Assembly: GCA_965204605.1 (NCBI GenBank)
Contig: OZ241999.1
Span: 364,598 to 428,597, forward strand
Source: Dehalococcoidia bacterium
GTDB taxonomy: Bacteria > Chloroflexota > Dehalococcoidia > Lucifugimonadales > JADFKI01
Length of the DNA stretch: 64,000 bases
Direction: 5' to 3'
Positions 1 through 64,000 of the stretch are shown here, in pieces. The position numbers and the translations under genes are program-made. The notes beneath the pieces were generated by a model, which was not told the origin of the DNA, made no database searches, and saw only the letters and a program-made list of their open reading frames with translations. Within the stretch, counting starts at the first letter, position 1, and the number at the start of each line of letters is the position of its first letter.

Positions 1-221
1 GTTCGTCGTCGACAAAGTCGTCGTCATCGGGCGACGCTTCGTCGAGCAGGGTAACGCGCACCACGGCGGGTTCGCTGCCGATGCCTAGCAGGCCGCTTCT
101 GCCTTGGTTAACGACGTCTATTCGCACCTCGTCGCGATCGGCGCCTAGTTGATTTAGGGCGGCTTCGATTGCCTCTTCGGGGGTTTTGCCGGTTGTCTCT
201 ATCGTCCGCATCGTTAGTAGT
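1..221 (-). CDS. jag: Jag/KhpB RNA-binding protein, N-terminal part (gene runs off the left edge)
   Basis: Not in the ORF track because no stop falls in the window. The reverse strand from ATG 221..219 reads MRTIETTGKTPEEAIEAALNQLGADRDEVRIDVVNQGRSGLLGIGSEPAVVRVTLLDEA, a typical Jag N-terminal domain. A GAGGAG RBS lies about 10 nt upstream. It sits directly downstream of yidC, as in many monoderm bacteria. Confidence 0.8.
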
Positions 222-1034
222 CTCCTCGGCGGGGGCGGTTGCCACAGCGGTGGCCGCCGCTGCGCCTGCCACTGCGGGGACAGGCTCCTCGCGCTTAAAT
301 TTCAGCATATCTACGAGCGGCCCCCAGCCGGTGACGAAGCCCTGAATTACCATCCCGACGAAGTTGGACACTATCCAGTAGAGCGCCAGTCCGCTGGGGA
401 ATGTGGTGGTGAAGAAGCCGAACATAATCGGCATCATCCAGAGCATCATCTTGCTGGTCTGCGCCTGACGGGGATCGGCGGAGGGCATTGTGGTGGTCTT
501 TTGCATCAGGAACATAGACACGCCCACCAGCACGGGCATAACGGGCAGCGTGTCCGGCTTGGCAAGGTCAAGCCATAGGAACGAATTGTTGATGGGTATG
601 ACGTCGTTCACGAAGGGCATCCAAGGGTAGAGATGCCCGGACAATCCTACAAGACGCTCAGGCGTGGACGGCAGCGTTTGGATTACCGCCTGGAACAGCC
701 CTATCCATATGGGGAATTGGATGAAGAGCGGCCCAAGGCAGCCGATTGGGTTGACGCCGTTTGCCTTGTAGATCGCCATCGTTTCGCGCGAAAGCCGCTG
801 ACGGTCGTCGGAATGCTTCTCTTGGAGTTCCTTCAGCTTGGGTTGAAGTTCGGTCATCTTCTTCATCTGGCGGCTTTGGCGCACGGTGAGCGGGATAAGC
901 ACCGCGCGCACCAGCAGCGTGAATGCGATGATGGCGACGCCGAAGTTTAGGAAGAACACGCTGTACAACAGCACAAGGCTGTTTATCATCGGTTGGATGA
1001 TGAGCAGGTTCCAGATGTCTATGAATATCTGCAT
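108..1034 (-). CDS. yidC: YidC/Oxa1-family membrane protein insertase (short monoderm type with basic C-terminal tail)
   Basis: 308-aa polytopic ORF with YidC core motifs (PLTVRQSRQMKKM..LQPK..ELQEK, NPIGCLGPLFIQFPIWIGLF, FPSGLALYWIVSN) and an Arg-rich tail. Lies in the rnpA-yidD-yidC-jag neighbourhood. Confidence 0.9.
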   Translation of the reverse strand: MQIFIDIWNLLIIQPMINSLVLLYSVFFLNFGVAIIAFTLLVRAVLIPLTVRQSRQMKKMTELQPKLKELQEKHSDDRQRLSRETMAIYKANGVNPIGCLGPLFIQFPIWIGLFQAVIQTLPSTPERLVGLSGHLYPWMPFVNDVIPINNSFLWLDLAKPDTLPVMPVLVGVSMFLMQKTTTMPSADPRQAQTSKMMLWMMPIMFGFFTTTFPSGLALYWIVSNFVGMVIQGFVTGWGPLVDMLKFKREEPVPAVAGAAAATAVATAPAEETTNDADDRDNRQNPRRGNRSRPKSTRRRSRRGANRRR

Positions 1035-1081
1035 TTGTCTTTCAGTATATCAGCATGGTGGGCGGTTGTGGGCGCGCGGAT

Positions 1082-1435
1082 TCAGCGCATAAGCGCGCTT
1101 ACCCGATTGACGAACCGGCGCACCTTTGGACGGTCGGTATCTATTTGGAAGTCTTCCATAAAGCCGTGGTAGAAGTTGGCGTGGAACTTTTCGGCCGCCA
1201 TAAATCCCGCATCCAAGGCGGGATCGTTCATTTCATCTATGAGGCGTTCAACGGCCTCCTTCAAAGCGTAATGGGTGCCGAACTGCCAGCCGCGTTGCTG
1301 CGCCATCGCCATAACGGAATGCGCGGCTGCGCCCCAAAGCTTCTCTGAGGCTTGCAGCGTCTTGCCTTCAGCGAACTCGCGGTCGGCTTCTTGCAGGAAA
1401 TCCTGCGCGGTGTGTATATGCTCTTGCTGCAGCAT
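1082..1435 (-). CDS. PaREP1/HEPN-like four-helix protein, paralog A
   Basis: About 80% identical to the ORF at 1552..1905. Pattern A..FL.EA..EF..G....ASEKLWGAAAH...A.A..RGW....H..L...V.RL.........AE.FHANFY.GF matches what I recall for bacterial proteins annotated as PaREP1 family (HEPN superfamily). I prefer ATG 1435 with GGAG 8 nt upstream over the GTG 1555 start in the track, by analogy with the paralog. Confidence 0.55.
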   Translation of the reverse strand: MLQQEHIHTAQDFLQEADREFAEGKTLQASEKLWGAAAHSVMAMAQQRGWQFGTHYALKEAVERLIDEMNDPALDAGFMAAEKFHANFYHGFMEDFQIDTDRPKVRRFVNRVSALMR

Positions 1436-1551
1436 TTGCCATTCTCCGTTGGGTTTGCCATCCCCCTCATAATTGGGCGGGCGGATGGACGCTTGTTTGG
1501 GTTCATTGCGCCGAATTCGGGTAGCGGCGGCTTGGTAGCGCGATTGGCGGC

Positions 1552-1905
1552 TCACTGCATCAGCGCGTTGATGCGCTCGACGAAACGGCGCACCTTTGGG
1601 CGGTCAGCGTCTATTTGGAAGTCTTCCATAAAGCCGTAGTAGAAGTTGGCGTGGAACATTTCGGCCGCCAAAACCCCGCCCGCAATCATAGGATCGTCAT
1701 ACTCATTGGCGAGGCGTTTCACTGCCATTTTGAGATCGTAGTGAGTGTCGAACTGCCAGCCGCGTTGCTGCCCTATCGCCATAACGGAATGCGCGGCGGC
1801 GCCCCAAAGCTTCTCTGACGCTTGCAGCGTATTACCTTCGGCGAACTCGCGGTCGGCTTCTTGCAGGAAATCCTGCGCCGTATGTGTATGCTCTTGCAGC
1901 AGCAT
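1552..1905 (-). CDS. PaREP1/HEPN-like four-helix protein, paralog B
   Basis: 117-aa ORF from ATG 1905 preceded by GGAGG. Tandem duplicate of 1082..1435, with long near-identical DNA stretches (for example around 1140 and 1610). Confidence 0.55.
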   Translation of the reverse strand: MLLQEHTHTAQDFLQEADREFAEGNTLQASEKLWGAAAHSVMAIGQQRGWQFDTHYDLKMAVKRLANEYDDPMIAGGVLAAEMFHANFYYGFMEDFQIDADRPKVRRFVERINALMQ

Positions 1906-1936
1906 TAGCCGCCTCCGATTGCGCTTTGCCCGTCCG

Positions 1937-3046
1937 TTAGCAGTCTTCCACGCGCCCCTTTACGACGGGGTTTTCTTCGTCCGGATTATGCACCCACTCT
2001 TCGTCGGGGTTGCCGTTAGTTTTGACCTTGAGCGCGCGGATGGTCTTGTCGTGAGCGCTCAGGAACACCACGCCGTCTTTGACCGCCAGTGAAGAGCGAA
2101 CCTGCGTGTTCATATTGCAGGCGTCCACCGGGTTGCCGTCGCTTAGGCGGACGATGTGAAGTTTGCCGTCGTCGGAGCCTACGGCTATCATATCAAAAAC
2201 TACGGCGGGGGAACCCACAATTGGACCTTCGGTTGTGAGCGTCCAGCGAAGCGCGCCGGTGCGCTTGTCCAGCGCGTAGAGATTGCCGTCCAGCGATGGG
2301 GCGTACACGCTGTCGCCATGCACGAGGGGCGTCCCCCAGTACCAGCCGCTTGCGCCGTTGAATGTCCAAGCGCGGCTGCCGTCGGCGGCGTTGACCGCGT
2401 AAAACACGCCGTCGAACGATCCGACGTACACCCTGCCGTCGTCGACCACGGGCGTGGACGCTACCGCGCTGCCGGTGGCGAACTGCCAAATCTTGCTGCC
2501 GTCTTCGAGGCTGAGCGCGTAGATATTCTTGTCAAGCGAAGTGGCATACACCACGCCGTCGGCCGCGACTGGGGACGACCATACCTTGTTGCCCGTCTGA
2601 AACGCCCAGAGCAACGATTCTTCTTGATGATCGAACGCATACACCTTGTAATCGTCCGATCCCACAAGCACAACGCCGTCCGCGACGGTGGGTGCTCCCA
2701 CGATGGGGCCGCCTACCGGTTCCTGCCACTGCTCGATGAGGTCAGGCGTGGAGAGCGCGTACAGCATGCTATCGTAGCCACCCACATAGAGAGCGCCGCT
2801 ATGCAGCGCGGGCGTTCCATAGACGCCGCGCAAGCTCTCTTCGCCGCGCAGGATGAAGCGATCGAGCGTTTCGCCGTTCCGAGTGTCGATAGCGCGCACA
2901 TCGCCGGCGCGCGTGCCGATGTAGAGGGTATCGCCGTCCAGCGCGCCGCCGGACCAGCCTTCCGGGGTGGCGATGCGTCCGGCGCATGCTGTCAGCGTCA
3001 GTAGCATCAGCGAAAGCAACGCAATCAGCGCCGATTGTTTCGCCAT
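1937..3046 (-). CDS. PQQ-like beta-propeller repeat lipoprotein (BamB-like fold)
   Basis: Lipobox LLTLTAC follows a signal peptide from ATG 3046. Repeated motifs such as DG..LY.G...G.V.A.D...G..LW and VV.DG.VYVGS..G..YA..A.DG are typical of PQQ-like propellers. Confidence 0.75.
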   Translation of the reverse strand: MAKQSALIALLSLMLLTLTACAGRIATPEGWSGGALDGDTLYIGTRAGDVRAIDTRNGETLDRFILRGEESLRGVYGTPALHSGALYVGGYDSMLYALSTPDLIEQWQEPVGGPIVGAPTVADGVVLVGSDDYKVYAFDHQEESLLWAFQTGNKVWSSPVAADGVVYATSLDKNIYALSLEDGSKIWQFATGSAVASTPVVDDGRVYVGSFDGVFYAVNAADGSRAWTFNGASGWYWGTPLVHGDSVYAPSLDGNLYALDKRTGALRWTLTTEGPIVGSPAVVFDMIAVGSDDGKLHIVRLSDGNPVDACNMNTQVRSSLAVKDGVVFLSAHDKTIRALKVKTNGNPDEEWVHNPDEENPVVKGRVEDC

Positions 3047-3169
3047 AATATGTTTTGCGGATAGTCTTATGCGGGCATCTGTCGAAGGCTTAATCAAAAC
3101 TTTGTCTTTCGGCGCGCTTTGCGGCGGCGCGGCGGTTGCAGCGCAGATTTGGGATAGGATATGCGTGGG

Positions 3170-3385
3170 TTATGGAACGGGATCGTAGCCGCTGCGTCCG
3201 CCGGGACGGCAACGCGCGATGCGTCTGACGCCGAGCCAAACGCCGCCCGCTATGCCGTATCGGGCGATAGATTCGTAGGCGTATGCCGAGCAGGTGGGAT
3301 GATAGCGGCACATTCCGGCGGCGATATAGGGGGACAGCGCCTTCTGATAGAAGCGAATGGCTGCCAAGGCAAGCGTTTGCATCAT
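3170..3385 (-). CDS. yidD: Membrane protein insertion efficiency factor YidD
   Basis: 71 aa with [12 protein letters not shown]....[17 protein letters not shown], the YidD signature. Has a 4-nt ATGA overlap with rnpA. Confidence 0.9.
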
Positions 3386-3750
3386 TTATCTCTATCGGCA
3401 ACGGCGGGCGGCGCATCCAGCAGCTTCGCCCGTCTAAAAAGCCTCATCAGCGAGCGGCTAAGCCGCCGGCCGTCTGCGTCGGCGGCGTCCTTGCGCGCTA
3501 TGACCACAAAGTCCCAGCCGCCTTCGATTCGCGCGGCTACATCTTGGCGCGCCGTTTCGCGCAGTCGGCGCTTCACGCGGTTTCGCGCAACGGCGTTGCC
3601 CACGCGCTTGCTGACCGAAAACCCAAAGCGGCAGGTTTCGCTATCAGTGCGCCGCGCGATAAGCACAAGAAGCTTATCCGACCAGCTTCTGCCGCCGCGC
3701 CGCGCCGCCGCAAAATCCCTCGATTTTCTGAGACGCATCTGCTTTCGCAT
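3382..3750 (-). CDS. rnpA: Ribonuclease P protein component
   Basis: 122 aa with LRKSRDF......G......LLVL and the RNR motif ([16 protein letters not shown]). Lies downstream of rpmH. Confidence 0.9.
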
Positions 3751-3855
3751 AGCGGTTTCACAACGAAGTTCGGCAAAACGCGGATAGACGGGATGCGCGG
3801 ATACGCCATATGCGCCGTCGCCTTGCGGCCTTGCCGCGCTATTGGGGCAAAGCGC

Positions 3856-3993
3856 TCAAACGGTGAGCTTATGGCGTCCCTTGAACATGCGGCGCTTCAG
3901 CACATTGCGCCCGCCCTTGCTGCTCATACGCGCGCGAAAGCCATGCACGCGCATTCGGCGGCGCTTTCTGGGTTGGTAAGTTCGTTTAGGCAT
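3856..3993 (-). CDS. rpmH: 50S ribosomal protein L34
   Basis: Too short for the ORF track. The reverse strand translates to [45 protein letters not shown] (45 aa), canonical L34. Confidence 0.9.
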
Positions 3994-4161
3994 TGCTAAT
4001 CTAGTCCGATTCGCCCGCGCGTCTGCGATTTGACGCCGATTGCGCCTGAAATGCGGCTGACGGGCGTATAAAAATTGCGAAAGTCTAATAACCGATTATA
4101 CCGATTTCTAAAAAGCAGGTCAATTGATAGTTGAAGGGTGATTGCACTACCCTCTTCCGTC

Positions 4162-4189
4162 TTGCATCTTTGCGCCTTTGCGCTAAAAT
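4162..4189 (+). promoter_or_regulatory. Putative sigma70-type promoter (TTGCAT-16-TAAAAT) for the GLUG protein gene
   Basis: -35 TTGCAT at 4162..4167 and -10 TAAAAT at 4184..4189, about 45 nt upstream of the start codon. Confidence 0.4.
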
Positions 4190-4233
4190 GCCCCCAAACC
4201 CAAAATGCTTAAACTTGAAGGGGTGTGTTCCCA

Positions 4234-6363
4234 ATGTTGCGTACATTCTTTGACTTTCGCCGCGTCTCAACGCTGATAGCGCTGCTTCTCATAATCGCAT
4301 TGGCGGCCGTAATGTTCGCCAGCGCCCCGGCAGCCACGCAAACCACGCCCGCCGACGCAACCGCCACGCCTACCGCAACTGGCACGGCAACCGCAACCGC
4401 AACGCCTACCCCGGATCCGGATGCGACTGCTACGCCCACCGCCACGGCCACAGCAACCGCCACGCCTACCGTGCCGCCCGCCAACGCCGACTACGACGTC
4501 GACAACGACGGACTCATCGAAATCAGAACCCTCCCCCAACTCAACGCCATACGCTACGACCTCAACGGCAACGGCAAGCAGGACTCCGTCAGCGCCGCAA
4601 ACTGGGCTACCTACACAACCGCTTTCCTCAACGCCGCGTCCGACATGGGCTGCCAGCTCACCGACCACGACTTCGATTCCAGCACCCCCCAACAAGCCAC
4701 CTGCACCGGCTACGAACTGATGCAGGACCTAAACTTCGACACCGACGGCGACGGGGATGTGGATGCCTCAGACACAGGTTCCTACCCCAATTGGACACCC
4801 ATCGGCGACACAACCAACTCGTTCAACGCCACATTCAAGGGCAACCTCATCGACGGCGTGATGCCCAAAATCTCCAATCTCACGATAAGCGGCGCATCAA
4901 CGGATGTGGGGCTGTTCGGCGCAACCGGCTCCAACGCGCGCATTGAAAGCATAGGGCTTGTGGATGTCAATTTGAACATGACCACTTCGACCGGCGATGC
5001 GAGGATTGGCGCGCTTGCGGGAAGCAACGCCGGCAAGGTAATCGCATGCTACTCCACCGGCGCGATAACCGTCACCGCGGGCGCGGGAAGCTACGCCGGC
5101 GGTCTAGTGGGCTACAATGCAGGAACCGGAGCCGCCATAGCCGCCGGCTTCTCCCGCGCTACCGTCTCCATATCCATACACGCCACCGCCACCGGCAGCA
5201 TGGACATCTACGCCGGTGGTCTAGTGGGGCAAAACGCCCGACAAGGAAGATTGACAGCCACATACGCTGCGGGCGCGGTCAAAGGCAAGGGCGGCAGCGG
5301 CAGCTACGTCGGCGGCCTAGTCGGGGACAATCTCGGGACGATAACCGCCAGCTACTCCATAGCGCCCGTTACCGCCGCCGGCATGACTCCTACCGCCACC
5401 GCATCCAATAAACCCGGAATCGGCGGGCTGATAGGCTACAACGATCCCTCCGCCACGGTAACCACCAGCTACTGGGACTACATAGCCAGCGGAGCGCCCG
5501 ACGACGACGGACCCGCGATGCCGGAGGGGAAGTCCACTTACGATCTTCTATCGCCCATATCCGCCGCCGGCATATACGCCGATTGGGACGACCTGACTAT
5601 CGACGGCGCGAACGACGTTGATCCGTGGAACTTCGGCGGCGATGCGCGTGAACGGCATCCGCAGCTGACATACGGCGGACACGCCACCACAGCCCTATCG
5701 GGCAATCAGCATTTTTCGGCCATCGGCGTGTCTTACTACAGATACACCAGCGGCAGCGGATACAGAGGTCATCCCCGAGAGGGTATAACTCTTATATCCA
5801 ACAGGGGCGGAGCCGGTGGCGCGCGCGTCAGCAATTGGATATGGGAGAGTTCCACCGACGGCATCGATTGGACTACGCTTGTTCCACTGCCCGGCAAATC
5901 ACGCCGTACACTCAGCGGCGCGGGCAACACTTATCGCTTCGTCCCTAGATCGGAGCATATAGGCAAATACATCCGCGCTAAGATGCAATTGACGACGGGC
6001 AGCCACGCTTACACAACTTATACAAGGGTGGTAGGCAAGGTAAAGGCTCCCACTAACGCCCCCACGCTGAGCTTCGCCGGCGGCCACAACTGGACTTTCG
6101 TTGATAGAGAGGTAACGGTTGCCTCGCTGCCTTCGGGCGCTAAGGGACTGTGGTATCGCTGCGGCTCCAACAGCGCCAGCCCGCCAAGCGCAGGGTGTGA
6201 GCTAGTCGGAAGCCGTCCCTCATACATACCGGGAACCGCCGACTTAGGTCATTACCTCTACGCCTACATATACTATAAGAACGCCGACGGCGCATGGATG
6301 CGCGCAGCTACCGGCTTCACGCCGCAAAAGGTGATTGGCGAGCGTGTCTCGCAGTGGCGGTAG
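4234..6363 (+). CDS. Secreted GLUG-motif repeat protein with N-terminal Thr/Pro/Ala linker
   Basis: Signal peptide, then the linker [36 protein letters not shown], then a D.DNDG Ca-binding-like motif. Repeated units (GLFG.., IGALAGSNAGKVIACYSTG, YAGGLVGYNAG, YAGGLVGQNA, YVGGLVGDNLGTITASYS, GIGGLIGYN...TTSYWD) match the GLUG motif. The track start is GTG 4225; ATG 4234 is more likely. Confidence 0.65.
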   Translation: MLRTFFDFRRVSTLIALLLIIALAAVMFASAPAATQTTPADATATPTATGTATATATPTPDPDATATPTATATATATPTVPPANADYDVDNDGLIEIRTLPQLNAIRYDLNGNGKQDSVSAANWATYTTAFLNAASDMGCQLTDHDFDSSTPQQATCTGYELMQDLNFDTDGDGDVDASDTGSYPNWTPIGDTTNSFNATFKGNLIDGVMPKISNLTISGASTDVGLFGATGSNARIESIGLVDVNLNMTTSTGDARIGALAGSNAGKVIACYSTGAITVTAGAGSYAGGLVGYNAGTGAAIAAGFSRATVSISIHATATGSMDIYAGGLVGQNARQGRLTATYAAGAVKGKGGSGSYVGGLVGDNLGTITASYSIAPVTAAGMTPTATASNKPGIGGLIGYNDPSATVTTSYWDYIASGAPDDDGPAMPEGKSTYDLLSPISAAGIYADWDDLTIDGANDVDPWNFGGDARERHPQLTYGGHATTALSGNQHFSAIGVSYYRYTSGSGYRGHPREGITLISNRGGAGGARVSNWIWESSTDGIDWTTLVPLPGKSRRTLSGAGNTYRFVPRSEHIGKYIRAKMQLTTGSHAYTTYTRVVGKVKAPTNAPTLSFAGGHNWTFVDREVTVASLPSGAKGLWYRCGSNSASPPSAGCELVGSRPSYIPGTADLGHYLYAYIYYKNADGAWMRAATGFTPQKVIGERVSQWR

Positions 6364-6834
6364 GACTATTAACGAAAGGCAAGCCGTCCATGCGCGCAGT
6401 TTGAATACAGCGCATCAAACCGCCCCGCTCTGCCATCCCGCCTACCATACGCCTAGCCAACATTCCCCGCTGGCGAAAACCAACCCTACGGCAATCGGAC
6501 GCGCCAAACCCGATTGCCGCAGGGCTTTTCGTCTTATCGCGGGCGGCGGACGTCTGCGATTTGAGCGCCGCAAACCCCGCATTTTCATAATTGAGACGCA
6601 TTAGACTATAATAGGGGCAAGCCGATTCGCTTTATGAAGCAAGTTATGGCGCACTATGACCTGCATATAGTCGGCGATACGGCGACCGCCGATTAGGATA
6701 TGCGCGCGGGCATATCGCGGCGTAATGCCGGACGTCGACGCCGCACCGCCGGCCGGATGCGCAAGAACGAACACACGCGATCGGCGGCAACCATTCGGCT
6801 AAACGATGCTCCGACGGATATTGGCGAAACTGAG

Positions 6835-7677
6835 ATGGCAAATCGTATGCGGGCTATCTACACCACAGGATTGGCGCTCTTGGCGGCTGCGCTTGTAGCC
6901 GGCTGCAACGGCGGACCCTCGCCTGCGTCCCCCACGCCCGTCACCGCGCCGCCGGCCGCCGCGCCCGCAACCCCGACGACTTCCGCAATGCCATCGACGG
7001 CAACCGCGCCAAGCGCCGCGCCCGCGAATACGCCCACGACCGCCGCCGCGCCAAGCATCGCGCCCGCAACGCCCACGTCATCGGCCGCGCCAAGCATAGC
7101 GCCCGCAGCGCCTACGCCCACGCCCGCAGTAGCGCCCATCGACGACTCTGCGGTGATGTGCGGCGAGGCGGCCGAGGCGGCGCCGTCGCTCGCGAATGTT
7201 GTTGAGCGGCTCGGCTACGCGCTCATGCCCACGCTGCTGCCGGACGGCTTCGCATTCGCGGGAGTATCGGCAAGCGGCAACGCAATCACGCAGATATACC
7301 AGCAAGGCGGCAGCGCCGGCAGCCCCCCGCGCAACCTCATCCTCGCCTATCCCGTGGAGTTTTCGCCCGACGGCGCATCGGGTCCGCTCGGATGGGAACG
7401 CCCCGAAGACGCGGTGAGCGAACTGCGCCTGGGAGACCAAACGGCGTACATAATGAGCGGCGGCTGGTCGGACGCAAGCATCATAGCGGGGCCCGGGCTC
7501 AGCCCGGACAAAGCGGAGTGGGACTACGACAAATCGCTGGCGCTGTTCTTCGCCTGCCGCGCCGACGACGGGGACGAAATCAGTCTTGCCATACAAGCGC
7601 TGCCCGGCCCCGTTGACTGGATAAGCAAGCGCGAAATCGTGGACATCGCCCACGCATTGCGGCGCATAACCCCATAG
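6835..7677 (+). CDS. Lipoprotein with Pro/Ala/Thr-rich linker and C-terminal globular domain of unknown function
   Basis: ATG 6835 gives MANRMRAIYTTGLALLAAALVAGC (lipobox). A ~90-aa PA/PT repeat linker follows (APSIAPATPTSSAAPSIAPAAPTPTP). The upstream part of the track ORF is Arg-rich and unlikely to be coding. Confidence 0.5.
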   Translation: MANRMRAIYTTGLALLAAALVAGCNGGPSPASPTPVTAPPAAAPATPTTSAMPSTATAPSAAPANTPTTAAAPSIAPATPTSSAAPSIAPAAPTPTPAVAPIDDSAVMCGEAAEAAPSLANVVERLGYALMPTLLPDGFAFAGVSASGNAITQIYQQGGSAGSPPRNLILAYPVEFSPDGASGPLGWERPEDAVSELRLGDQTAYIMSGGWSDASIIAGPGLSPDKAEWDYDKSLALFFACRADDGDEISLAIQALPGPVDWISKREIVDIAHALRRITP

Positions 7678-7679
7678 CG

Positions 7680-8489
7680 ATGGCAGACCGCAGCCAGCCG
7701 CCCCCAAACGGCGCTGAACGCCCGCGCGAATGCCGTCAGCAGACGGACAGCGGCGAACAGACGGCGGCGGACGCGCAACAGAATGTCGACGGGCAGTCGA
7801 CGACGGACACGCAGCAGAGCGGCGAACAATCGACGGACACGCAACATAACGACGGCGAACAGACGTCGGCGGACACGCAATGGCGCGGTGGCAAACGCCT
7901 TCGTATAGCGGCGGCGGCACTTGTGGTTATCGGCGTGCTGGCGCTGACCGCATTGCTGGCGCTGGGCTTGACCAACCGATCCAGCCCCACCGGACGCAGC
8001 GGCGCAACTCGCATCCACAAGCCGGCGCCCCCCATAAACATATCGCTGTACAACGGCGGCGGCATATCCCCGGAGCGCTACGCCGGCAAGCCGCTTGTGG
8101 TGAACTTCTGGGCATCGTGGTGCGGCCCCTGCCGCCAAGAAGCGCCCCTATTCGAGCGCTTGTGGCGCGAATACGGCGCGCGCGGCGTAGTCTTTATCGG
8201 CGTCAACATCCAAGACGCCCACGCCGACGCCCGCGCATACCTCAGCGAATTCGGCATAACCTACCCCAACGGCTACGACGAAGGCGGCAGGATTTCGGTG
8301 GACTACGGCGTCATAGGCATCCCCGTAACCTTCTTCATCAACCGCGAAGGCGTAGTGGAACGCCGCTGGGTAGGCGCGGTACGCGAGGCAAAGCTTCGCC
8401 TATGGATAGACGAACTAGCGCGCGGCGCAGCGCCCAGCGGCGGCGATACAGAAAGCGCGAACACCGACGATTATAGGCCGCTACGGTAG
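7680..8489 (+). CDS. Membrane-anchored TlpA/ResA-like thiol:disulfide oxidoreductase
   Basis: Disordered Q/T/D-rich N-terminus, one TM helix, then a thioredoxin fold with PLVVNFWASWCGPCRQEAP (CxxC) and YGV.GIPVTFFI. Confidence 0.8.
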   Translation: MADRSQPPPNGAERPRECRQQTDSGEQTAADAQQNVDGQSTTDTQQSGEQSTDTQHNDGEQTSADTQWRGGKRLRIAAAALVVIGVLALTALLALGLTNRSSPTGRSGATRIHKPAPPINISLYNGGGISPERYAGKPLVVNFWASWCGPCRQEAPLFERLWREYGARGVVFIGVNIQDAHADARAYLSEFGITYPNGYDEGGRISVDYGVIGIPVTFFINREGVVERRWVGAVREAKLRLWIDELARGAAPSGGDTESANTDDYRPLR

Positions 8490-8655
8490 GCATGAACTGA
8501 GACACTTACGGCTATCTAGAGGCGCGCTGTGCGCCGAAAAGCGAACCCAATCACGCTTGACGATAGCAATAATGTTCTGATTAAATAGTGGTCAACTCAC
8601 ACCCAAAGCGCATGCCGCGCGCGAATCCGTTCATACGAATACGCAGGCAAACGCC

Positions 8656-9552
8656 ATGACCACACACACAGAAACGGCGCCGAATGCGAACCGCCGTCTC
8701 GAAGCGCCCGAACCAACAACCGCGGACATTAGCCGTCTGATTGACAAGGTGCATAATGCGGACTGCCTAGATCTGATGCGCTCTATGCCGGCCGAATCCG
8801 TCAGCATGGTATTCGCGGATCCGCCGTTCAATCTCAACAAGAAATACTCGTCATACAAAGATAACCGCCCGTTCGACGAGTATATGGATTGGACGGCGCA
8901 ATGGCTTTCGGAGGCGTGCCGCATCCTGAAACCCGACGGAAGCGTCTTTGTCTATAACATTCCCAAACTGCTCACATACACAGCGCCCATTCTCAACGAA
9001 CTCGCAGAGTTTCGGCACTGGATAGCGTGGAACTCCAACGGGCAGCCGCTGGGCAAAACCATGCAGCCGGCGCACTACGGCATACTCTTCTACACCAAGA
9101 ATCGGGACAGCAAGTTCTACGATGTGCGCGCGCCGCACAAGACCTGCCGCGTCTGCGATGCCTACCTCAAAGACTACGGCGGCAAAGAGCGCCTGCGCCA
9201 CAAATTCGGCTACCAAATCAGCGATGTGTGGGACGATATACACCGCATCCGCCACCGCTCCAAGCGCATAGATTCGCACCCTTGCCAGCTCCCCATCCAC
9301 CTGATAGAGCGGATGCTGCTTATGACCACGGACGAAGGCGACATCGTGTTCGACCCATTCGCCGGCGGCGGCTCCGCCGCGGTCGCCGCCAAGCAGCTCG
9401 GCCGCAGATACATCGGCGCGGACATAGACGCCGGCTATTGCGCCGCCGCTCAGCAACGGCTAATCGACGCAAATCCGGTAAAGCGCGGCGACGCCTATGT
9501 ATCCGTTCACCTGAACAAGATAGTCTCTATGCGGGATGTCGATATAAAATGA
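8656..9552 (+). CDS. Type II DNA methyltransferase, beta-class (N6-adenine or N4-cytosine)
   Basis: Catalytic motif IV FADPPFNL comes before SAM-binding motif I VFDPFAGGGSAAVAAKQLGR, which is the beta-class permutation. Also has RILKPDGSVFV and a CRVC insertion. Confidence 0.85.
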   Translation: MTTHTETAPNANRRLEAPEPTTADISRLIDKVHNADCLDLMRSMPAESVSMVFADPPFNLNKKYSSYKDNRPFDEYMDWTAQWLSEACRILKPDGSVFVYNIPKLLTYTAPILNELAEFRHWIAWNSNGQPLGKTMQPAHYGILFYTKNRDSKFYDVRAPHKTCRVCDAYLKDYGGKERLRHKFGYQISDVWDDIHRIRHRSKRIDSHPCQLPIHLIERMLLMTTDEGDIVFDPFAGGGSAAVAAKQLGRRYIGADIDAGYCAAAQQRLIDANPVKRGDAYVSVHLNKIVSMRDVDIK

Positions 9553-10451
9553 CCACTGCGCCGCCCCAAAAGATGACGCTAGACCAACTGCGCGCGCAAA
9601 TGCAGGTGTTTCTTGACTTCCCTGATGTAGAGCGAACAATTCAAGCGGAAGTAGAACAGACTGTTAGCAGAATTCTGCTGTCAAAAGCGCAAAATGGAGG
9701 CCGCGCCTCCGTAGATGTTCTTGCGGACTATCTGAATGCTCCAAATATGAATGCCTTGGAAGAGCGGCTTAAGGTCGTCATTGGCTTCGCGCACGGTTCT
9801 TTGGAAAGGATCAAGCGCATTTATGAGACCATATTCCCGGGCGCAAGTTGGAGCAGAATAAGGCGTGATGAGGATAAACGCCGTAGGATTGCGGCATTCC
9901 TCATCACCCCGCAGGCAGAAGAGATTTTTGTGCCTTCATTCATCAAGAATAACTTCTCTCTTCCTGATAATTGGATCGAACTCTTGCAGGATGAGGATTA
10001 TCTGCAAGCGGTCGTTCGAAACAATATGCAGTCGAAGTACGCCGCCAATATGGGCTTTGCGCTAGAAGAGCAAGTCCGCGGCATCGTAGCTTCCGCCGGA
10101 TACACCGCGCAAAAAGGCAAGGTTGGCATAGTTGACAACAAAGAAGTGGATATAGCCATTCCCGATATTGTCAACCCGCGTATCTTGATTATGTCGTCGT
10201 ATCAAGTTACCACCGGCTCGTCGCAATCAAGCAAGGCGAGTGAGCAGGCGCGAATGTACGAAGACGTGCAGCGCCACAACCGCAGCCGCGCCCAGCGCAA
10301 AGCCCCCAATGTCGTGTTCGTCAATGTCATAGACGGCGGCGGCTGGCTGTCCCGCCCCAACGATCTGCAAACTATGTGGGACGCCTGCGACTACTGCTTC
10401 TCCCGCTCAAGCCTTGACGGACTGCGCGCCGTCTTGGGGCGTCATCTTTGA
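9549..10451 (+). CDS. Putative cognate type II restriction endonuclease (family not recognised)
   Basis: 300-aa ORF starting at ATG 9549, which overlaps the methyltransferase stop (ATGA). Visibly AT-richer than its neighbours. Has a possible PD-(D/E)xK-like segment (EEQV...VDIAIPD...IMSSYQV). The track ORF start at 9027 is an out-of-frame overlap with the MTase and was discarded. Confidence 0.5.
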   Translation: MTTAPPQKMTLDQLRAQMQVFLDFPDVERTIQAEVEQTVSRILLSKAQNGGRASVDVLADYLNAPNMNALEERLKVVIGFAHGSLERIKRIYETIFPGASWSRIRRDEDKRRRIAAFLITPQAEEIFVPSFIKNNFSLPDNWIELLQDEDYLQAVVRNNMQSKYAANMGFALEEQVRGIVASAGYTAQKGKVGIVDNKEVDIAIPDIVNPRILIMSSYQVTTGSSQSSKASEQARMYEDVQRHNRSRAQRKAPNVVFVNVIDGGGWLSRPNDLQTMWDACDYCFSRSSLDGLRAVLGRHL

Positions 10452-10517
10452 CCATCATACAGAGACGGGGATATAATGCCGCCAACCGCCCTTAACTGAA
10501 ATCCGAGGGAGTTTGCC

Positions 10518-11660
10518 GTGAAAGTTACGGACTTCAAAACTATGGTCGTGGAGAACGAACCGCCGTATATCGGCGGCAGGTACCTGCTGTTCCTGCAGAT
10601 CGACACGGACGAGGGGATAAGCGGGCTGGGCGAGCGCATCACGGGCAGCGGCTATTCGCGTAGCCTGGGCGACCTGAAGTCGCAGATAAGCCTCATAGAT
10701 GAGATGCTGCGCCACTATGTTGTGGGCGAAAACGCCTTCAACATTGAGCGGATTTGGGACAGGATGTATGCCGCGCGCCACGATTTTCGCCATCCCAGTC
10801 TGCACGCCACGCCGGTGTTGAGCGCTATCGATATGGCGCTCTGGGACATTGCGGGCAAGGCGGCGGGGCAGCCGATATACAACCTGCTTGGCGGCAAGTA
10901 TCACGATACGCTGCGCGCATACGCATATATGCCGGGCGGCGCTTTCAAGGACAACCCCGATGCCGCCGGCGAAGTGGCGGCGCAGCTGCTGGCGGAAGGC
11001 AACTCCGCTTGCAAAATCGACCCGTTTATGCCTACATACCCTATACCGCGCGACATACCGTTGTGGGAAATTGAACACGCCGCCAAGGTGTTCGAGAGCG
11101 TCCGCAGCGCGGTGGGCAACAAGCTTGAGGTGGGCATCGGAACGCACGGGCAGCTGACCACATACAGCGCGATACGCGTCGCAAACTACCTGGAACCATA
11201 TCATCCCTTCTGGTTCGAAGAGCCGGTGCCGCCGGAGAACATAGACGAAATGGCGCGGGTGGCGGCGCATACAAGCATTCCCATAGCCAGCGGCGAGCGG
11301 CTTGTTACCAAGTATGAGTTCGCTCAGCTGATCGAGAAGAAGGCGGCGCAGATCATTCAGCTGGATGTGGGGCAGTGCGGCGGCATAACGGAAGCCAAGA
11401 AGATCGCCGCAATCGCAGAGGCGCACTACGCTATGATAGCGCCGCATATGTACTGCGGGCCGATAGCCGCCGCCGCCGCCGTGCAGATAGACACCTGCTC
11501 GCCCAACTTCCTGATACAGGAAGCCAATCAGGGGCCGCTGCACAAGACGATATTCAAAGAGCCTATCGTCTTCCGCAACGGCGAAATCATTCCGCCGACG
11601 GGGCCGGGGCTTGGCATAGAGTTCGATGAAGTCGTGCTGAGGCGGCGGTTGGTGGAGTAG
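10518..11660 (+). CDS. Enolase-superfamily enzyme (mandelate racemase/muconate lactonizing family, sugar-acid dehydratase-like)
   Basis: N-terminal capping domain (G.GE), AIDMALWDIAGKAAGQPIYNLLGG, and metal ligands in the FWFEEP / IASGE / QLD context. GTG start preceded by GAGGGAG. Confidence 0.85.
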   Translation: MKVTDFKTMVVENEPPYIGGRYLLFLQIDTDEGISGLGERITGSGYSRSLGDLKSQISLIDEMLRHYVVGENAFNIERIWDRMYAARHDFRHPSLHATPVLSAIDMALWDIAGKAAGQPIYNLLGGKYHDTLRAYAYMPGGAFKDNPDAAGEVAAQLLAEGNSACKIDPFMPTYPIPRDIPLWEIEHAAKVFESVRSAVGNKLEVGIGTHGQLTTYSAIRVANYLEPYHPFWFEEPVPPENIDEMARVAAHTSIPIASGERLVTKYEFAQLIEKKAAQIIQLDVGQCGGITEAKKIAAIAEAHYAMIAPHMYCGPIAAAAAVQIDTCSPNFLIQEANQGPLHKTIFKEPIVFRNGEIIPPTGPGLGIEFDEVVLRRRLVE

Positions 11661-11812
11661 CGGCGCCCGGCTTGCGCCTCACGCGGCGCGCTTTCAGCGC
11701 CGTTTGTTGACCCGTTCCAGCGTTTGGCTATACCATAGGGTTATCGAATTTGTTGGAATAATCCAATAAGTTTGCTCCACGCATCCAACATAGGAGAAAG
11801 GGGTGGGCTCCT

Positions 11813-12064
11813 ATGACTACGCTGAAACGGGAGATGGCGGCATACGAGAAAATCCGCAACGACCTTGAACTTGAACACTTCGGCAAGTGGGCGGTTGTGC
11901 ATGATGATGAACTCGTCGGAGTCTATGATAACTTTGAGGTAGCTGCAGATAACGCGGTTCGGCGCTATGGACGCGGCCCGTACCTTATCCGGCGCATCGG
12001 CGCGCCTAGGGTGATTACCCTGCCTGCGTCCATTCAATATAGGCCCGTATATGCCGGTGTCTGA
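11813..12064 (+). CDS. Small hypothetical protein (DUF5678-like, antitoxin-like fold?)
   Basis: 83 aa with a strong RBS (AGGAGAAAGGGG) and an upstream TTGACC-16-TATACC promoter-like sequence. The GKWAVVHDDELVGVYDNFEVAADNAVRRYG pattern resembles small DUF5678-type proteins. Confidence 0.4.
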   Translation: MTTLKREMAAYEKIRNDLELEHFGKWAVVHDDELVGVYDNFEVAADNAVRRYGRGPYLIRRIGAPRVITLPASIQYRPVYAGV

Positions 12065-12100
12065 GGACTATGCGCCCCCCCCCCACGCCTAGACGGCAAA

Positions 12101-12128
12101 AGCCCCCAACCCTGCTTTCGGTCGGGGG
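12101..12128. terminator. Bidirectional stem-loop terminator between the small ORF and dnaK
   Basis: GCCCCCAACC-ctgctttc-GGTCGGGGGC hairpin with A-run and T-rich flanks. Lies between convergent genes. Confidence 0.55.
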
Positions 12129-12204
12129 CTTGCTGTGTCATCCCTACGCCGGCTCACTAGAGCGCATACGCAGGGATAGCACAGTATCGGATGGTTAACT
12201 CGCC

Positions 12205-14100
<1,896 letters not shown>

Positions 14101-14118
14101 TGCTTGCGCTCCTGTGAT

Positions 14119-14742
14119 TTAGTGAATTTCCTGTTCGGGTTCGGCGGCGGGCGCTTTGGCGACGATAACCTGCGACGCTCTCAGCACTCTGTCATGCAGC
14201 CGATAGCCCTCGCGCGTTACCGCGATAATGACGCCGTCTTCAGCGTCGCCAGTTTCTTGGTGGAACACCGCTTCGTGTTCCCACGGATCGAATGGTTTGC
14301 CCGCCGCTTCTATTTTGCTGACGCCTTCGGTTTCTAGGATGTTCATAAGGTTGCGCCGCACCAGCGACAGCCCTTCATGCCAGCCGTCCGCCGCGTCTGC
14401 GGGCAGCATCTCTAGGGCGCGGTCGAAGTTGTCCACCACTTCGAGCAGTTTGCGGATGAGTTCGGCGTTGGCGCTGCGGCGCAGTTCGGCTTGCTCTTCG
14501 GCGGCGCGGCGCTTGTAATTTTCCAAATCCGCTAGCGCGCGCATCGCCATATTCTTGAACTGATCGCGCTCGCATTCGGCTTCCGTTAACTGCTCGGTTA
14601 GCAGATCGACGTCGGGTTGCGCGGGGGGCGCTGCATTCTCTTTGTGCGGATTGTCCGTAGCGGCGCAATTCGCATCGGCGGCGTCAGGTTGTTCGCGCTC
14701 GACGGGATCGGCGGCTTCCGCGCCCTGCTTCTCTTCGTTCAT
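14119..14742 (-). CDS. grpE: Nucleotide exchange factor GrpE
   Basis: 207 aa with an acidic N-terminus, a coiled coil (ALADLENYKRR) and a C-terminal beta domain (FDP..HEAV). Immediately upstream of dnaK. Confidence 0.9.
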   Translation of the reverse strand: MNEEKQGAEAADPVEREQPDAADANCAATDNPHKENAAPPAQPDVDLLTEQLTEAECERDQFKNMAMRALADLENYKRRAAEEQAELRRSANAELIRKLLEVVDNFDRALEMLPADAADGWHEGLSLVRRNLMNILETEGVSKIEAAGKPFDPWEHEAVFHQETGDAEDGVIIAVTREGYRLHDRVLRASQVIVAKAPAAEPEQEIH

Positions 14743-14759
14743 ATATCGGTTCCTCCAAA

Positions 14760-15125
14760 CTAACTTGGGCCTTGGATCATCTCGATTAGTTCGTCGACGC
14801 TTTCGTCCATAGACTGCTTGAGGCTCTTGCCTTCCAGCGCGCGCGTCTGCGCCTTCATCTGCATCAGTTTGTTGAACATACGCAGCGCGAGCTGCACGCC
14901 GGCGAGGTTAACGCCTAGATCGCCGACCAGATGCTTTATGAGGCGCAAGCGCCGCACATCGGCATCGGAGTACAGGCGCAGCATTCCCATAGTGCGGGAC
15001 GGGCGCACAAGCCCGATGCGCTCATATTTGCGCAGGGTTTGCGGGTGCATTTCCAGGATGCGCGCCGCAACGCTGATGATGTACACGCCCGCCACCTCTT
15101 CTTGGGCTTGCCGATTTCCGTTCAT
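14760..15125 (-). CDS. hspR: MerR-family heat-shock repressor HspR
   Basis: VYIISVAARILEMHPQTLRKYERIGLVRPSRT....RLYSDADVRRLRLIKHLV..LGVNLAG is a close match to the HspR N-terminal HTH. First gene of the grpE-dnaK operon. Confidence 0.8.
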   Translation of the reverse strand: MNGNRQAQEEVAGVYIISVAARILEMHPQTLRKYERIGLVRPSRTMGMLRLYSDADVRRLRLIKHLVGDLGVNLAGVQLALRMFNKLMQMKAQTRALEGKSLKQSMDESVDELIEMIQGPS

Positions 15126-15301
15126 ACATCCCTCCGGGCACTTGGCGCTTTCGGGCAGCGTTAGCGCCGCCGATTGCGCCGCCGCCGCCCGCTAACTTTT
15201 GGCTGCGCTTGCCGTTATATTATACGCAGCGGGCATCCGAAAAGTCAGACATTTCGCTCTGGGCAGCGCGCTCGCCGCATAGGATTGGCTACTTATGATA
15301 T

Positions 15302-15340
15302 ATTCTACATATTGACATAAGCCGTGTCAACTTATATTAT
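15302..15340. promoter_or_regulatory. Palindromic divergent promoter pair / HAIR-like operator (TTGACA-N7-TGTCAA)
   Basis: Plus strand: -35 TTGACA 15312..15317, 17-nt spacer, -10 TATTAT 15335..15340. Minus strand: -35 TTGACA (15330..15325), 17-nt spacer, -10 TAGAAT (15307..15302). The two -35 boxes form a perfect inverted repeat with the same TTGA-N11-TCAA geometry as the HspR operator HAIR (CTTGAGT-N7-ACTCAAG). Confidence 0.5.
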
Positions 15341-15496
15341 AGTAGGCATCAACTGCAGGCGAACCGCTTGCGGGCGCAAATCCCGCTTTGGGAGCGCGCA
15401 TCCAACTTGGCAAAACCCGATAAATCTCTCCGACGCAAGTGGGGGCGCAAGGCAAATCCACAGAGCGCGGGGAGCAATCCAACGGAGGTGAGCGAT

Positions 15497-15670
15497 ATGG
15501 CGCTGTATCTGAAGAGCTGCCCCCGCTGCGGTGGGGATATGAACTCCAACAGGGACATCTACGGCGAGTACCGGCTGTGTATGCAGTGCGGGCATATGAT
15601 AGACATCGTGAAGCCGTCCAACCTGTTCGCGCTGAGCCGCGACGACGGCCCCAAGCGCAAGGCGGCGTAA
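15497..15670 (+). CDS. Small zinc-ribbon protein (CxxC...CxxC)
   Basis: ATG 15497 is preceded by GGAGGTG. The 57-aa product is MALYLKSCPRCGGDMNSNRDIYGEYRLCMQCGH. The longer track ORF from 15368 lacks an RBS. Confidence 0.5.
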   Translation: MALYLKSCPRCGGDMNSNRDIYGEYRLCMQCGHMIDIVKPSNLFALSRDDGPKRKAA

Positions 15671-15744
15671 GGCGGCCGCCGGTGCGCGGCAATAGGGCAT
15701 ACGCCGGTCACCGCGCATCACGCCCGCTTGTATGCGGCAATAGG

Positions 15745-15779
15745 AAAGCCCCTCGCGCAAATCGCGTGAGGGGCTTTTT
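15745..15779 (+). terminator. Rho-independent terminator
   Basis: AAAGCCCCTC-gcgcaaatcgcgt-GAGGGGCTTTTT, a perfect 10-bp stem followed by a T-run. Confidence 0.7.
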
Positions 15780-15906
15780 GTTCGACTGCTTGCTTTTCAT
15801 TATCGCCAATTGGCGGTTAATAAGCGGTGGCGATGCTGACGCAATCGGCGGCGGTGGGCGGCGATAGGCAGGGCCGAAACGGCGCTGCGCTATCGCCGCG
15901 GCTAGG

Positions 15907-16521
15907 CTACATCAGTTCGTCCCAGAAGCGCTGCTCTTTCCATGGATCGCCTTCCATATGGTAGCCGCGCACTTCCCAGAAGCCGGGGCGGTCTTCGGGC
16001 ATAAACTCCAGCCCGTTCACCCACTTGGCGCTCTTCCAGCCGTAGCGCTTGGGCACCACCAGGCGCAGCGGGCCGCCGTGCGCTTCGGCAAGCGGTTCGC
16101 CGTCGTGGGCGTAGGCGAACAGCACATCGTCATCGTTGATTACATCCAGCGCGAGGTTGGTGGAGTAGCCGCCGTAGCAGTGCGCCATCACATGCGTGGC
16201 GGTGGGCGCAGGGTTGACCAGCGCCATCACATCGCGGAACGCCACGCCTTCCCAGGTGTTCTGCAGCTTGCTCCACTGCGTAACGCAGTGAAACTCGGCG
16301 TCAAGCGTGATTTTCGGCAGATCGGTGAACTCCGCCCAGCTCAGCGCAACCTCTTCATCCACCAGGCCGAACACCCTGAACCGCCACTTGTCCAGATCGA
16401 TGCGCGGCGTGGGCCCGTATGTCAGCACGGGGAACTTTGTGGTAACGAACTGCCCCGGCGGGGCGTCTTCCTGCTCTCTGTTGCGCCAGCCGCTGTTTAT
16501 CCGCCCCAGTTTGCTCAGCAT
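15907..16521 (-). CDS. Sulfite-oxidase-like molybdopterin oxidoreductase (YuiH/MsrP-type catalytic domain)
   Basis: 204 aa with FHCVTQWSK....WEGV (Moco-binding Cys context) and LRLVVP..YG.KS.KW. No signal peptide and no MsrQ partner nearby. Confidence 0.75.
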   Translation of the reverse strand: MLSKLGRINSGWRNREQEDAPPGQFVTTKFPVLTYGPTPRIDLDKWRFRVFGLVDEEVALSWAEFTDLPKITLDAEFHCVTQWSKLQNTWEGVAFRDVMALVNPAPTATHVMAHCYGGYSTNLALDVINDDDVLFAYAHDGEPLAEAHGGPLRLVVPKRYGWKSAKWVNGLEFMPEDRPGFWEVRGYHMEGDPWKEQRFWDELM

Positions 16522-16811
16522 ATCTACCTCCGAGTTAGCCGATAGCGCGGGCTATCGGTCAATGGTTGTCTAGCGTGTTGTGTATCATTTAGATGAGGTT
16601 TGCGCCCGATTGGGTTCGCGCGCCCTCATACATAATACATATCCGTCAATTAGTGTACACTAGACGGGCGCTTGTGTAGTATCAATTGCGGGCTGCGAAT
16701 TGGATATTGGCGGCGGGCGGGCTATCGCAAGCGCTGCCTAATGCGCCGCCGCCGATCGACTGCCGAATAGCCGCCGTTGGCAAGCGCCAAACCATAGCCC
16801 ACTACTGCGAT

Positions 16812-17666
16812 ATGAACTCCCAAGATATGAACGGTCAGATAGAAGAGATACTGCGCGGCTGCTACGATTTGCATGTTCACGCAGCGCCGGACGGCAGCCG
16901 GGAGCGCCGAATGGACGCGCTTGAGGTTGCGCGCTGCGCCTATGAAGCGGAGATGGGCGGGTTTGCGCTCAAATCGCACGCCTACAACACGGCACCACTC
17001 GCTTATGCGCTCAATCGGATGTATCCCGGGCTGAAAGTGTTCGGCGCAATCGCGCTCAACCGCGCGGTGGGCGGCGTGAACCCGGACGCGGTTCAAGCAG
17101 CGGCGGATTTGGGCGCGCAAGTGGTTTGGATGCCCACATTCAGCGCCGACTTTTGGCAGCGCAATCGCGGCGGTGGCAAGCGCGAGGGGTTGCGCGTCGC
17201 CAACGCCGACGGCAGCTTGCGCGCGGGCGTGGGCGAGACGCTGGAAATCATCGCCGCCAACGATATGACGGTAGCGTCGGGGAATATCGCGCCGTCGGAG
17301 GCGATAGCGCTGTTCGCGGCGGCGAAGGCGCAGGGCGTAAGGCGCATGATCGCCACGCATCCGGGCGGCGCGGCGTCGATCGATGAGCGGCGGCGGATGA
17401 TTGCGTTGGGGGCGTATGCGGAGTGCGCATTCCTTGCGTGCATGCCCGCGCGCGCCGCTATGACGCCGGCGAAGCTTGTAGAAACGCTGCGGGCGCTTGG
17501 CGTTTCCAATTGCATCGTAACTACCGCTTTGGGGCAATGGATGAACCCGCCGCCGGCGGAGGGGATGCGAATGGCGATTGCGGCGCTGCTTGACGCGGGG
17601 ATGAGCGCCGATGAAGTGTCCACGCTGGTCAAGCGCAATCCCGCGCAGCTGCTGGGCGTGGAGTGA
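16812..17666 (+). CDS. Putative metal-dependent hydrolase, amidohydrolase/PHP-like TIM barrel (DUF6282-like)
   Basis: DLHVHAAPDGSRERRMDALEVARCAYEAEMGGFALKSHAYNT (HxH metal motif, then KSH). I chose the start at ATG 16812; the track start at 16686 adds an unlikely leader. Confidence 0.5.
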   Translation: MNSQDMNGQIEEILRGCYDLHVHAAPDGSRERRMDALEVARCAYEAEMGGFALKSHAYNTAPLAYALNRMYPGLKVFGAIALNRAVGGVNPDAVQAAADLGAQVVWMPTFSADFWQRNRGGGKREGLRVANADGSLRAGVGETLEIIAANDMTVASGNIAPSEAIALFAAAKAQGVRRMIATHPGGAASIDERRRMIALGAYAECAFLACMPARAAMTPAKLVETLRALGVSNCIVTTALGQWMNPPPAEGMRMAIAALLDAGMSADEVSTLVKRNPAQLLGVE

Positions 17667-17751
17667 GACAGCGCTTCCGATAGCGCTATGCGATAGCCCG
17701 CGCGCCCGATAAGCGGGGGCGGCAAGCGGCGGCGTCTCGCTTTCATATCGC

Positions 17752-18828
17752 TTACAGATCTTGCAGATTGGGCAGCACGCGCTCGCTCATAAGCGTCAGC
17801 GAATTTAGCCACTTTTGGCGGTCTTGCTCCCAGTCGTGGCAGAGCAGCAGCAGGGTTCCGAAGCCGCCCACGTCGGCGTGGAGTTTGCGAAGCTTATGGG
17901 TTACTTCGTCGGGATCGCCCACAATCCAGAGGTTTTGCAGCATGTATTCGGGCGTGAGGGCGTCGTCGGGCATATCGGCGTCGGTCTTGAGGCCGTCAAG
18001 CCCCCTGCCGCTGCCTAGGAGCGGGATCCAGTAGTCCGTGAAGAATCTGCCGAACACGCGCAGGGCGTCTTCGCGCGCCTTATCGCCGTCCTCTGCCACA
18101 TACACTTCGCGCGATATGCGCCATTGGTCGCGCGTGGGGGCGCGGTTGGCTCTGGCGGCGCCCTTTGCGACGACCTGCCAGTGGCTTGGCAGGAATGTAT
18201 CGTGCAGGAAGCAGGTGCTGAGGGGCAGCCAGCCGCGCTCGCCAACGATTTCCAGCGTGCCGGAGTAGGGGCTGCTGCCGGCGACGGCGATGGGCGGGTG
18301 CGGCTGCTGGTAGGGCGTCATATGAAAGCCAAGCCGCCTTTCGGGAACGGCTTCGGGCAGCCTACCTTCGTAGAACCTGCTGTTGTACTCGAAGGGTTTG
18401 CCTTCCCATATCTTGAGGATGAGGTCAATCGCTTCGTAGAGGCGCTCGCGGGGACTGCCGGCGTCGGTGTCCAAGCCGAACATTTCGCTGTCGGTGGACG
18501 GGCCGCCGGAGCCGATGCCTAGATAGACGCGGCCGCGGGACATGTGGTCGAGCATCGCAATTCGGTGCGCCACATGCGCGGGGTGGTGGTAGTGCAGCAG
18601 GGATACGCCGGTGCCGAAGCGCATACGCTCGGTTACGCCCAGCGCCCGCGCGATGAACACCTCCGGCGATGGCATATTTTCCCACGGCAGGGTGAAGTGT
18701 TCGCCTATCCACGCCTCCGAAAAGCCCAGCGCGTCGGCGTGCGCCATAAGCGCAAGGTCTTCTTCGTAGGTGTCAGCGTGCGCGCGGTTGGGGTAGTGCA
18801 GCGGCATCAGAAACAAGCCCAGTTCCAT
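17752..18828 (-). CDS. LLM-class flavin-dependent oxidoreductase (luciferase-like monooxygenase)
   Basis: MELGLFLMP........Y.E.L......D.LGF.EAWIGEHF, then a TIM-barrel LLM pattern throughout. ATG 18828 has a GAGGGA RBS. Confidence 0.8.
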   Translation of the reverse strand: MELGLFLMPLHYPNRAHADTYEEDLALMAHADALGFSEAWIGEHFTLPWENMPSPEVFIARALGVTERMRFGTGVSLLHYHHPAHVAHRIAMLDHMSRGRVYLGIGSGGPSTDSEMFGLDTDAGSPRERLYEAIDLILKIWEGKPFEYNSRFYEGRLPEAVPERRLGFHMTPYQQPHPPIAVAGSSPYSGTLEIVGERGWLPLSTCFLHDTFLPSHWQVVAKGAARANRAPTRDQWRISREVYVAEDGDKAREDALRVFGRFFTDYWIPLLGSGRGLDGLKTDADMPDDALTPEYMLQNLWIVGDPDEVTHKLRKLHADVGGFGTLLLLCHDWEQDRQKWLNSLTLMSERVLPNLQDL

Positions 18829-18991
18829 AGCGAAATCCCTCACTCCATAGCGATAAGCGGTATCGGAATGAGCGGATTATAGCACAGGGCGGCGGCTGAA
18901 CAGGTCAGGGGCGGCGCGCGGTTGAGGGCGTCCGAATAGCGGACGGGTTGAACGCCTGACTCAACGGCTGCGCCGCGCTGAGATTGCCGCG

Positions 18992-21900
18992 CTAGGGCGA
19001 CGATTCGGTTCTGATGCCTACGCGGGCGTAGTCGGTTTCGCCGCCGGTCGTAACCGCAAGAACGCGGTAGATGTATCGCGTGGATGGCTGGATGCCGTTG
19101 GTGTCCGTGTAGGAAGTAACGCTTGCCCCAACATTTATGGGATCGTCGAAGTCCTCACCCTGCACGCGGCGGTATATCTGATAGCCGGTTACGGTGGTGG
19201 TTACATCTGCGTTCCACGCATCCCATGCCAGCGAAATGCTGTTGTGCGTAGCGGTGGCGCGCAGGTTTTCGGGAGCTTCCAGGCTGCCCGGCGTGGGCGT
19301 CAGCGTGGGTGTGTGCGTGCGCGTAGCCGTAGGCGTCCACGTCGGGGTAGGCGTGAGCGTGGGCGTCCATGTGGGCGTGGGCGTATGCGTGCGCGTGGGG
19401 GTAGCCGTCGCCGTGCCTGTAGGCGTCGCCGTTGCCGTGCGAGTTGCGGTTGGCGTGGCTGTGGCCGTGCCCGTTGCGGTAGCCGTGCGCGTGGGCGTTG
19501 CGGTGGCTGTAGGCGTCGCTGTGGCTGTGCGTGTAGGCGTGCCGGTGTGCGTGGCTGTGGCCGTAGCCGTCGGCGTGGGCGTGCCGGTATGCGTGGCAGT
19601 TGCCGTTGCAGTGGCGGTAGCCGTCGGAGTAGGTGTGCCGGTATGCGTAGCCGTTGCAGTGGCGGTAGCCGTCGGAGTGGGCGTGTGAGTGCGCGTTGGC
19701 GTGGCGGTTGCCGTAGCCGTGGCTGTGCGTGTAGGCGTAGCAGTAGGCGGCACCGGCGTGTCTGTCGGCGTTGGCGTTGGCGTGCCGGTATGCGTGGCCG
19801 TAGCCGTGGCTGTGCGTGTAGGCGTAGCAGTAGGCGGCACCGGCGTGTCTGTCGGCGTGGGTGTTGGTGTGCCGGTATGCGTGGCCGTTGCCGTCGCTGT
19901 GCGTGTAGGCGTAGCAGTAGGCGGCACCGGCGTGTTTGTAGGCGTGGGCGTAGGTGTGCCGGTATGCGTGGCGGTAGCCGTTGCCGTGGCGGTTGCTGTA
20001 GGCGTGGGCGTGCCGGTGTGCGTAGCGGTAGCCGTTGCTGTAGCGGTAGCCGTCGGAGTGGGCGTGCCGGTGTGCGTGGCAGTAGCGGTAGCCGTTGGTG
20101 TGGGTGTGCCGGTATGCGTAGCGGTGGCCGTAGCTGTTGGTGTAGGCGTGCCGGTGTGCGTGGCCGTTGCCGTAGCCGTCGGAGTGGCCGTACCTGTATG
20201 CGTGGCGGTTGCCGTTGCTGTCGGCGTGGGCGTGCCAGTGTGCGTAGCAGTGGCGGTTGCCGTGGCTGTGGGTGTAGCAGTAGGCGGCACCGGCGTGTCT
20301 GTCGGCGTGGGCGTGTGAGTGCGCGTAGGCGTGGCGGTAGCAGTTGCCGTCGCAGTGGCGGTAGCCGTCGCCGTTGGTGTAGGGGTGCCGGTATGTGTAG
20401 CGGTTGCCGTTGCTGTCGGCGTCGCCGTGGCAGTATGCGTAGCCGTCGGCGTGGCGGTTGCCGTCGCGGTGGCTGTAGGTGTTGCCGTCGCCGTGGGCGT
20501 ATGCGTTGCCGTCGCGGTGGCGGTGTGCGTAGCGGTTGCCGTGGGGGTGGGCGTTGCCGTGGCTGTATGCGTCGCCGTTGCCGTGGCTGTATGCGTTGCT
20601 GTCGCGGTGGCAGTGTGCGTAGCGGTTGCCGTCGCCGTGGGAGTTGCCGTCGCCGTCGCGGTGGGCGTCCCCGTTGCCGTGGGCGTGTGTGTCTCCGTCG
20701 GCGTTGCCGTCGCTGTGGGCGTATCTGTGGACGTCGGAGTCGCGGTAGGCGTATGCGTCTCCGTGGGCGTTGCGGTTATCGTGGGCGTGAATGTAGCCGT
20801 CGGCGTTGCGCTTGGCGTGGGCGTGGCTAGTATCGGTGGGCCTTCCGCAACCGGGGGATTTTCCACAATCAAGACCTGCGTGGGCGTCGCCGTGGGGGCG
20901 GGCCGGGGCGTTGATGTAGGCGCAATGGTGGGCGTGGGCGTCGGCGTGGGAGCCGGCGGACGCGTTGCCGTAGGCGTTGCGGTGGGCGCTGTTGTGGGCG
21001 TTGGCGTGTAGGTAGCCGTATGCGTTGCCGTAGCCGTCGGCGTGGCCGTTGCTGTAGAGGTTGCCGTCGGCGTGGCGGTTGCCGTAGCAGTTGCCGTCGG
21101 TGTAGGCGTGGCCGTAGCAGTTGCCGTCGGTGTAGGCGTGGCCGTAGCCGTCGGGGTGGCGGTTGCCGTAGCGGTAGCAGTGGGCGTAGCCGTCGGTGTA
21201 GGCGTGCCGGTAGGCGTAGCGGTAGCCGTTGGAGACGGCGTGTGAGTGCGCGTCGGCGTGGCGGTTGCCGTGCGCGTCAAGGTTGCCGTGGGCGTCGGCG
21301 TGGGGGCGTTGTTGCTGACGAGGTTGTTCGTGTTTATATTCGCGGCCTGAGAGAACGCCGCGGTCACTTCGGTAGGCTCCTGCGTCGCTGTGGGCGCGGG
21401 CGTGGAAGACGCCGTGGCCGTGGGCGTTGTTGTGGACGTGGGGGGGACCACCACCGTGTTCGTGGGAACAACCGGCGCCTGCGTGGGCTCTTCAACAACC
21501 TCGTCGTCCTCGTCTTCATCATCCTCGTCATCGCCGCCGCTATTCCGCGCCGATGTAACGGCGGTGGACGTGGCCTCGCGAACAAAGGGCGTGGCGGTGG
21601 CGGTAGCCGTCCATGTAGCGGTGGGGACGCGCGTGGGCCAAGCGGTAGCCGTAGATTCGGGCGACGCCGTTTCGGTTGGCTGGGGGGAAGGCGTAGCCGT
21701 AGCAGGTTCGGCCGTCGAAGTTTCGGTTGGCGTGGGGGAAGGCGCAACCGTGGGTTCGGCGGTCGGAGCTTCGGTTGGGATGATGAGCGGCGTGGCGGTG
21801 GGCGTCGCCAGGGTTTCCCTGGAAAGGGGACGCTCTACGGCGGTCTCAGTGGGCGCAAGCGCAACCACCGGCGTGGGCGGTGGCGGCGGGGGGGACGGCA

Positions 21901-21997
21901 CAACGCCGAAGCCGCCCACGGCCGCCGCAGTGCTGACAGCAGCGCCGCTGACGACTACCAGTAGGTTGGCTATGGGGGATTCGGCAAGCAGGTTCAT
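18992..21997 (-). CDS. Cell-surface protein: signal/anchor helix, ~850 aa Thr/Pro/Ala repeats, C-terminal fibronectin type III domain
   Basis: The frame is fixed by the non-repetitive C-terminus: [23 protein letters not shown]...GYQIYRR......YTDT.....TRYIYRV.AV (Fn3). It also has an N-terminal hydrophobic helix and an acidic block ([17 protein letters not shown]). Confidence 0.7.
19300..21300. repeat. Coding micro/minisatellite (ACN-GCN/CCN hexamer periodicity with nested 87-bp repeats)
   Basis: About 2 kb of (gtNgcN)n on the plus strand. An 87-bp unit recurs at 19731, 19818 and 19905 (peptide [29 protein letters not shown] x3). Boundaries are approximate. Confidence 0.85.
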
Positions 21998-22166
21998 TTA
22001 CTAAAGACCGCCTTGCAACCTATGTGTGATTGCCCGCTTTTGAGGGCGGCGGTAGGGATGGCGGGACGCTTCGGCTGATTCGCTTAACCGGAGCGTCCGA
22101 AATTGGCGAGTGATTGAACCTTTGCGGGTTGGCGTTTCGGGGTTGGCACAGCGAGCGGCGCGCGCT

Positions 22167-22736
22167 CTAAAGCGTCCCCATCAGGATGATTATCGCCGCC
22201 ATTGGCGGGTAGAACATCGCCAGCGAGGATATGAACATGGACTGCATAAGCCCGTTGCGCGGCTCTTTCTTCTGCTCGGAGGTGTTCATGGAGTAGTCGA
22301 TGTTTTCTTCGCTGATGTGGCGCACGTGTTCGTGCAGCGCGCGGAACTGGCGCTCTTGGGATTGGAAGTGTCCGTCTAGGAACCAGAAGCCCAGCACGGG
22401 CAGGCATATGACGAATATGGGAATGGACGCTACGGAGTCCGAATTGCTGACGAACAAGCCCAGCAGGGTCGCGGTGAGGATTATCGTCCAGCCCTTCAGC
22501 AGGATGGAGTTGTTCTCTAGGCGGTCTATGCTGCGCTGAATGAACTCGAGGTGTTTGGGCTTGTTTTCGACGATGACGAATTCGCTGCGCTCTGACCTTG
22601 CGCGGCTACGCGTTGTGGCGGCTGCGCTCTCTGCTGGGCGAGCCGCTTCGCGCTGCGCGTCGTCCGCTGTCTCGCGCGGGGCGGCTGCCGCCTCGGCTCG
22701 AGTATCGCGCTCTCCGTGTTCCAGCGTTGCAACCAT
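22167..22736 (-). CDS. Hypothetical 3-TM membrane protein with disordered Arg/Ala/Glu-rich N-terminus
   Basis: 189 aa: an amphipathic helix (HLEFIQRSIDRLENNSILLKGW), then two TM helices, then FWFLDGHFQSQERQFRALHEHV and a third TM helix. I remember the ..NS.LLKGW....FW.LD..Y..QER.FR.L motif from uncharacterised bacterial proteins but cannot name a family. Confidence 0.45.
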   Translation of the reverse strand: MVATLEHGERDTRAEAAAAPRETADDAQREAARPAESAAATTRSRARSERSEFVIVENKPKHLEFIQRSIDRLENNSILLKGWTIILTATLLGLFVSNSDSVASIPIFVICLPVLGFWFLDGHFQSQERQFRALHEHVRHISEENIDYSMNTSEQKKEPRNGLMQSMFISSLAMFYPPMAAIIILMGTL

Positions 22737-22974
22737 AGCGCCACCTCATGTTTGAGATTTTCTTCAACGGGTAAGTTATACTTATGAGCGTCGGCGCAAC
22801 GCCATATGCTCACAAGATCACGGCGAAGCCAATGCGCCTTTATTATAGTTTAACTTATACTACAAATCTACGCAATTAACAAGACTGCTACGCCCAATTT
22901 CCGCGAAATCCAAAATTGCGGGTATTACGCAAGCAAGGCATTGGGCAAAAGGGCGGTTTTATAGACTGAACTCA

Positions 22975-25629
22975 ATGACAACACGCCCAATAACCTGTTC
23001 CATATGCGGGGGCGGCGCGCATTCGGGCGCAAAGTTCTGCGGCTACTGCGGCGCTGAGTTGCGGCGGGCATTCGCTTGCGGGCGGTGCGGCGGCGAAAAT
23101 CCTGCGACAAATCGATTCTGTGGATATTGTGGGGTTGAGATTGGCGTTGCGACGGCTGTGGCAGATGCGCCTCAAGCCAGTGCTGTACAGCAGCAACCCG
23201 CGCCTGCAGCCGAGGCGCCTACGCATGTATCTGCGCCAACCGCTGCGCCGCCGTATATGCGCCCGGCGGCAACGCAAGCGCAAGGTTCGCAAGTCCAAGC
23301 TTCACAAACGCAAGACGTACAGACGCAAGGTTCGCAAGCGCAAGACGAATTGCGCGGCGTGTTCGGTTGCCCGCGGTGCGGGGGCGAAAACCCTGCGGCG
23401 AACCGCTTTTGCGGCTATTGCGGCGCTGCTAGGGACGCTGCGATGGCTGTAGCAGATGCGCCTCAAGCCGCTACCGTGCCGCCGCAACCCGTGCCGACGC
23501 CCGTATCATCGCCAACATCTGCGCCGCCGCAACCTGCGCCTGCCGCTGCATCTGCGCCGCCGCCAGCCGCGCTTACCGCCACGCCGCCGTATGCAGACTC
23601 GACGGCAACGCAAGCGCAAGATGTATGGACGCAAATTTCGTTAGCGCAAGCCGAATTGCGCCGCGTTTTGGCGGGGGTTCGCAGCGCGCTGGCGCCGTTT
23701 TCCAACTGGATTATGATGGGCGGGGCGCTGCTGGCGTTTGGCGCGCATGTCAGCCTCATCAGGCATTCCGAGGGGGATGCGCCGCCGATGACGCTGGCGC
23801 TGCTTGCGCTAGGCATAGGCGTGTTCGCGCTGGGGGCATTCGCAAGCGCAAGCGCGCAGCGCATCGCGGATCCGTTGAGCGGCGTAAGGCTGCCGTCGGC
23901 GTTGCTGCCTATGCGATCTGCGCCGCTCAGGATTGCGGCGGCGCTAATCGGCGGGGTGGCGCTGGCGCTGCTATCGGAGCGCATGCTTGCGGGGGAGACG
24001 GCCGGTTGGAACTTGCTGCTGTGGTTTGCGGCGCTGGGGGCGTTCTTGGCGCTGTTCGCATCGCGACCGCGTATGCCGCGCCGCATATCGCGGGGGCGCT
24101 TGCTCGACGTTCTGATTGTACTCGCGTTGACGGCGTTGTTCATCGGGTTGAACGCGCGCGATCTCAATCATTGGTACTACTCCGCCATCGGGGACGAGTA
24201 CGCCCACTTCACGCTCGCCCGAACCGTCATACAGGAAGGCATACAGCGTCCGTTCAGTCAAGAGGGCGTCTATAATCATCATCCGTATATGGTTTCCATA
24301 TATCAGTCCATCTTTATGTGGCTGTTCGAAGTGAACAACTTCTGGTGGCGGTTCACATCCGTATTGAGCGGGGCGCTGGCGATACCGGGGATGTACATAG
24401 CGGGCTACATGATCGGCGGGCGGCGGGCGGCGATTGCGGCGGCGGCGCTGCTGGCGTTCAGTCACTATATGTTCGCATTCTCGCACGGCGGCTTCGCGCA
24501 CCTAGATTCGCTTCAGGTAACCGTGTGGGCGGTGGCGCTGCTGCTGCTGGGAATGCGGCGCAACAGCCGAATGCTGCTCTATGCGGCGGGCGTGGCGGCG
24601 GGATACGGGCTTTACACGCACTACTCCGGCAGGATTGCGGGTCCGGTCGTACTGCTTTTCGTACTGACTGCCGTTCAACCGCGCGATTGGCGCAGTCTTT
24701 GGCCGCTTGCGCTGGGCATAGCGACCGCCGCGCTTCCGACGCTGCTGCTGGAGCGCGAGACGCTCTTCACGCGGATGTTCGGACAGGTGGTAGGCGGCTA
24801 TGACGCGAACATTTCGGGCGCAATGGGCGAGCGCATTATCAACAACATCGTCAACAACGGGGCGGCGTTTAGCTACAACCCTCTATCGCATACCTATGTA
24901 GCGGGGGCGCTGCTAGACCCGATAAGCGCCTACATCGCCGCGTTGGGGCTGGGGTTTGCGATAGGACGAATAGGAGTGCCGTCCGCGCGTCTGCTGGTGA
25001 TATGGTTCGTGGTTGCGTTCACGGTCGTGGGCGTCTTGAACCCGCATAGCGCGGTAGCGATAACGCGCATGTATTCGGTATTGCCGCCGCTGCTGCTGAT
25101 GGGCGGACTGCTGGCGGCGCGCCTGCTGGACGGACTGCTGCCGCTTGGCAAGGACGCCATCCCGAATAGGGCGAAGCTGCTTCAGACGGCGGGCGTAATG
25201 GCGCTGGTGGGCGCGGCGGTTCTGGCGCTGAACATACGGCAGTTCGCGTTCGAGACGCCAAAGGCATATCACACCACGCAGGAAGCCTTGGCGATGGGAG
25301 CGCTGCAAACTCACCCGGCTTGCGTCGGCGGGCGGCTTGAGGATGCGGTGATGGTGGCGGAGAACACCGAAAGCCTGCTGCAACTCGTACTCGAGGCGCG
25401 CTATCCGAACCGCGCGCTGCCGCGCCGCATAGAGCATCGGCATATACTCGACGGAACGGCGGCGCCGATCGATGCGCCGAGCTGCGTCATATATCTGCAT
25501 CCCAATCAGGACGCGGCGCTGACGCTCAAGGCGGATATGGAGCGGCGCTATCCGAGCGGCGAATACGCGGCGTTCAGCGGCTATTTCGGCGGGCCCGAAG
25601 TAGAGATTTTCACGGCAAACGCCCGCTGA
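22975..25629 (+). CDS. Triple zinc-ribbon N-terminus fused to a GT-C fold (PMT/ArnT-like) membrane glycosyltransferase
   Basis: Three C..CG......FCGYCG ribbons separated by Ala/Pro/Gln linkers, then about 12 predicted TM helices. A GDEYAH motif sits in the first extracytoplasmic loop (DE motif of GT39/GT83 enzymes). A soluble C-terminal domain follows. Confidence 0.6.
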   Translation: MTTRPITCSICGGGAHSGAKFCGYCGAELRRAFACGRCGGENPATNRFCGYCGVEIGVATAVADAPQASAVQQQPAPAAEAPTHVSAPTAAPPYMRPAATQAQGSQVQASQTQDVQTQGSQAQDELRGVFGCPRCGGENPAANRFCGYCGAARDAAMAVADAPQAATVPPQPVPTPVSSPTSAPPQPAPAAASAPPPAALTATPPYADSTATQAQDVWTQISLAQAELRRVLAGVRSALAPFSNWIMMGGALLAFGAHVSLIRHSEGDAPPMTLALLALGIGVFALGAFASASAQRIADPLSGVRLPSALLPMRSAPLRIAAALIGGVALALLSERMLAGETAGWNLLLWFAALGAFLALFASRPRMPRRISRGRLLDVLIVLALTALFIGLNARDLNHWYYSAIGDEYAHFTLARTVIQEGIQRPFSQEGVYNHHPYMVSIYQSIFMWLFEVNNFWWRFTSVLSGALAIPGMYIAGYMIGGRRAAIAAAALLAFSHYMFAFSHGGFAHLDSLQVTVWAVALLLLGMRRNSRMLLYAAGVAAGYGLYTHYSGRIAGPVVLLFVLTAVQPRDWRSLWPLALGIATAALPTLLLERETLFTRMFGQVVGGYDANISGAMGERIINNIVNNGAAFSYNPLSHTYVAGALLDPISAYIAALGLGFAIGRIGVPSARLLVIWFVVAFTVVGVLNPHSAVAITRMYSVLPPLLLMGGLLAARLLDGLLPLGKDAIPNRAKLLQTAGVMALVGAAVLALNIRQFAFETPKAYHTTQEALAMGALQTHPACVGGRLEDAVMVAENTESLLQLVLEARYPNRALPRRIEHRHILDGTAAPIDAPSCVIYLHPNQDAALTLKADMERRYPSGEYAAFSGYFGGPEVEIFTANAR

Positions 25630-25799
25630 TGGATGCACCGCCGGGCTTACGCGCACTTGCGCCGTTTGCGTCGAATGGCGTCGACGGCTACCCTAATCTA
25701 GTTCGGGAAAACGCCGTATCGTAATCGTATCGGATACGGCGCGCGCAATCATAGGAATTCGCATAGACAAACGCAAAAACGCAATGGAGGCAAAAGAGT

Positions 25800-26831
25800 A
25801 TGTTCGATAGACTGGCAGTTGTGGGGACGGGCGCAATCGGCAGCGTGATAGGCGGGTATCTGTCGCGGGCGGGGCGGGATATAACGCTGATAGACACATG
25901 GGCGGCGCATGTGGACGCAATGAAGGCGGGCGGGCTTAGCGTAACCGCCGAGAACGGCGAGTTCACCACACCGGTCAACGCGCAGCACTTGGGCGACGTC
26001 AACGCCACGCCGCAGCCGTTCGACGCCATATTCCTTGCGGTGAAGTCCTACGATACGGTGTGGGCGACGCATTTCGCGATGCGCTATCTCAAGCCTACGG
26101 GCGTCATCGTATCGGCGCAGAACGGCATCAACGACGAAACGATAGCGCCCATAGTGGGGTTTTCGCGCGAGATAGCGTGCGTCATAACGCTTGGGGCGGG
26201 CTTGTATGAGCCGGCAAAGGCGATACACACGGGCGATCCGCAGAAGCTTTCGTTCACGCTGGGCGAGCTGAACGGGCTGCCCACGGAACGCGTGCATGCG
26301 CTCGCCGATGTGATGAACGACATCGGGCCTACGAAGGTCAGCCGCAACATTTGGGGCGAGCGCTGGGCGAAGCTTGCGGTGAACAGTATGGCGAACCCAA
26401 TCGCCGCCTCTACGGGGCTTGGGTCTGCCGCTGTCAGGGGGACGCCGGGAGTGAACGATGTGTCCATCAACATAGCGGCGGAGGTGGTGCGCGTGGGGCA
26501 GGCGCTGGGGATACAGGTTGAGCCGATAAGCGGCATTCCGGCCGCCGACTATCTGCCTACGGACAACGCCGAAGCGATGGAGGATGTGAAAGCGCGGCTG
26601 GCTGAGGGGGCGTCGGCGCTGGGAGCGGGGCGTCCGTCGATGTTGCAGGATGTTATGAAGGGGCGCAAGACGGAGATTGACTACCTGAACGGCTATGTGG
26701 CGCAGCGGGGCGATATTGTGGGCGTGGATACGCCGTTCTGCGACGGGATTGTGGACATCGTGCGGCGGGTGGAGCGCGGCGAACACGCGCCGGATGAGGC
26801 GAATATCCGCCCACTGCGGGATATGGTGTAG
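25800..26831 (+). CDS. panE: 2-dehydropantoate 2-reductase (ketopantoate reductase, ApbA/PanE family)
   Basis: N-terminal Rossmann motif VVGTGAIGSVIGGYL, central LAVKSYD and QNG, and a C-terminal SMLQD...GR.TEID.LNG motif. Confidence 0.8.
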   Translation: MFDRLAVVGTGAIGSVIGGYLSRAGRDITLIDTWAAHVDAMKAGGLSVTAENGEFTTPVNAQHLGDVNATPQPFDAIFLAVKSYDTVWATHFAMRYLKPTGVIVSAQNGINDETIAPIVGFSREIACVITLGAGLYEPAKAIHTGDPQKLSFTLGELNGLPTERVHALADVMNDIGPTKVSRNIWGERWAKLAVNSMANPIAASTGLGSAAVRGTPGVNDVSINIAAEVVRVGQALGIQVEPISGIPAADYLPTDNAEAMEDVKARLAEGASALGAGRPSMLQDVMKGRKTEIDYLNGYVAQRGDIVGVDTPFCDGIVDIVRRVERGEHAPDEANIRPLRDMV

Positions 26832-26966
26832 GGCGACGGCTCTTGCGAAATGGCGGCAACGCAAAGGCGCAAGGGCGCAAAGTTGCAATAACGCTAGGCG
26901 GGCGGCGGTGTTCGGGGGACGCTTGATGCGCTGTCCCGACGATTGCATGCCGCCCGCGAATGCGTG

Positions 26967-27374
26967 TTAGCGCTTGGTGTACTGCTGGGCTTTGCGCGCC
27001 TTCTTGAGGCCGTACTTGCGGCGCTCTTTGACGCGCGGGTCGCGGGTGAGCAGGCCGGCGCGCTTGAGGGGCGCGCGCAGGGTAGGGTCGGCTTCTATCA
27101 GCGCGCGGGATATGCCGTGCCGCAATGCGCCCGCCTGTCCGGTGACGCCGCCGCCGCTGACTTTCGCAATCACGCGGAATTGGCCGCCGGAGTGGGTTAT
27201 CCTGAACGGCTCCATTATCTCGCGCCGCCAGTTGTCCCACGGGAACGCCTCTTCAATCGGCTTGCCGTTCACCACGATGGGGCCGGCTTCCATAAAGAGC
27301 CGAACCCTGGCGACGGCCGCCTTGCGTCTGCCGGTGGCGTAGTAGTAGTTCTCATTGGTCGTGGGCGTGGTCAA
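26967..27374 (-). CDS. rpsI: 30S ribosomal protein S9
   Basis: [16 protein letters not shown] ... GGG.TGQAGA.RHGI.RAL ... ends KR. Confidence 0.95.
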
Positions 27375-27833
27375 TTAGGCTTCCTCCCCCTGCTTGATTG
27401 ATTGGCTTCCCGCGAGCTGCGCTTGATGCGGATGGTCGGGGCCGGCATAGACTTTCATTCGGGCAAGCATATGCCGTCCCAATGCGTTCTTGGGCAGCAT
27501 GCCTTTTACCGAATGCGTGATTACGCGCGTGGGCGTCTTGTCGAGCATCTGCTGCAGGGTGCGCTCGGTAAGCCCGCCGTGGTAGCCGCTGTGCCGGTAG
27601 TACATCTTTTGCTGAAGCTTATTGCCGGTAACCCGAATCTTTTCGGCGTTGACCACTATAACATAGTCGCCGGTGTTCAGGTGCGGCACGTAGATGGGCT
27701 TGTGCTTGCCTTGCAGCAGCATCGCTATTTCGGATGACAGCCTGCCGAGCGTCTTGTCTTCGGCGTCTATGAGGTGCCATTCGGGTTTGAGTTCAGCCGA
27801 TTTCGTCTGATACGGCTTGTTGCTGTTAGCCAT
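27375..27833 (-). CDS. rplM: 50S ribosomal protein L13
   Basis: [31 protein letters not shown]...GD.V.VVNA. Confidence 0.95.
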
Positions 27834-27892
27834 TTGTTCACCAACTCTTTGTGTAGTTTGCGCGGCGCGGGTTCAACGCCGATTTGGGTTCG

Positions 27893-28672
27893 TTATAGCA
27901 ATGTAGGTTCGTCGATCGGATTGGCGGGCGGCGGGAAGTCGGCGTACTCCACGCTCACTAGGCACAATCCCTGCGGCGGCAGCGAGTGCGCCACCTTGTC
28001 GGTCTGTCCGTTGTCTATCATAGTTCGCAGGTCGTCGAGCGAAAGCCTGCCGCGCCCGACGTCGGCCAGCGCGCCCGCCATACGTCGAACTTGATGATGC
28101 AGAAAGGCGTTTGCCGCAACCTCAAAGGTTAGCATATCGCCTGACCGCACTAGCGCAACGCGGCTTACGGAGCGGACGCTGTTCGGCTTGTCCGGCCGAT
28201 GCGCCGCGAACCTGCGAAAGTCGTGCGCTCCGATGAACATTTCGGCCGCCGCTTGCATCCGCAACACGTCCAACGGCTGCGGTATGCGGCAGACAAACCG
28301 CCTTGCCAAGGGCGATGGCGTGGCGCTGTTTAGGATGCGATAGCGGTAGGTTCGGCGGCGGGCGCTGCGCCGCGGATCGAAGTCGTCGCCTACTTTGAAC
28401 GCAGCCTTGACGGCGATGTCGTCGGGCAGGTGGTAGTTCAGCGCGCCGATTGCGGTCGCCGGGGGATGGGCGGCGGCCGTGTCGAAGGCGATTACCTGTC
28501 CCAGGGCGTGTACGCCGGCGTCGGTGCGCCCGGCGGCTTTCACGCGCGCGCATTCGCTGGTGAAACGGCGTATGGCGCGCTCAAGTTCGCCCTGTATCGT
28601 GGGGGCATTCGCTTGGTATTGAAACCCGCGATAGCGCGTCCCTTCGTATTCAATTATTAAGGCAAGTCGCAT
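27893..28672 (-). CDS. truA: tRNA pseudouridine(38-40) synthase TruA
   Basis: MRLALIIEYEGTRYRGFQYQ and AGRTDAGVHALGQV (catalytic Asp). Confidence 0.9.
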   Translation of the reverse strand: MRLALIIEYEGTRYRGFQYQANAPTIQGELERAIRRFTSECARVKAAGRTDAGVHALGQVIAFDTAAAHPPATAIGALNYHLPDDIAVKAAFKVGDDFDPRRSARRRTYRYRILNSATPSPLARRFVCRIPQPLDVLRMQAAAEMFIGAHDFRRFAAHRPDKPNSVRSVSRVALVRSGDMLTFEVAANAFLHHQVRRMAGALADVGRGRLSLDDLRTMIDNGQTDKVAHSLPPQGLCLVSVEYADFPPPANPIDEPTLL

Positions 28673-28688
28673 AGCGGCGGCTTTGGCG

Positions 28689-29042
28689 CTACGGCATGAG
28701 TTCCAGCACGGCCATGGCGGCGGCGTCGCCTTTGCGCGGGATGGTTTTGGTCATGCGGGTGTAGCCGCCGGGGCGGTTCTCATAGCGTTGGGAGAGCTCG
28801 TCGAAGACTTTTCGCACGACGTCGCCGTCGGTCAGAAAGGCGGCGGCGCGGCGGCGGTCGTGTAGGCTACCGGATTTGCCGCGCGTGATGATCTTTTCGG
28901 CGAGCGGGCGCACTTCGCGCGCCTTGGCTTCGGTGGTCATTATGGACTCGTGTCTGAGCAAGTCCGTGACCATACCGCGCAGCATCAGCATTCGGTGCGC
29001 CGTGGGGCGGTTCAGTTTTCTGCCTGAGAGGCGGTGTCTCAT
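28689..29042 (-). CDS. rplQ: 50S ribosomal protein L17
   Basis: MRHRLSGRKLNRPTAHR..MLR.....L..HE.I.TT..KA.E.RP. Confidence 0.95.
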   Translation of the reverse strand: MRHRLSGRKLNRPTAHRMLMLRGMVTDLLRHESIMTTEAKAREVRPLAEKIITRGKSGSLHDRRRAAAFLTDGDVVRKVFDELSQRYENRPGGYTRMTKTIPRKGDAAAMAVLELMP

Positions 29043-29053
29043 AATCTACCTCT

Positions 29054-30091
29054 CTACTCCTCGTAGTTGGCTTGGACGCTTACAGCGCCGTCTTGGTTTT
29101 GGGGGTCTAGGTTGGGCGGCAGCAGATCCATCGCGCGGAGCTGATCGAACAGCTCAGTATAGGACTTTTCGCCGAAGTTGCGTATGCCGATGAGCTCCTC
29201 TTTGCTCTTTTCCAGCACTTCGCCAACCTTGTTGATGTTGGCGCGCTTGAGGCAGTTCAGTGTGCGCGAAGAGAGATCCAGCTTTTCCACAACGATGTTG
29301 TACTGCTCCGGGGATATGCTCGGCACGATGACCGGGCTTCCCACATCGGCGGCGTCAACCTGCGCGTGGGCGAACATAAAGAACTTGTTCATCAGGATGT
29401 CGCCGGATTGGCGCAGGGCGTCTATTGGTTCTACCGTGCCGTCCGTCCAGATGTCCACCACAAGGCGCTCGTAGTCGGTGCGCTGCCCGACTCTGGTGGG
29501 TTCCACGCGGTAGTTGACTTTGCGAATGGGCGTGAACACCGCGTCCACGGGAAGCGCGCCTATCGCTTGGTCGTCTCTGGTGAACGCCTCTTGGTATCCG
29601 ACGCCGTGTTCCACATTGAACTCCACCGCGAGCTTGGCGGAGGGCGAGTCCAGGGTCGCCAGATGGAGTTCGGGGTTGACTATCTCGAAGTTGTTCGACG
29701 ACATAATATCGGCGGCGCACACTTCGCCTTCGCCGGCGACTTCCAGGCGCAGTTTGCCCGGGCTGTCGGACTCGGAGCGCAGCCGAATGCCCTTGACATT
29801 GAGCAGGAACTCGGCTATCTCTTCCTTCATATGCTCGATGGTGCCGTACTCATGCACAACGCCTTCGATTTTCACCCAGGTTACGGCGGCGCCGTTGAGG
29901 GAGTTGTACAGCACGCGGCGGAGCGGGTTGCCTAGGGTCATGCCGTAGCCCGGCTCCAGCGGCTCTACCGCGAATCTGCCGTAGCGCTCGGCGTACTCGA
30001 TCTGCTTGATTTCGGGGTTTAGGGCTACCTCCTCTTCCTCTTCTTCCATGGCGGAAATCGTGGTATATGACTGGAAATCACTTAGGACCAT
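29054..30091 (-). CDS. rpoA: DNA-directed RNA polymerase subunit alpha
   Basis: GYG.TLGN.LRRVL.., and a C-terminal domain with LDLS.R..NCLK.ANI..VGEL. Confidence 0.95.
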   Translation of the reverse strand: MVLSDFQSYTTISAMEEEEEEVALNPEIKQIEYAERYGRFAVEPLEPGYGMTLGNPLRRVLYNSLNGAAVTWVKIEGVVHEYGTIEHMKEEIAEFLLNVKGIRLRSESDSPGKLRLEVAGEGEVCAADIMSSNNFEIVNPELHLATLDSPSAKLAVEFNVEHGVGYQEAFTRDDQAIGALPVDAVFTPIRKVNYRVEPTRVGQRTDYERLVVDIWTDGTVEPIDALRQSGDILMNKFFMFAHAQVDAADVGSPVIVPSISPEQYNIVVEKLDLSSRTLNCLKRANINKVGEVLEKSKEELIGIRNFGEKSYTELFDQLRAMDLLPPNLDPQNQDGAVSVQANYEE

Positions 30092-30191
30092 ATGGTGAAT
30101 CTCCTATTCGACAATTTCAGCGGCGGCGTCTGCCAATAGCGTATGGCAGCGCCGCTTGGGAATGGCAGCATGCGCGGGGCTTGCGGCGTGA

Positions 30192-30824
30192 TTACTTGGA
30201 GTAGAACTCCACTACCAGGCGCACGTCGATGCCCGTGTCTATTTCGGATGGATCGGGCAGCGCCATCATTTCGCCTGCGCGGTTGGCGGCGTCGAGGCGC
30301 AGCCAGATGGGGACGGCGCGCTTGGGCGGGCTGTCGGCGAGGTCCTTGATGAAGTCCGGCACGCTGTCCTTGTTGGCAATCTTCCACGCAATCACATCGC
30401 CGGGCTTGACGAGATAGGACGGGATGTCCATGCGCTTGCCGTTGACGGTGAAGTGGCTGTGGTTGACGAGCTGGCGGGCGTGCTGGCGGGATTCGGCGAA
30501 AGAGAGCCGAAAGACGACGTTGTCGAGGCGGGTTTCCAGCAGTTGGAGCAGGGTATCGCCGGTAACGCCGGGGTTGTCGCGCGCCATTTCGAAATACTTT
30601 CTGAACTGCTTTTCCAGCACGCCGTAGGTAAAGCGCGCCTTCTGCTTTTCGCGAAGCTGGACTGCCCAGTCGGAGGAGCGGCGGCGGCGGGGGATGCTGT
30701 CACCCGGGGGCCTTCTGCGGCGCTCGACCGCGCATCGGGGCGTGAGGCACCGCTCGCCTTTGAGAAAGAGTTTCTCACCTATGCGGCGGCACTTGCGGCA
30801 TACTGCGTCAGTGTATCTTGCCAT
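30192..30824 (-). CDS. rpsD: 30S ribosomal protein S4
   Basis: MARYTDAVCRKCRRIGEKLFLKGERC from ATG 30824. The track start GTG 30839 adds 5 atypical residues. Confidence 0.93.
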   Translation of the reverse strand: MARYTDAVCRKCRRIGEKLFLKGERCLTPRCAVERRRRPPGDSIPRRRRSSDWAVQLREKQKARFTYGVLEKQFRKYFEMARDNPGVTGDTLLQLLETRLDNVVFRLSFAESRQHARQLVNHSHFTVNGKRMDIPSYLVKPGDVIAWKIANKDSVPDFIKDLADSPPKRAVPIWLRLDAANRAGEMMALPDPSEIDTGIDVRLVVEFYSK

Positions 30825-30882
30825 TCTTTTGTTCTTCACCCCTCCAAGAGGATTTTTGTAAATCCGTTTCGTTATGCGCTAA

Positions 30883-31797
30883 CTATGCGCTTCTATAGAA
30901 GCGGCCCGCGCCTTCAGGCGGCGGATTTATGCCCAGTTCCTGCGATAGCGTCTCGACATCGTAGTCTTCGTCGGAGCGCTGCCGCAAGTCTAGGTATAGC
31001 AGCGTCCCCGCGATGCCGCCCACGGGCGTGGTGAGCGCGCCCACAATCGTGCCGGTTACCAGCGCATACGCCGTAGCCAATGCGCCCGTGTCTTCCAGCA
31101 ATCCGCTTGGCAACCCGGTTGCTATGGTCAGCGCTGTGGTTATGCCGATGGTTACCAAGATTATCAGCAGCCAAACTGCGAATGTCCGCAACCAATTGCG
31201 GCGCACAAGCCCAAAGCTTCGTTTTAGCGACTCCAGCGGTCTGCAGCCTTCAATCACGACTGCCGGCGTTGCGACCGACCAGTACACCATCAGCGCAATG
31301 ACCGCCAGTCCGGGCAGTATGAACAGCACAAATCCGACGAACATCAGCGCAATCAGCGCCAGCGACACTACGCCAAGCACAAGCAGCGATAGTATGCGCC
31401 ACCAAGCGCGACTCCAGCATCGGGCTACATCCACGCCGTCGGTGGCGTACTGCATTCCCACTGCGTAGGCGATTGCGGCGTTGACCAGTATGGACAGCAT
31501 AAGCGCGATTACGGCGTATCCCGCAAGCGGCGCTATCATCCCTGCGGTTATGGGCGGCAGGCTTGGCACATCCGCCGCCGTCCGCTCTTCGCCGGCGGGC
31601 TGAAACGCCTCTTGCCAAGTCAGAAACAGGTTTGTCAACGAATCGGCTATCGCCAACTCGAATACGGACAGCGGGATTTGGACAATCAGCGCAATCACGA
31701 TGATTTGGCGAAAATGCTTGCCATAGACGGTAAAGCATTCGCCGATGGTCTCGAACGGGTTGCGTCTGAAAATCGGGCTGCGCGTCTCCGCTTGCAT
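30883..31797 (-). CDS. Polytopic membrane protein (GDPD-membrane-domain/DUF975-like) embedded in the alpha operon
   Basis: 304 aa with about 6-7 TM helices. The N-terminal FRRNPFETIGECFTVYGKHFRQIIVIALIV pattern is typical of that uncharacterised family. Co-oriented between rpsK and rpsD. Confidence 0.5.
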   Translation of the reverse strand: MQAETRSPIFRRNPFETIGECFTVYGKHFRQIIVIALIVQIPLSVFELAIADSLTNLFLTWQEAFQPAGEERTAADVPSLPPITAGMIAPLAGYAVIALMLSILVNAAIAYAVGMQYATDGVDVARCWSRAWWRILSLLVLGVVSLALIALMFVGFVLFILPGLAVIALMVYWSVATPAVVIEGCRPLESLKRSFGLVRRNWLRTFAVWLLIILVTIGITTALTIATGLPSGLLEDTGALATAYALVTGTIVGALTTPVGGIAGTLLYLDLRQRSDEDYDVETLSQELGINPPPEGAGRFYRSA

Positions 31798-31809
31798 AAG
31801 CGCCCGCCG

Positions 31810-32196
31810 TTACTGGCGTCGCCGCTTGCGCGGGCGGGCGCCGTTGTGCGGGATGGGCGTCACGTCGCGGATGCTGGTAACGAACAGCCCTTGCGACAGG
31901 AGCGTGCGGATGGCGGCTTCTCTGCCGGCGCCCGGCCCTCTGACGAAGACTTCCACTTGGCGCAGTCCGTTTTCCATGCCTTTGCGGGCGGCGTCTTCGG
32001 CGGCGCGCTGAGCGGCGAATGCGGTGGACTTGCGCGAGCCGCGAAAGCCGGCGGTGCCGGAGCTGCCCCAGGATAGGACGTTGCCTTCGGGATCCGTCAG
32101 CGTGATTATGGTGTTGTTGAATGTGGATTGGATGTACGCCCGTCCAACCGGAACGGACTTGCGCTCCCTGCGCCGAGTGCGTGGTCTTCGCGGCAT
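31810..32196 (-). CDS. rpsK: 30S ribosomal protein S11
   Basis: [36 protein letters not shown]. Confidence 0.95.
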
Positions 32197-32235
32197 CTAC
32201 GCTGCCTTTCGTTAATGCTGTTAGGGTTGCTTGCG

Positions 32236-32619
32236 CTACTTTCGGTTGACGCTTCTGCCGCGCCCGGCGACCGTCTGCTTTCTGCCGCGCTTGGTGCGGG
32301 CGTTGGTGCGGGTGCGTTGGCCGCGCACGGGCAGGCCGCGGCGGTGGCGGAGGCCGCGGTATGTGCCTACGTCCATAAGGCGGCGGATGTTCATATCCAC
32401 TTCGCGGCGCAGGTCGCCTTCCACAATCTTTTCGCGGTCGACGATTTCGCGAATGCGCGTCAGGTCGGTTTCGTCCAGCTCGCGCACGCGGGGATTGCCC
32501 ACGATGCCCGCCTTGTCGACGATGTCTTTCGCTTGATGCGGCCCTACCCCGTATATGCTGCGCAGTGAGATTTCCACGCGCTTGTTGTCGGGAATGTTCA
32601 CGCCGGATACAATCGCCAT
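32236..32619 (-). CDS. rpsM: 30S ribosomal protein S13
   Basis: [26 protein letters not shown] ... [23 protein letters not shown]. Confidence 0.95.
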
Positions 32620-32637
32620 ACTTCCCTCCTGCCTGGT

Positions 32638-32751
32638 TTAGCCCTGCCGCTGCTTGTGCTTCGGGTTTTCGCAGATGATCATAACCCTGCGGTGCCGCCG
32701 TATCACGCGGCATTTGGCGCATCTTGTTTTTACCGATGCCGATACTTTCAT
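32638..32751 (-). CDS. rpmJ: 50S ribosomal protein L36
   Basis: Below the track cutoff. The reverse strand reads [37 protein letters not shown] (37 aa). Confidence 0.93.
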
Positions 32752-32947
32752 AACATCGCCTTTCTTAACACTGCCGCTTTGCGCTTATCGGAAGCGTAAG
32801 GCAGTAAAACCTCGCTTGAAATTTATCCCCAAATCCCTCTATAGATTAAGGCGTTAGCGCATTCACTTGCCCTCGCAAACTTGCATAAGGGGCGGGAAAT
32901 GCCATTGGGATTGAGACAGCGCAAACTGCTGGCGGCTGCCGCAAGCG

Positions 32948-33166
32948 CTACTTGAAGCGATAGGTTATTCTGCCTCTTGCGAGGTCGTAGGGCGAAAGCT
33001 CCACCAGCACCTTGTCGCCCGGCAGCACGCGGATGAAGTTCAGGCGTATCTTGCCGGACACATACGCCAGAACGCGGTGTCCGTTTGCCAGCTCCACGCG
33101 GAAGCTCGCATTGGGCAGCGATTCGGTTACGGTGCCTTCGACCTCGATGGCTTCCCTTTTAGCCAT
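32948..33166 (-). CDS. infA: Translation initiation factor IF-1
   Basis: [61 protein letters not shown]. Confidence 0.95.
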
Positions 33167-33192
33167 TCGTTCTCCTTATGGAATGCAGCGGG

Positions 33193-33996
33193 CTAGAAGT
33201 AGTAGCCGCTTGGGGTGGACAGCCTTTCTGCGCCGTTTGCGGTGATTGCGATTGTGTCCTCGAAGTGCGCCGACAGGCTGCCGTCTGCGGTAACGACCGT
33301 CCATCCGTCGTCCAGCTGCTTTGTGTAGCGCTTGCCGATGATGAGCATCGGCTCAATGGCAATCGCCATGCCCTTTCTGATGCGCGGGCCGCGGCCGGCT
33401 TTGCCGTGGTTTGGCACTTGCGGGTCTTCATGCAGGGCGCGCCCAATGCCGTGTCCCACATATTTGCGAACTACCGAATAGCCTTGTCCTTCCGCATATA
33501 CTTGAACGGCGTGCGATATATCGCCGATGCGCTTGCCCGCCCGCGCCTGCGCTATGCCCTGCGCCAGCGCCTCGCGGGTTGCGTCTATGAGGCGCTGCGC
33601 CTGCTCCGAAATCTCGCCTACGCCCACGGTGAAGGCGCTGTCGCCGTGAAAGCCGTTCACAATCGCGCCCACGTCCACGCTGAAAATATCGCCCTCTTTC
33701 AGTCGCCTTTTGCCCGGTATGCCGTGTACAATTTCGTCGTTTATAGAGGCGCAAATCGTGCCGGGGAACGGGATGGGCCCGCCCGCCGCATAGCCTTTGA
33801 ATGATGGAACTGCGCCCATGCCGCGTATAACCTTTTCGGCGATCCTATCCAGCGCCGCGGTGGTAACGCCCGGCTTCACGGCGTCCCTGACATGCGCTTT
33901 GGCTTCGGCGACGACTTTGCTCGCCTGCCGCATCAGCTCGATTTCTTTATCGGACTTTATGGTTATCCCGCTAGGGATTCGCTGCGCTGTGGTCAT
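33193..33996 (-). CDS. map: Type I methionine aminopeptidase
   Basis: Metal-ligand contexts D(I)FSVDVG, GFHGD, VGHGIG and IEPM. Confidence 0.92.
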   Translation of the reverse strand: MTTAQRIPSGITIKSDKEIELMRQASKVVAEAKAHVRDAVKPGVTTAALDRIAEKVIRGMGAVPSFKGYAAGGPIPFPGTICASINDEIVHGIPGKRRLKEGDIFSVDVGAIVNGFHGDSAFTVGVGEISEQAQRLIDATREALAQGIAQARAGKRIGDISHAVQVYAEGQGYSVVRKYVGHGIGRALHEDPQVPNHGKAGRGPRIRKGMAIAIEPMLIIGKRYTKQLDDGWTVVTADGSLSAHFEDTIAITANGAERLSTPSGYYF

Positions 33997-34046
33997 ATTT
34001 CCCCAGGATAGACGCCTATTTCCCCCGAATAGACGCCCAAAGGTAC

Positions 34047-34055
34047 ATTATAGCA
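34047..34055 (-). promoter_or_regulatory. Extended -10 element (TGCTATAAT) upstream of map
   Basis: The reverse strand reads TGCTATAAT about 50 nt upstream of the map ATG, in the spacer left after the AIPR gene. No good -35 box. Confidence 0.4.
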
Positions 34056-34112
34056 AATTGGCGCGGCGATTGGCGCTAATTGCGGGTTGGGGGCGAGGGT
34101 GCGCTCGAATGC

Positions 34113-36050
34113 CTAGTTCTCGATCAGCGCTTTTGCAACGAACTCTCTTTGTGTAAGTCCGTCAAGCATAGGCGCAGGGATACTGGTGAACATACTGTTA
34201 TGTTGCGCAATCAGTTGCTCCAGCAAAGGTGAGTGACTGGCTTGCCCCAAAGCCTCGGCTTTCAGAAAACCGTTCAGATCGCCGTTATGGATTTCGTTAA
34301 ACGAAACCTCTTTGTGGGCAGTGTGGGGCGCTGCGCTGCCTATGGTCAGGTATTGATCGATTAGCGCAATTGCCGCGTTATTCAGTATCGTGAACTGCTC
34401 TTGCGCTTCGGTAGCGGTGAGATTTATCACGGCATCGGTCAACACGCTAGTAGGGTCGGGCGGTATCTGAAACTCAGGGGTCAGCAATACCACGTTGTGC
34501 AGCATTCTCATTATGATGTGGTAAAACAAGAACCTTGACTGGCGTCTGCTAGGCAGCTTGGCATTGCGGCCAAAGCCGATGTCATCAGCCGCGCACTTAA
34601 TCATGTACGCTGCATACAAGTCCGCTGCGCCAAAAGCCGGACCTGTGTCCCGCTTTACCATTCGCTCATAGACCGATCCATTTGGCAAGAAAGGCGGGTT
34701 CTTGCTAAATGCTAGTCCGGGAGTCCCGAGCCATCCTGCGCCATAGACCTTGATGAGATCGAACGCATTCACATAGGCATCGAACGGCTTCACTTCAGGA
34801 TGCTGCTTTTCCCATGCTTTGCGAGATTCTATGCCGCCGCGTTGAATCTCAAGGTAGATATTGTAATTTTGCGCCATGTCCCTGGCCCAGGTCTGGAATC
34901 CTCTATCCAATGCCAAGAAGTCTTGCTCGCGAACAGAGTTTTGGGAGTTGGTGTAGCGCGTGATATTTACGATTTCGGCATCATCGCTGCGTACAATTTT
35001 GGTTACAACGCCGCCGCGGCTAGCCAATTCCTTCCATTTGTCGGTGTCTGCGTTTTGTCCGGTGCCGCCGGATTGGAGTTTGCCATCCAACACCTGCCAA
35101 ATAGTGCGGGTTGTCTGGCAACCGTTCACCACATAAGGGTCGTACATGGTGACAGTCCCGTCTTGACGATCGGCTCTGGAGAAGTTGGACACGACGATGG
35201 TTATGCCGTTGTTGTATAGCCCGAACTTGTCGGGTTGGTCGTTTAGAGTGGCGGCGATGCCCTTGTTTATCTTACGGCGGTTGCCCAAGAACTGCCGTAC
35301 ATTGCGCTCGTAGAGTTGATCCAGGTTGCCGGTTCGCTGTTGATATTCTTTGAGGAAATCAAACAGGCGCAACAACGGCACAGTCCCAACCAGCAGATTG
35401 GAAGATTGCTCTACAAAATTGCCTGTAACGGGGACAGACAATTTCGACGGATCGCCGTCGTCCAGCGTTTCCCAAATGGTTCGCAGTGACACTTCCTCGA
35501 CATCAAAGTTTGGGAAGACGCGCTCTCTTCCCAATATCTTGATGTTTTCAAGCGCTTGGCGGTCTTGTTGGGTAATTGGGTCGGTGGTTGCGAAGACCAG
35601 ATTGATGCGGTCGGAGTCGGACGCTTGTTGCTGGAACAGGTCGAGTTTTGCAACCAATTGGCGGCTATCATCGGATAGATGCTGATTCTGACCCGACAGC
35701 GTTGCAATAATCTTATTGCCTTCCACCAGTATGGTTTCCGAACCTGCAAACGCAGTTCCATACTTGCTTTGGACGATATACCATGTATCGCCTTCGATGG
35801 TGTTATCGTCCTGATTAGCGGGGTCGACGTCCGCCCGCTGCAGATATGCGGCGTCTATGCCGCCATCGCTGGAGCCATCGCAGATAACGAAATCGTCGTC
35901 ATCCGTAGTTACGCCAAGCCACTGAGTTATGAGTTTTGCCGCAAAACGTCTGCCCTTCTCCAATGGAGCGGGGTTGCCATCTTCTATTTCAGACAGCCAC
36001 TCTTCGCGAAATTGCTCGTAGGTAACTTTGTCTGATGGCGTGGTTGTCAT
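34113..36050 (-). CDS. AIPR-family abortive-infection/phage-resistance protein with N-terminal nuclease-like domain
   Basis: 645 aa. N-terminus FVICDGSSDGGIDAAY...TWYIVQSKYG (D..DGGID...QxK, Mrr/PD-(D/E)xK-like). Central NVRQFLGNRRKINKGIAATL, FGLYNNGITIV and YVVNGCQTTRTIW match my memory of the AIPR domain (PF10592). Clearly AT-richer than the flanking genes. Confidence 0.75.
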   Translation of the reverse strand: MTTTPSDKVTYEQFREEWLSEIEDGNPAPLEKGRRFAAKLITQWLGVTTDDDDFVICDGSSDGGIDAAYLQRADVDPANQDDNTIEGDTWYIVQSKYGTAFAGSETILVEGNKIIATLSGQNQHLSDDSRQLVAKLDLFQQQASDSDRINLVFATTDPITQQDRQALENIKILGRERVFPNFDVEEVSLRTIWETLDDGDPSKLSVPVTGNFVEQSSNLLVGTVPLLRLFDFLKEYQQRTGNLDQLYERNVRQFLGNRRKINKGIAATLNDQPDKFGLYNNGITIVVSNFSRADRQDGTVTMYDPYVVNGCQTTRTIWQVLDGKLQSGGTGQNADTDKWKELASRGGVVTKIVRSDDAEIVNITRYTNSQNSVREQDFLALDRGFQTWARDMAQNYNIYLEIQRGGIESRKAWEKQHPEVKPFDAYVNAFDLIKVYGAGWLGTPGLAFSKNPPFLPNGSVYERMVKRDTGPAFGAADLYAAYMIKCAADDIGFGRNAKLPSRRQSRFLFYHIIMRMLHNVVLLTPEFQIPPDPTSVLTDAVINLTATEAQEQFTILNNAAIALIDQYLTIGSAAPHTAHKEVSFNEIHNGDLNGFLKAEALGQASHSPLLEQLIAQHNSMFTSIPAPMLDGLTQREFVAKALIEN

Positions 36051-36083
36051 TGATTTCCTCTATATCCTGCAATCGACTTAATC

Positions 36084-36112
36084 AATATATTATTGTCTCA
36101 GTCTAATTGCAA
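36084..36112 (-). promoter_or_regulatory. Putative dedicated promoter of the AIPR gene (TTGCAA-17-TATATT)
   Basis: Minus strand: -35 TTGCAA (36112..36107), 17-nt spacer, -10 TATATT (36089..36084). A GAGGAA RBS lies before ATG 36050. Confidence 0.5.
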
Positions 36113-36113
36113 A

Positions 36114-36139
36114 TCAAACGCAACGGAGCGTTGCTTTGA
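36114..36139 (-). terminator. Stem-loop directly after adk (terminator/attenuator-like)
   Basis: Minus strand: TCAAAGCAACG-ctc-CGTTGCGTTTGA followed by TTTG. Starts 7 nt after the adk stop. Confidence 0.45.
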
Positions 36140-36145
36140 GTTCGC

Positions 36146-36784
36146 CTACCCCAGCGCTTCCACCAGCGCCCGGCCGACGTCGTCCACCGCGCCTTCGCCG
36201 TCGATTTCGCGCAAGATGCCGGCGTTGCGATAGTAGCCTACAAGCGGCTGCGTTTCTGCGAAGTACACGCCTAGCCGCGTCTTGACCACTTCTGGCTTGT
36301 CGTCGTCGCGCTGATAGACTTCACCGTCGCAGTCGTCACATTCACCCTGCGTTTTGGGCGGCGAGTTGAGTTCGTGATACGGCTTTTGGCATTTGCGGCA
36401 TATCAGGCGTCCGGCGAGTCGCCGCACAAGTTCGTCTTCGCGCACATTCACATACAGCGCGCGGTCGATGCCGCCGCTTGCGCTGAGTTCGGCGTCCAGC
36501 GCTTCCGCCTGCGCCAGCGTGCGCGGGAAGCCGTCCAGCACGAAGCCGCCCGCCTGCTCCGGCGCGGAAATCCACGACATCACAAGCCGTATGGTTACAT
36601 CGTCGGGCACCAGCGCGCCTCTGTCCATATACGACTTTGCCAGCAGTCCGAGTTCGGTTTCGTTGCGAAGGTTTTCGCGAAACAGATCGCCGGACGCCGC
36701 GCGCGCGACGCCCAGCGCATCGGCTATGCGCGCCGCCTGCGTCCCTTTGCCCGCCCCCGGCGGTCCCAGCAGTATCACCTTCAC
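36146..36784 (-). CDS. adk: Adenylate kinase (Cys4 zinc lid type)
   Basis: (V)KVILLGPPGAGKGTQ P-loop and lid CRKC...CDDC. The GTG 36784 start is inferred from N-terminal homology; the track ORF extends to TTG 36814. Confidence 0.92.
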   Translation of the reverse strand: MKVILLGPPGAGKGTQAARIADALGVARAASGDLFRENLRNETELGLLAKSYMDRGALVPDDVTIRLVMSWISAPEQAGGFVLDGFPRTLAQAEALDAELSASGGIDRALYVNVREDELVRRLAGRLICRKCQKPYHELNSPPKTQGECDDCDGEVYQRDDDKPEVVKTRLGVYFAETQPLVGYYRNAGILREIDGEGAVDDVGRALVEALG

Positions 36785-36841
36785 CTGTTGAACGGATCCT
36801 TTCCGGAAGCCCAACGCCGTCGGTTTGGCGTTGAGCCTTCG

Positions 36842-38182
36842 CTATCGTATGAAGCCTTCGTAGTTGCGCATCAGAAGCTGCGCCTCGAGTTGGCGCATCG
36901 TGTCCAGCGCCACGCCTACCATAATCAGCAGGCTTGTGCTGCTCAGCGTGAGCGAGCGCACATCGGTTGCCTGCGTAACGAAGAACGGCAGGATGGCGAC
37001 TATGCCCAGGAACAGCGCGCCGCCCCATGTAATTCGCACCAGCACGCGCGTTAAGTATTCCTGCGTGGGACTGCCGGGGCGTATGCCGGGAATAAACCCG
37101 CCGTTGCGCTGCAGATTTCCAGCCAAGTCCTGCTGCTGGAATGTTATGAGCGTGTAGAAGAAGGTGAAAATCACCACCAGCACGAACACAAACGCCCAGT
37201 ACGGGAACGCCGTGGGGTCGAGGCTGTCCGCCAAGAACTGCGCCAGCCGCGAGATGAAGCTGTCGCTGAGCGGGTTGCTGAAGTAGCTTGCGACGGTGCC
37301 GGGCAGTATGACGATGGAAAAGGCGAATATCAGCGGTATCATTCCCGCCGAGTTGACGCGCAGAGGCAGGAATGTGGAGCCTGACTGCCGTTGCATTCTG
37401 CCGCCGCGAAACACGCTGCGTCCGTATTGCACCGGCACGCGCCGCTGCGCTTCGGTGAACATCACGATGAAGAATATCACCACAAACGCGAACAGCCCTA
37501 GGAGCAGCAGTCCCGCCGCCTCATCGCTCTCAAGCAAGCCCTGCCCGACTACCTGCGGGAAGCGCGCCACTATGCCGCCGAATATGATTAGCGATATGCC
37601 GTTGCCCAGACCGCGCTCGGTGATGAGCTCGCCCAGCCATACTAGGAACATCGTTCCCGCAATCATCGACGCCACCATCGCCAGCGTGGGCAGGTTGAAG
37701 CCGAAGTCTATGCCCGGCAGCACGCCCGCCTGCAGCAGCAGCGTGAGCTGACCCCACGACTGCAGCGCCGCTATCGGCACGGTGAGATAGTGCGTGTACT
37801 GGTTGATGCGCTGGCGTCCGAACTCGCCTTCTTGGGAGAGCGCCTTCAGGCTTGGGATGACCGGCACAAGGATTTGCATCACGATGGAAGCGGTGATGTA
37901 GGGATAGACGCCCAGCGCCGCAACGCTGAGGTTCGCCAGGGCGCCGCCGCTGAACAGGTCGAGGAAGCCCAGCAGTTCGCTTGCGCCGAATGCTTGGGAT
38001 AGCGCCTGCGCGTCCACGCCCGGCACCGGCACGTGCGCCACGAACCGGAACACCACCAGCATCGCCAGGGTGAACAGGATTTTGCCGCGCAGATCCGGCA
38101 CGCGCATGGCGTCGATCATCGATTGGATGAGCTGCGGCCTGGACACCTCTTGCGTTCTGGACGCCTGATTTGGGCGCATCAT
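36842..38182 (-). CDS. secY: Preprotein translocase subunit SecY
   Basis: 446 aa with 10 TM helices. Motifs: LR.KILFTL..L.VFR, LFSGGAL...SV.ALG..PYI.ASI, GG.IPGIRPG..T. Confidence 0.95.
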   Translation of the reverse strand: MMRPNQASRTQEVSRPQLIQSMIDAMRVPDLRGKILFTLAMLVVFRFVAHVPVPGVDAQALSQAFGASELLGFLDLFSGGALANLSVAALGVYPYITASIVMQILVPVIPSLKALSQEGEFGRQRINQYTHYLTVPIAALQSWGQLTLLLQAGVLPGIDFGFNLPTLAMVASMIAGTMFLVWLGELITERGLGNGISLIIFGGIVARFPQVVGQGLLESDEAAGLLLLGLFAFVVIFFIVMFTEAQRRVPVQYGRSVFRGGRMQRQSGSTFLPLRVNSAGMIPLIFAFSIVILPGTVASYFSNPLSDSFISRLAQFLADSLDPTAFPYWAFVFVLVVIFTFFYTLITFQQQDLAGNLQRNGGFIPGIRPGSPTQEYLTRVLVRITWGGALFLGIVAILPFFVTQATDVRSLTLSSTSLLIMVGVALDTMRQLEAQLLMRNYEGFIR

Positions 38183-38628
38183 CAGCCGATCTCCCTGACG
38201 GTGCCGCCGGCGGCTTGGATCTTTTGTCGCGCCGATGCGGAGAACTTGTGCGCCGCCACGGTGAGCGGGACGTCGATTTCGCCGCGCCCAAGTATCTTGA
38301 TGGGCTTGTTGGCGTTTCGCACAATGCCTGCGTCGCCTAGCGCGGCGGGGTTCACATCGCTATGGGCGTCGAACGCCGCGAGGCTCGCCACATTCACCAC
38401 GTTGTACTCTACGCGGAATATGTTGGTGAAGCCGCGCACAAACGGGAGCTTCTTGGACAACGGAAGTTGGCCGCCTTCGAAGCCGGGGCGCACGCCGCCG
38501 CCGCTGCGCGATTTCTGTCCCTTCATACCCCTGCCGGCGAAGCTGCCGTAGCCGCTGCTGTCGCCGCGGCCTACGCGGCGTCTTGCGCGCTTTGCGCCCG
38601 CCGGCGGTCTCAATTCGTGCTGCTGCAT
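38182..38628 (-). CDS. rplO: 50S ribosomal protein L15
   Basis: L..L.P..GA.R.R.RVGRG..SG.G...GRG.KGQK.RSG. Confidence 0.93.
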   Translation of the reverse strand: MQQHELRPPAGAKRARRRVGRGDSSGYGSFAGRGMKGQKSRSGGGVRPGFEGGQLPLSKKLPFVRGFTNIFRVEYNVVNVASLAAFDAHSDVNPAALGDAGIVRNANKPIKILGRGEIDVPLTVAAHKFSASARQKIQAAGGTVREIG

Positions 38629-38737
38629 CTCTTAATTGCCTTTATTATTGTTATTATCTTTCGTCCGCGCTATCGCAGATGCGATCATATCCTTCAATGC
38701 TGCGTATCGCGATCAGCGCTTTCGGCTGCGCGCTGCG

Positions 38738-38920
38738 CTACGCCTCACTGACCTCTACAAGGTGGCGCACTTTGAACACCATCCCTCTGATAGAGGGCGT
38801 GTCGTCGTGAACGACCGTTTGGTTGAGCTTGCGCAGTCCGAGCGCCTCGATAGTGCGGCGCTGGTCGCGCTTATAGCCGATGCCGCTGACCTTCCATGTT
38901 ACCGCTATCTTGTTTGCCAT
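38738..38920 (-). CDS. rpmD: 50S ribosomal protein L30
   Basis: [48 protein letters not shown]. Confidence 0.9.
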
Positions 38921-38934
38921 CTTTGAATCGGTCC

Positions 38935-39555
38935 TCAGCCTGCTGTTTGTCGGCGCGCGGCGGCGGCTTGTTGGGCGGCGGCGCGGCGCGCTTGTCGTTG
39001 GCGGATGCGCTCTATGCGCTCGCGCTCGCGCTGCTTGCCGTACTCCACGAGCCGCTTGCGGTGCGCGAACTCTTCGGTGGGGTCTTTCATTTCTTGCAAG
39101 CCATTGAAAGTGGCTTTGACCACATTAACCGGATTTGTGCTGCGCCGAACCTTCGTCATAATGTCTTGAATGCCCGCCAGCTCCACCACGGCGCGCACGG
39201 CGCCGCCCGCGATTACGCCGGTTCCCGGCTGCGCCGGCTTGAGCATAACAACGGAGCCGATGTATTTGGACAGGACTTCGTGGGGGATGGTGCTGCCCTG
39301 CCGCGAGACTTCGATGATGTTCTTGCGCGCTTCGGCGCCGCCTTTTCGCACGGCGTCCGGCACGGCGTCCGCTTTGCCCATGCCGATGCCCACATGCCCG
39401 TCCATATCGCCCACCACCACGACGGCGTTGAAGCTCAGATGGCGGCCGCCCTTCACCACTTTGGCGACGCGGGATATTTTCACCACCCGCTCGGTCAGCG
39501 GGAATTCGTCCTGATCTTCATCGCGACCGCCGCGACGCATCTGTTGAGTTGCCAT
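38935..39555 (-). CDS. rpsE: 30S ribosomal protein S5 (with ~45-aa basic C-terminal extension)
   Basis: V..I.RV.KVVKGGR..SF.A.VVVGD..G.VG.G.GKA..VP.A..K. The tail is ...[31 protein letters not shown]. Confidence 0.93.
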
Positions 39556-39924
39556 CTAAAACACCAAACCTCCCTTGCGGGCGGCATCCGCCAGCGCCTT
39601 GACGCGCCCGTGATACTTGTAGCCGCCTCTGTCGAAGACCACCCTGCTGACGCCCTTTTGCTGCGCGCGCTGCCCGATGAGTTCGCCGACAAGCTCGGCG
39701 AGTTCGGTCTTGCGCTTGTCGGCGTTTCGCTCTTTGACGGCTTGCTCTAGGCTTGACGCCGCCGCCAGCGTAACGCCTTGGCTGTCGTCAATCACCTGGG
39801 CATACACATGGTTCAGGCTGCGATACACGGACAGGCGCGGGCGCTCCGATGTGCCGCCGACTTTGCGGCGCACACGGACGTGCCGCATCACTCTTCTGCC
39901 TTTCTTAGTGCGAATCTTTGCCAT
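39556..39924 (-). CDS. rplR: 50S ribosomal protein L18
   Basis: R...R.RRK..GT.ERPRL.VYRS..H.YAQ.IDD and [22 protein letters not shown]. Confidence 0.93.
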
Positions 39925-39926
39925 CG

Positions 39927-40469
39927 CTACGCCCTCCTGGCGCTCTTGCCGGGCTTGAGACGCACTTGTTCGCCTGCGTAGCGAATGCCCTTGCCCGTAT
40001 AGATGTTGGGCGGTCTGACTTTGCGTATCTGCGCCGCCAGCTGCCCGACCTTTTGCTTGTCAATGCCGCGCACATGCACGCGATTGTTGCCTTCCACCTC
40101 AAGCGTAACGCCGTCCGGCGGCTGAACGTCGACTGGGTGGCTGAACATCACATTCAGCGTTATGCCGCTGCCGTTCTGCTGCACGCGATAGCCCACGCCC
40201 ACCAGTTCGATGCTCTTACTGAAGCCTTCGCTCACGCCCTCGACCATATTGGCGAGCAGGCTGCGCGTAAGCCCGTGCAACGCGCGATGATGCCCTTCGT
40301 CCGACGGGCGGCTGACCACCACTGCGCCGTTGTTTCGCGCAATCGACATATCGGGATGGAACGAATAGGTCAGAACGCCGCGCGCGCCCTTGACCGTAAC
40401 ATCGCTGCCCTGAATATCCACATCCACGCCTGACGGCAGCGGAACGGGCATATTGCCTATTCTGGACAT
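39927..40469 (-). CDS. rplF: 50S ribosomal protein L6
   Basis: MSRIG..P...P.GV.V........VKG..G and YKGKGI.Y-like [10 protein letters not shown]. Confidence 0.93.
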
Positions 40470-40571
40470 TTCTACTCCTTGCCAAACGCTATTCTGCGAC
40501 TTGTGAAAGCGTGGTTCGCGGTTGAAACGAGGAATGCGCGGCGCGTCAACGCCCGCATTAGCGCCGGCCGC

Positions 40572-40973
40572 CTACCACACATAGCAGAGAAGTTCCCCGC
40601 CTATCCGCTCTCTCCACGCCTGCCGTCCGGTCATCACGCCCTTGGATGTGGACAAGATTGCGACGCCAAGCCCGCCGTAGGGACGGGGGATTTCGCCGTT
40701 CTTCACATACACTCGCAGGCCGGGCTTGCTCACTCGCTTCAGTCCGCTTATGGAGGGCTCGTCCGTATCGCGGTAGTGAAGGTAGATTCGAATGTTCGCC
40801 TGCGGAGCGCCTCGCCGATGGATGCTGTAGCCCTCTATGAAGCCCTCGCTTTTGAGGATTTCGGCGATGGACAGCTTCATCTTGGACATCGGCACCGGCA
40901 CCGAATCGTGCCGCGCCATAATGGCGTTGCGAATTCGCGTCAGCATATCCGCTATGGGGTCTGTTACTGGCAT
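40572..40973 (-). CDS. rpsH: 30S ribosomal protein S8
   Basis: [13 protein letters not shown]......V..P.SK.K..IA.IL..EGFI and G.E.LCYVW at the end. Confidence 0.93.
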
Positions 40974-41004
40974 AATGTTCCTCTATGCGTCGGCCGCCAA
41001 GCGG

Positions 41005-41310
41005 CTACCAACTAGCCTTGCGCACGCCGGGCAGCAGCCCTTTGAGCGCCATTTCCCGGAAGGTTATCCGCGACAACCCGAAGTGTCTGATATAGCCGCG
41101 CGGCCTGCCTGTGGTCAGATCGCGGTTGCGCACGCGGTTGGGGTTGGCGTCCCTGGGCAGCAGCGCCAGGTCTTCACGCGCCTGAGCGCGCTCTTCCTGC
41201 GGGCGGCTCATATCTTGAGCGATCGCCCGGAGCTCCGCGCGCCGTTCCGCATACTTGGCGACGACCCGCTTGCGCCTTTCGTTCTTTGCTATCGAAGATT
41301 CCTTAGCCAC
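41005..41310 (-). CDS. rpsN: 30S ribosomal protein S14 (long, non-zinc type)
   Basis: [23 protein letters not shown] and the C-terminal R..FRE.A..G.LPGV.KASW. Confidence 0.9.
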
Positions 41311-41335
41311 TTGTTATTTCCTCACTTGACGGGCT

Positions 41336-41890
41336 CTATGCCACCCGCCTATCCAAGTCCGAGCGCGTGAACGGCATACCCATCAGCTCCAGCATCCGAA
41401 GCCCTTCAGCGTCCGTGCGCGCGGTGGTTACGATGACTATCTGAAGCCCGCGCATCCTATCGATGGAGTTGTAGTCGATCTCAGGGAATATAACCTGTTC
41501 GCGGATGCCCAGCGAGTAATTGCCCCTGCCGTCGAAGGCGTTGCGCGATACGCCCTGAAAGTCGCGTATCCTGGGCAGCGATGAGCTTATCAGTCTGTCG
41601 ATGAACTCGTGCATACGCCTGCCGCGCAGCGTAACGCTGACGCCGATAGGCATGCCTTCTCGTATCTTGAAGCCCGCTATGGACTTTCGGGCGCGCGTGG
41701 TAACCGGCTTCTGTCCCGAAATCGCGGTCAAATCGCGCGTGGCGGCTTCCATCGCCCTTGCGTTGGTCAGCGCTTCGCCCAAGCCGATGTTAAGCGCTAT
41801 CTTGGCGAGGCGCGGCGCCTGCATAGGGCTGGAGTAGCCGAACTCCTGTATCATCACGGGCGCTACCTCATTGCGGATCTTGTCCAGCAT
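41336..41890 (-). CDS. rplE: 50S ribosomal protein L5
   Basis: [36 protein letters not shown] from ATG 41890. The longer track ORF overlaps rplX and is unlikely. GTG 41935 is an alternative start. Confidence 0.9.
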
Positions 41891-41931
41891 GCGCGGCGCG
41901 GGCCTAGGCTGCGAGTTAGCGTTTTGCGTAG

Positions 41932-42243
41932 TCACTCGATCACTTCTCCGCTCTTCTTGGAGACTCTCGCCTTCGTTCCGTCCGCCAATTTGACATATCC
42001 CACGCGCGTGGGCTGTCCGCTGGCGGGGCATATGAGCATCAGATTGGATGCGCGGACGGGCATCTCTTTCTGAATGATGCCACCCTGCCGCACGCCTTGC
42101 GACGGCTTGGTGTGGCGCATAACGACGTTCACGCCTTCCACAAGCGCGGTGTCGTCTTTTGGAAACACCTGTTGAACGCGGCCGGTTTTGCCGCGGTCGC
42201 GTCCCTTAATCACGATAACATTGTCATCCGGGCGCAGCCGCAT
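41932..42243 (-). CDS. rplX: 50S ribosomal protein L24
   Basis: [19 protein letters not shown]......V.VEGVN.V.RH.KP. Confidence 0.92.
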
Positions 42244-42611
42244 TAAAGCACCTCCGGCGCAAGCGATACGATACGCATAAAGTTCTTATCTCGAAGTTCG
42301 CGCGCCACTGGGCCGAATATGCGGGTGCCGCGCGGCATCTGGTCGTCGTTCACCAGCACAGCGGCGTTGTCGTCGAAGCGTATGTGCGAGCCGTCCGGCC
42401 TGCGGTGGCTCTTAGTGGTTCGCACCACCACCGCCTTCACCACTTCGCCCTTGCGGACGTTGGCGGCGGGCGCGGCTTCCTTCACAGACGCCACGATGAT
42501 GTCCCCAAGCCATGCGTACTGCCTACCGCTGCCGCCCGGAATGCCGATGCAGCTTATAGTCTTTGCGCCCGAATTGTCCGCCACTCTAAGGCGCGTGTAT
42601 ATCTGTATCAT
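42243..42611 (-). CDS. rplN: 50S ribosomal protein L14
   Basis: [14 protein letters not shown]...CI ... [11 protein letters not shown]...FMKI.SLAPEVL. Confidence 0.96.
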
Positions 42612-43066
42612 TGCCGATCTGCCTCCGCATCGCCGCTCTGTTCGGCGCTTACCGCTTCGGGCGCCGCTTCCGTCTCAGCGACCGGCGGCGCGTCCGTTTC
42701 CACCGCTACCTTGGAATCGATCGCCGCCGCGGTCGGTTCGTCGATCGGCTGCGGCTCGTCGATCACTTGCGGCTCATCCGCCACGATTATCTCTTCCGGC
42801 TGAATGTCCGCGATCTCTTCACGTTGCAGGATCTCTTCCACGCGCCACCGCTTCAGCTTTGACAGAGGGCGGCATTCGCGGATTCGCACCACATCTCCGA
42901 GCTTGCAGGCGTTCTGCGGGTCGTGCGCCATAAAGCGCGTTTCCCGTCGCACCGGCTTCTTATAGACACGATGCGGCCTGCGCCAACCCACGACGACCAC
43001 CACGGTCTTGTCCATCTTATCGCTGACGACCTTGCCAACCCTAACTTTGCGTCTTTCGTAGCTCAT
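42608..43066 (-). CDS. rpsQ: 30S ribosomal protein S17 with ~68-aa acidic C-terminal extension
   Basis: Core [19 protein letters not shown]......H..Y.K.V.R....MAHD..N.CK.GD.V.I.E.RPLSK.KRW.V. The tail is rich in E/D/P/A ([21 protein letters not shown]...). Confidence 0.9.
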
Positions 43067-43266
43067 AGCGCTTCTGCCGCCAACTCTCTTTCCCGCAGCA
43101 CGGTGTTGATGCGCGCGATGCGCTTGCGCGCTTTGCGGATTTCGTTCACATTGGACAACTGCATCGTCGCCGCCCGAAACCTCAGGTTCATAAGCTCGCG
43201 GTGCGTATCGTGCAACTCGCTGTGAAGCTCATCGTCCGTCAGTGTCCTGATGTCGTCTATTTCCAT
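43063..43266 (-). CDS. rpmC: 50S ribosomal protein L29
   Basis: R.L.D.EL...L.....EL.NLRF..AT.QL.N...I...R..IARI.TVL.E. Confidence 0.9.
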
Positions 43267-43308
43267 TGCATCCCTGCCATCTTGCTAACTGCCGTTTGCG
43301 CGGTTGCG

Positions 43309-43725
43309 CTAGACGCCCTGCTGCCGCGTTACGATGGAAGTCCCCATCGGAAGCTTGGACGACGCCAGGCGCAGCGCTTCTTTGGCGGTGTCTTCCGGCA
43401 CGCCCGCAATCTCAAACAGCACTCTGCCCGGCTTCACCACGGCGACCCAGTGATCGACCGCGCCCTTGCCGCTGCCCATGCGCGTTTCGGCGGCGCGCGC
43501 GGTTACCGACTTGTCCGGGAACACCCGAATCCAGATCTTGCCGCCCCTGCGGGCGTAGCGCGTCATAGCGCGGCGCGCGGCTTCTATCTGCCTCGACGTC
43601 ACCCATGCCGCCTCGGTGGCTTTGATGCCGTACTCGCCGAAGTTCATAGTGCTGCCGGCGACCGCAAGCCCCTTGCGCCGTCCCCTATGGTGATTGCGGT
43701 ATTTAACTCTTTTGGGTTGCAGCAT
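43309..43725 (-). CDS. rplP: 50S ribosomal protein L16
   Basis: [19 protein letters not shown]....FG.YG.KA and G.GKG....[12 protein letters not shown]. Confidence 0.95.
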
Positions 43726-44479
43726 CCGCAGCCTCCGATGTAGTTCTGACAGCGTTAGCCGTTGCAGTCTCAGTAGCGCCCGTAGTGACGGTAACCTCTA
43801 TGGGGGCAATATCGGACTGCGCGGACGCCGCTTGCGGTCTTTCCCTGGGTTCAGGCGCAATATCGCCCTTGTAAATCCAAACCTTGATGCCGATGCGCCC
43901 GAACTCGGTGGACGCTTCGGCGATTGCGTAGTCAATGTCCGCGCGCAATGTGTGCAGCGGCACGCGCCCTTCCATCGCCTTTTCGCGTCGGGCGATGTCG
44001 GCGCCGCCCAGCCGTCCCGATATAAGCACCTTGATGCCCAGCGCGCCCGATTGCATCGTCCGCATAACCGTTTGGCGTATCGCGCGGCGGAATGCGACAC
44101 GACGCTCCAACTGTTCGGCGACATTGCGCGCCACCAGATAGGCGTCCAGTTCGGGCTGGCGAATTTCCTGCACATTCAGCCGCGCGCGCTTGGCGGTCTT
44201 AGCCTCAAGCTCTTTGCGGAGCTCTTCAACGCGCTGGCCGCCGCGCCCGATTACGATGCCCGGCCGCGCCGTATGAATCGTAATCACCACGGCGTTGCTG
44301 CGCTCAATCTCGACTCGCGATATGCCCGCCTCCGGATAGCGCGCCAGTATCATATCGCGAACCTCAATGTCTTCCTTGACGAGGCTGCGATACTCTTCGG
44401 GTTTAGAGGCGAACCAGCGGGACTGCCAATCCTTGATTACGCCGAGGCGAAATCCGATTGGATGCGTTTTCTGACCCAA
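43703..44479 (-). CDS. rpsC: 30S ribosomal protein S3 (TTG start; Thr/Ala-rich C-terminal tail)
   Basis: (L)[21 protein letters not shown], the canonical S3 N-terminus if TTG 44479 is used. The start abuts the rplV stop. Confidence 0.93.
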
Positions 44480-44480
44480 C

Positions 44481-44819
44481 TTAGTCAACCTCCTCGTCAA
44501 CAACAACCGTGATATGGCTGTTTCTTCGGGTTATACGCGCGACGCGTCCCCGCGCACGCGCACGGAAGCGCTTGGCGCGCGGCCCTTCGTTGGCGTAAAT
44601 TTCGACTATGCGCAAATCCGACGGACGCGCCACCAGCTCATTCTGCGCGTTGAACACCGCCGACCGCACCACCTTCGCCACCTGCGCCGCGATTGGAGAC
44701 GGCAGAAAGCGCAGCGTGTTCATCGCGTCATCCACCATCATGCCCCGTATCATATCGATAATGGGCTTAACTTTCTTAACGGAGTAACCCGTGTTTGTCG
44801 CTACTGCTCTGATAGGCAT
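44481..44819 (-). CDS. rplV: 50S ribosomal protein L22
   Basis: KV.P..D.IRG..V..A...L.F.P...A..V.K.V.SA..NA. Confidence 0.92.
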
Positions 44820-44907
44820 TGTTCCACCACTCTGCTAACCCTGAAGCGCGCAATCCCCAACTCAGTTGACGACTGCCGCCCGCAAGTCCGCGGTTCGCCG
44901 CAATCGC

Positions 44908-45192
44908 TCACCGCGCGCGCGTTGTGCGCTCCGACCGCGAGATATGTCCCCGAAAGGTTCGCGTAGGCGCAAACTCCCCGAGCTTATGCCCCACCATATT
45001 CTCAGTTATGAACAACGGCACATGCCGCCGTCCGTCGTGAACCGCAATCGTCAGCCCCAGCATATCCGGCATTATCGTCGACGCGCGCGACCAAGTCCTG
45101 ATGACCGTTCTGCTTCGGCTGTTCTGCGTCGCGGTTACCTTCTTCGCCAGCTTGGGATGCACATAAGGCCCCTTCTTGGTTGAGCGGGACAT
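44908..45192 (-). CDS. rpsS: 30S ribosomal protein S19
   Basis: [11 protein letters not shown]...L..KV ... [30 protein letters not shown]. Confidence 0.95.
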
Positions 45193-45227
45193 ATCTATTC
45201 TCCACTATGAGGTCTGATTGAGTTTGA

Positions 45228-45267
45228 GGATGCGCCGATAATCCGATGCCGGTTATTAGGCGCATCC
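45228..45267. other. GC-rich palindromic hairpin (GGATGCGCC ... GGCGCATCC) in the rplB-rpsS spacer
   Basis: 9-bp perfect arms at 45228..45236 and 45259..45267. Same core as the hairpins at 53632 and 63314. Confidence 0.5.
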
Positions 45268-45286
45268 GCGGCGTTAACTGCTGCCT

Positions 45287-46120
45287 TTAGCGCTTGCCCC
45301 GCCGTCGCACGATGAACTTGTCTGACGGCTTCTTCTTCTTGCGCGTGCGATAGCCCAGCGCCGGCTTGCCCCAAGGCGTCTTGGGCCCGGGCATGCCGAT
45401 GGGCGAGCGCCCTTCGCCGCCGCCGTGCGGATGGTCGCGCGGCGACATCACCGACCCGCGCACCTCCGGCCGCCAGCCCATATTGCGCTTGCGCCCCGCC
45501 TTGCCCAGCTTCACATTCTTATGGTCAAGGTTGCTCACCTGCCCGATGGTAGCCATGCAGGCGCTCAACACATTTCGCATTTCGCCCGACGGCAGCCGCA
45601 GCAGGGCGTACTTGCCCTCTTTCGCCAGAAGCTGCGCCGAGCCGCCCGCGCTCCGAACCATCTGGCCGCCTCTGCCCACCTTCATCTCGATGTTGTGAAC
45701 CTGCGTGCCTTCGCGAATAGAGCGCAACGGCAGCGCGTTGCCGACGCGCGGTTCGGCGCGCTCGCCCGACTCGATCTTGTCCCCCACTTGCAAGCCGTCC
45801 GGCGCCAGAATATAGCGCCACTCGCCGTCCGGATACTTTATCAGCGCGATGCGCGCCGATCGGTTCGGGTCATACTCGATCGTAGTAACTTCGCCCGGTA
45901 TGCCGTGCTTATCGCGCTTGAAGTCGATGATGCGATAGCGGCGCTTGTGTCCGCCGCCGCGGTGCCGCACGGTGATGCGCCCGGCGGAGTTGCGCCCGGC
46001 GCGCTTCTTCAGCGGCCGCACCAGCGCCTTCTTGGGCTTGCGCGTAGTTATCTCTTCCGACGTGGGCAGCACTGCGCCGCGCTGTCCAGGAGTTCGTGGG
46101 TTTCTGGCTCTCAACGGCAT
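45287..46120 (-). CDS. rplB: 50S ribosomal protein L2
   Basis: [15 protein letters not shown] from ATG 46120, plus [22 protein letters not shown] and [12 protein letters not shown]-like [12 protein letters not shown]. Confidence 0.95.
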
Positions 46121-46121
46121 C

Positions 46122-46415
46122 TTAGACGCCCTCAAAGATAGTTATGCTGTCGCCGGGCGCGAGCGTAACTATCGCTTTCTTCATAGACTTCTGCTGAGTG
46201 AACCGCGGCCCATACCGCTTCACTTTGCCCGGCTTTTTCATCGTGTTCACTTTCGTAACCTTCACGTCGAAGGCTTGCTGCACTGCCCACTTTATCTGAT
46301 GCTTGGTCGCGGATGGCGCAACCTCGAACACATAACGCCCGTCATCCTGCATATCGGTGCTCTTCTCAGTGATGATAGGTCTTCTCAATATCTCAAACGG
46401 ATGCAAATCCATCAC
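46122..46415 (-). CDS. rplW: 50S ribosomal protein L23
   Basis: [11 protein letters not shown]......G.YVFEV...A.K.QIK.AV...F.VKV..VNT. Confidence 0.92.
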
Positions 46416-46424
46416 TTCACCCCG

Positions 46425-47114
46425 CTAATCGTCATCGCCCGCAGCCACAGCCGTCGCTGCAACCGCATCCGGCCGCTTGCGGCGGACGAACTCGCCGCCC
46501 CATATCGACTCTGCCTTTCGCACCGCGTCGAGCGTCATCACAACCTTGTTGGCGTTCAGCAGATCCAGCGCATTCAGCAGCGCCACCGGCAGCGTGCGAA
46601 CCTTCGGTATATTGCGTGCCGCGCGCTGTACGGCGTCATTCGGCGCATCGCACACCAGCAGCGCCGAAGACTCGACTTTTAGCGCCTGCAGCATCTGCGC
46701 CATGCTCTTAGTTTTGGCGTCATCAAGCCGAAGTTCGTCGACGACAATCAAATTGCGCGCGCGCGCCTTATCGGACAGCGCTATCTTGATGGCTTCGCGC
46801 TTCATTCGCTTGGGCGTGCGCTGGCGGTAACTGCGAGGCGTGGGGCCGAACACCACGCCGCCCCCGCGCCATTGCGGCGAGCGAATGGATCCCTGCCTAG
46901 CGCGCCCCGTGTACTTCTGCGGACGCGGCTTTGCGCCGCCGCCGGACACCTCCGAGCGCGTCTTAACTTTCGCCGTTCCCTGCCGCTTGTTGGCGAGCTG
47001 CCCCACGATGACTTGATGCAGTAGCGCGGCGTTCATCGGCGCGGCGAACACATCGTCCAGCGCCTCCACGCTGTCCAACACGGAGCCTCTGACGTTCCTC
47101 AACTCAAGCTTCAA
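46425..47114 (-). CDS. rplD: 50S ribosomal protein L4
   Basis: A.LH.V.V.QLAN.RQGTA..KTRSEVSGGG.KP..QK.TGRAR.GSIRSPQWRGGGVVFGP. Confidence 0.93.
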   Translation of the reverse strand: MKLELRNVRGSVLDSVEALDDVFAAPMNAALLHQVIVGQLANKRQGTAKVKTRSEVSGGGAKPRPQKYTGRARQGSIRSPQWRGGGVVFGPTPRSYRQRTPKRMKREAIKIALSDKARARNLIVVDELRLDDAKTKSMAQMLQALKVESSALLVCDAPNDAVQRAARNIPKVRTLPVALLNALDLLNANKVVMTLDAVRKAESIWGGEFVRRKRPDAVAATAVAAGDDD

Positions 47115-47755
47115 GATATGTTCCTTCTGCGCTTGCCCGCTTTTCTCACGATTACGAGGGAGTTGCGCGCTCCGGGAACGCTGCCCCGCACCAGCAGCAG
47201 ATTGCGTTCCGCGTCTGCCAGCACAACCTTAAGCCCGCGCGATGTAACCTTTGCATCCCCCATATGTCCCGCCATCTTCAAGCCCTTGATGACGCGCCCC
47301 GGCGTGCTGCCCGCGCCCACCGAACCCGGCGCGCGATGGCGGTCGGACTGCCCGTGCGTCTTAGGCCCACCGCGAAAGTTATACCGGCGCACGCCGCCCG
47401 CAAAGCCGCGCCCCTTGGACTTGCCCGTAACCTCTATGGCGTCGCCCGCCTCGAACACGCTCACATCCAGCGACTGCCCCACTTCCACATCCGCAGCATC
47501 GTCCACGCCAACCTCGCGCAGATGGCGGAATAGTTGGCCGCCGCTGCGACTAAGATGCCCCGCCTTGGGCTTGGTAGCCCGCCGCACCGGCTCAAAGCCT
47601 AGTTGAACGCTTTCGTATCCGTCATTCTCAGCAGTCTTTACCTGCGTTACCGTGCAAGGCCCAACCTCTATAGCGGTTACGCAGTCAACCTTGCCGTCCG
47701 CATGAAAGACCTGCGTGGTGCCGATTTTCTTGCCTATTAGCCCGTGAATTGCCAT
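47111..47755 (-). CDS. rplC: 50S ribosomal protein L3
   Basis: GLIGKKIG.TQVF...G....VT.IE.GPC.VTQVKT and TGKSKGRGF.G..RR.NF.GGP..HG.S..HR.PGS.G. Confidence 0.95.
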   Translation of the reverse strand: MAIHGLIGKKIGTTQVFHADGKVDCVTAIEVGPCTVTQVKTAENDGYESVQLGFEPVRRATKPKAGHLSRSGGQLFRHLREVGVDDAADVEVGQSLDVSVFEAGDAIEVTGKSKGRGFAGGVRRYNFRGGPKTHGQSDRHRAPGSVGAGSTPGRVIKGLKMAGHMGDAKVTSRGLKVVLADAERNLLLVRGSVPGARNSLVIVRKAGKRRRNIS

Positions 47756-47769
47756 AACTAAATCTCTGC

Positions 47770-48087
47770 TTAAAGCTTGATTGAGATGTCCACGCCCGCC
47801 GGTACATTCAGCCGCGTGAGCGAGTCTATCGTCTTGGATGTAGGCTCTTGAATGTCTATAAGCCTGTTGTGGGTGCGAAGCTCGAAGTGTTCGCGCGAGT
47901 TCTTGTCGATGTGCGGACCGCGTATCACGCAGAAGCGCTTGATGGCGGTCGGCAGCGGCACAGGCCCCGACACGCGCGCGCCCGTGCGCTCCGCCGCCTC
48001 CACAATCTGCCCGGCGGACTGGTCCAGAAGCCGATGATCGAAGGCTTTCAGGATGATCCGTATCTTCTGGCTATTGGTCGTAACCAT
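47770..48087 (-). CDS. rpsJ: 30S ribosomal protein S10
   Basis: [16 protein letters not shown]...IVE.A.RTGA...GP.PLPT....F.V.RGPH.DK.SREHFE.RTH.RLIDI. Confidence 0.96.
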
Positions 48088-48124
48088 ATGCTGCTTTCAC
48101 CGCCCCTTGATCGGTTTCGTTTCC

Positions 48125-50182
48125 CTAAATAGCCAACACGCCATCAGGCGCGGGCTCGTAGTTGTCGAACTCCATTGTGTAGCCGGCGCGCCCCTGCGTC
48201 AGCGAGCGTATGGCGCTGGCGTAGCCGAAGCTTTCGCCCAGCGGTATGGACGCGTTCACCACTTGGATTTCGCCCTGCCCCTCTATATTGCGAATAGCGG
48301 CGCGCCGACGTCCCAAATCGCCCAGCACTTCGCCCAAAAACTCGCCCGGAGTTACAACCTCCAGGCTCATAATGGGCTCCAGCAGTACCGGACGCGCCTT
48401 GTTCACGGCGTCTTTCGCCGCCATAGATCCCGCAATCTGGAAGGACACCTGCGACGAATCCACTTCATGCGAACTGCCGTCGATCAGCGTAATCTTCATA
48501 TCGATGAGCGGAAAGCCCGACAGCGGCCCCGTGTTCAGCGCCTCGCGTATTCCCGACTGCGCCGCCGGTATGAACTCGCGCGGGATTGCGCCGCCCGTAA
48601 TCTTGTCCTCGATCTGGATGCCGGAGCCGCGCTCGCCCGGCTCCACTTGCAGCACAACATGCCCGAACTGGCCGTGTCCGCCCGTCTGCCGCACAAACCG
48701 TCCCACGCCTTCCGTTGATCTGCGAATGGTTTCGCGATAGGCGACGCGCGGTTTGCCCACATTCCCCTCGACCTTGAACTCGCGCTTCATCCTGTCCACC
48801 AGAATTTCCAGGTGAAGTTCGCCCATCCCGGACATAATCGTCTGTCCGGTCTCGTCGTCGTAGTTGATCTTGAATGTGGGATCTTCGTCCGAGAGCTTCA
48901 CCAGCGCGTCCGAAAGCTTGTCTTGGTCGGCGCGCGAGCGCGGTTCCACCGCAACCGATATGACCGGTTCGGGGAACTTGATGCTCTCCAAAACTATCTG
49001 GCTGTCTTGGGCGCAAATCGTGTCCCCGGTTGCGGTGTCTTTCAGCCCCACCGCCGCCGCTATCTGCCCGGCATACACCATCGGCACATCTTCGCGATGC
49101 TGCGCGTGCATCTGCACGATGCGCCCAAGCCGTTCCCGCCGCCGCTTCGTGGAGTTATAGATCGACGCCCCCGCTTCCGCCGTCCCCGAATAGACGCGGA
49201 AATACACCAAGCGTCCAATATACGGGTCTGATACGGTCTTGAATACAAGCGCTGAGAAGGGTTCGGAGGGATCGGGGTGGCGGGTAATCTCTTCGTCTGA
49301 GGCATGGGCAGTTCCGGTAACGGGCGGCACATCGAGCGGTGAGGGCAGATAATCGCAAATAGCGTCTATAAGCGGCTGCACGCCCTTAGTTCGCAGCGCA
49401 GTCCCGCAGAACACCGGCACTATCTGATAACCGATAGTCGCCTTTCGCAGCGCATCCTTGATTTCCTGATTGCCTATCTCTTCCTCTTCGATGTACTTCA
49501 TCAGAAGCTCATCGTCGGTTTCGGCAATCTTCTCAATCATCTGGTCGCGGTATGTGAGAAAATCTTCGAAGAGTTCCTCAGGCACAGGACCTTCCCTAGG
49601 CGTGTCCACGCCCTCGGTCGCCCATGTCCACGACTTGCCCTCGATCAGATCGATAACGCCCGTAAAGGCGTCTTCCTGCCCGATGGGTATCTGAACCGCT
49701 ATCGGGTTGGCTTTCAACCGATGCGATATTGTGTCTATAGTGCGGTGAAAATCGGCGCCCACGCGATCCATCTTGTTCACAAAGCAGATGCGCGGCACAT
49801 TGTACTTGTCCGCCTGCCGCCACACCGTCTCGGACTGCGGCTGCACGCCCGCCACCGCATCGAACACCACCACGCCGCCATCCAAAATGCGCAAGCTGCG
49901 CTCCACCTCGGCGGTAAAGTCCACATGCCCCGGCGTGTCTATGATGTTGATGGCGTAGTCGTTCCACTCCGCGGTCGTGGCAGCCGAAGTAATCGTAATG
50001 CCGCGCTCGCGTTCCTGCGCCATCCAGTCCATCGCCGTCGTGCCGTCATCCACGCCGCCAATCTTGTGGATGCGCCCCGTGAAATACAGCACGCGCTCAG
50101 TCACCGTCGTCTTGCCGGCGTCGATATGAGCGATGAACCCTATATTCCGTGTCTTTTCCAAGTCTTGCAGAGTCGCAGGCAT
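48125..50182 (-). CDS. fusA: Translation elongation factor G
   Basis: 685 aa with [32 protein letters not shown] and the C-terminal domains. Downstream of rpsL-rpsG. Confidence 0.96.
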
Positions 50183-50368
50183 GCCTATATTCCTGATGCC
50201 CTAATCGGCATTGACGCGCTTCCGTTTCGGCGCATTGCCCCGCATCCCGTCCGCCAAACCCCGCCTTTGCGTGTATCCCTATCCCTATATTGGAAACTAT
50301 CCGAAACTTTCGTCCAATGCCGCTTGAATGTTGTCTTATGTAGATTGCGCATCGCCGCCGCCCTCAGC

Positions 50369-50839
50369 CTACCAGCGATAGTGAGCGAATGCGCGGTTCG
50401 CCTCCGCCATTCGATGCGCCTCTTCCCTGCGCCGCACCGCCGGACCCTGATTGCGCGCCGCTTCCAGAAGTTGAATAGCGAGGCTTTCGTGCATAGGCCG
50501 GCTGCCCCGCTGCCGCGCCGCCGTGATGATCCAGCGCATCGACAGCGCCATCCGCCGCGTCGGCCTGACTTCCGTCGGCACCTGATAAGTGGCGCCCCCG
50601 ACCCGCCGCGACTTCACCTCAAGCAACGGCGTTGCGTTGCGAAGCGCCTGCTGAAAGACCTCCAGCCCCGGACGGTTCGCTTCCTGCTCCACCATATCCA
50701 GCGCCTTATACACAATTCGCTGCGCGGTAGTCTTCTTGCCGCTCCACATCACCCGATTGATGAACTGGCTCAGCTCCACGCTGCCGTACTTAATGTCCGG
50801 CGGCGGGATTCTCACTTCAGCCCTTCTGCGACGCGCCAT
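50369..50839 (-). CDS. rpsG: 30S ribosomal protein S7
   Basis: MARRRRAE.R....D.KY.S.....FIN..M..GKK..A..IVY.A ... ends AHYRW. Confidence 0.95.
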   Translation of the reverse strand: MARRRRAEVRIPPPDIKYGSVELSQFINRVMWSGKKTTAQRIVYKALDMVEQEANRPGLEVFQQALRNATPLLEVKSRRVGGATYQVPTEVRPTRRMALSMRWIITAARQRGSRPMHESLAIQLLEAARNQGPAVRRREEAHRMAEANRAFAHYRW

Positions 50840-50973
50840 AAATCCTATCTCTCTTGTCCTGTGATGCTTGCCTTATGCAAATGTACGCTCCCCTGCAATG
50901 AAGAGGGGAGCAACCGGCGAATCTCTTCAGTTCGTTGCCCTTGCGCGAATATCGGCAAGCGCTTTATGGGGCG

Positions 50974-51384
50974 CTAATTTCGTTTGCTGCCGTACTTGCT
51001 GCGCCCGCGCTTGCGCCCGTCCACGCCCGAAGTGTCCAGCGCGCCGCGCACCACATGGTAGCGTACGCCCGGCAGATCCTTCACGCGCCCGCCGCGTATC
51101 AGCACAACCGAGTGTTCCTGCAGATTATGCCCTTCGCCCGGAATGTACGCCGTAACCTCCATCCCGTTAGTCAGCCGCACGCGCGCCACCTTGCGAAGCG
51201 CCGAATTCGGCTTCTTGGGCGTCTGCGTCCGAACCTGCGTGCAAACCCCGCGCTTCTGAGGCGAACCGGCATCGCGGCGTCCGCGATTGCGAAGCGAATT
51301 GAACGAAAACCGCAACGCAGGCGCCTTGTCCTTCTTTCGCTTCTGCTTCCTGCCCTTCCGCACCAGCTGATTCACCGTAGGCAT
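50974..51384 (-). CDS. rpsL: 30S ribosomal protein S12
   Basis: [13 protein letters not shown] from ATG 51384, plus [63 protein letters not shown]. Confidence 0.96.
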
Positions 51385-51504
51385 ACTTCTACCCCGTTCA
51401 CTCCATTGGAAACACGATGCGCCAAGCGCGCAAAGAAACAAAGTCGTAGCAGACAAACATTTTACATTCAGTATTAAACTAATGTCAACTATTATGCGCA
51501 AACC

Positions 51505-51612
51505 GGTATTCTCACACTGCAGGGTTTATCAGTTTGAAATCTTCTAGGAAGCCCTGCATTGGCGAATACTTCGCTGTCCATACACCCAATACCACTTCAG
51601 AGTGAGAATACC
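51505..51612. mobile_element. MITE derived from the IS1-family element at 55210..56034
   Basis: 108-bp element. The left end is GGTATTCTCACACTGCAGG. The reverse complement of the right end is GGTATTCTCACTCTGAAGTGGTATT, which matches the IS left inverted repeat (GGTATTCTCACTCTTAAGTGGTATT) at 24 of 25 positions. No coding capacity and no clear target-site duplication. Confidence 0.65.
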
Positions 51613-51828
51613 GAGCCGCAGCAGTATGAGCATTGCATATCGTCGCGATAGACTCGTTGCATCGGGGAGAGCTTTACTATGGATGATTTAGGCGTCAATT
51701 TCAACCCAATTATGTCACGCTTACACTTCACGTGATGGGAATATCCATTAGACTTTTAGGCTTGCGTATCGGCGCTACGGCGGGTATTCTATTGAAATCG
51801 GGGATTTAGAGAAAAGCGCGCCGCCGCT

Positions 51829-52272
51829 TTGGAGCAGACTGTCGCCGTGAATACGCCGTCAAGACCGGATATGATTTCCGTCCTGGAAGATCAGGGCTAT
51901 CGCGTTACCGCGCCGCGCCGCAATATCGTGAGCCTGCTTGACCGCAAAGAGGGCGGCTTCACCGCCGAAGAGATAGCCTATGAACTGCCCAAGGTGGGCA
52001 GGGCGACGGTGTATCGCACTATCAAACTGCTGGTGGATGCCGGGGTTGTGTGCAAGGTGGCGTTGCCGGACGGCACGCCGAAGTACAGCCTTGCGCGCAT
52101 TGAGCATCATCATCATACGGTCTGCGTGAACTGCGGCAATGTGGGCGAGTTCAGCGCCGCCACCATTGAGCGGCTGATTCGTTCCATCGGCAAAGATATG
52201 GCGGGCGAGATTGTGGGGCATCGGATGGAGTTTCATATCATTTGCGAGGGATGCGCCGACGCGCGCAAGTGA
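51829..52272 (+). CDS. zur: Fur-family metalloregulator, probably Zur
   Basis: Winged helix (G.R.T..R..I...L......FTAEEI...L.....ATVYRT..LL...G.V), HHHH.V.C..CG ... C..C metal sites. Adjacent to znuA/znuB. The start is uncertain (TTG 51829, or downstream GTG/ATG 51871). Confidence 0.8.
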   Translation: MEQTVAVNTPSRPDMISVLEDQGYRVTAPRRNIVSLLDRKEGGFTAEEIAYELPKVGRATVYRTIKLLVDAGVVCKVALPDGTPKYSLARIEHHHHTVCVNCGNVGEFSAATIERLIRSIGKDMAGEIVGHRMEFHIICEGCADARK

Positions 52273-52620
52273 ACTGCGCGGCATTTCCCGAAAGATCGAT
52301 GGCTTTATCGGATATGCCGACGCCTGACATTGAACTGTGCTGCATTCCCACAAGATCGACGGCTTTGCGGATGCGCCGACGTCCGCGATTGAACTGCCCA
52401 GCATTTCCACAAGATCGACGGCTTGACGGATGCGCCGACGTCCGCGAATGAACTGCCTAGCATTCCCACAAGAATGACGGCTTTGGCGGGTGCATCGACG
52501 TCCGCGATTAAACTGCCCGGCGTTCTCGCAATATCGAGGGCTTTGGCGGATGCGCCGACGTCTGCAAGCGAACTGCCCAGCATTCCCGCAAGATCGACGG
52601 CATCGGCTTAGGCGCCGCTC
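52270..52620. repeat. Array of six ~60-bp head-to-tail tandem repeats (non-coding, not CRISPR)
   Basis: Unit starts are 52270, 52331, 52390, 52449, 52509 and 52569 (periods 61/59/59/60/60). Approximate consensus: TGAACTGCCCAGCATTCCCACAAGATCGACGGCTTTGCGGATGCGCCGACGTCCGCGAT. Most units carry GCGGA-N10-TCCGC. Confidence 0.9.
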
Positions 52621-52637
52621 ACAGATTAACCCGCGCG

Positions 52638-53468
52638 CTATGCCATCCTGCGCTTGAATGCGGCGGCTAGGATGAACAGCGCGGTTGCTACCAGCGTCAT
52701 TGCCGGGCCTGAGGGCAGGTTTAGGTAGAACGACATGTACAGCCCGCATACCGCCGATAGCGCTCCGATGCAAGCGCCGGCGGCCATTGCGGAGGCGAAT
52801 CGGCGCACCAGCAGGAACGCCGTCGCCGCGGGTATTATCAGCATTCCTACGACCAGCACAAGCCCTACCGCCTGCAGCGTAATGACGATGATTATCGCCA
52901 GCAGCGCCAGCAGCAGGTAGTCCAGCATGCGCGTGGGTATGCCCGCCACTTCTGCGCCCATGCGGTCGAAGCTGACGAATACGAGCTCTTTGTGGAAGAG
53001 ATACAGCGCCGCGAACACGGCGGCGGCGAGCGACGCGGTGATATAGACGTCGGTCATGGACACGCCGAGGACCTGTCCCAGCAGCACGCTTTCCAGGTCT
53101 AGGGTTATGCCGTCCGCCGCTGATAAGAGCGCCAAGCCGAGCGCGAACATTCCCGCGAACAGGATGCCGATGCCGATGTCTTCGGATAGGTTGGTGCGGT
53201 GGGTTAGGTAGCCGATTAGCAGCGCGACCGCTATGCCGGTGACGGCGGCGCCCCAAATGGGCGCTATGCCCAGCAGAAAGGCGATGACCATTCCGGGCAG
53301 AACGGCGTGCGCCATGGCGTCGCCCATAAAGCCGAGTCCGCGCGTAACCACATAGCAGCCCACCGCCGGCGCGATTATGCCCACCAGCATTGTTACCATA
53401 AGGGCGCGCGTCATAAAGCTATACTTAAACGGATCCAGCAGCAAGCCTATGAAATTGCCGTCCATCAT
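52638..53468 (-). CDS. znuB: Metal (Zn/Mn) ABC transporter permease, ABC-3 family
   Basis: 276 aa with about 8 TM helices. Motifs: F..RAL......G......G..VV.RGL.F.GDA..HA.LPG and L......D.......G. Confidence 0.85.
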   Translation of the reverse strand: MMDGNFIGLLLDPFKYSFMTRALMVTMLVGIIAPAVGCYVVTRGLGFMGDAMAHAVLPGMVIAFLLGIAPIWGAAVTGIAVALLIGYLTHRTNLSEDIGIGILFAGMFALGLALLSAADGITLDLESVLLGQVLGVSMTDVYITASLAAAVFAALYLFHKELVFVSFDRMGAEVAGIPTRMLDYLLLALLAIIIVITLQAVGLVLVVGMLIIPAATAFLLVRRFASAMAAGACIGALSAVCGLYMSFYLNLPSGPAMTLVATALFILAAAFKRRMA

Positions 53469-53631
53469 TCGCTCTTTGCGTTTTCAGCGCTTCGCTTTGT
53501 TGCGCCGCCGCCGCGCGCATATGCAGTCTCTATGCAACCGCGCGCGCGGGCTTTCCGACGCTATCAATTGTATCTCAAAGCGCGCCGCCGGTTGCAAGAT
53601 TGCAAAGTTCGGCGACGCTATCGAGAGAGTT

Positions 53632-53659
53632 GCGGATGCGCGGGAGGGCGCGCATCCGC
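53632..53659. other. Perfect 11-bp hairpin in the znuA-znuB spacer (GCGGATGCGCG-ggaggg-CGCGCATCCGC)
   Basis: Arms at 53632..53642 and 53649..53659 with a 6-nt loop. Lies 25 nt downstream of the znuA stop on the transcribed (minus) strand. No U-run follows. Confidence 0.6.
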
Positions 53660-53683
53660 GGGAGGGATGCTTGTTGTGGGCGC

Positions 53684-55114
53684 TTATTGCAGCGCGTCCA
53701 CGATGGTGTTCACGTTGGAGCGCATAAAGCCGAGGTAGGTGTCCGCGCCGCTGCCCGGAGCGCCCAGCGCGCCGCTGTAAAGCGGGGGCGCTATTTTGGC
53801 GTCGGTTTCGTCGGCGACGCGCTCGGATAGGCTGTCGCTGACGGTGGTTTCGGGGAATATGGCGGGGGCGTCCACTTCTCGGATACGCTCGATCAGCTCC
53901 GCGATTTCGCGCGCGCTAGGCTCCACCTCGGTGGTGCCGCCGGGTATGACCGTGCCTACGACCTCGAAGTGGTAGAGCGCTGCGAAATACCCCATGCTAT
54001 CGTGCGATGTAACCAGCAGTCTGCGGTCCTCGGGGATATTCTCTACTTCCTGCTCTATCCATTCGTGCAGCGCGTCCAGTTCGGCGTTGTAGGCGTGGGC
54101 GCTGCTTAGGTAAGCCTGCGCGCCGTTCAGGTCGAGCGTGGCGAGCCGCGCCGATATGTCCGTGACGGCGCGCTTGACGCGCAGCGGGTCGAACCAGAAG
54201 TGCGGGTCTAGCGAACCGTGGTCGTGGCCGGCGTGCGGGTCGGAATGGTCATCGTGGTCGTCGTGACCCTCGTCTTCGTCATGTTCGTCGGCGTGTTCGT
54301 CGTGGTCTTCGTCGTGATCCTCGTCCTCGTCATGCTCGTCGGCATGGTCGTCGTGGTCTTCGTCGTGATCCTCGTCCTCATCGTGTTCGTCGGCGTGATC
54401 TTCGTCGTGATCCTCATCATCGTCGTGTTCGTCGGCGTGTCCGTGAGCATGGCCGGCATGATCGTCGTGGTCGTCGTCCTCCGATTGGAACGGGATCGGA
54501 TTAACGCCTTCGCCCAGCGCGATAACTCTTTCGGGGTCGGCGGCGGCGTTATGGATGAGTTCTTCGAGCCAGGACGCTTCCAGATGCAAGCCCATGCTGA
54601 ATATGAGGTCGGCTTCGGCTACCCTGACGACGTCCTGCGCGCCGGGGCGGTAGGTGTGGGGATCGGCGCCTGCGCCAAGCATGCTGAACACTTCCACGCG
54701 GTCGCCGCCCACGACATTCACCCAGTCGGCTATGATGCTGGTGGTGGTTACGATGCTCAGGGGTTCTGCCGGCTCGGTCATTGCCATGGCGGGCGCTACT
54801 GTCGCGGCGGGGCGGCGGACGGGCGCTGCGGTGGGTCGGGCCGACGCTGCGGCGGGCTGAGCGGCAGGAGCGGGGGCAGCCGGCATAGCTGCGGGCGCTG
54901 CGGGTTGAGCGGGCGCCGGAGCGGCCGGCGGGATTGGGGTTGCGACGGGCTGAGCGGGCGCGGACTGCTGAACGGCGGGGGCAACGGACTGCGCCGGCGC
55001 TGCGGGCGTCGGGGTTGACGAGCAGCCTATCAGCGCTACGGCGGCAAGGGCAAGCGTCAACGCTATCAATATAGCGGGCATGCCGCCTATCCCAAGGTTT
55101 AGTTTGGTTCGCAA
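53684..55114 (-). CDS. znuA: Zinc ABC transporter substrate-binding lipoprotein ZnuA with giant His/Asp/Glu-rich loop
   Basis: TTG 55114 follows an AGGAG RBS. Lipobox LIGCSS, then an Ala/Pro-rich linker and the cluster-9 SBP fold (DPH.Y.P...D......ADL.......LE.W ... DPH.W.DP). The loop of about 90 aa is DDDHDDHAGHAHGHADEHDDDEDHDEDHADEHDEDEDHDEDHDDHADEHDEDEDHDEDHDEHADEHDEDEGHDDHDDHSDPHAGHDHG. Confidence 0.85.
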   Translation of the reverse strand: MRTKLNLGIGGMPAILIALTLALAAVALIGCSSTPTPAAPAQSVAPAVQQSAPAQPVATPIPPAAPAPAQPAAPAAMPAAPAPAAQPAAASARPTAAPVRRPAATVAPAMAMTEPAEPLSIVTTTSIIADWVNVVGGDRVEVFSMLGAGADPHTYRPGAQDVVRVAEADLIFSMGLHLEASWLEELIHNAAADPERVIALGEGVNPIPFQSEDDDHDDHAGHAHGHADEHDDDEDHDEDHADEHDEDEDHDEDHDDHADEHDEDEDHDEDHDEHADEHDEDEGHDDHDDHSDPHAGHDHGSLDPHFWFDPLRVKRAVTDISARLATLDLNGAQAYLSSAHAYNAELDALHEWIEQEVENIPEDRRLLVTSHDSMGYFAALYHFEVVGTVIPGGTTEVEPSAREIAELIERIREVDAPAIFPETTVSDSLSERVADETDAKIAPPLYSGALGAPGSGADTYLGFMRSNVNTIVDALQ

Positions 55115-55222
55115 TGTGTATTTCTCCTAATCAATACTTCGTATCAATAAATCCAAGAGGGCATTGTAATACAAGGTATCAATATAAGTCAACATTTGAT
55201 TTGAAAAATGGTATTCTCACTC

Positions 55223-55700
55223 TTAAGTGGTATTGAGATTGTGCGCAAACACCGGCGCAAACAGATTCACCAGCATATCCACGCTCTTTGCGCATCCCAT
55301 TGTCCGACGCGCTAACCGACTCAACTTCCCGCGCAGCATCGAATGCAACCCTTCGTTCCAGTTCACCGCGCCGCACTTCCCAACCACATGCTTATTGACC
55401 GGCAAAGCGCCATACACTCCGTAAGCGTCAGTCTCGTAGCTCGCCGCATCGCCAGCCGCTCCAACAATCGCAAGAATGTGGCCTCGTCCCTGCCGCCCGC
55501 ATCAAAGTCTATCCACCTGCTCCCATCGCGCTCTTCCATCGCCGCCGTTCACACCCACACGCTGTTGCGCTTTTCTTTGCGCCTACCGTCCACATATGTC
55601 CACATTCGTCAAACGCTATGGTAGATGCAACGATTGTCGTAGAGCTGCCACTCGCGCGCCTAGCGCTCAATGCGCGCATCCGTTCACGCGCGACTTCCCC
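55223..55700 (-). pseudogene. insB: IS1 InsB-like transposase remnant (several frame disruptions)
   Basis: My manual three-frame reading finds InsB-like pieces in different frames: FDECGHMWTVGAKK / RNSVWV(TGA)TA..EERDGSRWIDFDAGGRDEATFLRLLERL / DAASYETDAYGVYGALPVNKHVVGKCGAVNWNEGLHSMLRGKLSRLARRTMGCAKSV. This implies more breaks than the single programmed -1 shift of IS1. Confidence 0.6.
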
Positions 55701-55968
55701 CCTTTCCGAGCCAGCGGCTCACCGTAGCAACACTTGCGCCCACTACGCGCGCCGCATCCGACATGCTCGCGCCCTCTATACACATCTGAACCGCTTGCCG
55801 TTTGACTTGTTCCGGGAAGCGCGGCTGCTCGGCGTCCGCCGTGTACTTCCTCTTGCAGTCACCGCACTTGTACACTTGCCGCCCGCGTGTGTGTCCGTCT
55901 TTGGGCATCCAATTGGAGCCGCAGCGTCGGCATCTGATGTCTTGTCGATATACCCTTTCGCGCGCCAT
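55684..55968 (-). CDS. insA: IS1 InsA-like protein (zinc finger + HTH)
   Basis: 94 aa with CRRCGS........G......YKCGDCKRKY (zinc finger) and a C-terminal HTH (MSDAARVVGASVATVSRWL). Confidence 0.7.
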   Translation of the reverse strand: MARERVYRQDIRCRRCGSNWMPKDGHTRGRQVYKCGDCKRKYTADAEQPRFPEQVKRQAVQMCIEGASMSDAARVVGASVATVSRWLGKGGSRA

Positions 55969-56050
55969 AGCTCACCCTCCTAGATAGTGGTTTGAGCGCC
56001 ATTATATCTAATACCACTCACCATTAAGAATACCCACAAAGGAGCGTGGA

Positions 56051-56233
56051 ATGGCAACTACTACAAAGGAAAGGGTCAGCACACTTGAAAGGCGCTATGA
56101 GCATCTTGCGACGAAGGCGGATCTGCATGCGCTTGAGACGCGGCTGGTGAAGTGGATGGTTGGGATGATGCTCGGCGTGATTGCATCGGCGGTGATGGCG
56201 ATTGTATCGGCGGTAGCTAGACTGCTCAATTAG
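56051..56233 (+). CDS. Small coiled-coil plus C-terminal TM protein (DUF1640-like)
   Basis: 60 aa with AAGGAG 7 nt upstream. LATKADLHALETRLVKWMVGMMLGVIASAVMAIV resembles DUF1640/CCDC90-like tail-anchored proteins. Confidence 0.45.
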   Translation: MATTTKERVSTLERRYEHLATKADLHALETRLVKWMVGMMLGVIASAVMAIVSAVARLLN

Positions 56234-56310
56234 CGCAAACGGCATCGCGCATCAAGAGCAATCTAAAGGCAAAGGCGCAGGGGCGCAAATATAGGTAGAA
56301 AGGCATAGGA

Positions 56311-56346
56311 AAGCCCCCGACGATTGATTCGTCGGGGGCTTTCGTT
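56311..56346. terminator. Bidirectional rho-independent terminator (small ORF / groEL)
   Basis: AAGCCCCCGACG-attgatt-CGTCGGGGGCTT followed by TCGTTT, with an A-rich 5' flank. Confidence 0.7.
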
Positions 56347-56399
56347 TGGCCGGTTTAGCCGCTGATGCCGATGCCGCGTTGTGGGCGGCGGTTGGCGGT

Positions 56400-58010
56400 C
56401 TAGTAGTCCATCGGGGGCATTGCGGGGGCGGCGGGCTGCTCTTCCTTGACGTCGGTTATGAGGGACTCGGTGGTGAGCACCATGGATGCGACGCTTGCGG
56501 CGTTCTCAATAGCGGCGCGGGTTACCTTTGCGGGGTCCATGATGCCGCGCTCGAGCAGGTGTCCGAACTCGCCGACTTCGGCGTCGTAGCCCCAGTCGCC
56601 TTCGGCTTTGATGCTTTCGGAGAGTATGACTTCGCCGGATACGCCGGTGTTTTCGGAGATGAGCTTGAGGGGCTGCTCCAGCGCTTTGCGGAGAATGCCC
56701 ACGCCAGTGGCTTCGTCGCCGCTGAGGGATACGCCTTCCAGGGCGTCGCGCGCGCGGATGAGCGCGAGGCCGCCGCCGGGGACGATGCCCTCTTCCACTG
56801 CGGCGCGGGTGGCGGACAGGGCGTCCTCAACGCGCTGCTTCTTTTCGCGCAGTTCCACTTCGGTAGCCGCGCCAACCTTGATGATGGCGACGCCGCCGCT
56901 GAGCTTGGCGAGGCGCTCTTGGAGCTTCTCGCGGTCGAAGTCGGAAGTGGTCTCGTCGATCTGCGCCTTAATCTGGTTGATTCTGCCGGTGATGGCGGGA
57001 TCTGCGCCGGAGCCGTCCACGAAGATGGTCTCTTCCTTGGACGCCACCACGCGGCGCGCCCTGCCGAGGTCTTCCACAACCACGGAGTCCAGCTTGCGGC
57101 CGACCTCTTCGCTGATGACTTGGCCGCCGGTGAGGATGGCGATGTCTTCCAGCATAGCCTTGCGGCGGTCGCCGAAGCCGGGCGCTTTGACGGCGAGGCA
57201 GTTGAGCGTGCCGCGCAGTCGGTTGACCACGAGCGTGGCGAGCGCTTCGCCTTCGATGTCTTCGGATACGATGACCAGGTTCTTGCTGACCTGCAGGATC
57301 TTTTCCAGCGCGGGCAGCACATCGGATACGGCGGACACCTTCTTGTCGGTGATGAGGATGTAGGGGTCGTCGATGGACGATTCCATCTTGTCTTGGTCGG
57401 TGATGAAGTAGGGGGATATGTAGCCCCTATCAATCTGCATCCCTTCGACGAATTCCTGCTCGAAGCTGAGCCCCTTGGACTCGTCAACGGTGATGACGCC
57501 GTCCTTGCCCACGCGCTCCATTACGTCGGCGATAAGGCCGCCCATTTCGTCGTCGTGCGCTGACAGGGACGCCACTTGCGCTATCTGCGTCTTGCCTTCG
57601 ACGGATGTGGACATGCTGCCGACCTGGTCGCGGAGGGCGGCTACGCCCTTTTCGATGCCGCGCTTGAGCGCCATGGGGTTTGCGCCTGCGGCGATATTCT
57701 TAAAGCCTTCGTGGATGATTGCCTGCGCTAGGACGGTGGCGGTGGTGGTGCCGTCGCCGGCGACGTCGTTGGTCTTGCTGGCGGCTTCTTTGAGGAGCTG
57801 GGCGCCCATATTCTCGAAGGGGTCTTCCAGCTCAATCTCTTTGGCGATGGTAACGCCGTCGCTGCAGACCTGCGGGGGGCCGAACTTCTTGTCGAGCACC
57901 ACGTTGCGACCTTTGGGTCCGAGGGTAACGCCGACGGTGCTTGCCATAGTGTCAATGCCGCGCTTCATGGCTGCGCGGGCGTCCTCACTGAAAGTGAGTT
58001 GCTTGGGCAT
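56400..58010 (-). CDS. groEL: Chaperonin GroEL (Cpn60)
   Basis: 536 aa with [22 protein letters not shown] and a C-terminal ...PAMPPMDY. Confidence 0.97.
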
Positions 58011-58067
58011 CGTTTTCCTCCTGTTGAAATTATGCTGATGCGGTAGATGTGCGGGTTTGCGCGCCGC

Positions 58068-58373
58068 CTACTTCTTGAACAGGATGTCGTCTTCGCGCAG
58101 GACGAGGTATTCGGCGTCGCCTTCTTTGTACTCGGTGCCGGCGTACTTGGAATAGACGACGGCGTCGCCTACGGCGAGTTCCATAGGAACGCGCTTGCCG
58201 TCGTCGGTGAGTCGGCCGGGGCCGACTGCCACGACTTCGCCTTCCTGCGGCTTCTCTTTGGCGGTGTCGGGGATGTAAATGCCGCCTGCGCTCATCTGCT
58301 CCTCAGCGTCAGACGGCTTCACAACCACCCGATTGCCGAGCGGCTTGAAAGTGGTTTGGGTTGCTGTCGCCAT
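58068..58373 (-). CDS. groES: Co-chaperonin GroES (Cpn10)
   Basis: [14 protein letters not shown]....[23 protein letters not shown] ... KYAGTE. Confidence 0.95.
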
Positions 58374-58473
58374 TATCTTTTAGACCTCCAATAATGAACT
58401 CTGTAACCGTTCGAGTTTGATGTCCCGCAATTGCGCCGAAAGCGTCCGTTTGGGCGCCGGCGGTGCGGGCGAA

Positions 58474-58500
58474 TTAGCAGACAAGCGGTTCGTCTGCTAA
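58474..58500. promoter_or_regulatory. CIRCE-like HrcA operator variant (TTAGCAGAC-N9-GTCTGCTAA)
   Basis: Perfect 9-bp inverted repeat with a 9-nt spacer, about 100 nt upstream of groES. The consensus CIRCE is TTAGCACTC-N9-GAGTGCTAA; the outer TTAGCA/TGCTAA halves are identical. Confidence 0.7.
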
Positions 58501-58505
58501 TTTCA

Positions 58506-58535
58506 AATATAACGAAAGTGTTACAGCGTTGTCAA
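58506..58535 (-). promoter_or_regulatory. groESL sigma70-type promoter (TTGACA-18-TATATT) just upstream of CIRCE
   Basis: Minus strand: -35 TTGACA (58535..58530), 18-nt spacer, -10 TATATT (58511..58506). CIRCE starts 5 nt downstream of the -10 box. Confidence 0.55.
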
Positions 58536-58728
58536 CAAATTGTTACAAAAGTCAATGGGATTGGGGGTTAGGTTGTTGGGATTTGTGAACGCAGGGGCGC
58601 AAGGGATAATGTAATCAAGGCAGCGGTTGCCGCGCGCAATTCGTTTTGCTATCTACCCATTCTGCGCGGTATCGTTTATCCTGTTTGTTGGCGCAATTAA
58701 GCCTATCTCATATGGGAAGCAGACGCAT

Positions 58729-59727
58729 ATGACGACTCCTGAGTTTGATGTACGCCCGTCGGCGCTGGTGGGCGACCGTAGCGATGTGCAGGCGCAACGC
58801 ATACTGACGATTCTTCGCAACGACAGCTTTAGCCCGAATGTTACGATGCAGTTCACGACGGCGCGGGACGGCGTGTTGTGCGGGATGAGCGAGGTTCGGG
58901 CGCTGCTGCTGAAGGTGCTGCCCGAAACCGGCGCTGAGGCGTGGGCGCTTGCGGACGGCGATAAAATCGATGCGCGCGAAGTGGCGCTGCGTGTGAGAGC
59001 GCCGTACAGCGCATTCGGGCTGTATGAGGGGACGATTTGCGGGATACTGGCGTCTTGCAGCGGCTGGGCAACGGCGGCGCGCGAGTGCGTGGACGCGGCG
59101 GCGGGCATTCCGGTGGTAGCCAATTCATCGCAGAGCGCGCATCCGAATGTCGTGCCGCTGATAGACTATTCGGCGGTGGTGGGCGGCTGCGCGGCGGTGT
59201 CCACGGCGCTGGGCGCGCGGCTGGCAAGCGTAACGCCCACGGGGTATATGTCGCACACGCTGCCGTTGCTGATGGGCGATACGGTGCGCGCGATGCAGTC
59301 TTTTGACCGCCATATGCCGCAGGAAATCCCGCGCATCGGCATCGTGGACACCTTCAAGGATGAGGCGGAAGAGGCGGTGGCATTGGCGCGCGCGTTCAGG
59401 GATACGCTGCGCGGCGTCAACATCAGCACGCCGCCGGAGCGGGGCGGGATAACGCCGGATCTGGTGAAAGAGGTGCGCGCGCGACTGAACGCAAGCAACT
59501 TCAATCATGTTGACATCTTCATTACGCACGGCGTTACGCAAGATAAGATACGGCAGTTCGTAGCGGCGGGCGCGCCGGTGAGCGGCTTCAGCGTGAGCGA
59601 TGCTATCGTGAATGCGCCGCCAATCGGGTTTGGCGCTGACATACACGAAGTCGACGATAAACCGGTGGCGCGGCGGGGCAGAACGCCGGGCGTAACGCCG
59701 AGCCCGCGTCTCGATCGCATCATCTAG
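58729..59727 (+). CDS. Nicotinate phosphoribosyltransferase-like (type II PRTase, archaeal-type subgroup)
   Basis: 332 aa from ATG 58729. It shows the overall pattern of the quinolinate/nicotinate PRTase family (N-terminal alpha/beta domain, then a barrel with ...HTLPLLMGD..., VDTF.DE and GV..I.TPPERGG). The assignment is tentative. Confidence 0.5.
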   Translation: MTTPEFDVRPSALVGDRSDVQAQRILTILRNDSFSPNVTMQFTTARDGVLCGMSEVRALLLKVLPETGAEAWALADGDKIDAREVALRVRAPYSAFGLYEGTICGILASCSGWATAARECVDAAAGIPVVANSSQSAHPNVVPLIDYSAVVGGCAAVSTALGARLASVTPTGYMSHTLPLLMGDTVRAMQSFDRHMPQEIPRIGIVDTFKDEAEEAVALARAFRDTLRGVNISTPPERGGITPDLVKEVRARLNASNFNHVDIFITHGVTQDKIRQFVAAGAPVSGFSVSDAIVNAPPIGFGADIHEVDDKPVARRGRTPGVTPSPRLDRII

Positions 59728-61214
59728 CCGACGGCGGGCGGCTTTGGGCTATCGTCGCGGCGAAATCTCAGATGCAAACGGCGCTTGGTTGCATCCGTGA
59801 CGCGCGCCCAGTGCGCTATGCGCCAGCCGACGACGCAGGCGATGCCGTTCCGCGATATAAGCAGCGGCACTCCGTCGCGCCAACGGCGGGGGATGCGCTC
59901 ATCCACCATAAAGTCCTGAAGTTTCTTTGACTGCGCCATACCCAGCGGCTGAAACCGGTCGCCGGGGCGTCGCGCGCGCAGATGCAGCGCTGCGCCCACG
60001 CTGTCTAGGTCTAGCGTTTCGCTGAAGCCGTCGGAGTCCGCGATTGCGCCGCAGGCGTCGACGTCGACGGCATTGCAGACGGACGCGTTTATGCGCCAGC
60101 CGGGGATGCGGGTTTCGCCGGGGACGGCAAGCGGGTATTCGCCACATATCGCGGGCAGCGGTGAAAGCGCATCCGTTACCGATGCGCCATCCCCGATATA
60201 CGCTTCGTCGTAGCCGATTGCGAATAGGATGCAGTCGGGCAGATGCAGCGTTCTGCCGGCGGGTCCGTCGATAAGCCGTCGCATATCTAGTATGTGGCGG
60301 CGGGTGATGCCTTCGGCGCTGCCCTTGACGGCTTGAACGGCGCGGCGCAGTATTCGGCTCTGAACGGCGGGATGCTGCATCGCAAGCGCTTGCGTATTCA
60401 GCGCAATCACGCCTTCACTTGCTTCGGATTGGCGCGCTATATCCTGCCATACGGCGTTGGTCTGCGCCCGGATATAGTCGGCATCCTCGGCGGCGTTGCG
60501 CGTAAGTCGCAGCAGCGCATCGCGCGCGGCGGGGTTGAAGCGCTCCAACATCGGCATAAGCTCAAGGCGAATGCGGTTGCGGGTGTGTTCAAGCGATAGG
60601 TTGGATGCGTCTTGACGGGGCTGCAGTCCGAGCGCGGCGCAGTAGGCGTGCGTTTGCGCGCGGCTTACGCCTAGCAGCGGACGAAACAGCGTTAGATCTG
60701 CTGCGTCGATGGCAAGGCGGTCGAGCGGTTGCATGCCGCGCAGTCCGTCGAGTCCGCTGCCGCGGATGATGTTCATAAGCAGCGTTTCGGCTTGGTCGTC
60801 GGCGGTGTGCGCTATGGCGACGGCATGCGCGGTGTGGCGTGCGGCCGCGTCGGCTAGGAATGCGTAGCGCACGCGGCGGGCGGCGTCTTCCAGCGATAGC
60901 CTATGCGCGCGGCGGTAGGCGGCGACGTCGGCACGCTGCAGGGTATAGGGCATTCCCAAGCGCCGAAACGCCGCGGCTACGAATGCGGCGTCGGCGTCGG
61001 ATTCGTCGCCGCGCAATGTGTGGTTCAGGTGCGCGCCGCATAAGCGCAGGTCGAATTCGGCTTGCGCCTGATGCAGCGCGTAGAGTAGCGCTAGGGAATC
61101 GCCGCCGCCGGAGACTGCAACAAGCAACGTCTTGCCGCGCATATCGCAGGCGGTCAGCGTGGCGGCGAGCGCTTGGCGCAAGGGCAACAGGGCGGCGCTA
61201 TCGGGCGAGCGCAT
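59724..61214 (-). CDS. tilS: tRNA(Ile)-lysidine synthase
   Basis: PP-loop LLVAVSGGGDSLALL, HLNH.LRG..SD.DA.FV, HTADDQAETLLMN..RGSG, and a C-terminal RRPGDRF.PLGM...KKLQDF domain. Confidence 0.9.
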   Translation of the reverse strand: MRSPDSAALLPLRQALAATLTACDMRGKTLLVAVSGGGDSLALLYALHQAQAEFDLRLCGAHLNHTLRGDESDADAAFVAAAFRRLGMPYTLQRADVAAYRRAHRLSLEDAARRVRYAFLADAAARHTAHAVAIAHTADDQAETLLMNIIRGSGLDGLRGMQPLDRLAIDAADLTLFRPLLGVSRAQTHAYCAALGLQPRQDASNLSLEHTRNRIRLELMPMLERFNPAARDALLRLTRNAAEDADYIRAQTNAVWQDIARQSEASEGVIALNTQALAMQHPAVQSRILRRAVQAVKGSAEGITRRHILDMRRLIDGPAGRTLHLPDCILFAIGYDEAYIGDGASVTDALSPLPAICGEYPLAVPGETRIPGWRINASVCNAVDVDACGAIADSDGFSETLDLDSVGAALHLRARRPGDRFQPLGMAQSKKLQDFMVDERIPRRWRDGVPLLISRNGIACVVGWRIAHWARVTDATKRRLHLRFRRDDSPKPPAVG

Positions 61215-62523
61215 CCGCGTCGACTTTGGGTTCGGCCTCTTCGCTCTCTTCAGCGGGGTATGAGCGCGTAATCTTGACCGTCTCTATCTTGAACGCCTTC
61301 ATCTCGATGACTTCGATTTTGAGATTATCGTACTCCAAGGTTTCGCCCTCTTCGGGGAAGTAGCCCAGCCTGTCAAGCACGAATCCGGCTAATGTGTCGA
61401 AGTCGCCGTGGGGCAGGTTGATGTGGAGCTCTTCGTTTGCTTCGTCGATGCTTATAGCGCCCTCAACCTGATAGGTGTTGTCGTCGATGCTTTCGTACTC
61501 GTCTGCGGGCGCAGCGCCCTCTTCGCCGTGCGCGCCCACCACCTCTTCGGATAGGCGCTTGAGGGTAACGATGCCGGCAAGCCCGCCGTATTCGTCCACA
61601 ATCAGCGCCATTTGGTTGCCGGAGCCGCGCATTTCGCCGAATAGTTCGGCGGTGCGCTTGGTTTCGGGGACGAACAGCCCTTCGCGCACAACGGCGGTTA
61701 CGCTGTCCGTGTACGCCATGCCGTGGAGCGCCATCGTTTTCAGCACATCCTTTGAGGATAGGATGCCGATGATGTTTTCAATTGAGTCTTCATACACCGG
61801 AAAGCGCGTGTGCGAATGCCGGCAGTAGATTTCTAGGAAATCGCTGAGAGTCGCGCCGCTGGGAATGCCTACGATTTCGGGGCGAGGGGTCATCACTTCG
61901 CGGACTTGGCGGTCGCCGAAGCGAAACACATTTTGGAGAAGCTCGGCCTCGGACGGCTCCAATGTGCCTTCGGCTTCGCCGATGTCTATGAGAGTGAGCA
62001 GTTCGCTTTCGGTAATGGAGTCGCGCTTTTGCGGCTCGGCGCCGAGCAGCCTTGTGGTGCGATTGGCGACCGCCTGCAGCACGAACACCACGGGCCACAG
62101 CGCCGTTTCTACGAGCGTGAGCGGGCGGGCGTACCGGAGCGATACGCTCTCGGCTTTGTGGACGGCGATTGTTTTGGGGATGATTTCGCCGAACAGCAGC
62201 AGCAGTAGCGTGCCTACCACTGTGGTTATTATCGTTGCCAGCGCCTCTCTATCCGGGCCGAGTATGTTGAGTACAACTAGGGTTATGAGCGCCGTCAGCG
62301 CGACATTGACTAGGTTGTTGCCCAGCAGGATGGTGGATAGCAGGCGTTCCGGCTTTTCAAGCATTGCGGCGACGCGGCGGGCGCCGGGCGTGTCCACGCT
62401 GACCAGGTGCGCGAGTCTAACGCGTTCCAGCGCGAGGAACGCCGCCTCTGACGACGAAAAGAACGCCGATAACAGGATGCACACCCCGATGAGAAGCAGG
62501 CTTAATAACTGTCCGTCCGCCAT
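61198..62523 (-). CDS. CNNM/CorC-family transporter (DUF21 TM domain + CBS pair + CorC_HlyC)
   Basis: FFSSSEAAF..L...RL, EIIPKT.A, REVMTPR..I and a C-terminal transporter-associated domain. Confidence 0.85.
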   Translation of the reverse strand: MADGQLLSLLLIGVCILLSAFFSSSEAAFLALERVRLAHLVSVDTPGARRVAAMLEKPERLLSTILLGNNLVNVALTALITLVVLNILGPDREALATIITTVVGTLLLLLFGEIIPKTIAVHKAESVSLRYARPLTLVETALWPVVFVLQAVANRTTRLLGAEPQKRDSITESELLTLIDIGEAEGTLEPSEAELLQNVFRFGDRQVREVMTPRPEIVGIPSGATLSDFLEIYCRHSHTRFPVYEDSIENIIGILSSKDVLKTMALHGMAYTDSVTAVVREGLFVPETKRTAELFGEMRGSGNQMALIVDEYGGLAGIVTLKRLSEEVVGAHGEEGAAPADEYESIDDNTYQVEGAISIDEANEELHINLPHGDFDTLAGFVLDRLGYFPEEGETLEYDNLKIEVIEMKAFKIETVKITRSYPAEESEEAEPKVDADALAR

Positions 62524-62655
62524 TGGGTTAACCTCCGTGGCTTGGGTTATGAGCGGGCGCGATAATGCGCGCGGCGGGCATGCGGTTCGCGGCCAAACTA
62601 GCGACGGCCGGGCGCAGGCTTGGGGCGCGCAGTGGGTTGGAGTTGAGAAGCATAG

Positions 62656-63150
62656 TTATGACTCCGCGCCGTCGGGATTGTCTTGGGATCGGGCAAGCCA
62701 AAGGCGCGATACAACGCGCCGGCTGACGGATGCGCTGAAGCCGCGCCGCGCCAAATAGCCGTAGAGTCTGCGATGAAAGGCGTCATAATCGGCGTTTCTG
62801 AGGCGCGGGGCGTATGCTGAAGCGGCGCGATAGGCGGCGTCCGAGTCGTCGACGCCGCTGACGGCGTTGTCCGCGATTTCGGCGTCGATGCCCTTGCCCA
62901 GCAGTTCGCGCTTGACCATATATGCGCTGCGGGGCTTGTTTCGCAGGCGGCTGTCTGTCCAGTTGCGCGCGAATGCGCGGTCGTCTATGAGAGATTGGGC
63001 GCAGAGGGATTGAATGACCTGATCCACGATTTCGGGGGGGTAGGCGCGGCGCAAGTGCGCTCTGACCTCTGCTTCGCTTCTAGGTCTGCGAGATAGGTGG
63101 CGTATTGCGGATGCGCTTGCGCGCCTGGTCTGCTCGCTGTCTTCGTTCAT
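62656..63150 (-). CDS. recX: Recombination regulator RecX
   Basis: 164 aa of three-helix repeats (A...LS.R.RSE.E....L......P..IV..VI..L......IDD..FA). Immediately downstream of recA. Confidence 0.8.
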   Translation of the reverse strand: MNEDSEQTRRASASAIRHLSRRPRSEAEVRAHLRRAYPPEIVDQVIQSLCAQSLIDDRAFARNWTDSRLRNKPRSAYMVKRELLGKGIDAEIADNAVSGVDDSDAAYRAASAYAPRLRNADYDAFHRRLYGYLARRGFSASVSRRVVSRLWLARSQDNPDGAES

Positions 63151-63313
63151 CTCAGGCCGGGGACCTTAATCGCTCCCGTCTCAGCCCTGCGCGGGCTTTT
63201 ATAGAATGCGCGTTAGCCGCCAATCTGATTTTAACACAAGTTTAACAGGCGATTGGGAATGCGTAAAGCGTCCGCAAGGCGCGCTTGCCGCCGATAGCGA
63301 ATGCGGATGCGCG

Positions 63314-63360
63314 GGATTGGCGATTTCGGGACGCTTGATGTCCGCGCATCCGTATTAGAT
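63314..63360. other. GC-rich hairpin after recA (GGATGCGCGG-N27-CCGCGCATCC)
   Basis: 10-bp perfect arms at 63314..63323 and 63351..63360. Shares the TGCGGATGCGCGGGA core with the hairpin at 53631. Confidence 0.5.
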
Positions 63361-63365
63361 CGAGG

Positions 63366-64000
63366 CTAGTCGGCGTTTGCCGCGCCGCCGATGAAGGTTA
63401 TGTTGGAGTCATCGTCGTCCGCCTGCTCGTCGGGTTCGGGCATGACGATTTGCGGGGAAAGCTTGTTGCGGACTATCTCTTCGATTTCGGCGGCGAGCAA
63501 CGGGTTGTCTATCAGGAAGTTCTTGGAGTTTTCGCGCCCCTGCCCAAGCCGAATGTCGCCGTATGAGTAGAACGAACCGCTCTTCTTGACGACGTCTTCG
63601 TTGACGCCGATGTCCAGAATTTCGCCGTGTTTGCTGATGCCTTCGCTGTACATAATGTCGAACTCGGATACGCGGAAGGGGGGCGCGACCTTGTTCTTGA
63701 CGATGCGGGCGCGCACGCGGTTGCCCAGCACATCGCTGCCCTGCTTGATGGATTCTAGGCGGCGCAGGTCTATTCGGACTGAGCTGTAGAACTTGAGCGC
63801 CCGACCGCCGGGCGTAACTTCGGGGTTGCCGAAAAATACGCCCACCTTTTCGCGGAGCTGATTGATGAATATGACGCAGGTGTTGGAGCGGCTGATGGCG
63901 GATGTGAGCTTGCGGAGCGCCTGCGACATAAGGCGCGCCTGCAGTCCGACGTGCGTATCGCCCATATCGCCTTCCAGTTCGGCGCGGGGGACGAGCGCCG
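63366..64000 (-). CDS. recA: Recombinase RecA, C-terminal ~210 aa (gene continues beyond the right edge)
   Basis: [32 protein letters not shown]......N...IFINQ.REK.GV.FGNPE.T.GG.ALKFY.SVR.D.RR. Confidence 0.95.

Follow-up and report, generated by a model that had tools for sequence, protein, structure and literature searches.

AbiU-family genes are often linked to restriction-modification genes. AbiU1 of Lactococcus makes its host modestly phage-resistant on its own and delays transcription of the phage (Dai et al. 2001, as summarised in PMC13064643). The AlphaFold2 model of AbiU1 resembles a restriction nuclease (PMC13064643), and AbiU-1 has been assigned to the PD-(D/E)xK superfamily (PMC13099982). 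The AIPR core has been described as a ParB-superfamily domain related to DUF262, GmrS and DndB (PMC3632139), and has been grouped there with the N-domain of DndB (PMC3632139, PMC3506569). How AIPR/AbiU proteins act is called unknown in reviews (PMC13064643; bioRxiv 10.64898/2026.09.15.751803). AbiU has been reported in approximately 4% of RefSeq bacterial genomes.

The gene order secY-adk-map-infA commonly serves as an anchor in synteny comparisons and phylogenetics. In the window analysed here, a stretch of 64,000 nucleotides from an uncultured Dehalococcoidia genome, the minus strand reads secY-adk-[ORF]-map-infA-(rpmJ region)-rpsM-rpsK, and the co-oriented 645-aa ORF that the original prediction had described as splitting adk from map was found at 34113..36050. 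Its assignment to AIPR also held in the profile search (PF10592, E=2.2e-41, 142.9 bits vs cutoff 25, residues 247-465), and it is accompanied by a match to the PADLOC AbiU model (PDLC02357) at E=3.2e-39. Judged by these matches, the ORF is a member of a common and already named defence family (Pfam AIPR PF10592 / COG1479; AbiU). What is new is thus not the AIPR gene, an ordinary member of its family, but the polymorphic slot in which it lies, at an unusual address.

The cassette between adk and map

The features of the locus, all on the minus strand, are as follows.

33193..33996, minus strand: map (methionine aminopeptidase), the right core-gene flank; Pfam Peptidase_M24, E=6e-51
33996..34037, minus strand: map leader, 21-nt tandem repeat (2 copies in the window, 3 in some relatives)
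34047..34055, minus strand: extended -10-like TGCTATAAT upstream of map, in the conserved right flank and outside the insert
34099..36139, minus strand: inserted cassette, 2041 bp, delimited against the empty alleles L093 and L101
34113..36050, minus strand: AIPR/AbiU-family gene, 645 aa, intact; Pfam and PADLOC matches
36055..36060, minus strand: Shine-Dalgarno-like GAGGAA, 4 nt before the ATG at 36050
36084..36112, minus strand: sigma-70-like promoter motif TTGCAA-17-TATATT, inside the insert; 9/12 consensus matches, motif only
36109..36145, minus strand: terminator-like stem-loop at the 5' end of the insert, with its core stem at 36120..36134 and a minimum-energy fold of -15.9 kcal/mol
36146..36814, minus strand: adk (adenylate kinase), the left core-gene flank; Pfam ADK, E=4e-46, plus ADK_lid

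The junctions were read from the sequences of empty, AIPR and helicase alleles, and enclose the AIPR ORF together with a non-coding leader on its 5' side and a tail of 14 nt. The boundaries are ambiguous by 6 nt because an imperfect direct repeat of that length bounds the cassette, with GCGAAC outside it (36140..36145) and GCGCAC at its inner right end (34099..34104); one copy remains in the empty alleles. A search of the cassette ends for longer terminal repeats (direct or inverted), att sites or an extended target-site duplication found none, no integrase or transposase gene lies within the slot or adjoins it, and the slot does not have the make-up of an integrative mobile element (transposon, integron cassette, genomic island). 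The AIPR gene was predicted to be AT-richer than its surroundings and is so, with GC 0.516 and GC3 0.598 vs 0.58-0.66 and 0.70-0.81 in neighbour genes; its GC is the lowest among the 54 long ORFs of the window, which itself stands at ~0.61. The adk stop codon is TAG (36146..36148), and the true adk start is probably near 36778, because the proteins of relatives begin MKVILLG.

Upstream of the ORF, the insert brings 95 nt of its own with a hairpin, a promoter-like site and an RBS, which agrees with the self-contained cassette that had been proposed. The stem-loop, the TTGCAA-17-TATATT motif and the GAGGAA on which that proposal drew are all present; however, they are not features of adk but lie inside the insert, and they are missing from the empty alleles. 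The promoter-like motif is conserved in four other AIPR-bearing loci (L001, L006, L007, L096), and the consensus scan returned 4 promoter-like sites vs 2.3 +/- 1.4 expected in shuffles. The hairpin is not statistically distinctive (z-score only -1.5, with 13/200 shuffles folding as well), is poor in its U-tract and has a stem that is poorly kept in L007. Both the promoter and the terminator are calls at the consensus or motif level.

On the map side, the original prediction that map had regained an extended -10 box did not hold. The element is found in all alleles (AIPR, helicase, empty), and the three nearest empty-site relatives, the outgroups L009-L011, have TGGTATAAT at its position; by this comparison it is ancestral and older than the insert. 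The cassette landed just upstream of this promoter-like element, probably at an existing operon seam, and therefore the disruption of the operon would be smaller than had been implied. Each 21-nt unit of the map leader carries an SD-like GGGGGAAAT. An Rfam scan across the whole window returned zero families at gathering score, and an exact 22-mer of the map leader gave 0 hits in the JGI metagenome contigs, a collection from which the lineage is apparently absent. An exact look-up of the AIPR protein in the assembly collection returned no record.

Allelic states of the slot

The AIPR gene is absent from all 71 other Dehalococcoidia/Chloroflexota loci compared, in which adk and map are 26-463 bp apart. 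The finer comparison covers genomes with flanks 95-97% identical, most of them encoding an identical SecY protein, and in these the ~20-nt spacer occurs in four states: empty, occupied by the AIPR gene, occupied by an unrelated 853-aa DEAH-type helicase, or occupied by an AIPR gene with an in-frame core deletion. Ten contigs encode the identical SecY. Four of them are empty (L093, L095, L097, L101), two carry AIPR (L094, L098), two carry the helicase (L099, L100) and one a split helicase (L092), while the last (L096), which has the highest stated coverage among the contigs retrieved (195x), lacks residues 172-431 of AIPR by deletion in frame. The states are intermixed on an NJ tree of 4.3 kb of flanks, a tree that is star-like and poorly resolved. 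One core-gene-flanked position therefore holds different cargo or none in close relatives, and as read from these alleles the adk-map spacer is a small hotspot whose cargo is swapped in and out. The term accessory-gene hotspot describes what is shown by the alleles, whereas defence hotspot would be stronger than the data, because the helicase cargo is not demonstrably a defence gene.

The horizontal acquisition that was originally proposed is borne out by the empty site in the 71 related loci and in 4/10 identical-SecY contigs, by the aberrant GC and by homologs of 68-75% identity elsewhere; as the site is empty in some close genomes, the gene is an insert and not an ancestral housekeeping gene. 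This comparison bears directly on the idea that the AIPR gene is a lineage-specific housekeeping or regulatory factor of the ribosomal/secY-adk-map operon, kept for co-expression with the translation machinery and not immune in function. Such a role might be read from its co-orientation inside the supercluster, from purifying selection (see below) and from its retention at the slot across strains with flanks 92-97% identical. However, genomes with the same SecY do without the gene, carry the helicase instead or have the core-deleted copy, and the gene is missing from the 71 related loci; its composition is foreign, its close homologs lie in unrelated contexts, one of them beside Cas3 and a HEPN/MNT pair, and the 5'-edge hairpin would uncouple it from the operon. 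Given the empty and deleted alleles, a housekeeping role is largely refuted, and we hold it to be scarcely credible.

The helicase allele (L008, L090, L099, L100) occupies the same slot with junctions that differ from those of the AIPR allele: flank homology to L008 ends exactly at 36147, and the helicase begins 12 nt after adk. Its PADLOC matches (BrxHI, SngC, DpdF) span the helicase core only, and the best curated model, TIGR03817, scores 241 bits vs a cutoff of 874. A homolog sharing 82% identity has SMC-like, MNT/HepT and HerA-like genes as neighbours. A monophyletic helicase clade arising by a single AIPR replacement was considered and is partly supported only, as L008, L099 and L100 group together with L090 and L092 outside, on the poorly resolved star-like tree.

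Domains, selection and homologs of the AIPR protein

The AIPR protein is divided into three regions, again on the minus strand.

35316..36050, minus strand: N-terminal domain, residues 1-245; predicted alpha-beta-beta-beta-alpha-beta core, PD-(D/E)xK-like
34656..35312, minus strand: AIPR core, residues 247-465; PF10592 match
34116..34655, minus strand: C-terminal all-helical region, residues 466-645; pLDDT 80-93, no family match

PF10592 is also matched by all 49 aligned homologs. The AbiU match covers residues 35-383 (profile positions 27-359 of 537), the C-terminal third of the protein lying beyond the model. The peptides DGGID, QSK, NNGITIV and NGCQT, on which the first identification relied, are all in the translation. 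In the core, N250, R252, N262, T268, N280-N281-G282, P305, N309-G310-C311-Q312-T313, N368, Q370, D377 and E401 show 95-100% conservation across a set of 74 homologs (25-65% identity). Its fold matches in BFVD include a phage AIPR protein (E=4e-10) and, below threshold, DUF262/GmrSD-N proteins (E=0.016-0.024, prob 0.5-0.7). The remark that the mechanism of AIPR proteins is poorly understood agrees with the reviews and with a search of PDB sequences, by the single protein and by a 49-sequence profile, which gave zero true matches.

The full-length model, compared with the PDB by Foldseek, gave nothing below E=0.18 (SspE, E=0.23), and because this model is multi-domain with a pTM of 0.48, the N-domain was re-predicted alone with AlphaFold2 (pLDDT 79, pTM 0.71). 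In the predicted core (H29-45/E54-56/E67-71/E89-95/H104-118/E148-155), D62 and D66 mark the beginning of strand 2 and Q94-S-K96 falls within strand 3, an arrangement that places the PD-(D/E)xK catalytic motif D...(D/E/Q)xK on an alpha-beta-beta-beta-alpha-beta core. Of 74 divergent full-length homologs, 81-89% retain the motif residues D62, D66, Q94-x-K96, E110 and K113. The top Foldseek PDB matches (Rpb5 N-domain, EcoO109I, Can2, Nt.BspD6I, HamA and Mus81, E=0.02-0.3) are enriched in restriction-enzyme-like folds, the best at E=0.023 and none reaching E<=0.001. Pfam gave no nuclease match on the N-domain of the window protein, and among homolog N-domains one only matches RRG7 (E=0.039); when the N- and C-terminal regions were each scanned separately against Pfam at E<=10, nothing but noise appeared. 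The Mrr/PD-(D/E)xK nuclease proposed for the N-terminus is thus upheld in its motif and predicted topology, but not by HMMs, and the Foldseek matches are sub-threshold. The motif, the topology, the weak fold matches and the published statements on AbiU suggest that the N-domain resembles a PD-(D/E)xK nuclease. The C-terminal helical region is possibly a specificity or regulatory module. A HEPN RNase was considered for this region and rejected: R506-x4-H511 (RFLFYH) occurs in this subfamily but is not a conserved HEPN motif, position 511 being F/Y/M in most relatives, and no HEPN HMM matches.

Compared with the same-site orthologs in L001, L006 and L007, the gene shows omega 0.07-0.19 at dS 0.12-0.33, with a dS similar to that of the flanking genes, values that point to purifying selection at this site. 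It might nevertheless be a decaying remnant, intact here by chance, no longer expressed or selected and heading for loss, a reading that the in-frame deletion in the highly covered L096 and the four empty alleles of the same species complex would fit; the split helicase in L092 shows that cargo of the slot does decay. However, the window ORF is full length with every family-invariant residue present, and the many substitutions separating it from its orthologs have been filtered by selection; decay is accordingly a reading that we think improbable.

Beyond this site, other genomes carry AIPR homologs of 68-75% identity as lone genes in unrelated positions. Counting the present one, five unrelated sites (adk, pyrD, MOSC, coaBC, thiE) each have a single AIPR gene following a housekeeping gene in the same orientation, and the homologs between 63% and 75% identity form a very dense cloud. 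The two measured off-site homologs (L003, L004) have GC 0.49-0.51 in hosts of GC 0.64-0.66, and one close homolog adjoins Cas3 and a HEPN/MNT pair. Only the ORF is common to the different sites; the UTRs are not conserved and the flanks share no sequence. This distribution could be that of a selfish mobile nuclease, similar to a free-standing homing endonuclease, which cuts near its insertion point and is copied in by repair, as homing by its own nuclease would account for a solitary AIPR gene between housekeeping genes with neither integrase nor transposase. The five co-oriented solitary sites, the lack of mobility genes nearby, the nuclease-like N-domain, the low GC (0.49-0.52) at three measured sites in high-GC hosts, the dense homolog cloud and the 6-nt repeat, one copy of which is left in empty alleles, would all fit. 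However, with no sequence shared between the flanks of different sites, no common target is visible; the repeat, identical at 5/6 positions, could easily be due to chance or microhomology, experiments link the family to phage resistance (PMC13064643), and a dS like that of the flanks indicates long vertical residence, not active homing. Further, the unrelated helicase reached this spacer in the absence of AIPR, and because of this the site, and not the gene, explains at least part of the pattern. We therefore give the selfish nuclease little credence.

A model of the locus and its likeness to known systems

We consider it likely that the ORF is a functional single-protein anti-phage gene, of abortive-infection type, in the AbiU1/AIPR family, and that horizontal transfer brought it in as a 2.0-kb cassette, complete with a leader containing the hairpin, the promoter-like site and the RBS. 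It now occupies the hotspot, the short stretch separating the adk stop codon from the pre-existing promoter-like element of map. The defence role is assigned by homology, AbiU1 of Lactococcus being a distant homolog. Cargo has entered the slot at least twice, at different junctions, as AIPR and as the 853-aa DEAH-type helicase, some lineages have lost or degraded what they carried, and strains probably exchange alleles by homologous recombination through the near-identical adk/secY and map/infA flanks. As to the mode of action, which we infer from domain content and published AbiU work, the AIPR core may bind nucleic acid or a nucleotide as a sensor or switch, and the N-terminal PD-(D/E)xK-like domain may be the nuclease effector that cuts phage (or host) DNA once infection is sensed, and so would lower phage transcription, with the helical C-terminal region setting specificity. 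By blocking strong read-through from secY-adk and the ribosomal supercluster, the 5'-edge hairpin may insulate the gene, such that a potentially toxic protein would be made from its own weak promoter.

An alternate scenario is that the adk-map spacer is a specifically targeted landing pad, where an unrecognised mechanism captures single-gene cargo, promoter-bearing or promoter-less, and the slot serves as a built-in platform for immune-gene expression within the most conserved operon cluster of the cell. Candidate mechanisms would be site-specific recombination at the conserved CAATTAGCGCC...TGCTATAAT segment or homing driven by the AIPR protein itself. Possible traces would be the imperfect 6-nt repeat, the two insertions that occurred independently and at different junctions, and the spread of the AIPR subfamily as lone genes. 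We regard such a landing pad as unlikely.

The secY-adk-map-infA stretch is not untouchable: within a single uncultured Dehalococcoidia species complex it contains a hotspot for one gene that occurs in at least four states. These states (empty, intact, alternative cargo, core-deleted or split) form a natural series in near-identical backgrounds in which hotspot turnover without mobility genes can be followed. They also raise the question whether proximity to strongly expressed genes is exploited, as the helicase directly behind adk may suggest, or insulated against, as the hairpin and promoter-like site of AIPR may suggest. In addition, the dense and well-conserved AIPR subfamily is suited to structural and biochemical work, with marked residues in the N-domain (D62, D66, Q94, K96) and in the core.

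Among described systems, AbiU1 (AbiUi) of Lactococcus lactis, the AbiU of DefenseFinder-PADLOC, is the nearest by its strong HMM matches. Both proteins have ~600-650 aa, are encoded by a single gene and have an N-terminal region that resembles a restriction-type nuclease, with the AIPR core after it; the published AbiU1 system needs no partner gene (PMC13064643), and the window gene is likewise partnerless. Unlike AbiU1, the window gene is from a Chloroflexota host and is a distant homolog, the AbiU model stops at residue 383 such that the C-terminal 260 residues appear subfamily-specific, and neither an AbiU2/HEPN gene nor restriction-modification genes adjoin it at the adk-map site. The MZA system, of five genes, shares the AIPR core through its component MzaE, whose models match residues 245-384; membership in MZA was rejected, as the MzaE score is 61.8 bits vs an equivalog cutoff of 1050 and the neighbours are adk and map, with no MzaA-D genes nearby. 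With DUF262/GmrS (the N-domain of GmrSD and SspE) and DndB, the likeness lies in NGCQT, which by our own reading takes the place of a DGQ(Q/H)R-type motif, and in weak, sub-threshold fold matches to DUF262/GmrSD-N, 'DNA-sulfur modification-associated protein' and SspE (E 0.016-0.3). Unlike GmrSD, the window protein has no HNH/DUF1524 partner domain, and its nuclease candidate is the N-terminal PD-(D/E)xK-like domain.

As a site, the slot known from uncultured Dehalococcoidia MAGs compares with the cDHS of Pseudomonas aeruginosa (PMC10250203) and the defence-island hotspots of E. coli (PMC10121019). Unlike these, the adk-map slot is tiny, taking one gene at a time in its short spacer, lies inside the ribosomal-protein/secY-adk-map supercluster and co-oriented with it, and has among its two cargo types one, the helicase, that is not proven to be defence. 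It is like them in its fixed, core-gene-flanked position with variable content, the empty state included, and in a turnover that proceeds with no mobility genes visible at the site.

Gene neighbourhood and family membership

On the minus strand the order of genes reads rplO-secY-adk-(645-aa ORF)-map-infA-(rpmJ region)-rpsM-rpsK-(304-aa membrane protein)-rpsD-rpoA, confirming the predicted placement of an AIPR-family ORF between adk and map. The flanks match Dehalococcoidia MAGs, and the GTDB species representative CBDBDI010000003.1 (L008) encodes a SecY protein identical to that of the window.

Features around the slot, the adk-map spacer (window positions)
36842..38182, minus strand, secY
36146..36814, minus strand, adk, one flank of the slot
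34113..36050, minus strand, 645-aa AIPR/AbiU-family ORF with Pfam AIPR and PADLOC AbiU matches
33193..33996, minus strand, map, the other flank of the slot

The 304-aa multi-pass membrane protein (30883..31797, minus strand) between rpsK and rpsD represents a second, older, non-ribosomal insertion into the supercluster, within its alpha operon; its DUF7847, DUF7544 and GPDPase_memb matches are weak and sub-threshold. Many related Dehalococcoidia loci, though not every one, have a homolog (25-95% identity) at this position.

The AIPR assignment was upheld by Pfam AIPR over residues 247-465 (E=2.2e-41; 142.9 bits, cutoff 25) and by PADLOC AbiU, the model of a single-gene anti-phage system (E=3.2e-39, residues 35-383); the MzaE model scored 61.8 bits, far under its cutoff of 1050. 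Judged by homology, the gene adds a new member to a known, common defence family: AbiU is reported in ~4% of RefSeq bacterial genomes (bioRxiv 10.64898/2026.09.15.751803), and among 1.84 billion cluster representatives 3743 relatives were detected (E<=0.001), the full-length architecture (~620-650 aa) being common to ~100 of the top clusters. The subfamily at 63-75% identity is dense, with more than 120 clusters at 90%. Across 74 full-length homologs (25-65% identity), N250, R252, N262, T268, NNG(280-282), P305, NGCQT(309-313), N368, Q370, D377 and E401 are 95-100% conserved, and the N-terminal residues D62, G64, D66, Q94, K96, E110 and K113 are 81-89% conserved.

The original prediction had also proposed a nuclease-like N-terminus, which is favoured by the motif, the predicted topology and sub-threshold restriction-endonuclease-like fold matches; however, no HMM supports a nuclease N-domain. 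AlphaFold2 gave a pLDDT of 79 and a pTM of 0.48 at full length, and 79 and 0.71 for residues 1-245 alone. The predicted N-domain is alpha-beta-beta-beta-alpha-beta, in which D66 would start strand 2 and Q94-x-K96 would lie in strand 3, and the model continues with a core of mixed alpha/beta structure and then a C-terminal region made up of helices only. Within that last region, RFLFYH was considered as a HEPN motif and rejected, as H511 is not conserved. A sequence search of the PDB found no relative of the protein, and Foldseek returned no PDB match at E<=0.001; the best N-domain matches (E 0.02-0.3) were mostly restriction-endonuclease-like, namely the Rpb5 N-domain, EcoO109I, Can2, Nt.BspD6I, HamA and Mus81. 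Against viral models, the top match was to an "AIPR protein" from a phage (E=4e-10), with DUF262/GmrSD-N proteins next (E ~0.02). The N-domain and core matches are in accord with published sequence analyses, which liken the AbiUi model to a restriction nuclease (PMC13064643) and place AbiU-1 among the PD-(D/E)xK defence proteins (PMC13099982).

Origin, residence and make-up of the insert

A SecY scan at one genome per species yielded 80 Dehalococcoidia/Chloroflexota loci, 71 of which carry both adk and map (L009-L087), separated by 26-463 bp. This comparison of the junction in relatives, suggested with the original prediction, found AIPR at none of the 71, and the gene at adk-map is an insert. 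The gene was acquired horizontally, and its expected AT-richness was evident: GC is 0.516 and GC3 0.598, against 0.58-0.66 and 0.70-0.81 in neighbouring genes, and its GC is the lowest among the window's 54 long ORFs. Elsewhere in the window, a 474-aa ORF (9027..10451, plus strand) has the lowest GC3 (0.528; GC 0.554) and a borderline C-terminal DpnII restriction-endonuclease match (E=4.9e-5; 23.2 bits, cutoff 23), and may likewise be a nuclease-like gene of horizontal origin.

AIPR homologs of 68-75% identity lie at unrelated sites, each solitary and co-oriented after a housekeeping gene.

AIPR homologs at other genomic sites
L003, after pyrD
L004 (L004/L005), after a MOSC gene
L088, after coaBC, with Cas3 and a HEPN/MNT pair nearby
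L089, after thiE

Between sites the ORF alone is common, upstream and downstream sequences being unrelated, and the homologs in L003 and L004 have a GC of 0.49-0.51 against 0.64-0.66 in their flanks. The genome of L088 has an empty adk-map site (L082). At precisely the window's adk-map junction, and in backgrounds almost identical to it, L001/L002, L006 and L007 carry orthologs of 98%, 92% and 90% identity. Among these, AIPR dS (0.12-0.33) is similar to or slightly higher than the values for adk, map, secY and rpsM/K (0.06-0.20), and omega is 0.07-0.19; AIPR has thus been resident, and under purifying selection, through the whole divergence of these strains.

The small motifs of the original prediction (hairpin, promoter-like site, RBS and map -10) were found where it had placed them. 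Taken as signals they are weak, as the hairpin at the insert edge (36109..36145) folds at -15.9 kcal/mol (z=-1.5) and 4 promoter-like sites were counted where shuffles give 2.3 +/- 1.4. Hairpin, TTGCAA-17-TATATT motif and RBS are each located within the insert, in keeping with a self-contained cassette; however, the hairpin is not adk's own. Nor did map "regain" an extended -10 box: the TGnTATAAT-like element upstream of map (TGCTATAAT) belongs to the right flank common to every allele and recurs, as TGGTATAAT, in the three nearest empty-site outgroups (L009-L011). It therefore predates the insert, whose point of entry was probably a seam that the operon already had, and map did not need to regain a promoter. 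With these two corrections, on hairpin ownership and map promoter age, and the nuclease qualification, the original interpretation is supported.

Between the -10-like box and the ATG, the map 5' leader holds a 21-nt tandem repeat (33996..34037), each unit with an SD-like GGGGGAAAT; the window has two units, whereas L008 (12700..12770), L093 and L099 have three. The repeat is absent from L009-L011, and its folding does not stand out (z=-0.4 and +0.9). Rfam gave no family at gathering score over the 64,000-nt window, including the ribosomal-protein operon leaders known in other phyla.

Four states of the slot

The main new result, from a survey of 20 contigs out of the 63 index blocks listed for this SecY/adk/map, is a four-state polymorphism of the slot, which may be empty or hold AIPR, a helicase or a core-deleted AIPR. 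L008, whose flanks are 96%/95% identical to those of the window, has no AIPR; homology ends at 36147, in the adk stop codon, and restarts at 34089, and the slot holds an 853-aa DEAD/Helicase_C protein (10054..12615) starting 12 nt past adk. An exact SecY protein look-up yielded 10 contigs: four with an empty slot of 107-127 bp (L093, L095, L097, L101), two with AIPR (L094, L098), two with the helicase (L099, L100), one with a broken helicase of 537 + 315 aa (L092, 8053..10613), which would be a frameshift pseudogene or a misassembly, and one with a 385-aa ORF (L096, 8133..9290; ENA ERZ25070167 ctg394343, 3.18 Mb, 195x). This last ORF is the AIPR gene minus residues 172-431, an in-frame deletion that takes out the entire AIPR core and has its junction at a short IK/LIK similarity; the ORF is 94% identical to the window protein in its N-domain part and 88% in its C-terminal part. 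L090 is a further helicase allele, and the more distant L007 (92-93%) has AIPR. Over 4.3 kb of flanks at 95-97% identity, the tree is star-like and poorly resolved, with slot states intermixed.

With the empty alleles L093 and L101 as reference, the AIPR insert spans 36139..34099 and is edged by GCGAAC and, on the inner side, by GCGCAC, an imperfect copy of it. The helicase left junction changes the last adk codon (GGG TAT TAG), and the right junction is direct at CAACCC; joined at different nucleotides, the helicase represents an independent event within the same ~20-nt interval. No integrase, transposase, terminal inverted repeat or long duplication was found at the slot alleles.

The helicase (alleles L008, L090, L099 and L100) has ~460 C-terminal residues without known function, and its best curated model, TIGR03817 ("helicase/secretion neighborhood DEAH-box helicase"), scores 241 bits (cutoff 874). 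The gene starts without a hairpin or promoter-like site ahead of it. A homolog of 82% identity (L091) adjoins SMC/AAA_23, MNT/HepT and HerA-like genes. Because a defence role is unproven for the helicase, the slot is more safely described as an "accessory-gene hotspot".

A model for the slot and its cargo

The family's sole experimental data concern Lactococcus AbiU1, which gave modest resistance and delayed phage transcription (PMC13064643), and the AbiU mechanism has been called unknown (PMC13064643; bioRxiv 10.64898/2026.09.15.751803). We propose that the 645-aa protein may act as a single-chain AbiU-type immune effector, in which the invariant AIPR (ParB-like) core would bind or sense nucleic acid or nucleotide and control the N-terminal PD-(D/E)xK-like nuclease. 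The cassette's hairpin and promoter-like leader may uncouple its expression from the strongly transcribed supercluster, whereas the helicase cargo would be coupled to adk. Slot alleles could be exchanged through the conserved flanks by homologous recombination. The gene itself is ordinary; the surprise, modest but real, lies in its address and in the four-state polymorphism, and the allele series provides a convenient natural experiment. As a core-gene-flanked locus, the slot behaves like the hotspots of Pseudomonas (PMC10250203) and E. coli (PMC10121019). Unlike these, however, it is tiny, holds one gene, is without mobility genes and lies within the ribosomal/secY-adk-map supercluster.

What the first reader, a model, noticed from the sequence alone, without database searches (positions are those of the whole stretch)
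52270..52620. Unexplained array of six ~60-bp tandem repeats in the convergent zur / znuB intergenic region
The array starts on the zur stop codon. Six head-to-tail units begin at 52270, 52331, 52390, 52449, 52509 and 52569. They share roughly 80-90% identity by eye with the consensus TGAACTGCCCAGCATTCCCACAAGATCGACGGCTTTGCGGATGCGCCGACGTCCGCGAT.

Why the array is neither coding nor CRISPR:
- The period drifts (61/59/59/60/60), so no reading frame is preserved across units. The 60-90-aa ORFs in the track are therefore artefacts.
- The whole unit is conserved, with no unique spacers, so it is not a CRISPR array.

Most units contain a GCGGA-N10-TCCGC inverted repeat. The GCGGATGCGC core recurs in isolated intergenic hairpins at 53632 and 63314.

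Possible functions include a repeated structured-RNA or sRNA array transcribed from zur or znuB read-through, an iteron-like protein-binding array, a multi-terminator or insulator, or an expanded REP-type element. I cannot tell which.
Basis: seen in the sequence. Interest (0 to 1): 0.6.

Follow-up and report, generated by a model that had tools for sequence, protein, structure and literature searches.

The report
Lineage-specific 60-bp intergenic minisatellite
The six ~60-base repeats between the metal-regulator gene and the zinc-transporter gene are real, but they look like an ordinary, fast-changing, non-coding tandem duplication of local DNA and not a regulatory RNA, a protein-docking array or a mobile element.

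Summary
The array is real: Tandem Repeats Finder places it at 52249-52601 (period 60, 5.9 copies, 78% matches). I count six units at 52271-52627, of 61/59/59/60/60/58 nt. It fills almost the whole 365-bp gap between a convergent Fur-family gene and a ZnuB-like permease gene.

The repeat homology begins 22 nt inside the Fur-family gene. The unit is therefore a tandem duplication of the gene's 3' end plus the original short spacer.

- **Distribution:** it occurs at one locus only in this 3.28-Mb Dehalococcoidia genome. It is present in 3 of the 27 genomes of the family, with 6, 5 and 3 units. The next relatives have an unrelated 66-bp spacer.
- **Rate of change:** the flanking genes are 96-98% identical among the three carriers. 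The arrays differ in copy number, and orthologous units are 80-100% identical.
- **Coding:** no reading frame is conserved.
- **RNA:** folding is no better than shuffled sequence (z = 0.5 and 0.04). There are no compensatory pairs, no Rfam match and no terminator.
- **Constraint:** substitutions are spread evenly along the unit.
- **Shared core:** the GCGGATGCGC "core" is a common 10-mer, with 172 copies in the genome.

Best reading: a neutral, lineage-specific minisatellite (VNTR). Interest is low.

The parts
51829..52272 (+). Its last 22 nt plus the stop codon are part of the repeat.
   Evidence: Pfam PF01475 FUR, E = 1.3e-26. NCBIfam Fur, PerR and Zur models all score below their cut-offs. 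ORF.
52249..52272 (+). 'Unit 0': a partial repeat copy inside the coding sequence (GGATGCGCCGACGCGCGCAAGTGA, encoding G-C-A-D-A-R-K-stop). It includes the second Cys codon of the C-terminal CxxC motif.
   Evidence: The TRF array starts at 52249.
52271..52331 (+). Unit 1 (61 nt). It is 100% identical to unit 1 of relative G018 and 80% identical to unit 1 of G010.
52332..52390 (+). Unit 2 (59 nt). It is the only unit with the exact GCGGA-N10-TCCGC inverted repeat.
52391..52449 (+). Unit 3 (59 nt), 88% identical to unit 2. It may reflect a more recent expansion in this lineage.
52450..52509 (+). Unit 4 (60 nt)
52510..52569 (+). Unit 5 (60 nt)
52570..52627 (+). Unit 6 (58 nt), a degenerate terminal unit. 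It is orthologous to the last unit of G018 (89% identity).
52638..53468 (-). ABC-3 family metal permease gene (ZnuB/AztB-like), convergent with the Fur-family gene. Its stop codon lies 10 nt beyond the array.
   Evidence: Pfam PF00950, E = 8.5e-74. NCBIfam AztB, 215 bits.

Best explanation
The array is a neutral, lineage-specific, non-coding minisatellite (a single-locus VNTR).

**Origin (inferred).** A segment of about 60 bp was duplicated in tandem. The segment comprised the last 22 nt of the Fur-family gene, its stop codon and the original short spacer to the convergent permease gene. The duplication probably arose by slippage or illegitimate recombination between a short direct repeat. The evidence for such a repeat is that the array still ends in a degenerate copy of the gene-end motif.

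**Later evolution.** The array then grew, shrank and was partly homogenised by unequal recombination and gene conversion between units. This happened in the common ancestor of three closely related Dehalococcoidia species and afterwards in each of them.

**Function.** It most likely has no sequence-specific function. Its only probable effect is to lengthen the gap between two convergent transcription units from about 66 bp to 365 bp.

**Shown here:** the structure of the array, its single-locus status, its lineage restriction, its copy-number variation, and the absence of coding, RNA-structure, terminator or motif constraint.

**Inferred:** the mechanism of origin and the neutrality.
For: - **Real array.** TRF gives period 60, 5.9 copies and score 396.
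- **Made of local DNA.** The 3' end of the gene aligns as a partial unit. The array ends in a degenerate copy of the same motif, TTAGGCGCCGCTCACAGATT.
- **Single locus.** BLAST and an nhmmer profile find full units only here in the 3.28-Mb genome.
- **Lineage-restricted.** The array is present in 3 of the 27 genomes of the family. G011 and G016 (regulator 85% and 84% identical) and G004 (70%) keep the same convergent gene pair without it. Their spacers are 66 bp in G011 and 175 bp in G004.
- **Variable copy number.** The three carriers have 6, 5 and 3 units, although the flanking genes are 96-98% identical and third codon positions 93-95% identical.
- **Whole-unit turnover.** Edge units are orthologous: G000_u1 = G018_u1 at 100%, G000_u6 ~ G018_u3 at 89%, G010_u2 ~ G018_u2 at 92%. 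Inner units differ in number and carry genome-specific variants: GTCCGCGAT in G000 against GCGCGCAAG in G010, the latter identical to the gene end. This is consistent with unit gain and loss plus partial homogenisation within each genome.
- **No constraint.** Parsimony changes per column fit a uniform spread, with index of dispersion 1.10 and P = 0.29. The longest invariant run is 3 columns, P = 0.41.
- **No conserved frame**.
- **No RNA signal.** Folding z-scores are 0.50 and 0.04. The consensus fold has 0 compensatory pairs. There is no Rfam match.
- **No promoter-like or terminator-like site** inside the array.
- **Contrast within the same locus.** The 11-bp hairpin in the znuA-znuB spacer is perfectly conserved in all three genomes.
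Against: - Units differ by 12-37% from one another, while neutral divergence among the three species is only about 5-7% (third codon positions). The array therefore seems older than the split of the trio. It has persisted despite the deletion bias of bacterial genomes, which could hint at some benefit.
- Most units keep a stop codon at the position of the gene's stop, including a TGA-to-TAA change in unit 4. This could be selection or chance.
A role as a 3'-UTR or a spacer is therefore untested.
- The comparative tests rest on only three arrays and 13-14 related units, so the power to detect weak constraint is limited.
Confidence: 0.75

Rival explanations
1. The array is a functional spacer, insulator or 3'-UTR module. 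It separates two convergent transcription units, the regulator and the transporter it may control. Its copy number tunes read-through, antisense overlap or mRNA stability, making it a regulatory VNTR.
For: The array fills the convergent gap exactly, from the stop codon of the Fur-family gene to 10 nt before the permease stop. No canonical terminator is found for either gene. Extra distance could therefore matter. The array has persisted through the split of three species.
Against: Relatives manage with an unrelated spacer, 66 bp in G011. No structure, terminator or conserved motif lies in the units. Copy number ranges from 3 to 6 among genomes whose flanking genes are almost identical.
Confidence: 0.12
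2. The array is a protein-binding array, iteron-like or a regulator-titration platform. Each unit would carry a site for the Fur-family regulator or another DNA-binding protein.
For: The sites would be regularly spaced direct repeats next to a regulator gene. Short blocks such as GAACTG and GCCGACG are invariant or nearly so across units.
Against: Conservation along the unit is no more uneven than chance. The unit has no palindrome or dyad of the kind Fur-family boxes show (read directly from the sequence). The 60-bp period is far longer than that of iterons. No replication gene or skew extreme lies at the locus (weak skew signal). The array is absent from 24 of the 27 genomes of the family.
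Confidence: 0.04
3. The array is a repeated structured RNA or an sRNA array transcribed from read-through of the flanking genes.
For: A weak GCGGA/TCCGC inverted repeat is present in some units. The position downstream of two genes makes transcription plausible.
Against: The minimum free energy equals that of shuffles on both strands, z = 0.50 and 0.04. The consensus fold is -3.96 kcal/mol with 0 compensatory pairs. The inverted repeat is exact in 1 of 6 units and is replaced by GCGCGC in most G010 and G018 units. There is no Rfam match at E <= 1.
Confidence: 0.04
4. The array is a dispersed mobile or REP/MIRU-type element that expanded here.
For: The 10-mer GCGGATGCGC recurs in hairpins at 53632 and 63303. 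IS1 and MITE remnants flank the locus (earlier notes).
Against: Full units occur only at this locus. The 10-mer is a common genomic word, with 172 copies at rank 301. The unit is made of the local gene end.
Confidence: 0.01
5. The array is coding: a repeat peptide or a read-through extension of the regulator.
For: The period is close to 60 nt, which is 20 codons. One minus-strand frame is open across the whole array in each genome.
Against: Unit lengths of 61/59/59/60/60/58 nt shift the frame. The open frame is a different one in each genome, and the peptide register changes within each array. That open frame in G000 belongs to a 465-aa ORF running out of frame through the permease gene and antisense to the regulator gene. 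There are no Pfam matches.
Confidence: 0.01

Closest known systems
Bacterial VNTR / minisatellite loci, of the kind used for MLVA typing. Reviewed as variable tandem repeats in PMC3899988; that review was seen only as a title and abstract.
   Same: Head-to-tail non-coding repeats with a unit of tens of base pairs. They lie in an intergenic position. Whole-unit copy number differs between close relatives (6, 5 and 3 here). Units are imperfect. Evolution fits slipped-strand mispairing or unequal recombination.
   Different: Variation is seen here between species-level MAGs and not between strains. Units are quite diverged (78% matches), so present-day instability is probably low. The unit includes the last 22 nt and the stop codon of the upstream gene.
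Mycobacterial interspersed repetitive units (MIRU-VNTR). Described as minisatellites, mostly intergenic, in PMC3635867. Described as apparently mobile, inserting at start codons with a coupled ORF, in PMC12548453.
   Same: The unit size class is similar and the position is intergenic. The repeat overlaps the end of a flanking gene. Copy number varies.
   Different: MIRUs are a dispersed family at many loci. They lie between co-oriented genes of operons and carry small ORFs coupled to the downstream gene. This unit is at a single locus, lies between convergent genes and has no conserved ORF.
Intergenic minisatellites between convergent genes noted elsewhere in this scan (earlier AI notes: e1-1505638, e1-3340222, e1-4050844)
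   Same: They are non-coding, copy-number-variable, lineage-restricted tandem arrays that fill 3'-3' gaps. They were judged not to be iterons or RNAs.
   Different: Most of those have 20-22-bp or 84-bp units, and several belong to multi-locus families. This one has a 60-bp unit, sits at a single locus and is visibly derived from the adjoining gene end.

Membership tests
Bacterial minisatellite / VNTR | Head-to-tail tandem copies of a unit of about 10-100 bp | tested here: met
   TRF gives period 60, 5.9 copies and score 396. Six units are delimited.
Bacterial minisatellite / VNTR | Copy number differs between related genomes at the orthologous locus | tested here: met
   G000, G010 and G018 carry 6, 5 and 3 units between the same two genes.
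Bacterial minisatellite / VNTR | Non-coding (for intergenic VNTRs) | tested here: met
   No frame is conserved within or between arrays. There are no Pfam matches.
MIRU-type interspersed minisatellite | The same unit is dispersed at many loci of the genome | tested here: not met
   BLAST and nhmmer find full units only at this locus.
MIRU-type interspersed minisatellite | Lies between co-oriented genes, with an internal ORF coupled to the flanking genes | tested here: not met
   The flanking genes are convergent. No conserved ORF is present.
CRISPR array | Conserved repeats separated by unique spacers of similar length | tested here: not met
   The whole 60-bp unit repeats and there are no unique spacers. 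The genome's real CRISPR array lies elsewhere, at about 2.80 Mb, and has a different repeat.
REP / BIME-type palindromic elements | An imperfect palindrome that forms a stable hairpin, dispersed in many intergenic regions | tested here: not met
   Folding is no more stable than in shuffles. The 5-bp inverted repeat is exact in 1 of 6 units. The unit is not dispersed.
Iterons (plasmid or origin repeats) | Repeats of about 17-22 bp with a conserved protein-binding core, beside a replication initiator gene or an origin | tested here: not met
   The unit is 60 bp. No core is conserved beyond chance. The neighbours are a regulator gene and a permease gene. The GC-skew curve is noisy, so the origin cannot be located.
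Intrinsic terminator (single or multiple) | A G+C-rich stem-loop followed by a U tract | tested here: not met
   The scan finds none in 52240-52660 on either strand.
Any curated RNA family (Rfam 15) | A match to a covariance model | tested here: not met
   cmscan of 50000-56000 at E <= 1 gives no match in the array.

The most novel reading that the evidence does not exclude
The array could be a regulatory VNTR acting on the metal-uptake locus in one of two ways.

1. Its length could set how far convergent transcription from the regulator gene and from the znuAB-like operon overlaps. Unit gain and loss would then tune zinc-uptake expression.
2. Every unit carries a copy of the gene's last codons. 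Recombination between the in-gene partial unit and a downstream unit would therefore rewrite the regulator's C-terminal tail. With unit 1 this would give G-Y-A-D-A-stop in place of G-C-A-D-A-R-K-stop, removing the second Cys of the CxxC zinc site and yielding regulator-null variants at elevated frequency.

Nothing observed requires either route, and nothing strictly excludes them.
Probability: 0.06. Interest if true: 0.45.

Novelty: new member of a known kind. Interest (0 to 1): 0.15.

Why it matters
It matters little. The result removes a candidate "mystery element" from the list by showing that it is a local tandem duplication with no sign of constraint.

Two small points are useful:
1. It is a clear worked example of how a bacterial minisatellite can be born from a gene's 3' end plus its spacer. 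Every unit still carries the gene's last codons and stop.
2. The locus could serve as a copy-number marker to tell apart the three closely related, uncultured Dehalococcoidia species or strains in long-read metagenomes.

If the array did influence convergent transcription of a metal regulator and its transporter, it would be a simple case of a regulatory VNTR in an environmental bacterium. No evidence points that way.

Tried and rejected
- **Dispersed family (REP, MITE or MIRU).** Rejected. BLAST and an nhmmer unit profile find full units only here. The best outside hit is a 34-nt partial match inside an HpcH/HpaI-aldolase-like coding region, which is probably chance.
- **Link to the hairpins at 53632 and 63303 through GCGGATGCGC.** Rejected. 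It is a common 10-mer, with 172 copies at rank 301, and it occurs exactly in only 2 units.
- **Structured RNA.** Rejected.
- **Terminators or promoters in the array.** None found.
- **Coding or read-through extension.** Rejected.
- **Zur box.** I looked for a motif shared by the promoter regions of the regulator and of znuA. I saw GGTATTCT-type words.
- **Origin-linked iterons.** The cumulative GC skew of the genome is noisy, and the locus is not at an extreme. This test is uninformative.
- **More arrays in public data.**
  - An exact-pattern scan of genome contigs found only the two known relatives, both Dehalococcoidia MAGs: OZ241992.1 and CBDBDI010000003.1.
  - Metagenome contigs gave no pattern hit.
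  - A protein-based scan there gave at most 78% identity over a partial match (70% at full length), and none of those loci has an array next to the gene.
- **Literature.** The searches gave only general VNTR and MIRU background.

Full report
**1. The observation**

The window region 51600-53800 contains three genes:
- a Fur-family gene on the + strand (51829-52272; Pfam FUR, E = 1.3e-26);
- a convergent ABC-3 permease gene on the - strand (52638-53468; Pfam ABC-3, E = 8.5e-74; NCBIfam AztB-like);
- upstream of the permease gene on the - strand, a ZnuA/AztC-like binding-protein gene (53684-55114).

Tandem Repeats Finder reports one array in the 365-bp gap, at 52249-52601: period 60, 5.9 copies, 78% matches, score 396. 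Splitting on the GAACTG phase gives six units of 61, 59, 59, 60, 60 and 58 nt at 52271-52627.

Chance is excluded. A 30-mer of the unit is expected 0.00 times in shuffles. A profile HMM of the unit finds six hits at E <= 3e-12 in the whole 3.28-Mb genome, all of them here.

**2.

The repeat does not begin on the stop codon. The last 22 nt of the Fur-family gene plus the TGA (GGATGCGCCGACGCGCGCAAGTGA, encoding G-C-A-D-A-R-K-stop) align with the 3' part of every unit. The array also ends, just before the permease stop codon, in a degenerate copy of the same motif.

The unit is therefore the gene end plus the original spacer. The array is a tandem duplication of local DNA, not an inserted element.

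**3. Distribution**

The unit occurs nowhere else in its own genome. The best outside hit is a 34-nt partial match within a coding region.

Among 40 relatives, and then all 27 genomes of the family, only two other genomes carry it. These are G010 and G018, whose Fur-family proteins are 99% and 97% identical to this one. Their records are named as Dehalococcoidia MAGs.

The next relatives are G011, G016 (85% and 84% protein identity) and G004 (70%). They keep the same convergent gene pair but have an unrelated spacer without repeats, 66 bp in G011 and 175 bp in G004. JGI metagenome contigs hold no pattern match and no close relative.

**4. Evolutionary behaviour**

The three arrays have 6, 5 and 3 units. 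The flanking genes are 96-98% identical in nucleotides, and third codon positions are 93-95% identical.

- **Edge units are orthologous.** G000_u1 = G018_u1 at 100%, G000_u6 ~ G018_u3 at 89% and G010_u2 ~ G018_u2 at 92%.
- **Inner units differ in number and carry genome-specific variants.** G000 inner units share GTCCGCGAT. G010 inner units share GCGCGCAAG, which is identical to the gene end. This is the pattern expected from whole-unit gain and loss with partial homogenisation, that is, concerted evolution.
- **Some orthologous units have diverged faster than neutral sites.** G000_u1 and G010_u1 are 80% identical, well below the 93-95% identity of third codon positions.
- **A control in the same locus behaves differently.** The 11-bp perfect hairpin in the znuA-znuB spacer is identical in all three genomes.

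**5. Tests of function**

- **Coding.** Unit lengths shift the frame. Six-frame translations of the three arrays share no conserved frame or register. The small ORFs have no Pfam match. The one frame that stays open across the G000 array belongs to a 465-aa ORF that runs out of frame through the permease gene and antisense to the regulator gene. It is a typical artefact of 60% G+C DNA.
- **RNA structure.** The minimum free energy of 52240-52660 is -148.5 kcal/mol on the + strand (shuffles -151.6 +/- 6.1, z = 0.50). It is -162.2 kcal/mol on the - strand (shuffles -162.4 +/- 5.8, z = 0.04). The consensus fold of 13 distinct units is -3.96 kcal/mol with no compensatory pair. Rfam gives nothing in the array at E <= 1.
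- **Terminators and promoters.** None lies in the array.
- **Protein-binding core.** Parsimony changes per alignment column are spread as a uniform model predicts, with index of dispersion 1.10 and P = 0.29. The longest invariant run is 3 columns, P = 0.41. No sub-motif is protected.
- **The GCGGA-N10-TCCGC inverted repeat.** It is exact in one unit only and is replaced by GCGCGC in most units of G010 and G018.
- **The GCGGATGCGC word.** It has 172 copies in the genome and ranks 301 of 431,129 10-mers. Its presence in the hairpins at 53632 and 63303 says nothing about kinship.

**6. Genome context of tandem repeats**

A genome-wide TRF run finds 43 arrays with a period of at least 30 and at least 3 copies. 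Most have periods that are multiples of three and at least one open frame, which fits repeat proteins. Several others belong to a CRISPR array near 2.80 Mb. This locus is thus one isolated non-coding minisatellite, not part of a genome-wide family.

**7. Explanation**

The best-supported reading (about 0.75) is a neutral, lineage-specific minisatellite/VNTR. It arose by tandem duplication of the Fur-family gene's 3' end plus the short spacer. It has since been maintained and remodelled by unequal recombination and conversion. Origin and neutrality are inferences. The structural and comparative facts are shown above.

The main reservations:
- The array is older than the split of the three species and has not been deleted.
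- Most units keep a stop codon at the gene-stop position.

The rival with the most room is a non-specific spacer or insulator role between convergent transcription units (about 0.12).

**8. Comparison with known kinds**

The array meets the defining features of a bacterial VNTR/minisatellite. It fails those of several other families (see the membership table):
- MIRU-type interspersed repeats (PMC3635867, PMC12548453), because it is at a single locus, between convergent genes, with no coupled ORF;
- CRISPR;
- REP/BIME;
- iterons;
- intrinsic terminators.

Earlier notes of this scan list many comparable arrays in convergent gaps of other genomes. That agrees with an ordinary mutational origin, but it is not independent evidence.

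**9. Verdict**

The non-coding and not-CRISPR reading is right, and the functional suggestions are unsupported. This is a new member of a known kind, and interest is low.

Noticed in passing
window 51829-52272: NCBIfam does not resolve the 'zur' gene as Zur. The best matches are Fur equivalogs (83.5 bits against a cut-off of 220), and the Zur model scores only 36.5 bits. Calling it Zur rests on its position next to the Znu/Azt-like transporter genes.
   Followed up: partly
window 53632-53659: A perfect 11-bp hairpin (GCGGATGCGCG-GGAGGG-CGCGCATCCGC) lies in the 215-nt spacer between the znuA-like and znuB-like genes. It is identical in G000, G010 and G018, although the spacer as a whole is only 87-95% identical. 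It is the only hairpin of this exact type in the genome. It looks constrained, perhaps as an intra-operon processing or attenuation signal.
   Followed up: partly
window about 51600-51740 (upstream of the Fur-family gene): The 200 nt upstream of the regulator gene are only about 57-63% identical among the three close genomes, while the genes are 96-98% identical. Homology resumes about 90 nt before the start codon. The regulator's promoter region has apparently been remodelled.
   Followed up: no
own genome C1:2027673-2027706 (outside the window): A 34-nt partial match to the repeat unit (nhmmer E = 2e-4) lies inside an HpcH/HpaI-aldolase-like coding region. The same match appears in G010 and G018. 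It is probably chance, but it is the only outside match below E = 0.01.
   Followed up: partly
own genome C1: about 2,799,900-2,812,100 (outside the window): A large CRISPR array with a repeat containing GGTCTATCCCCGCGTGGGCGGGGGAAAC shows up in the genome-wide TRF run as 61-, 122- and 183-nt periods.
   Followed up: no
own genome C1:84714-85022 and C1:453143-453874 (outside the window): Two tandem repeats are 100% identical: a 15-bp unit in 20.6 copies (GGGATGGGCGCAGCC) and a 366-bp unit in 2.0 copies. Perfect identity suggests very recent events or assembly artefacts.
   Followed up: no
window 54258-54439: The His/Asp/Glu-rich loop of the ZnuA-like protein is encoded by 42-51-nt in-frame tandem repeats with 88-90% matches. 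Homologues in relatives carry similar but differently sized repeat tracts (L023 and L024).
   Followed up: no
window 19290-21300: A stretch of about 2 kb holds nested GGCGTG-type tandem repeats with periods from 6 to 90. It is presumably a repeat-protein gene and was not examined.
   Followed up: no
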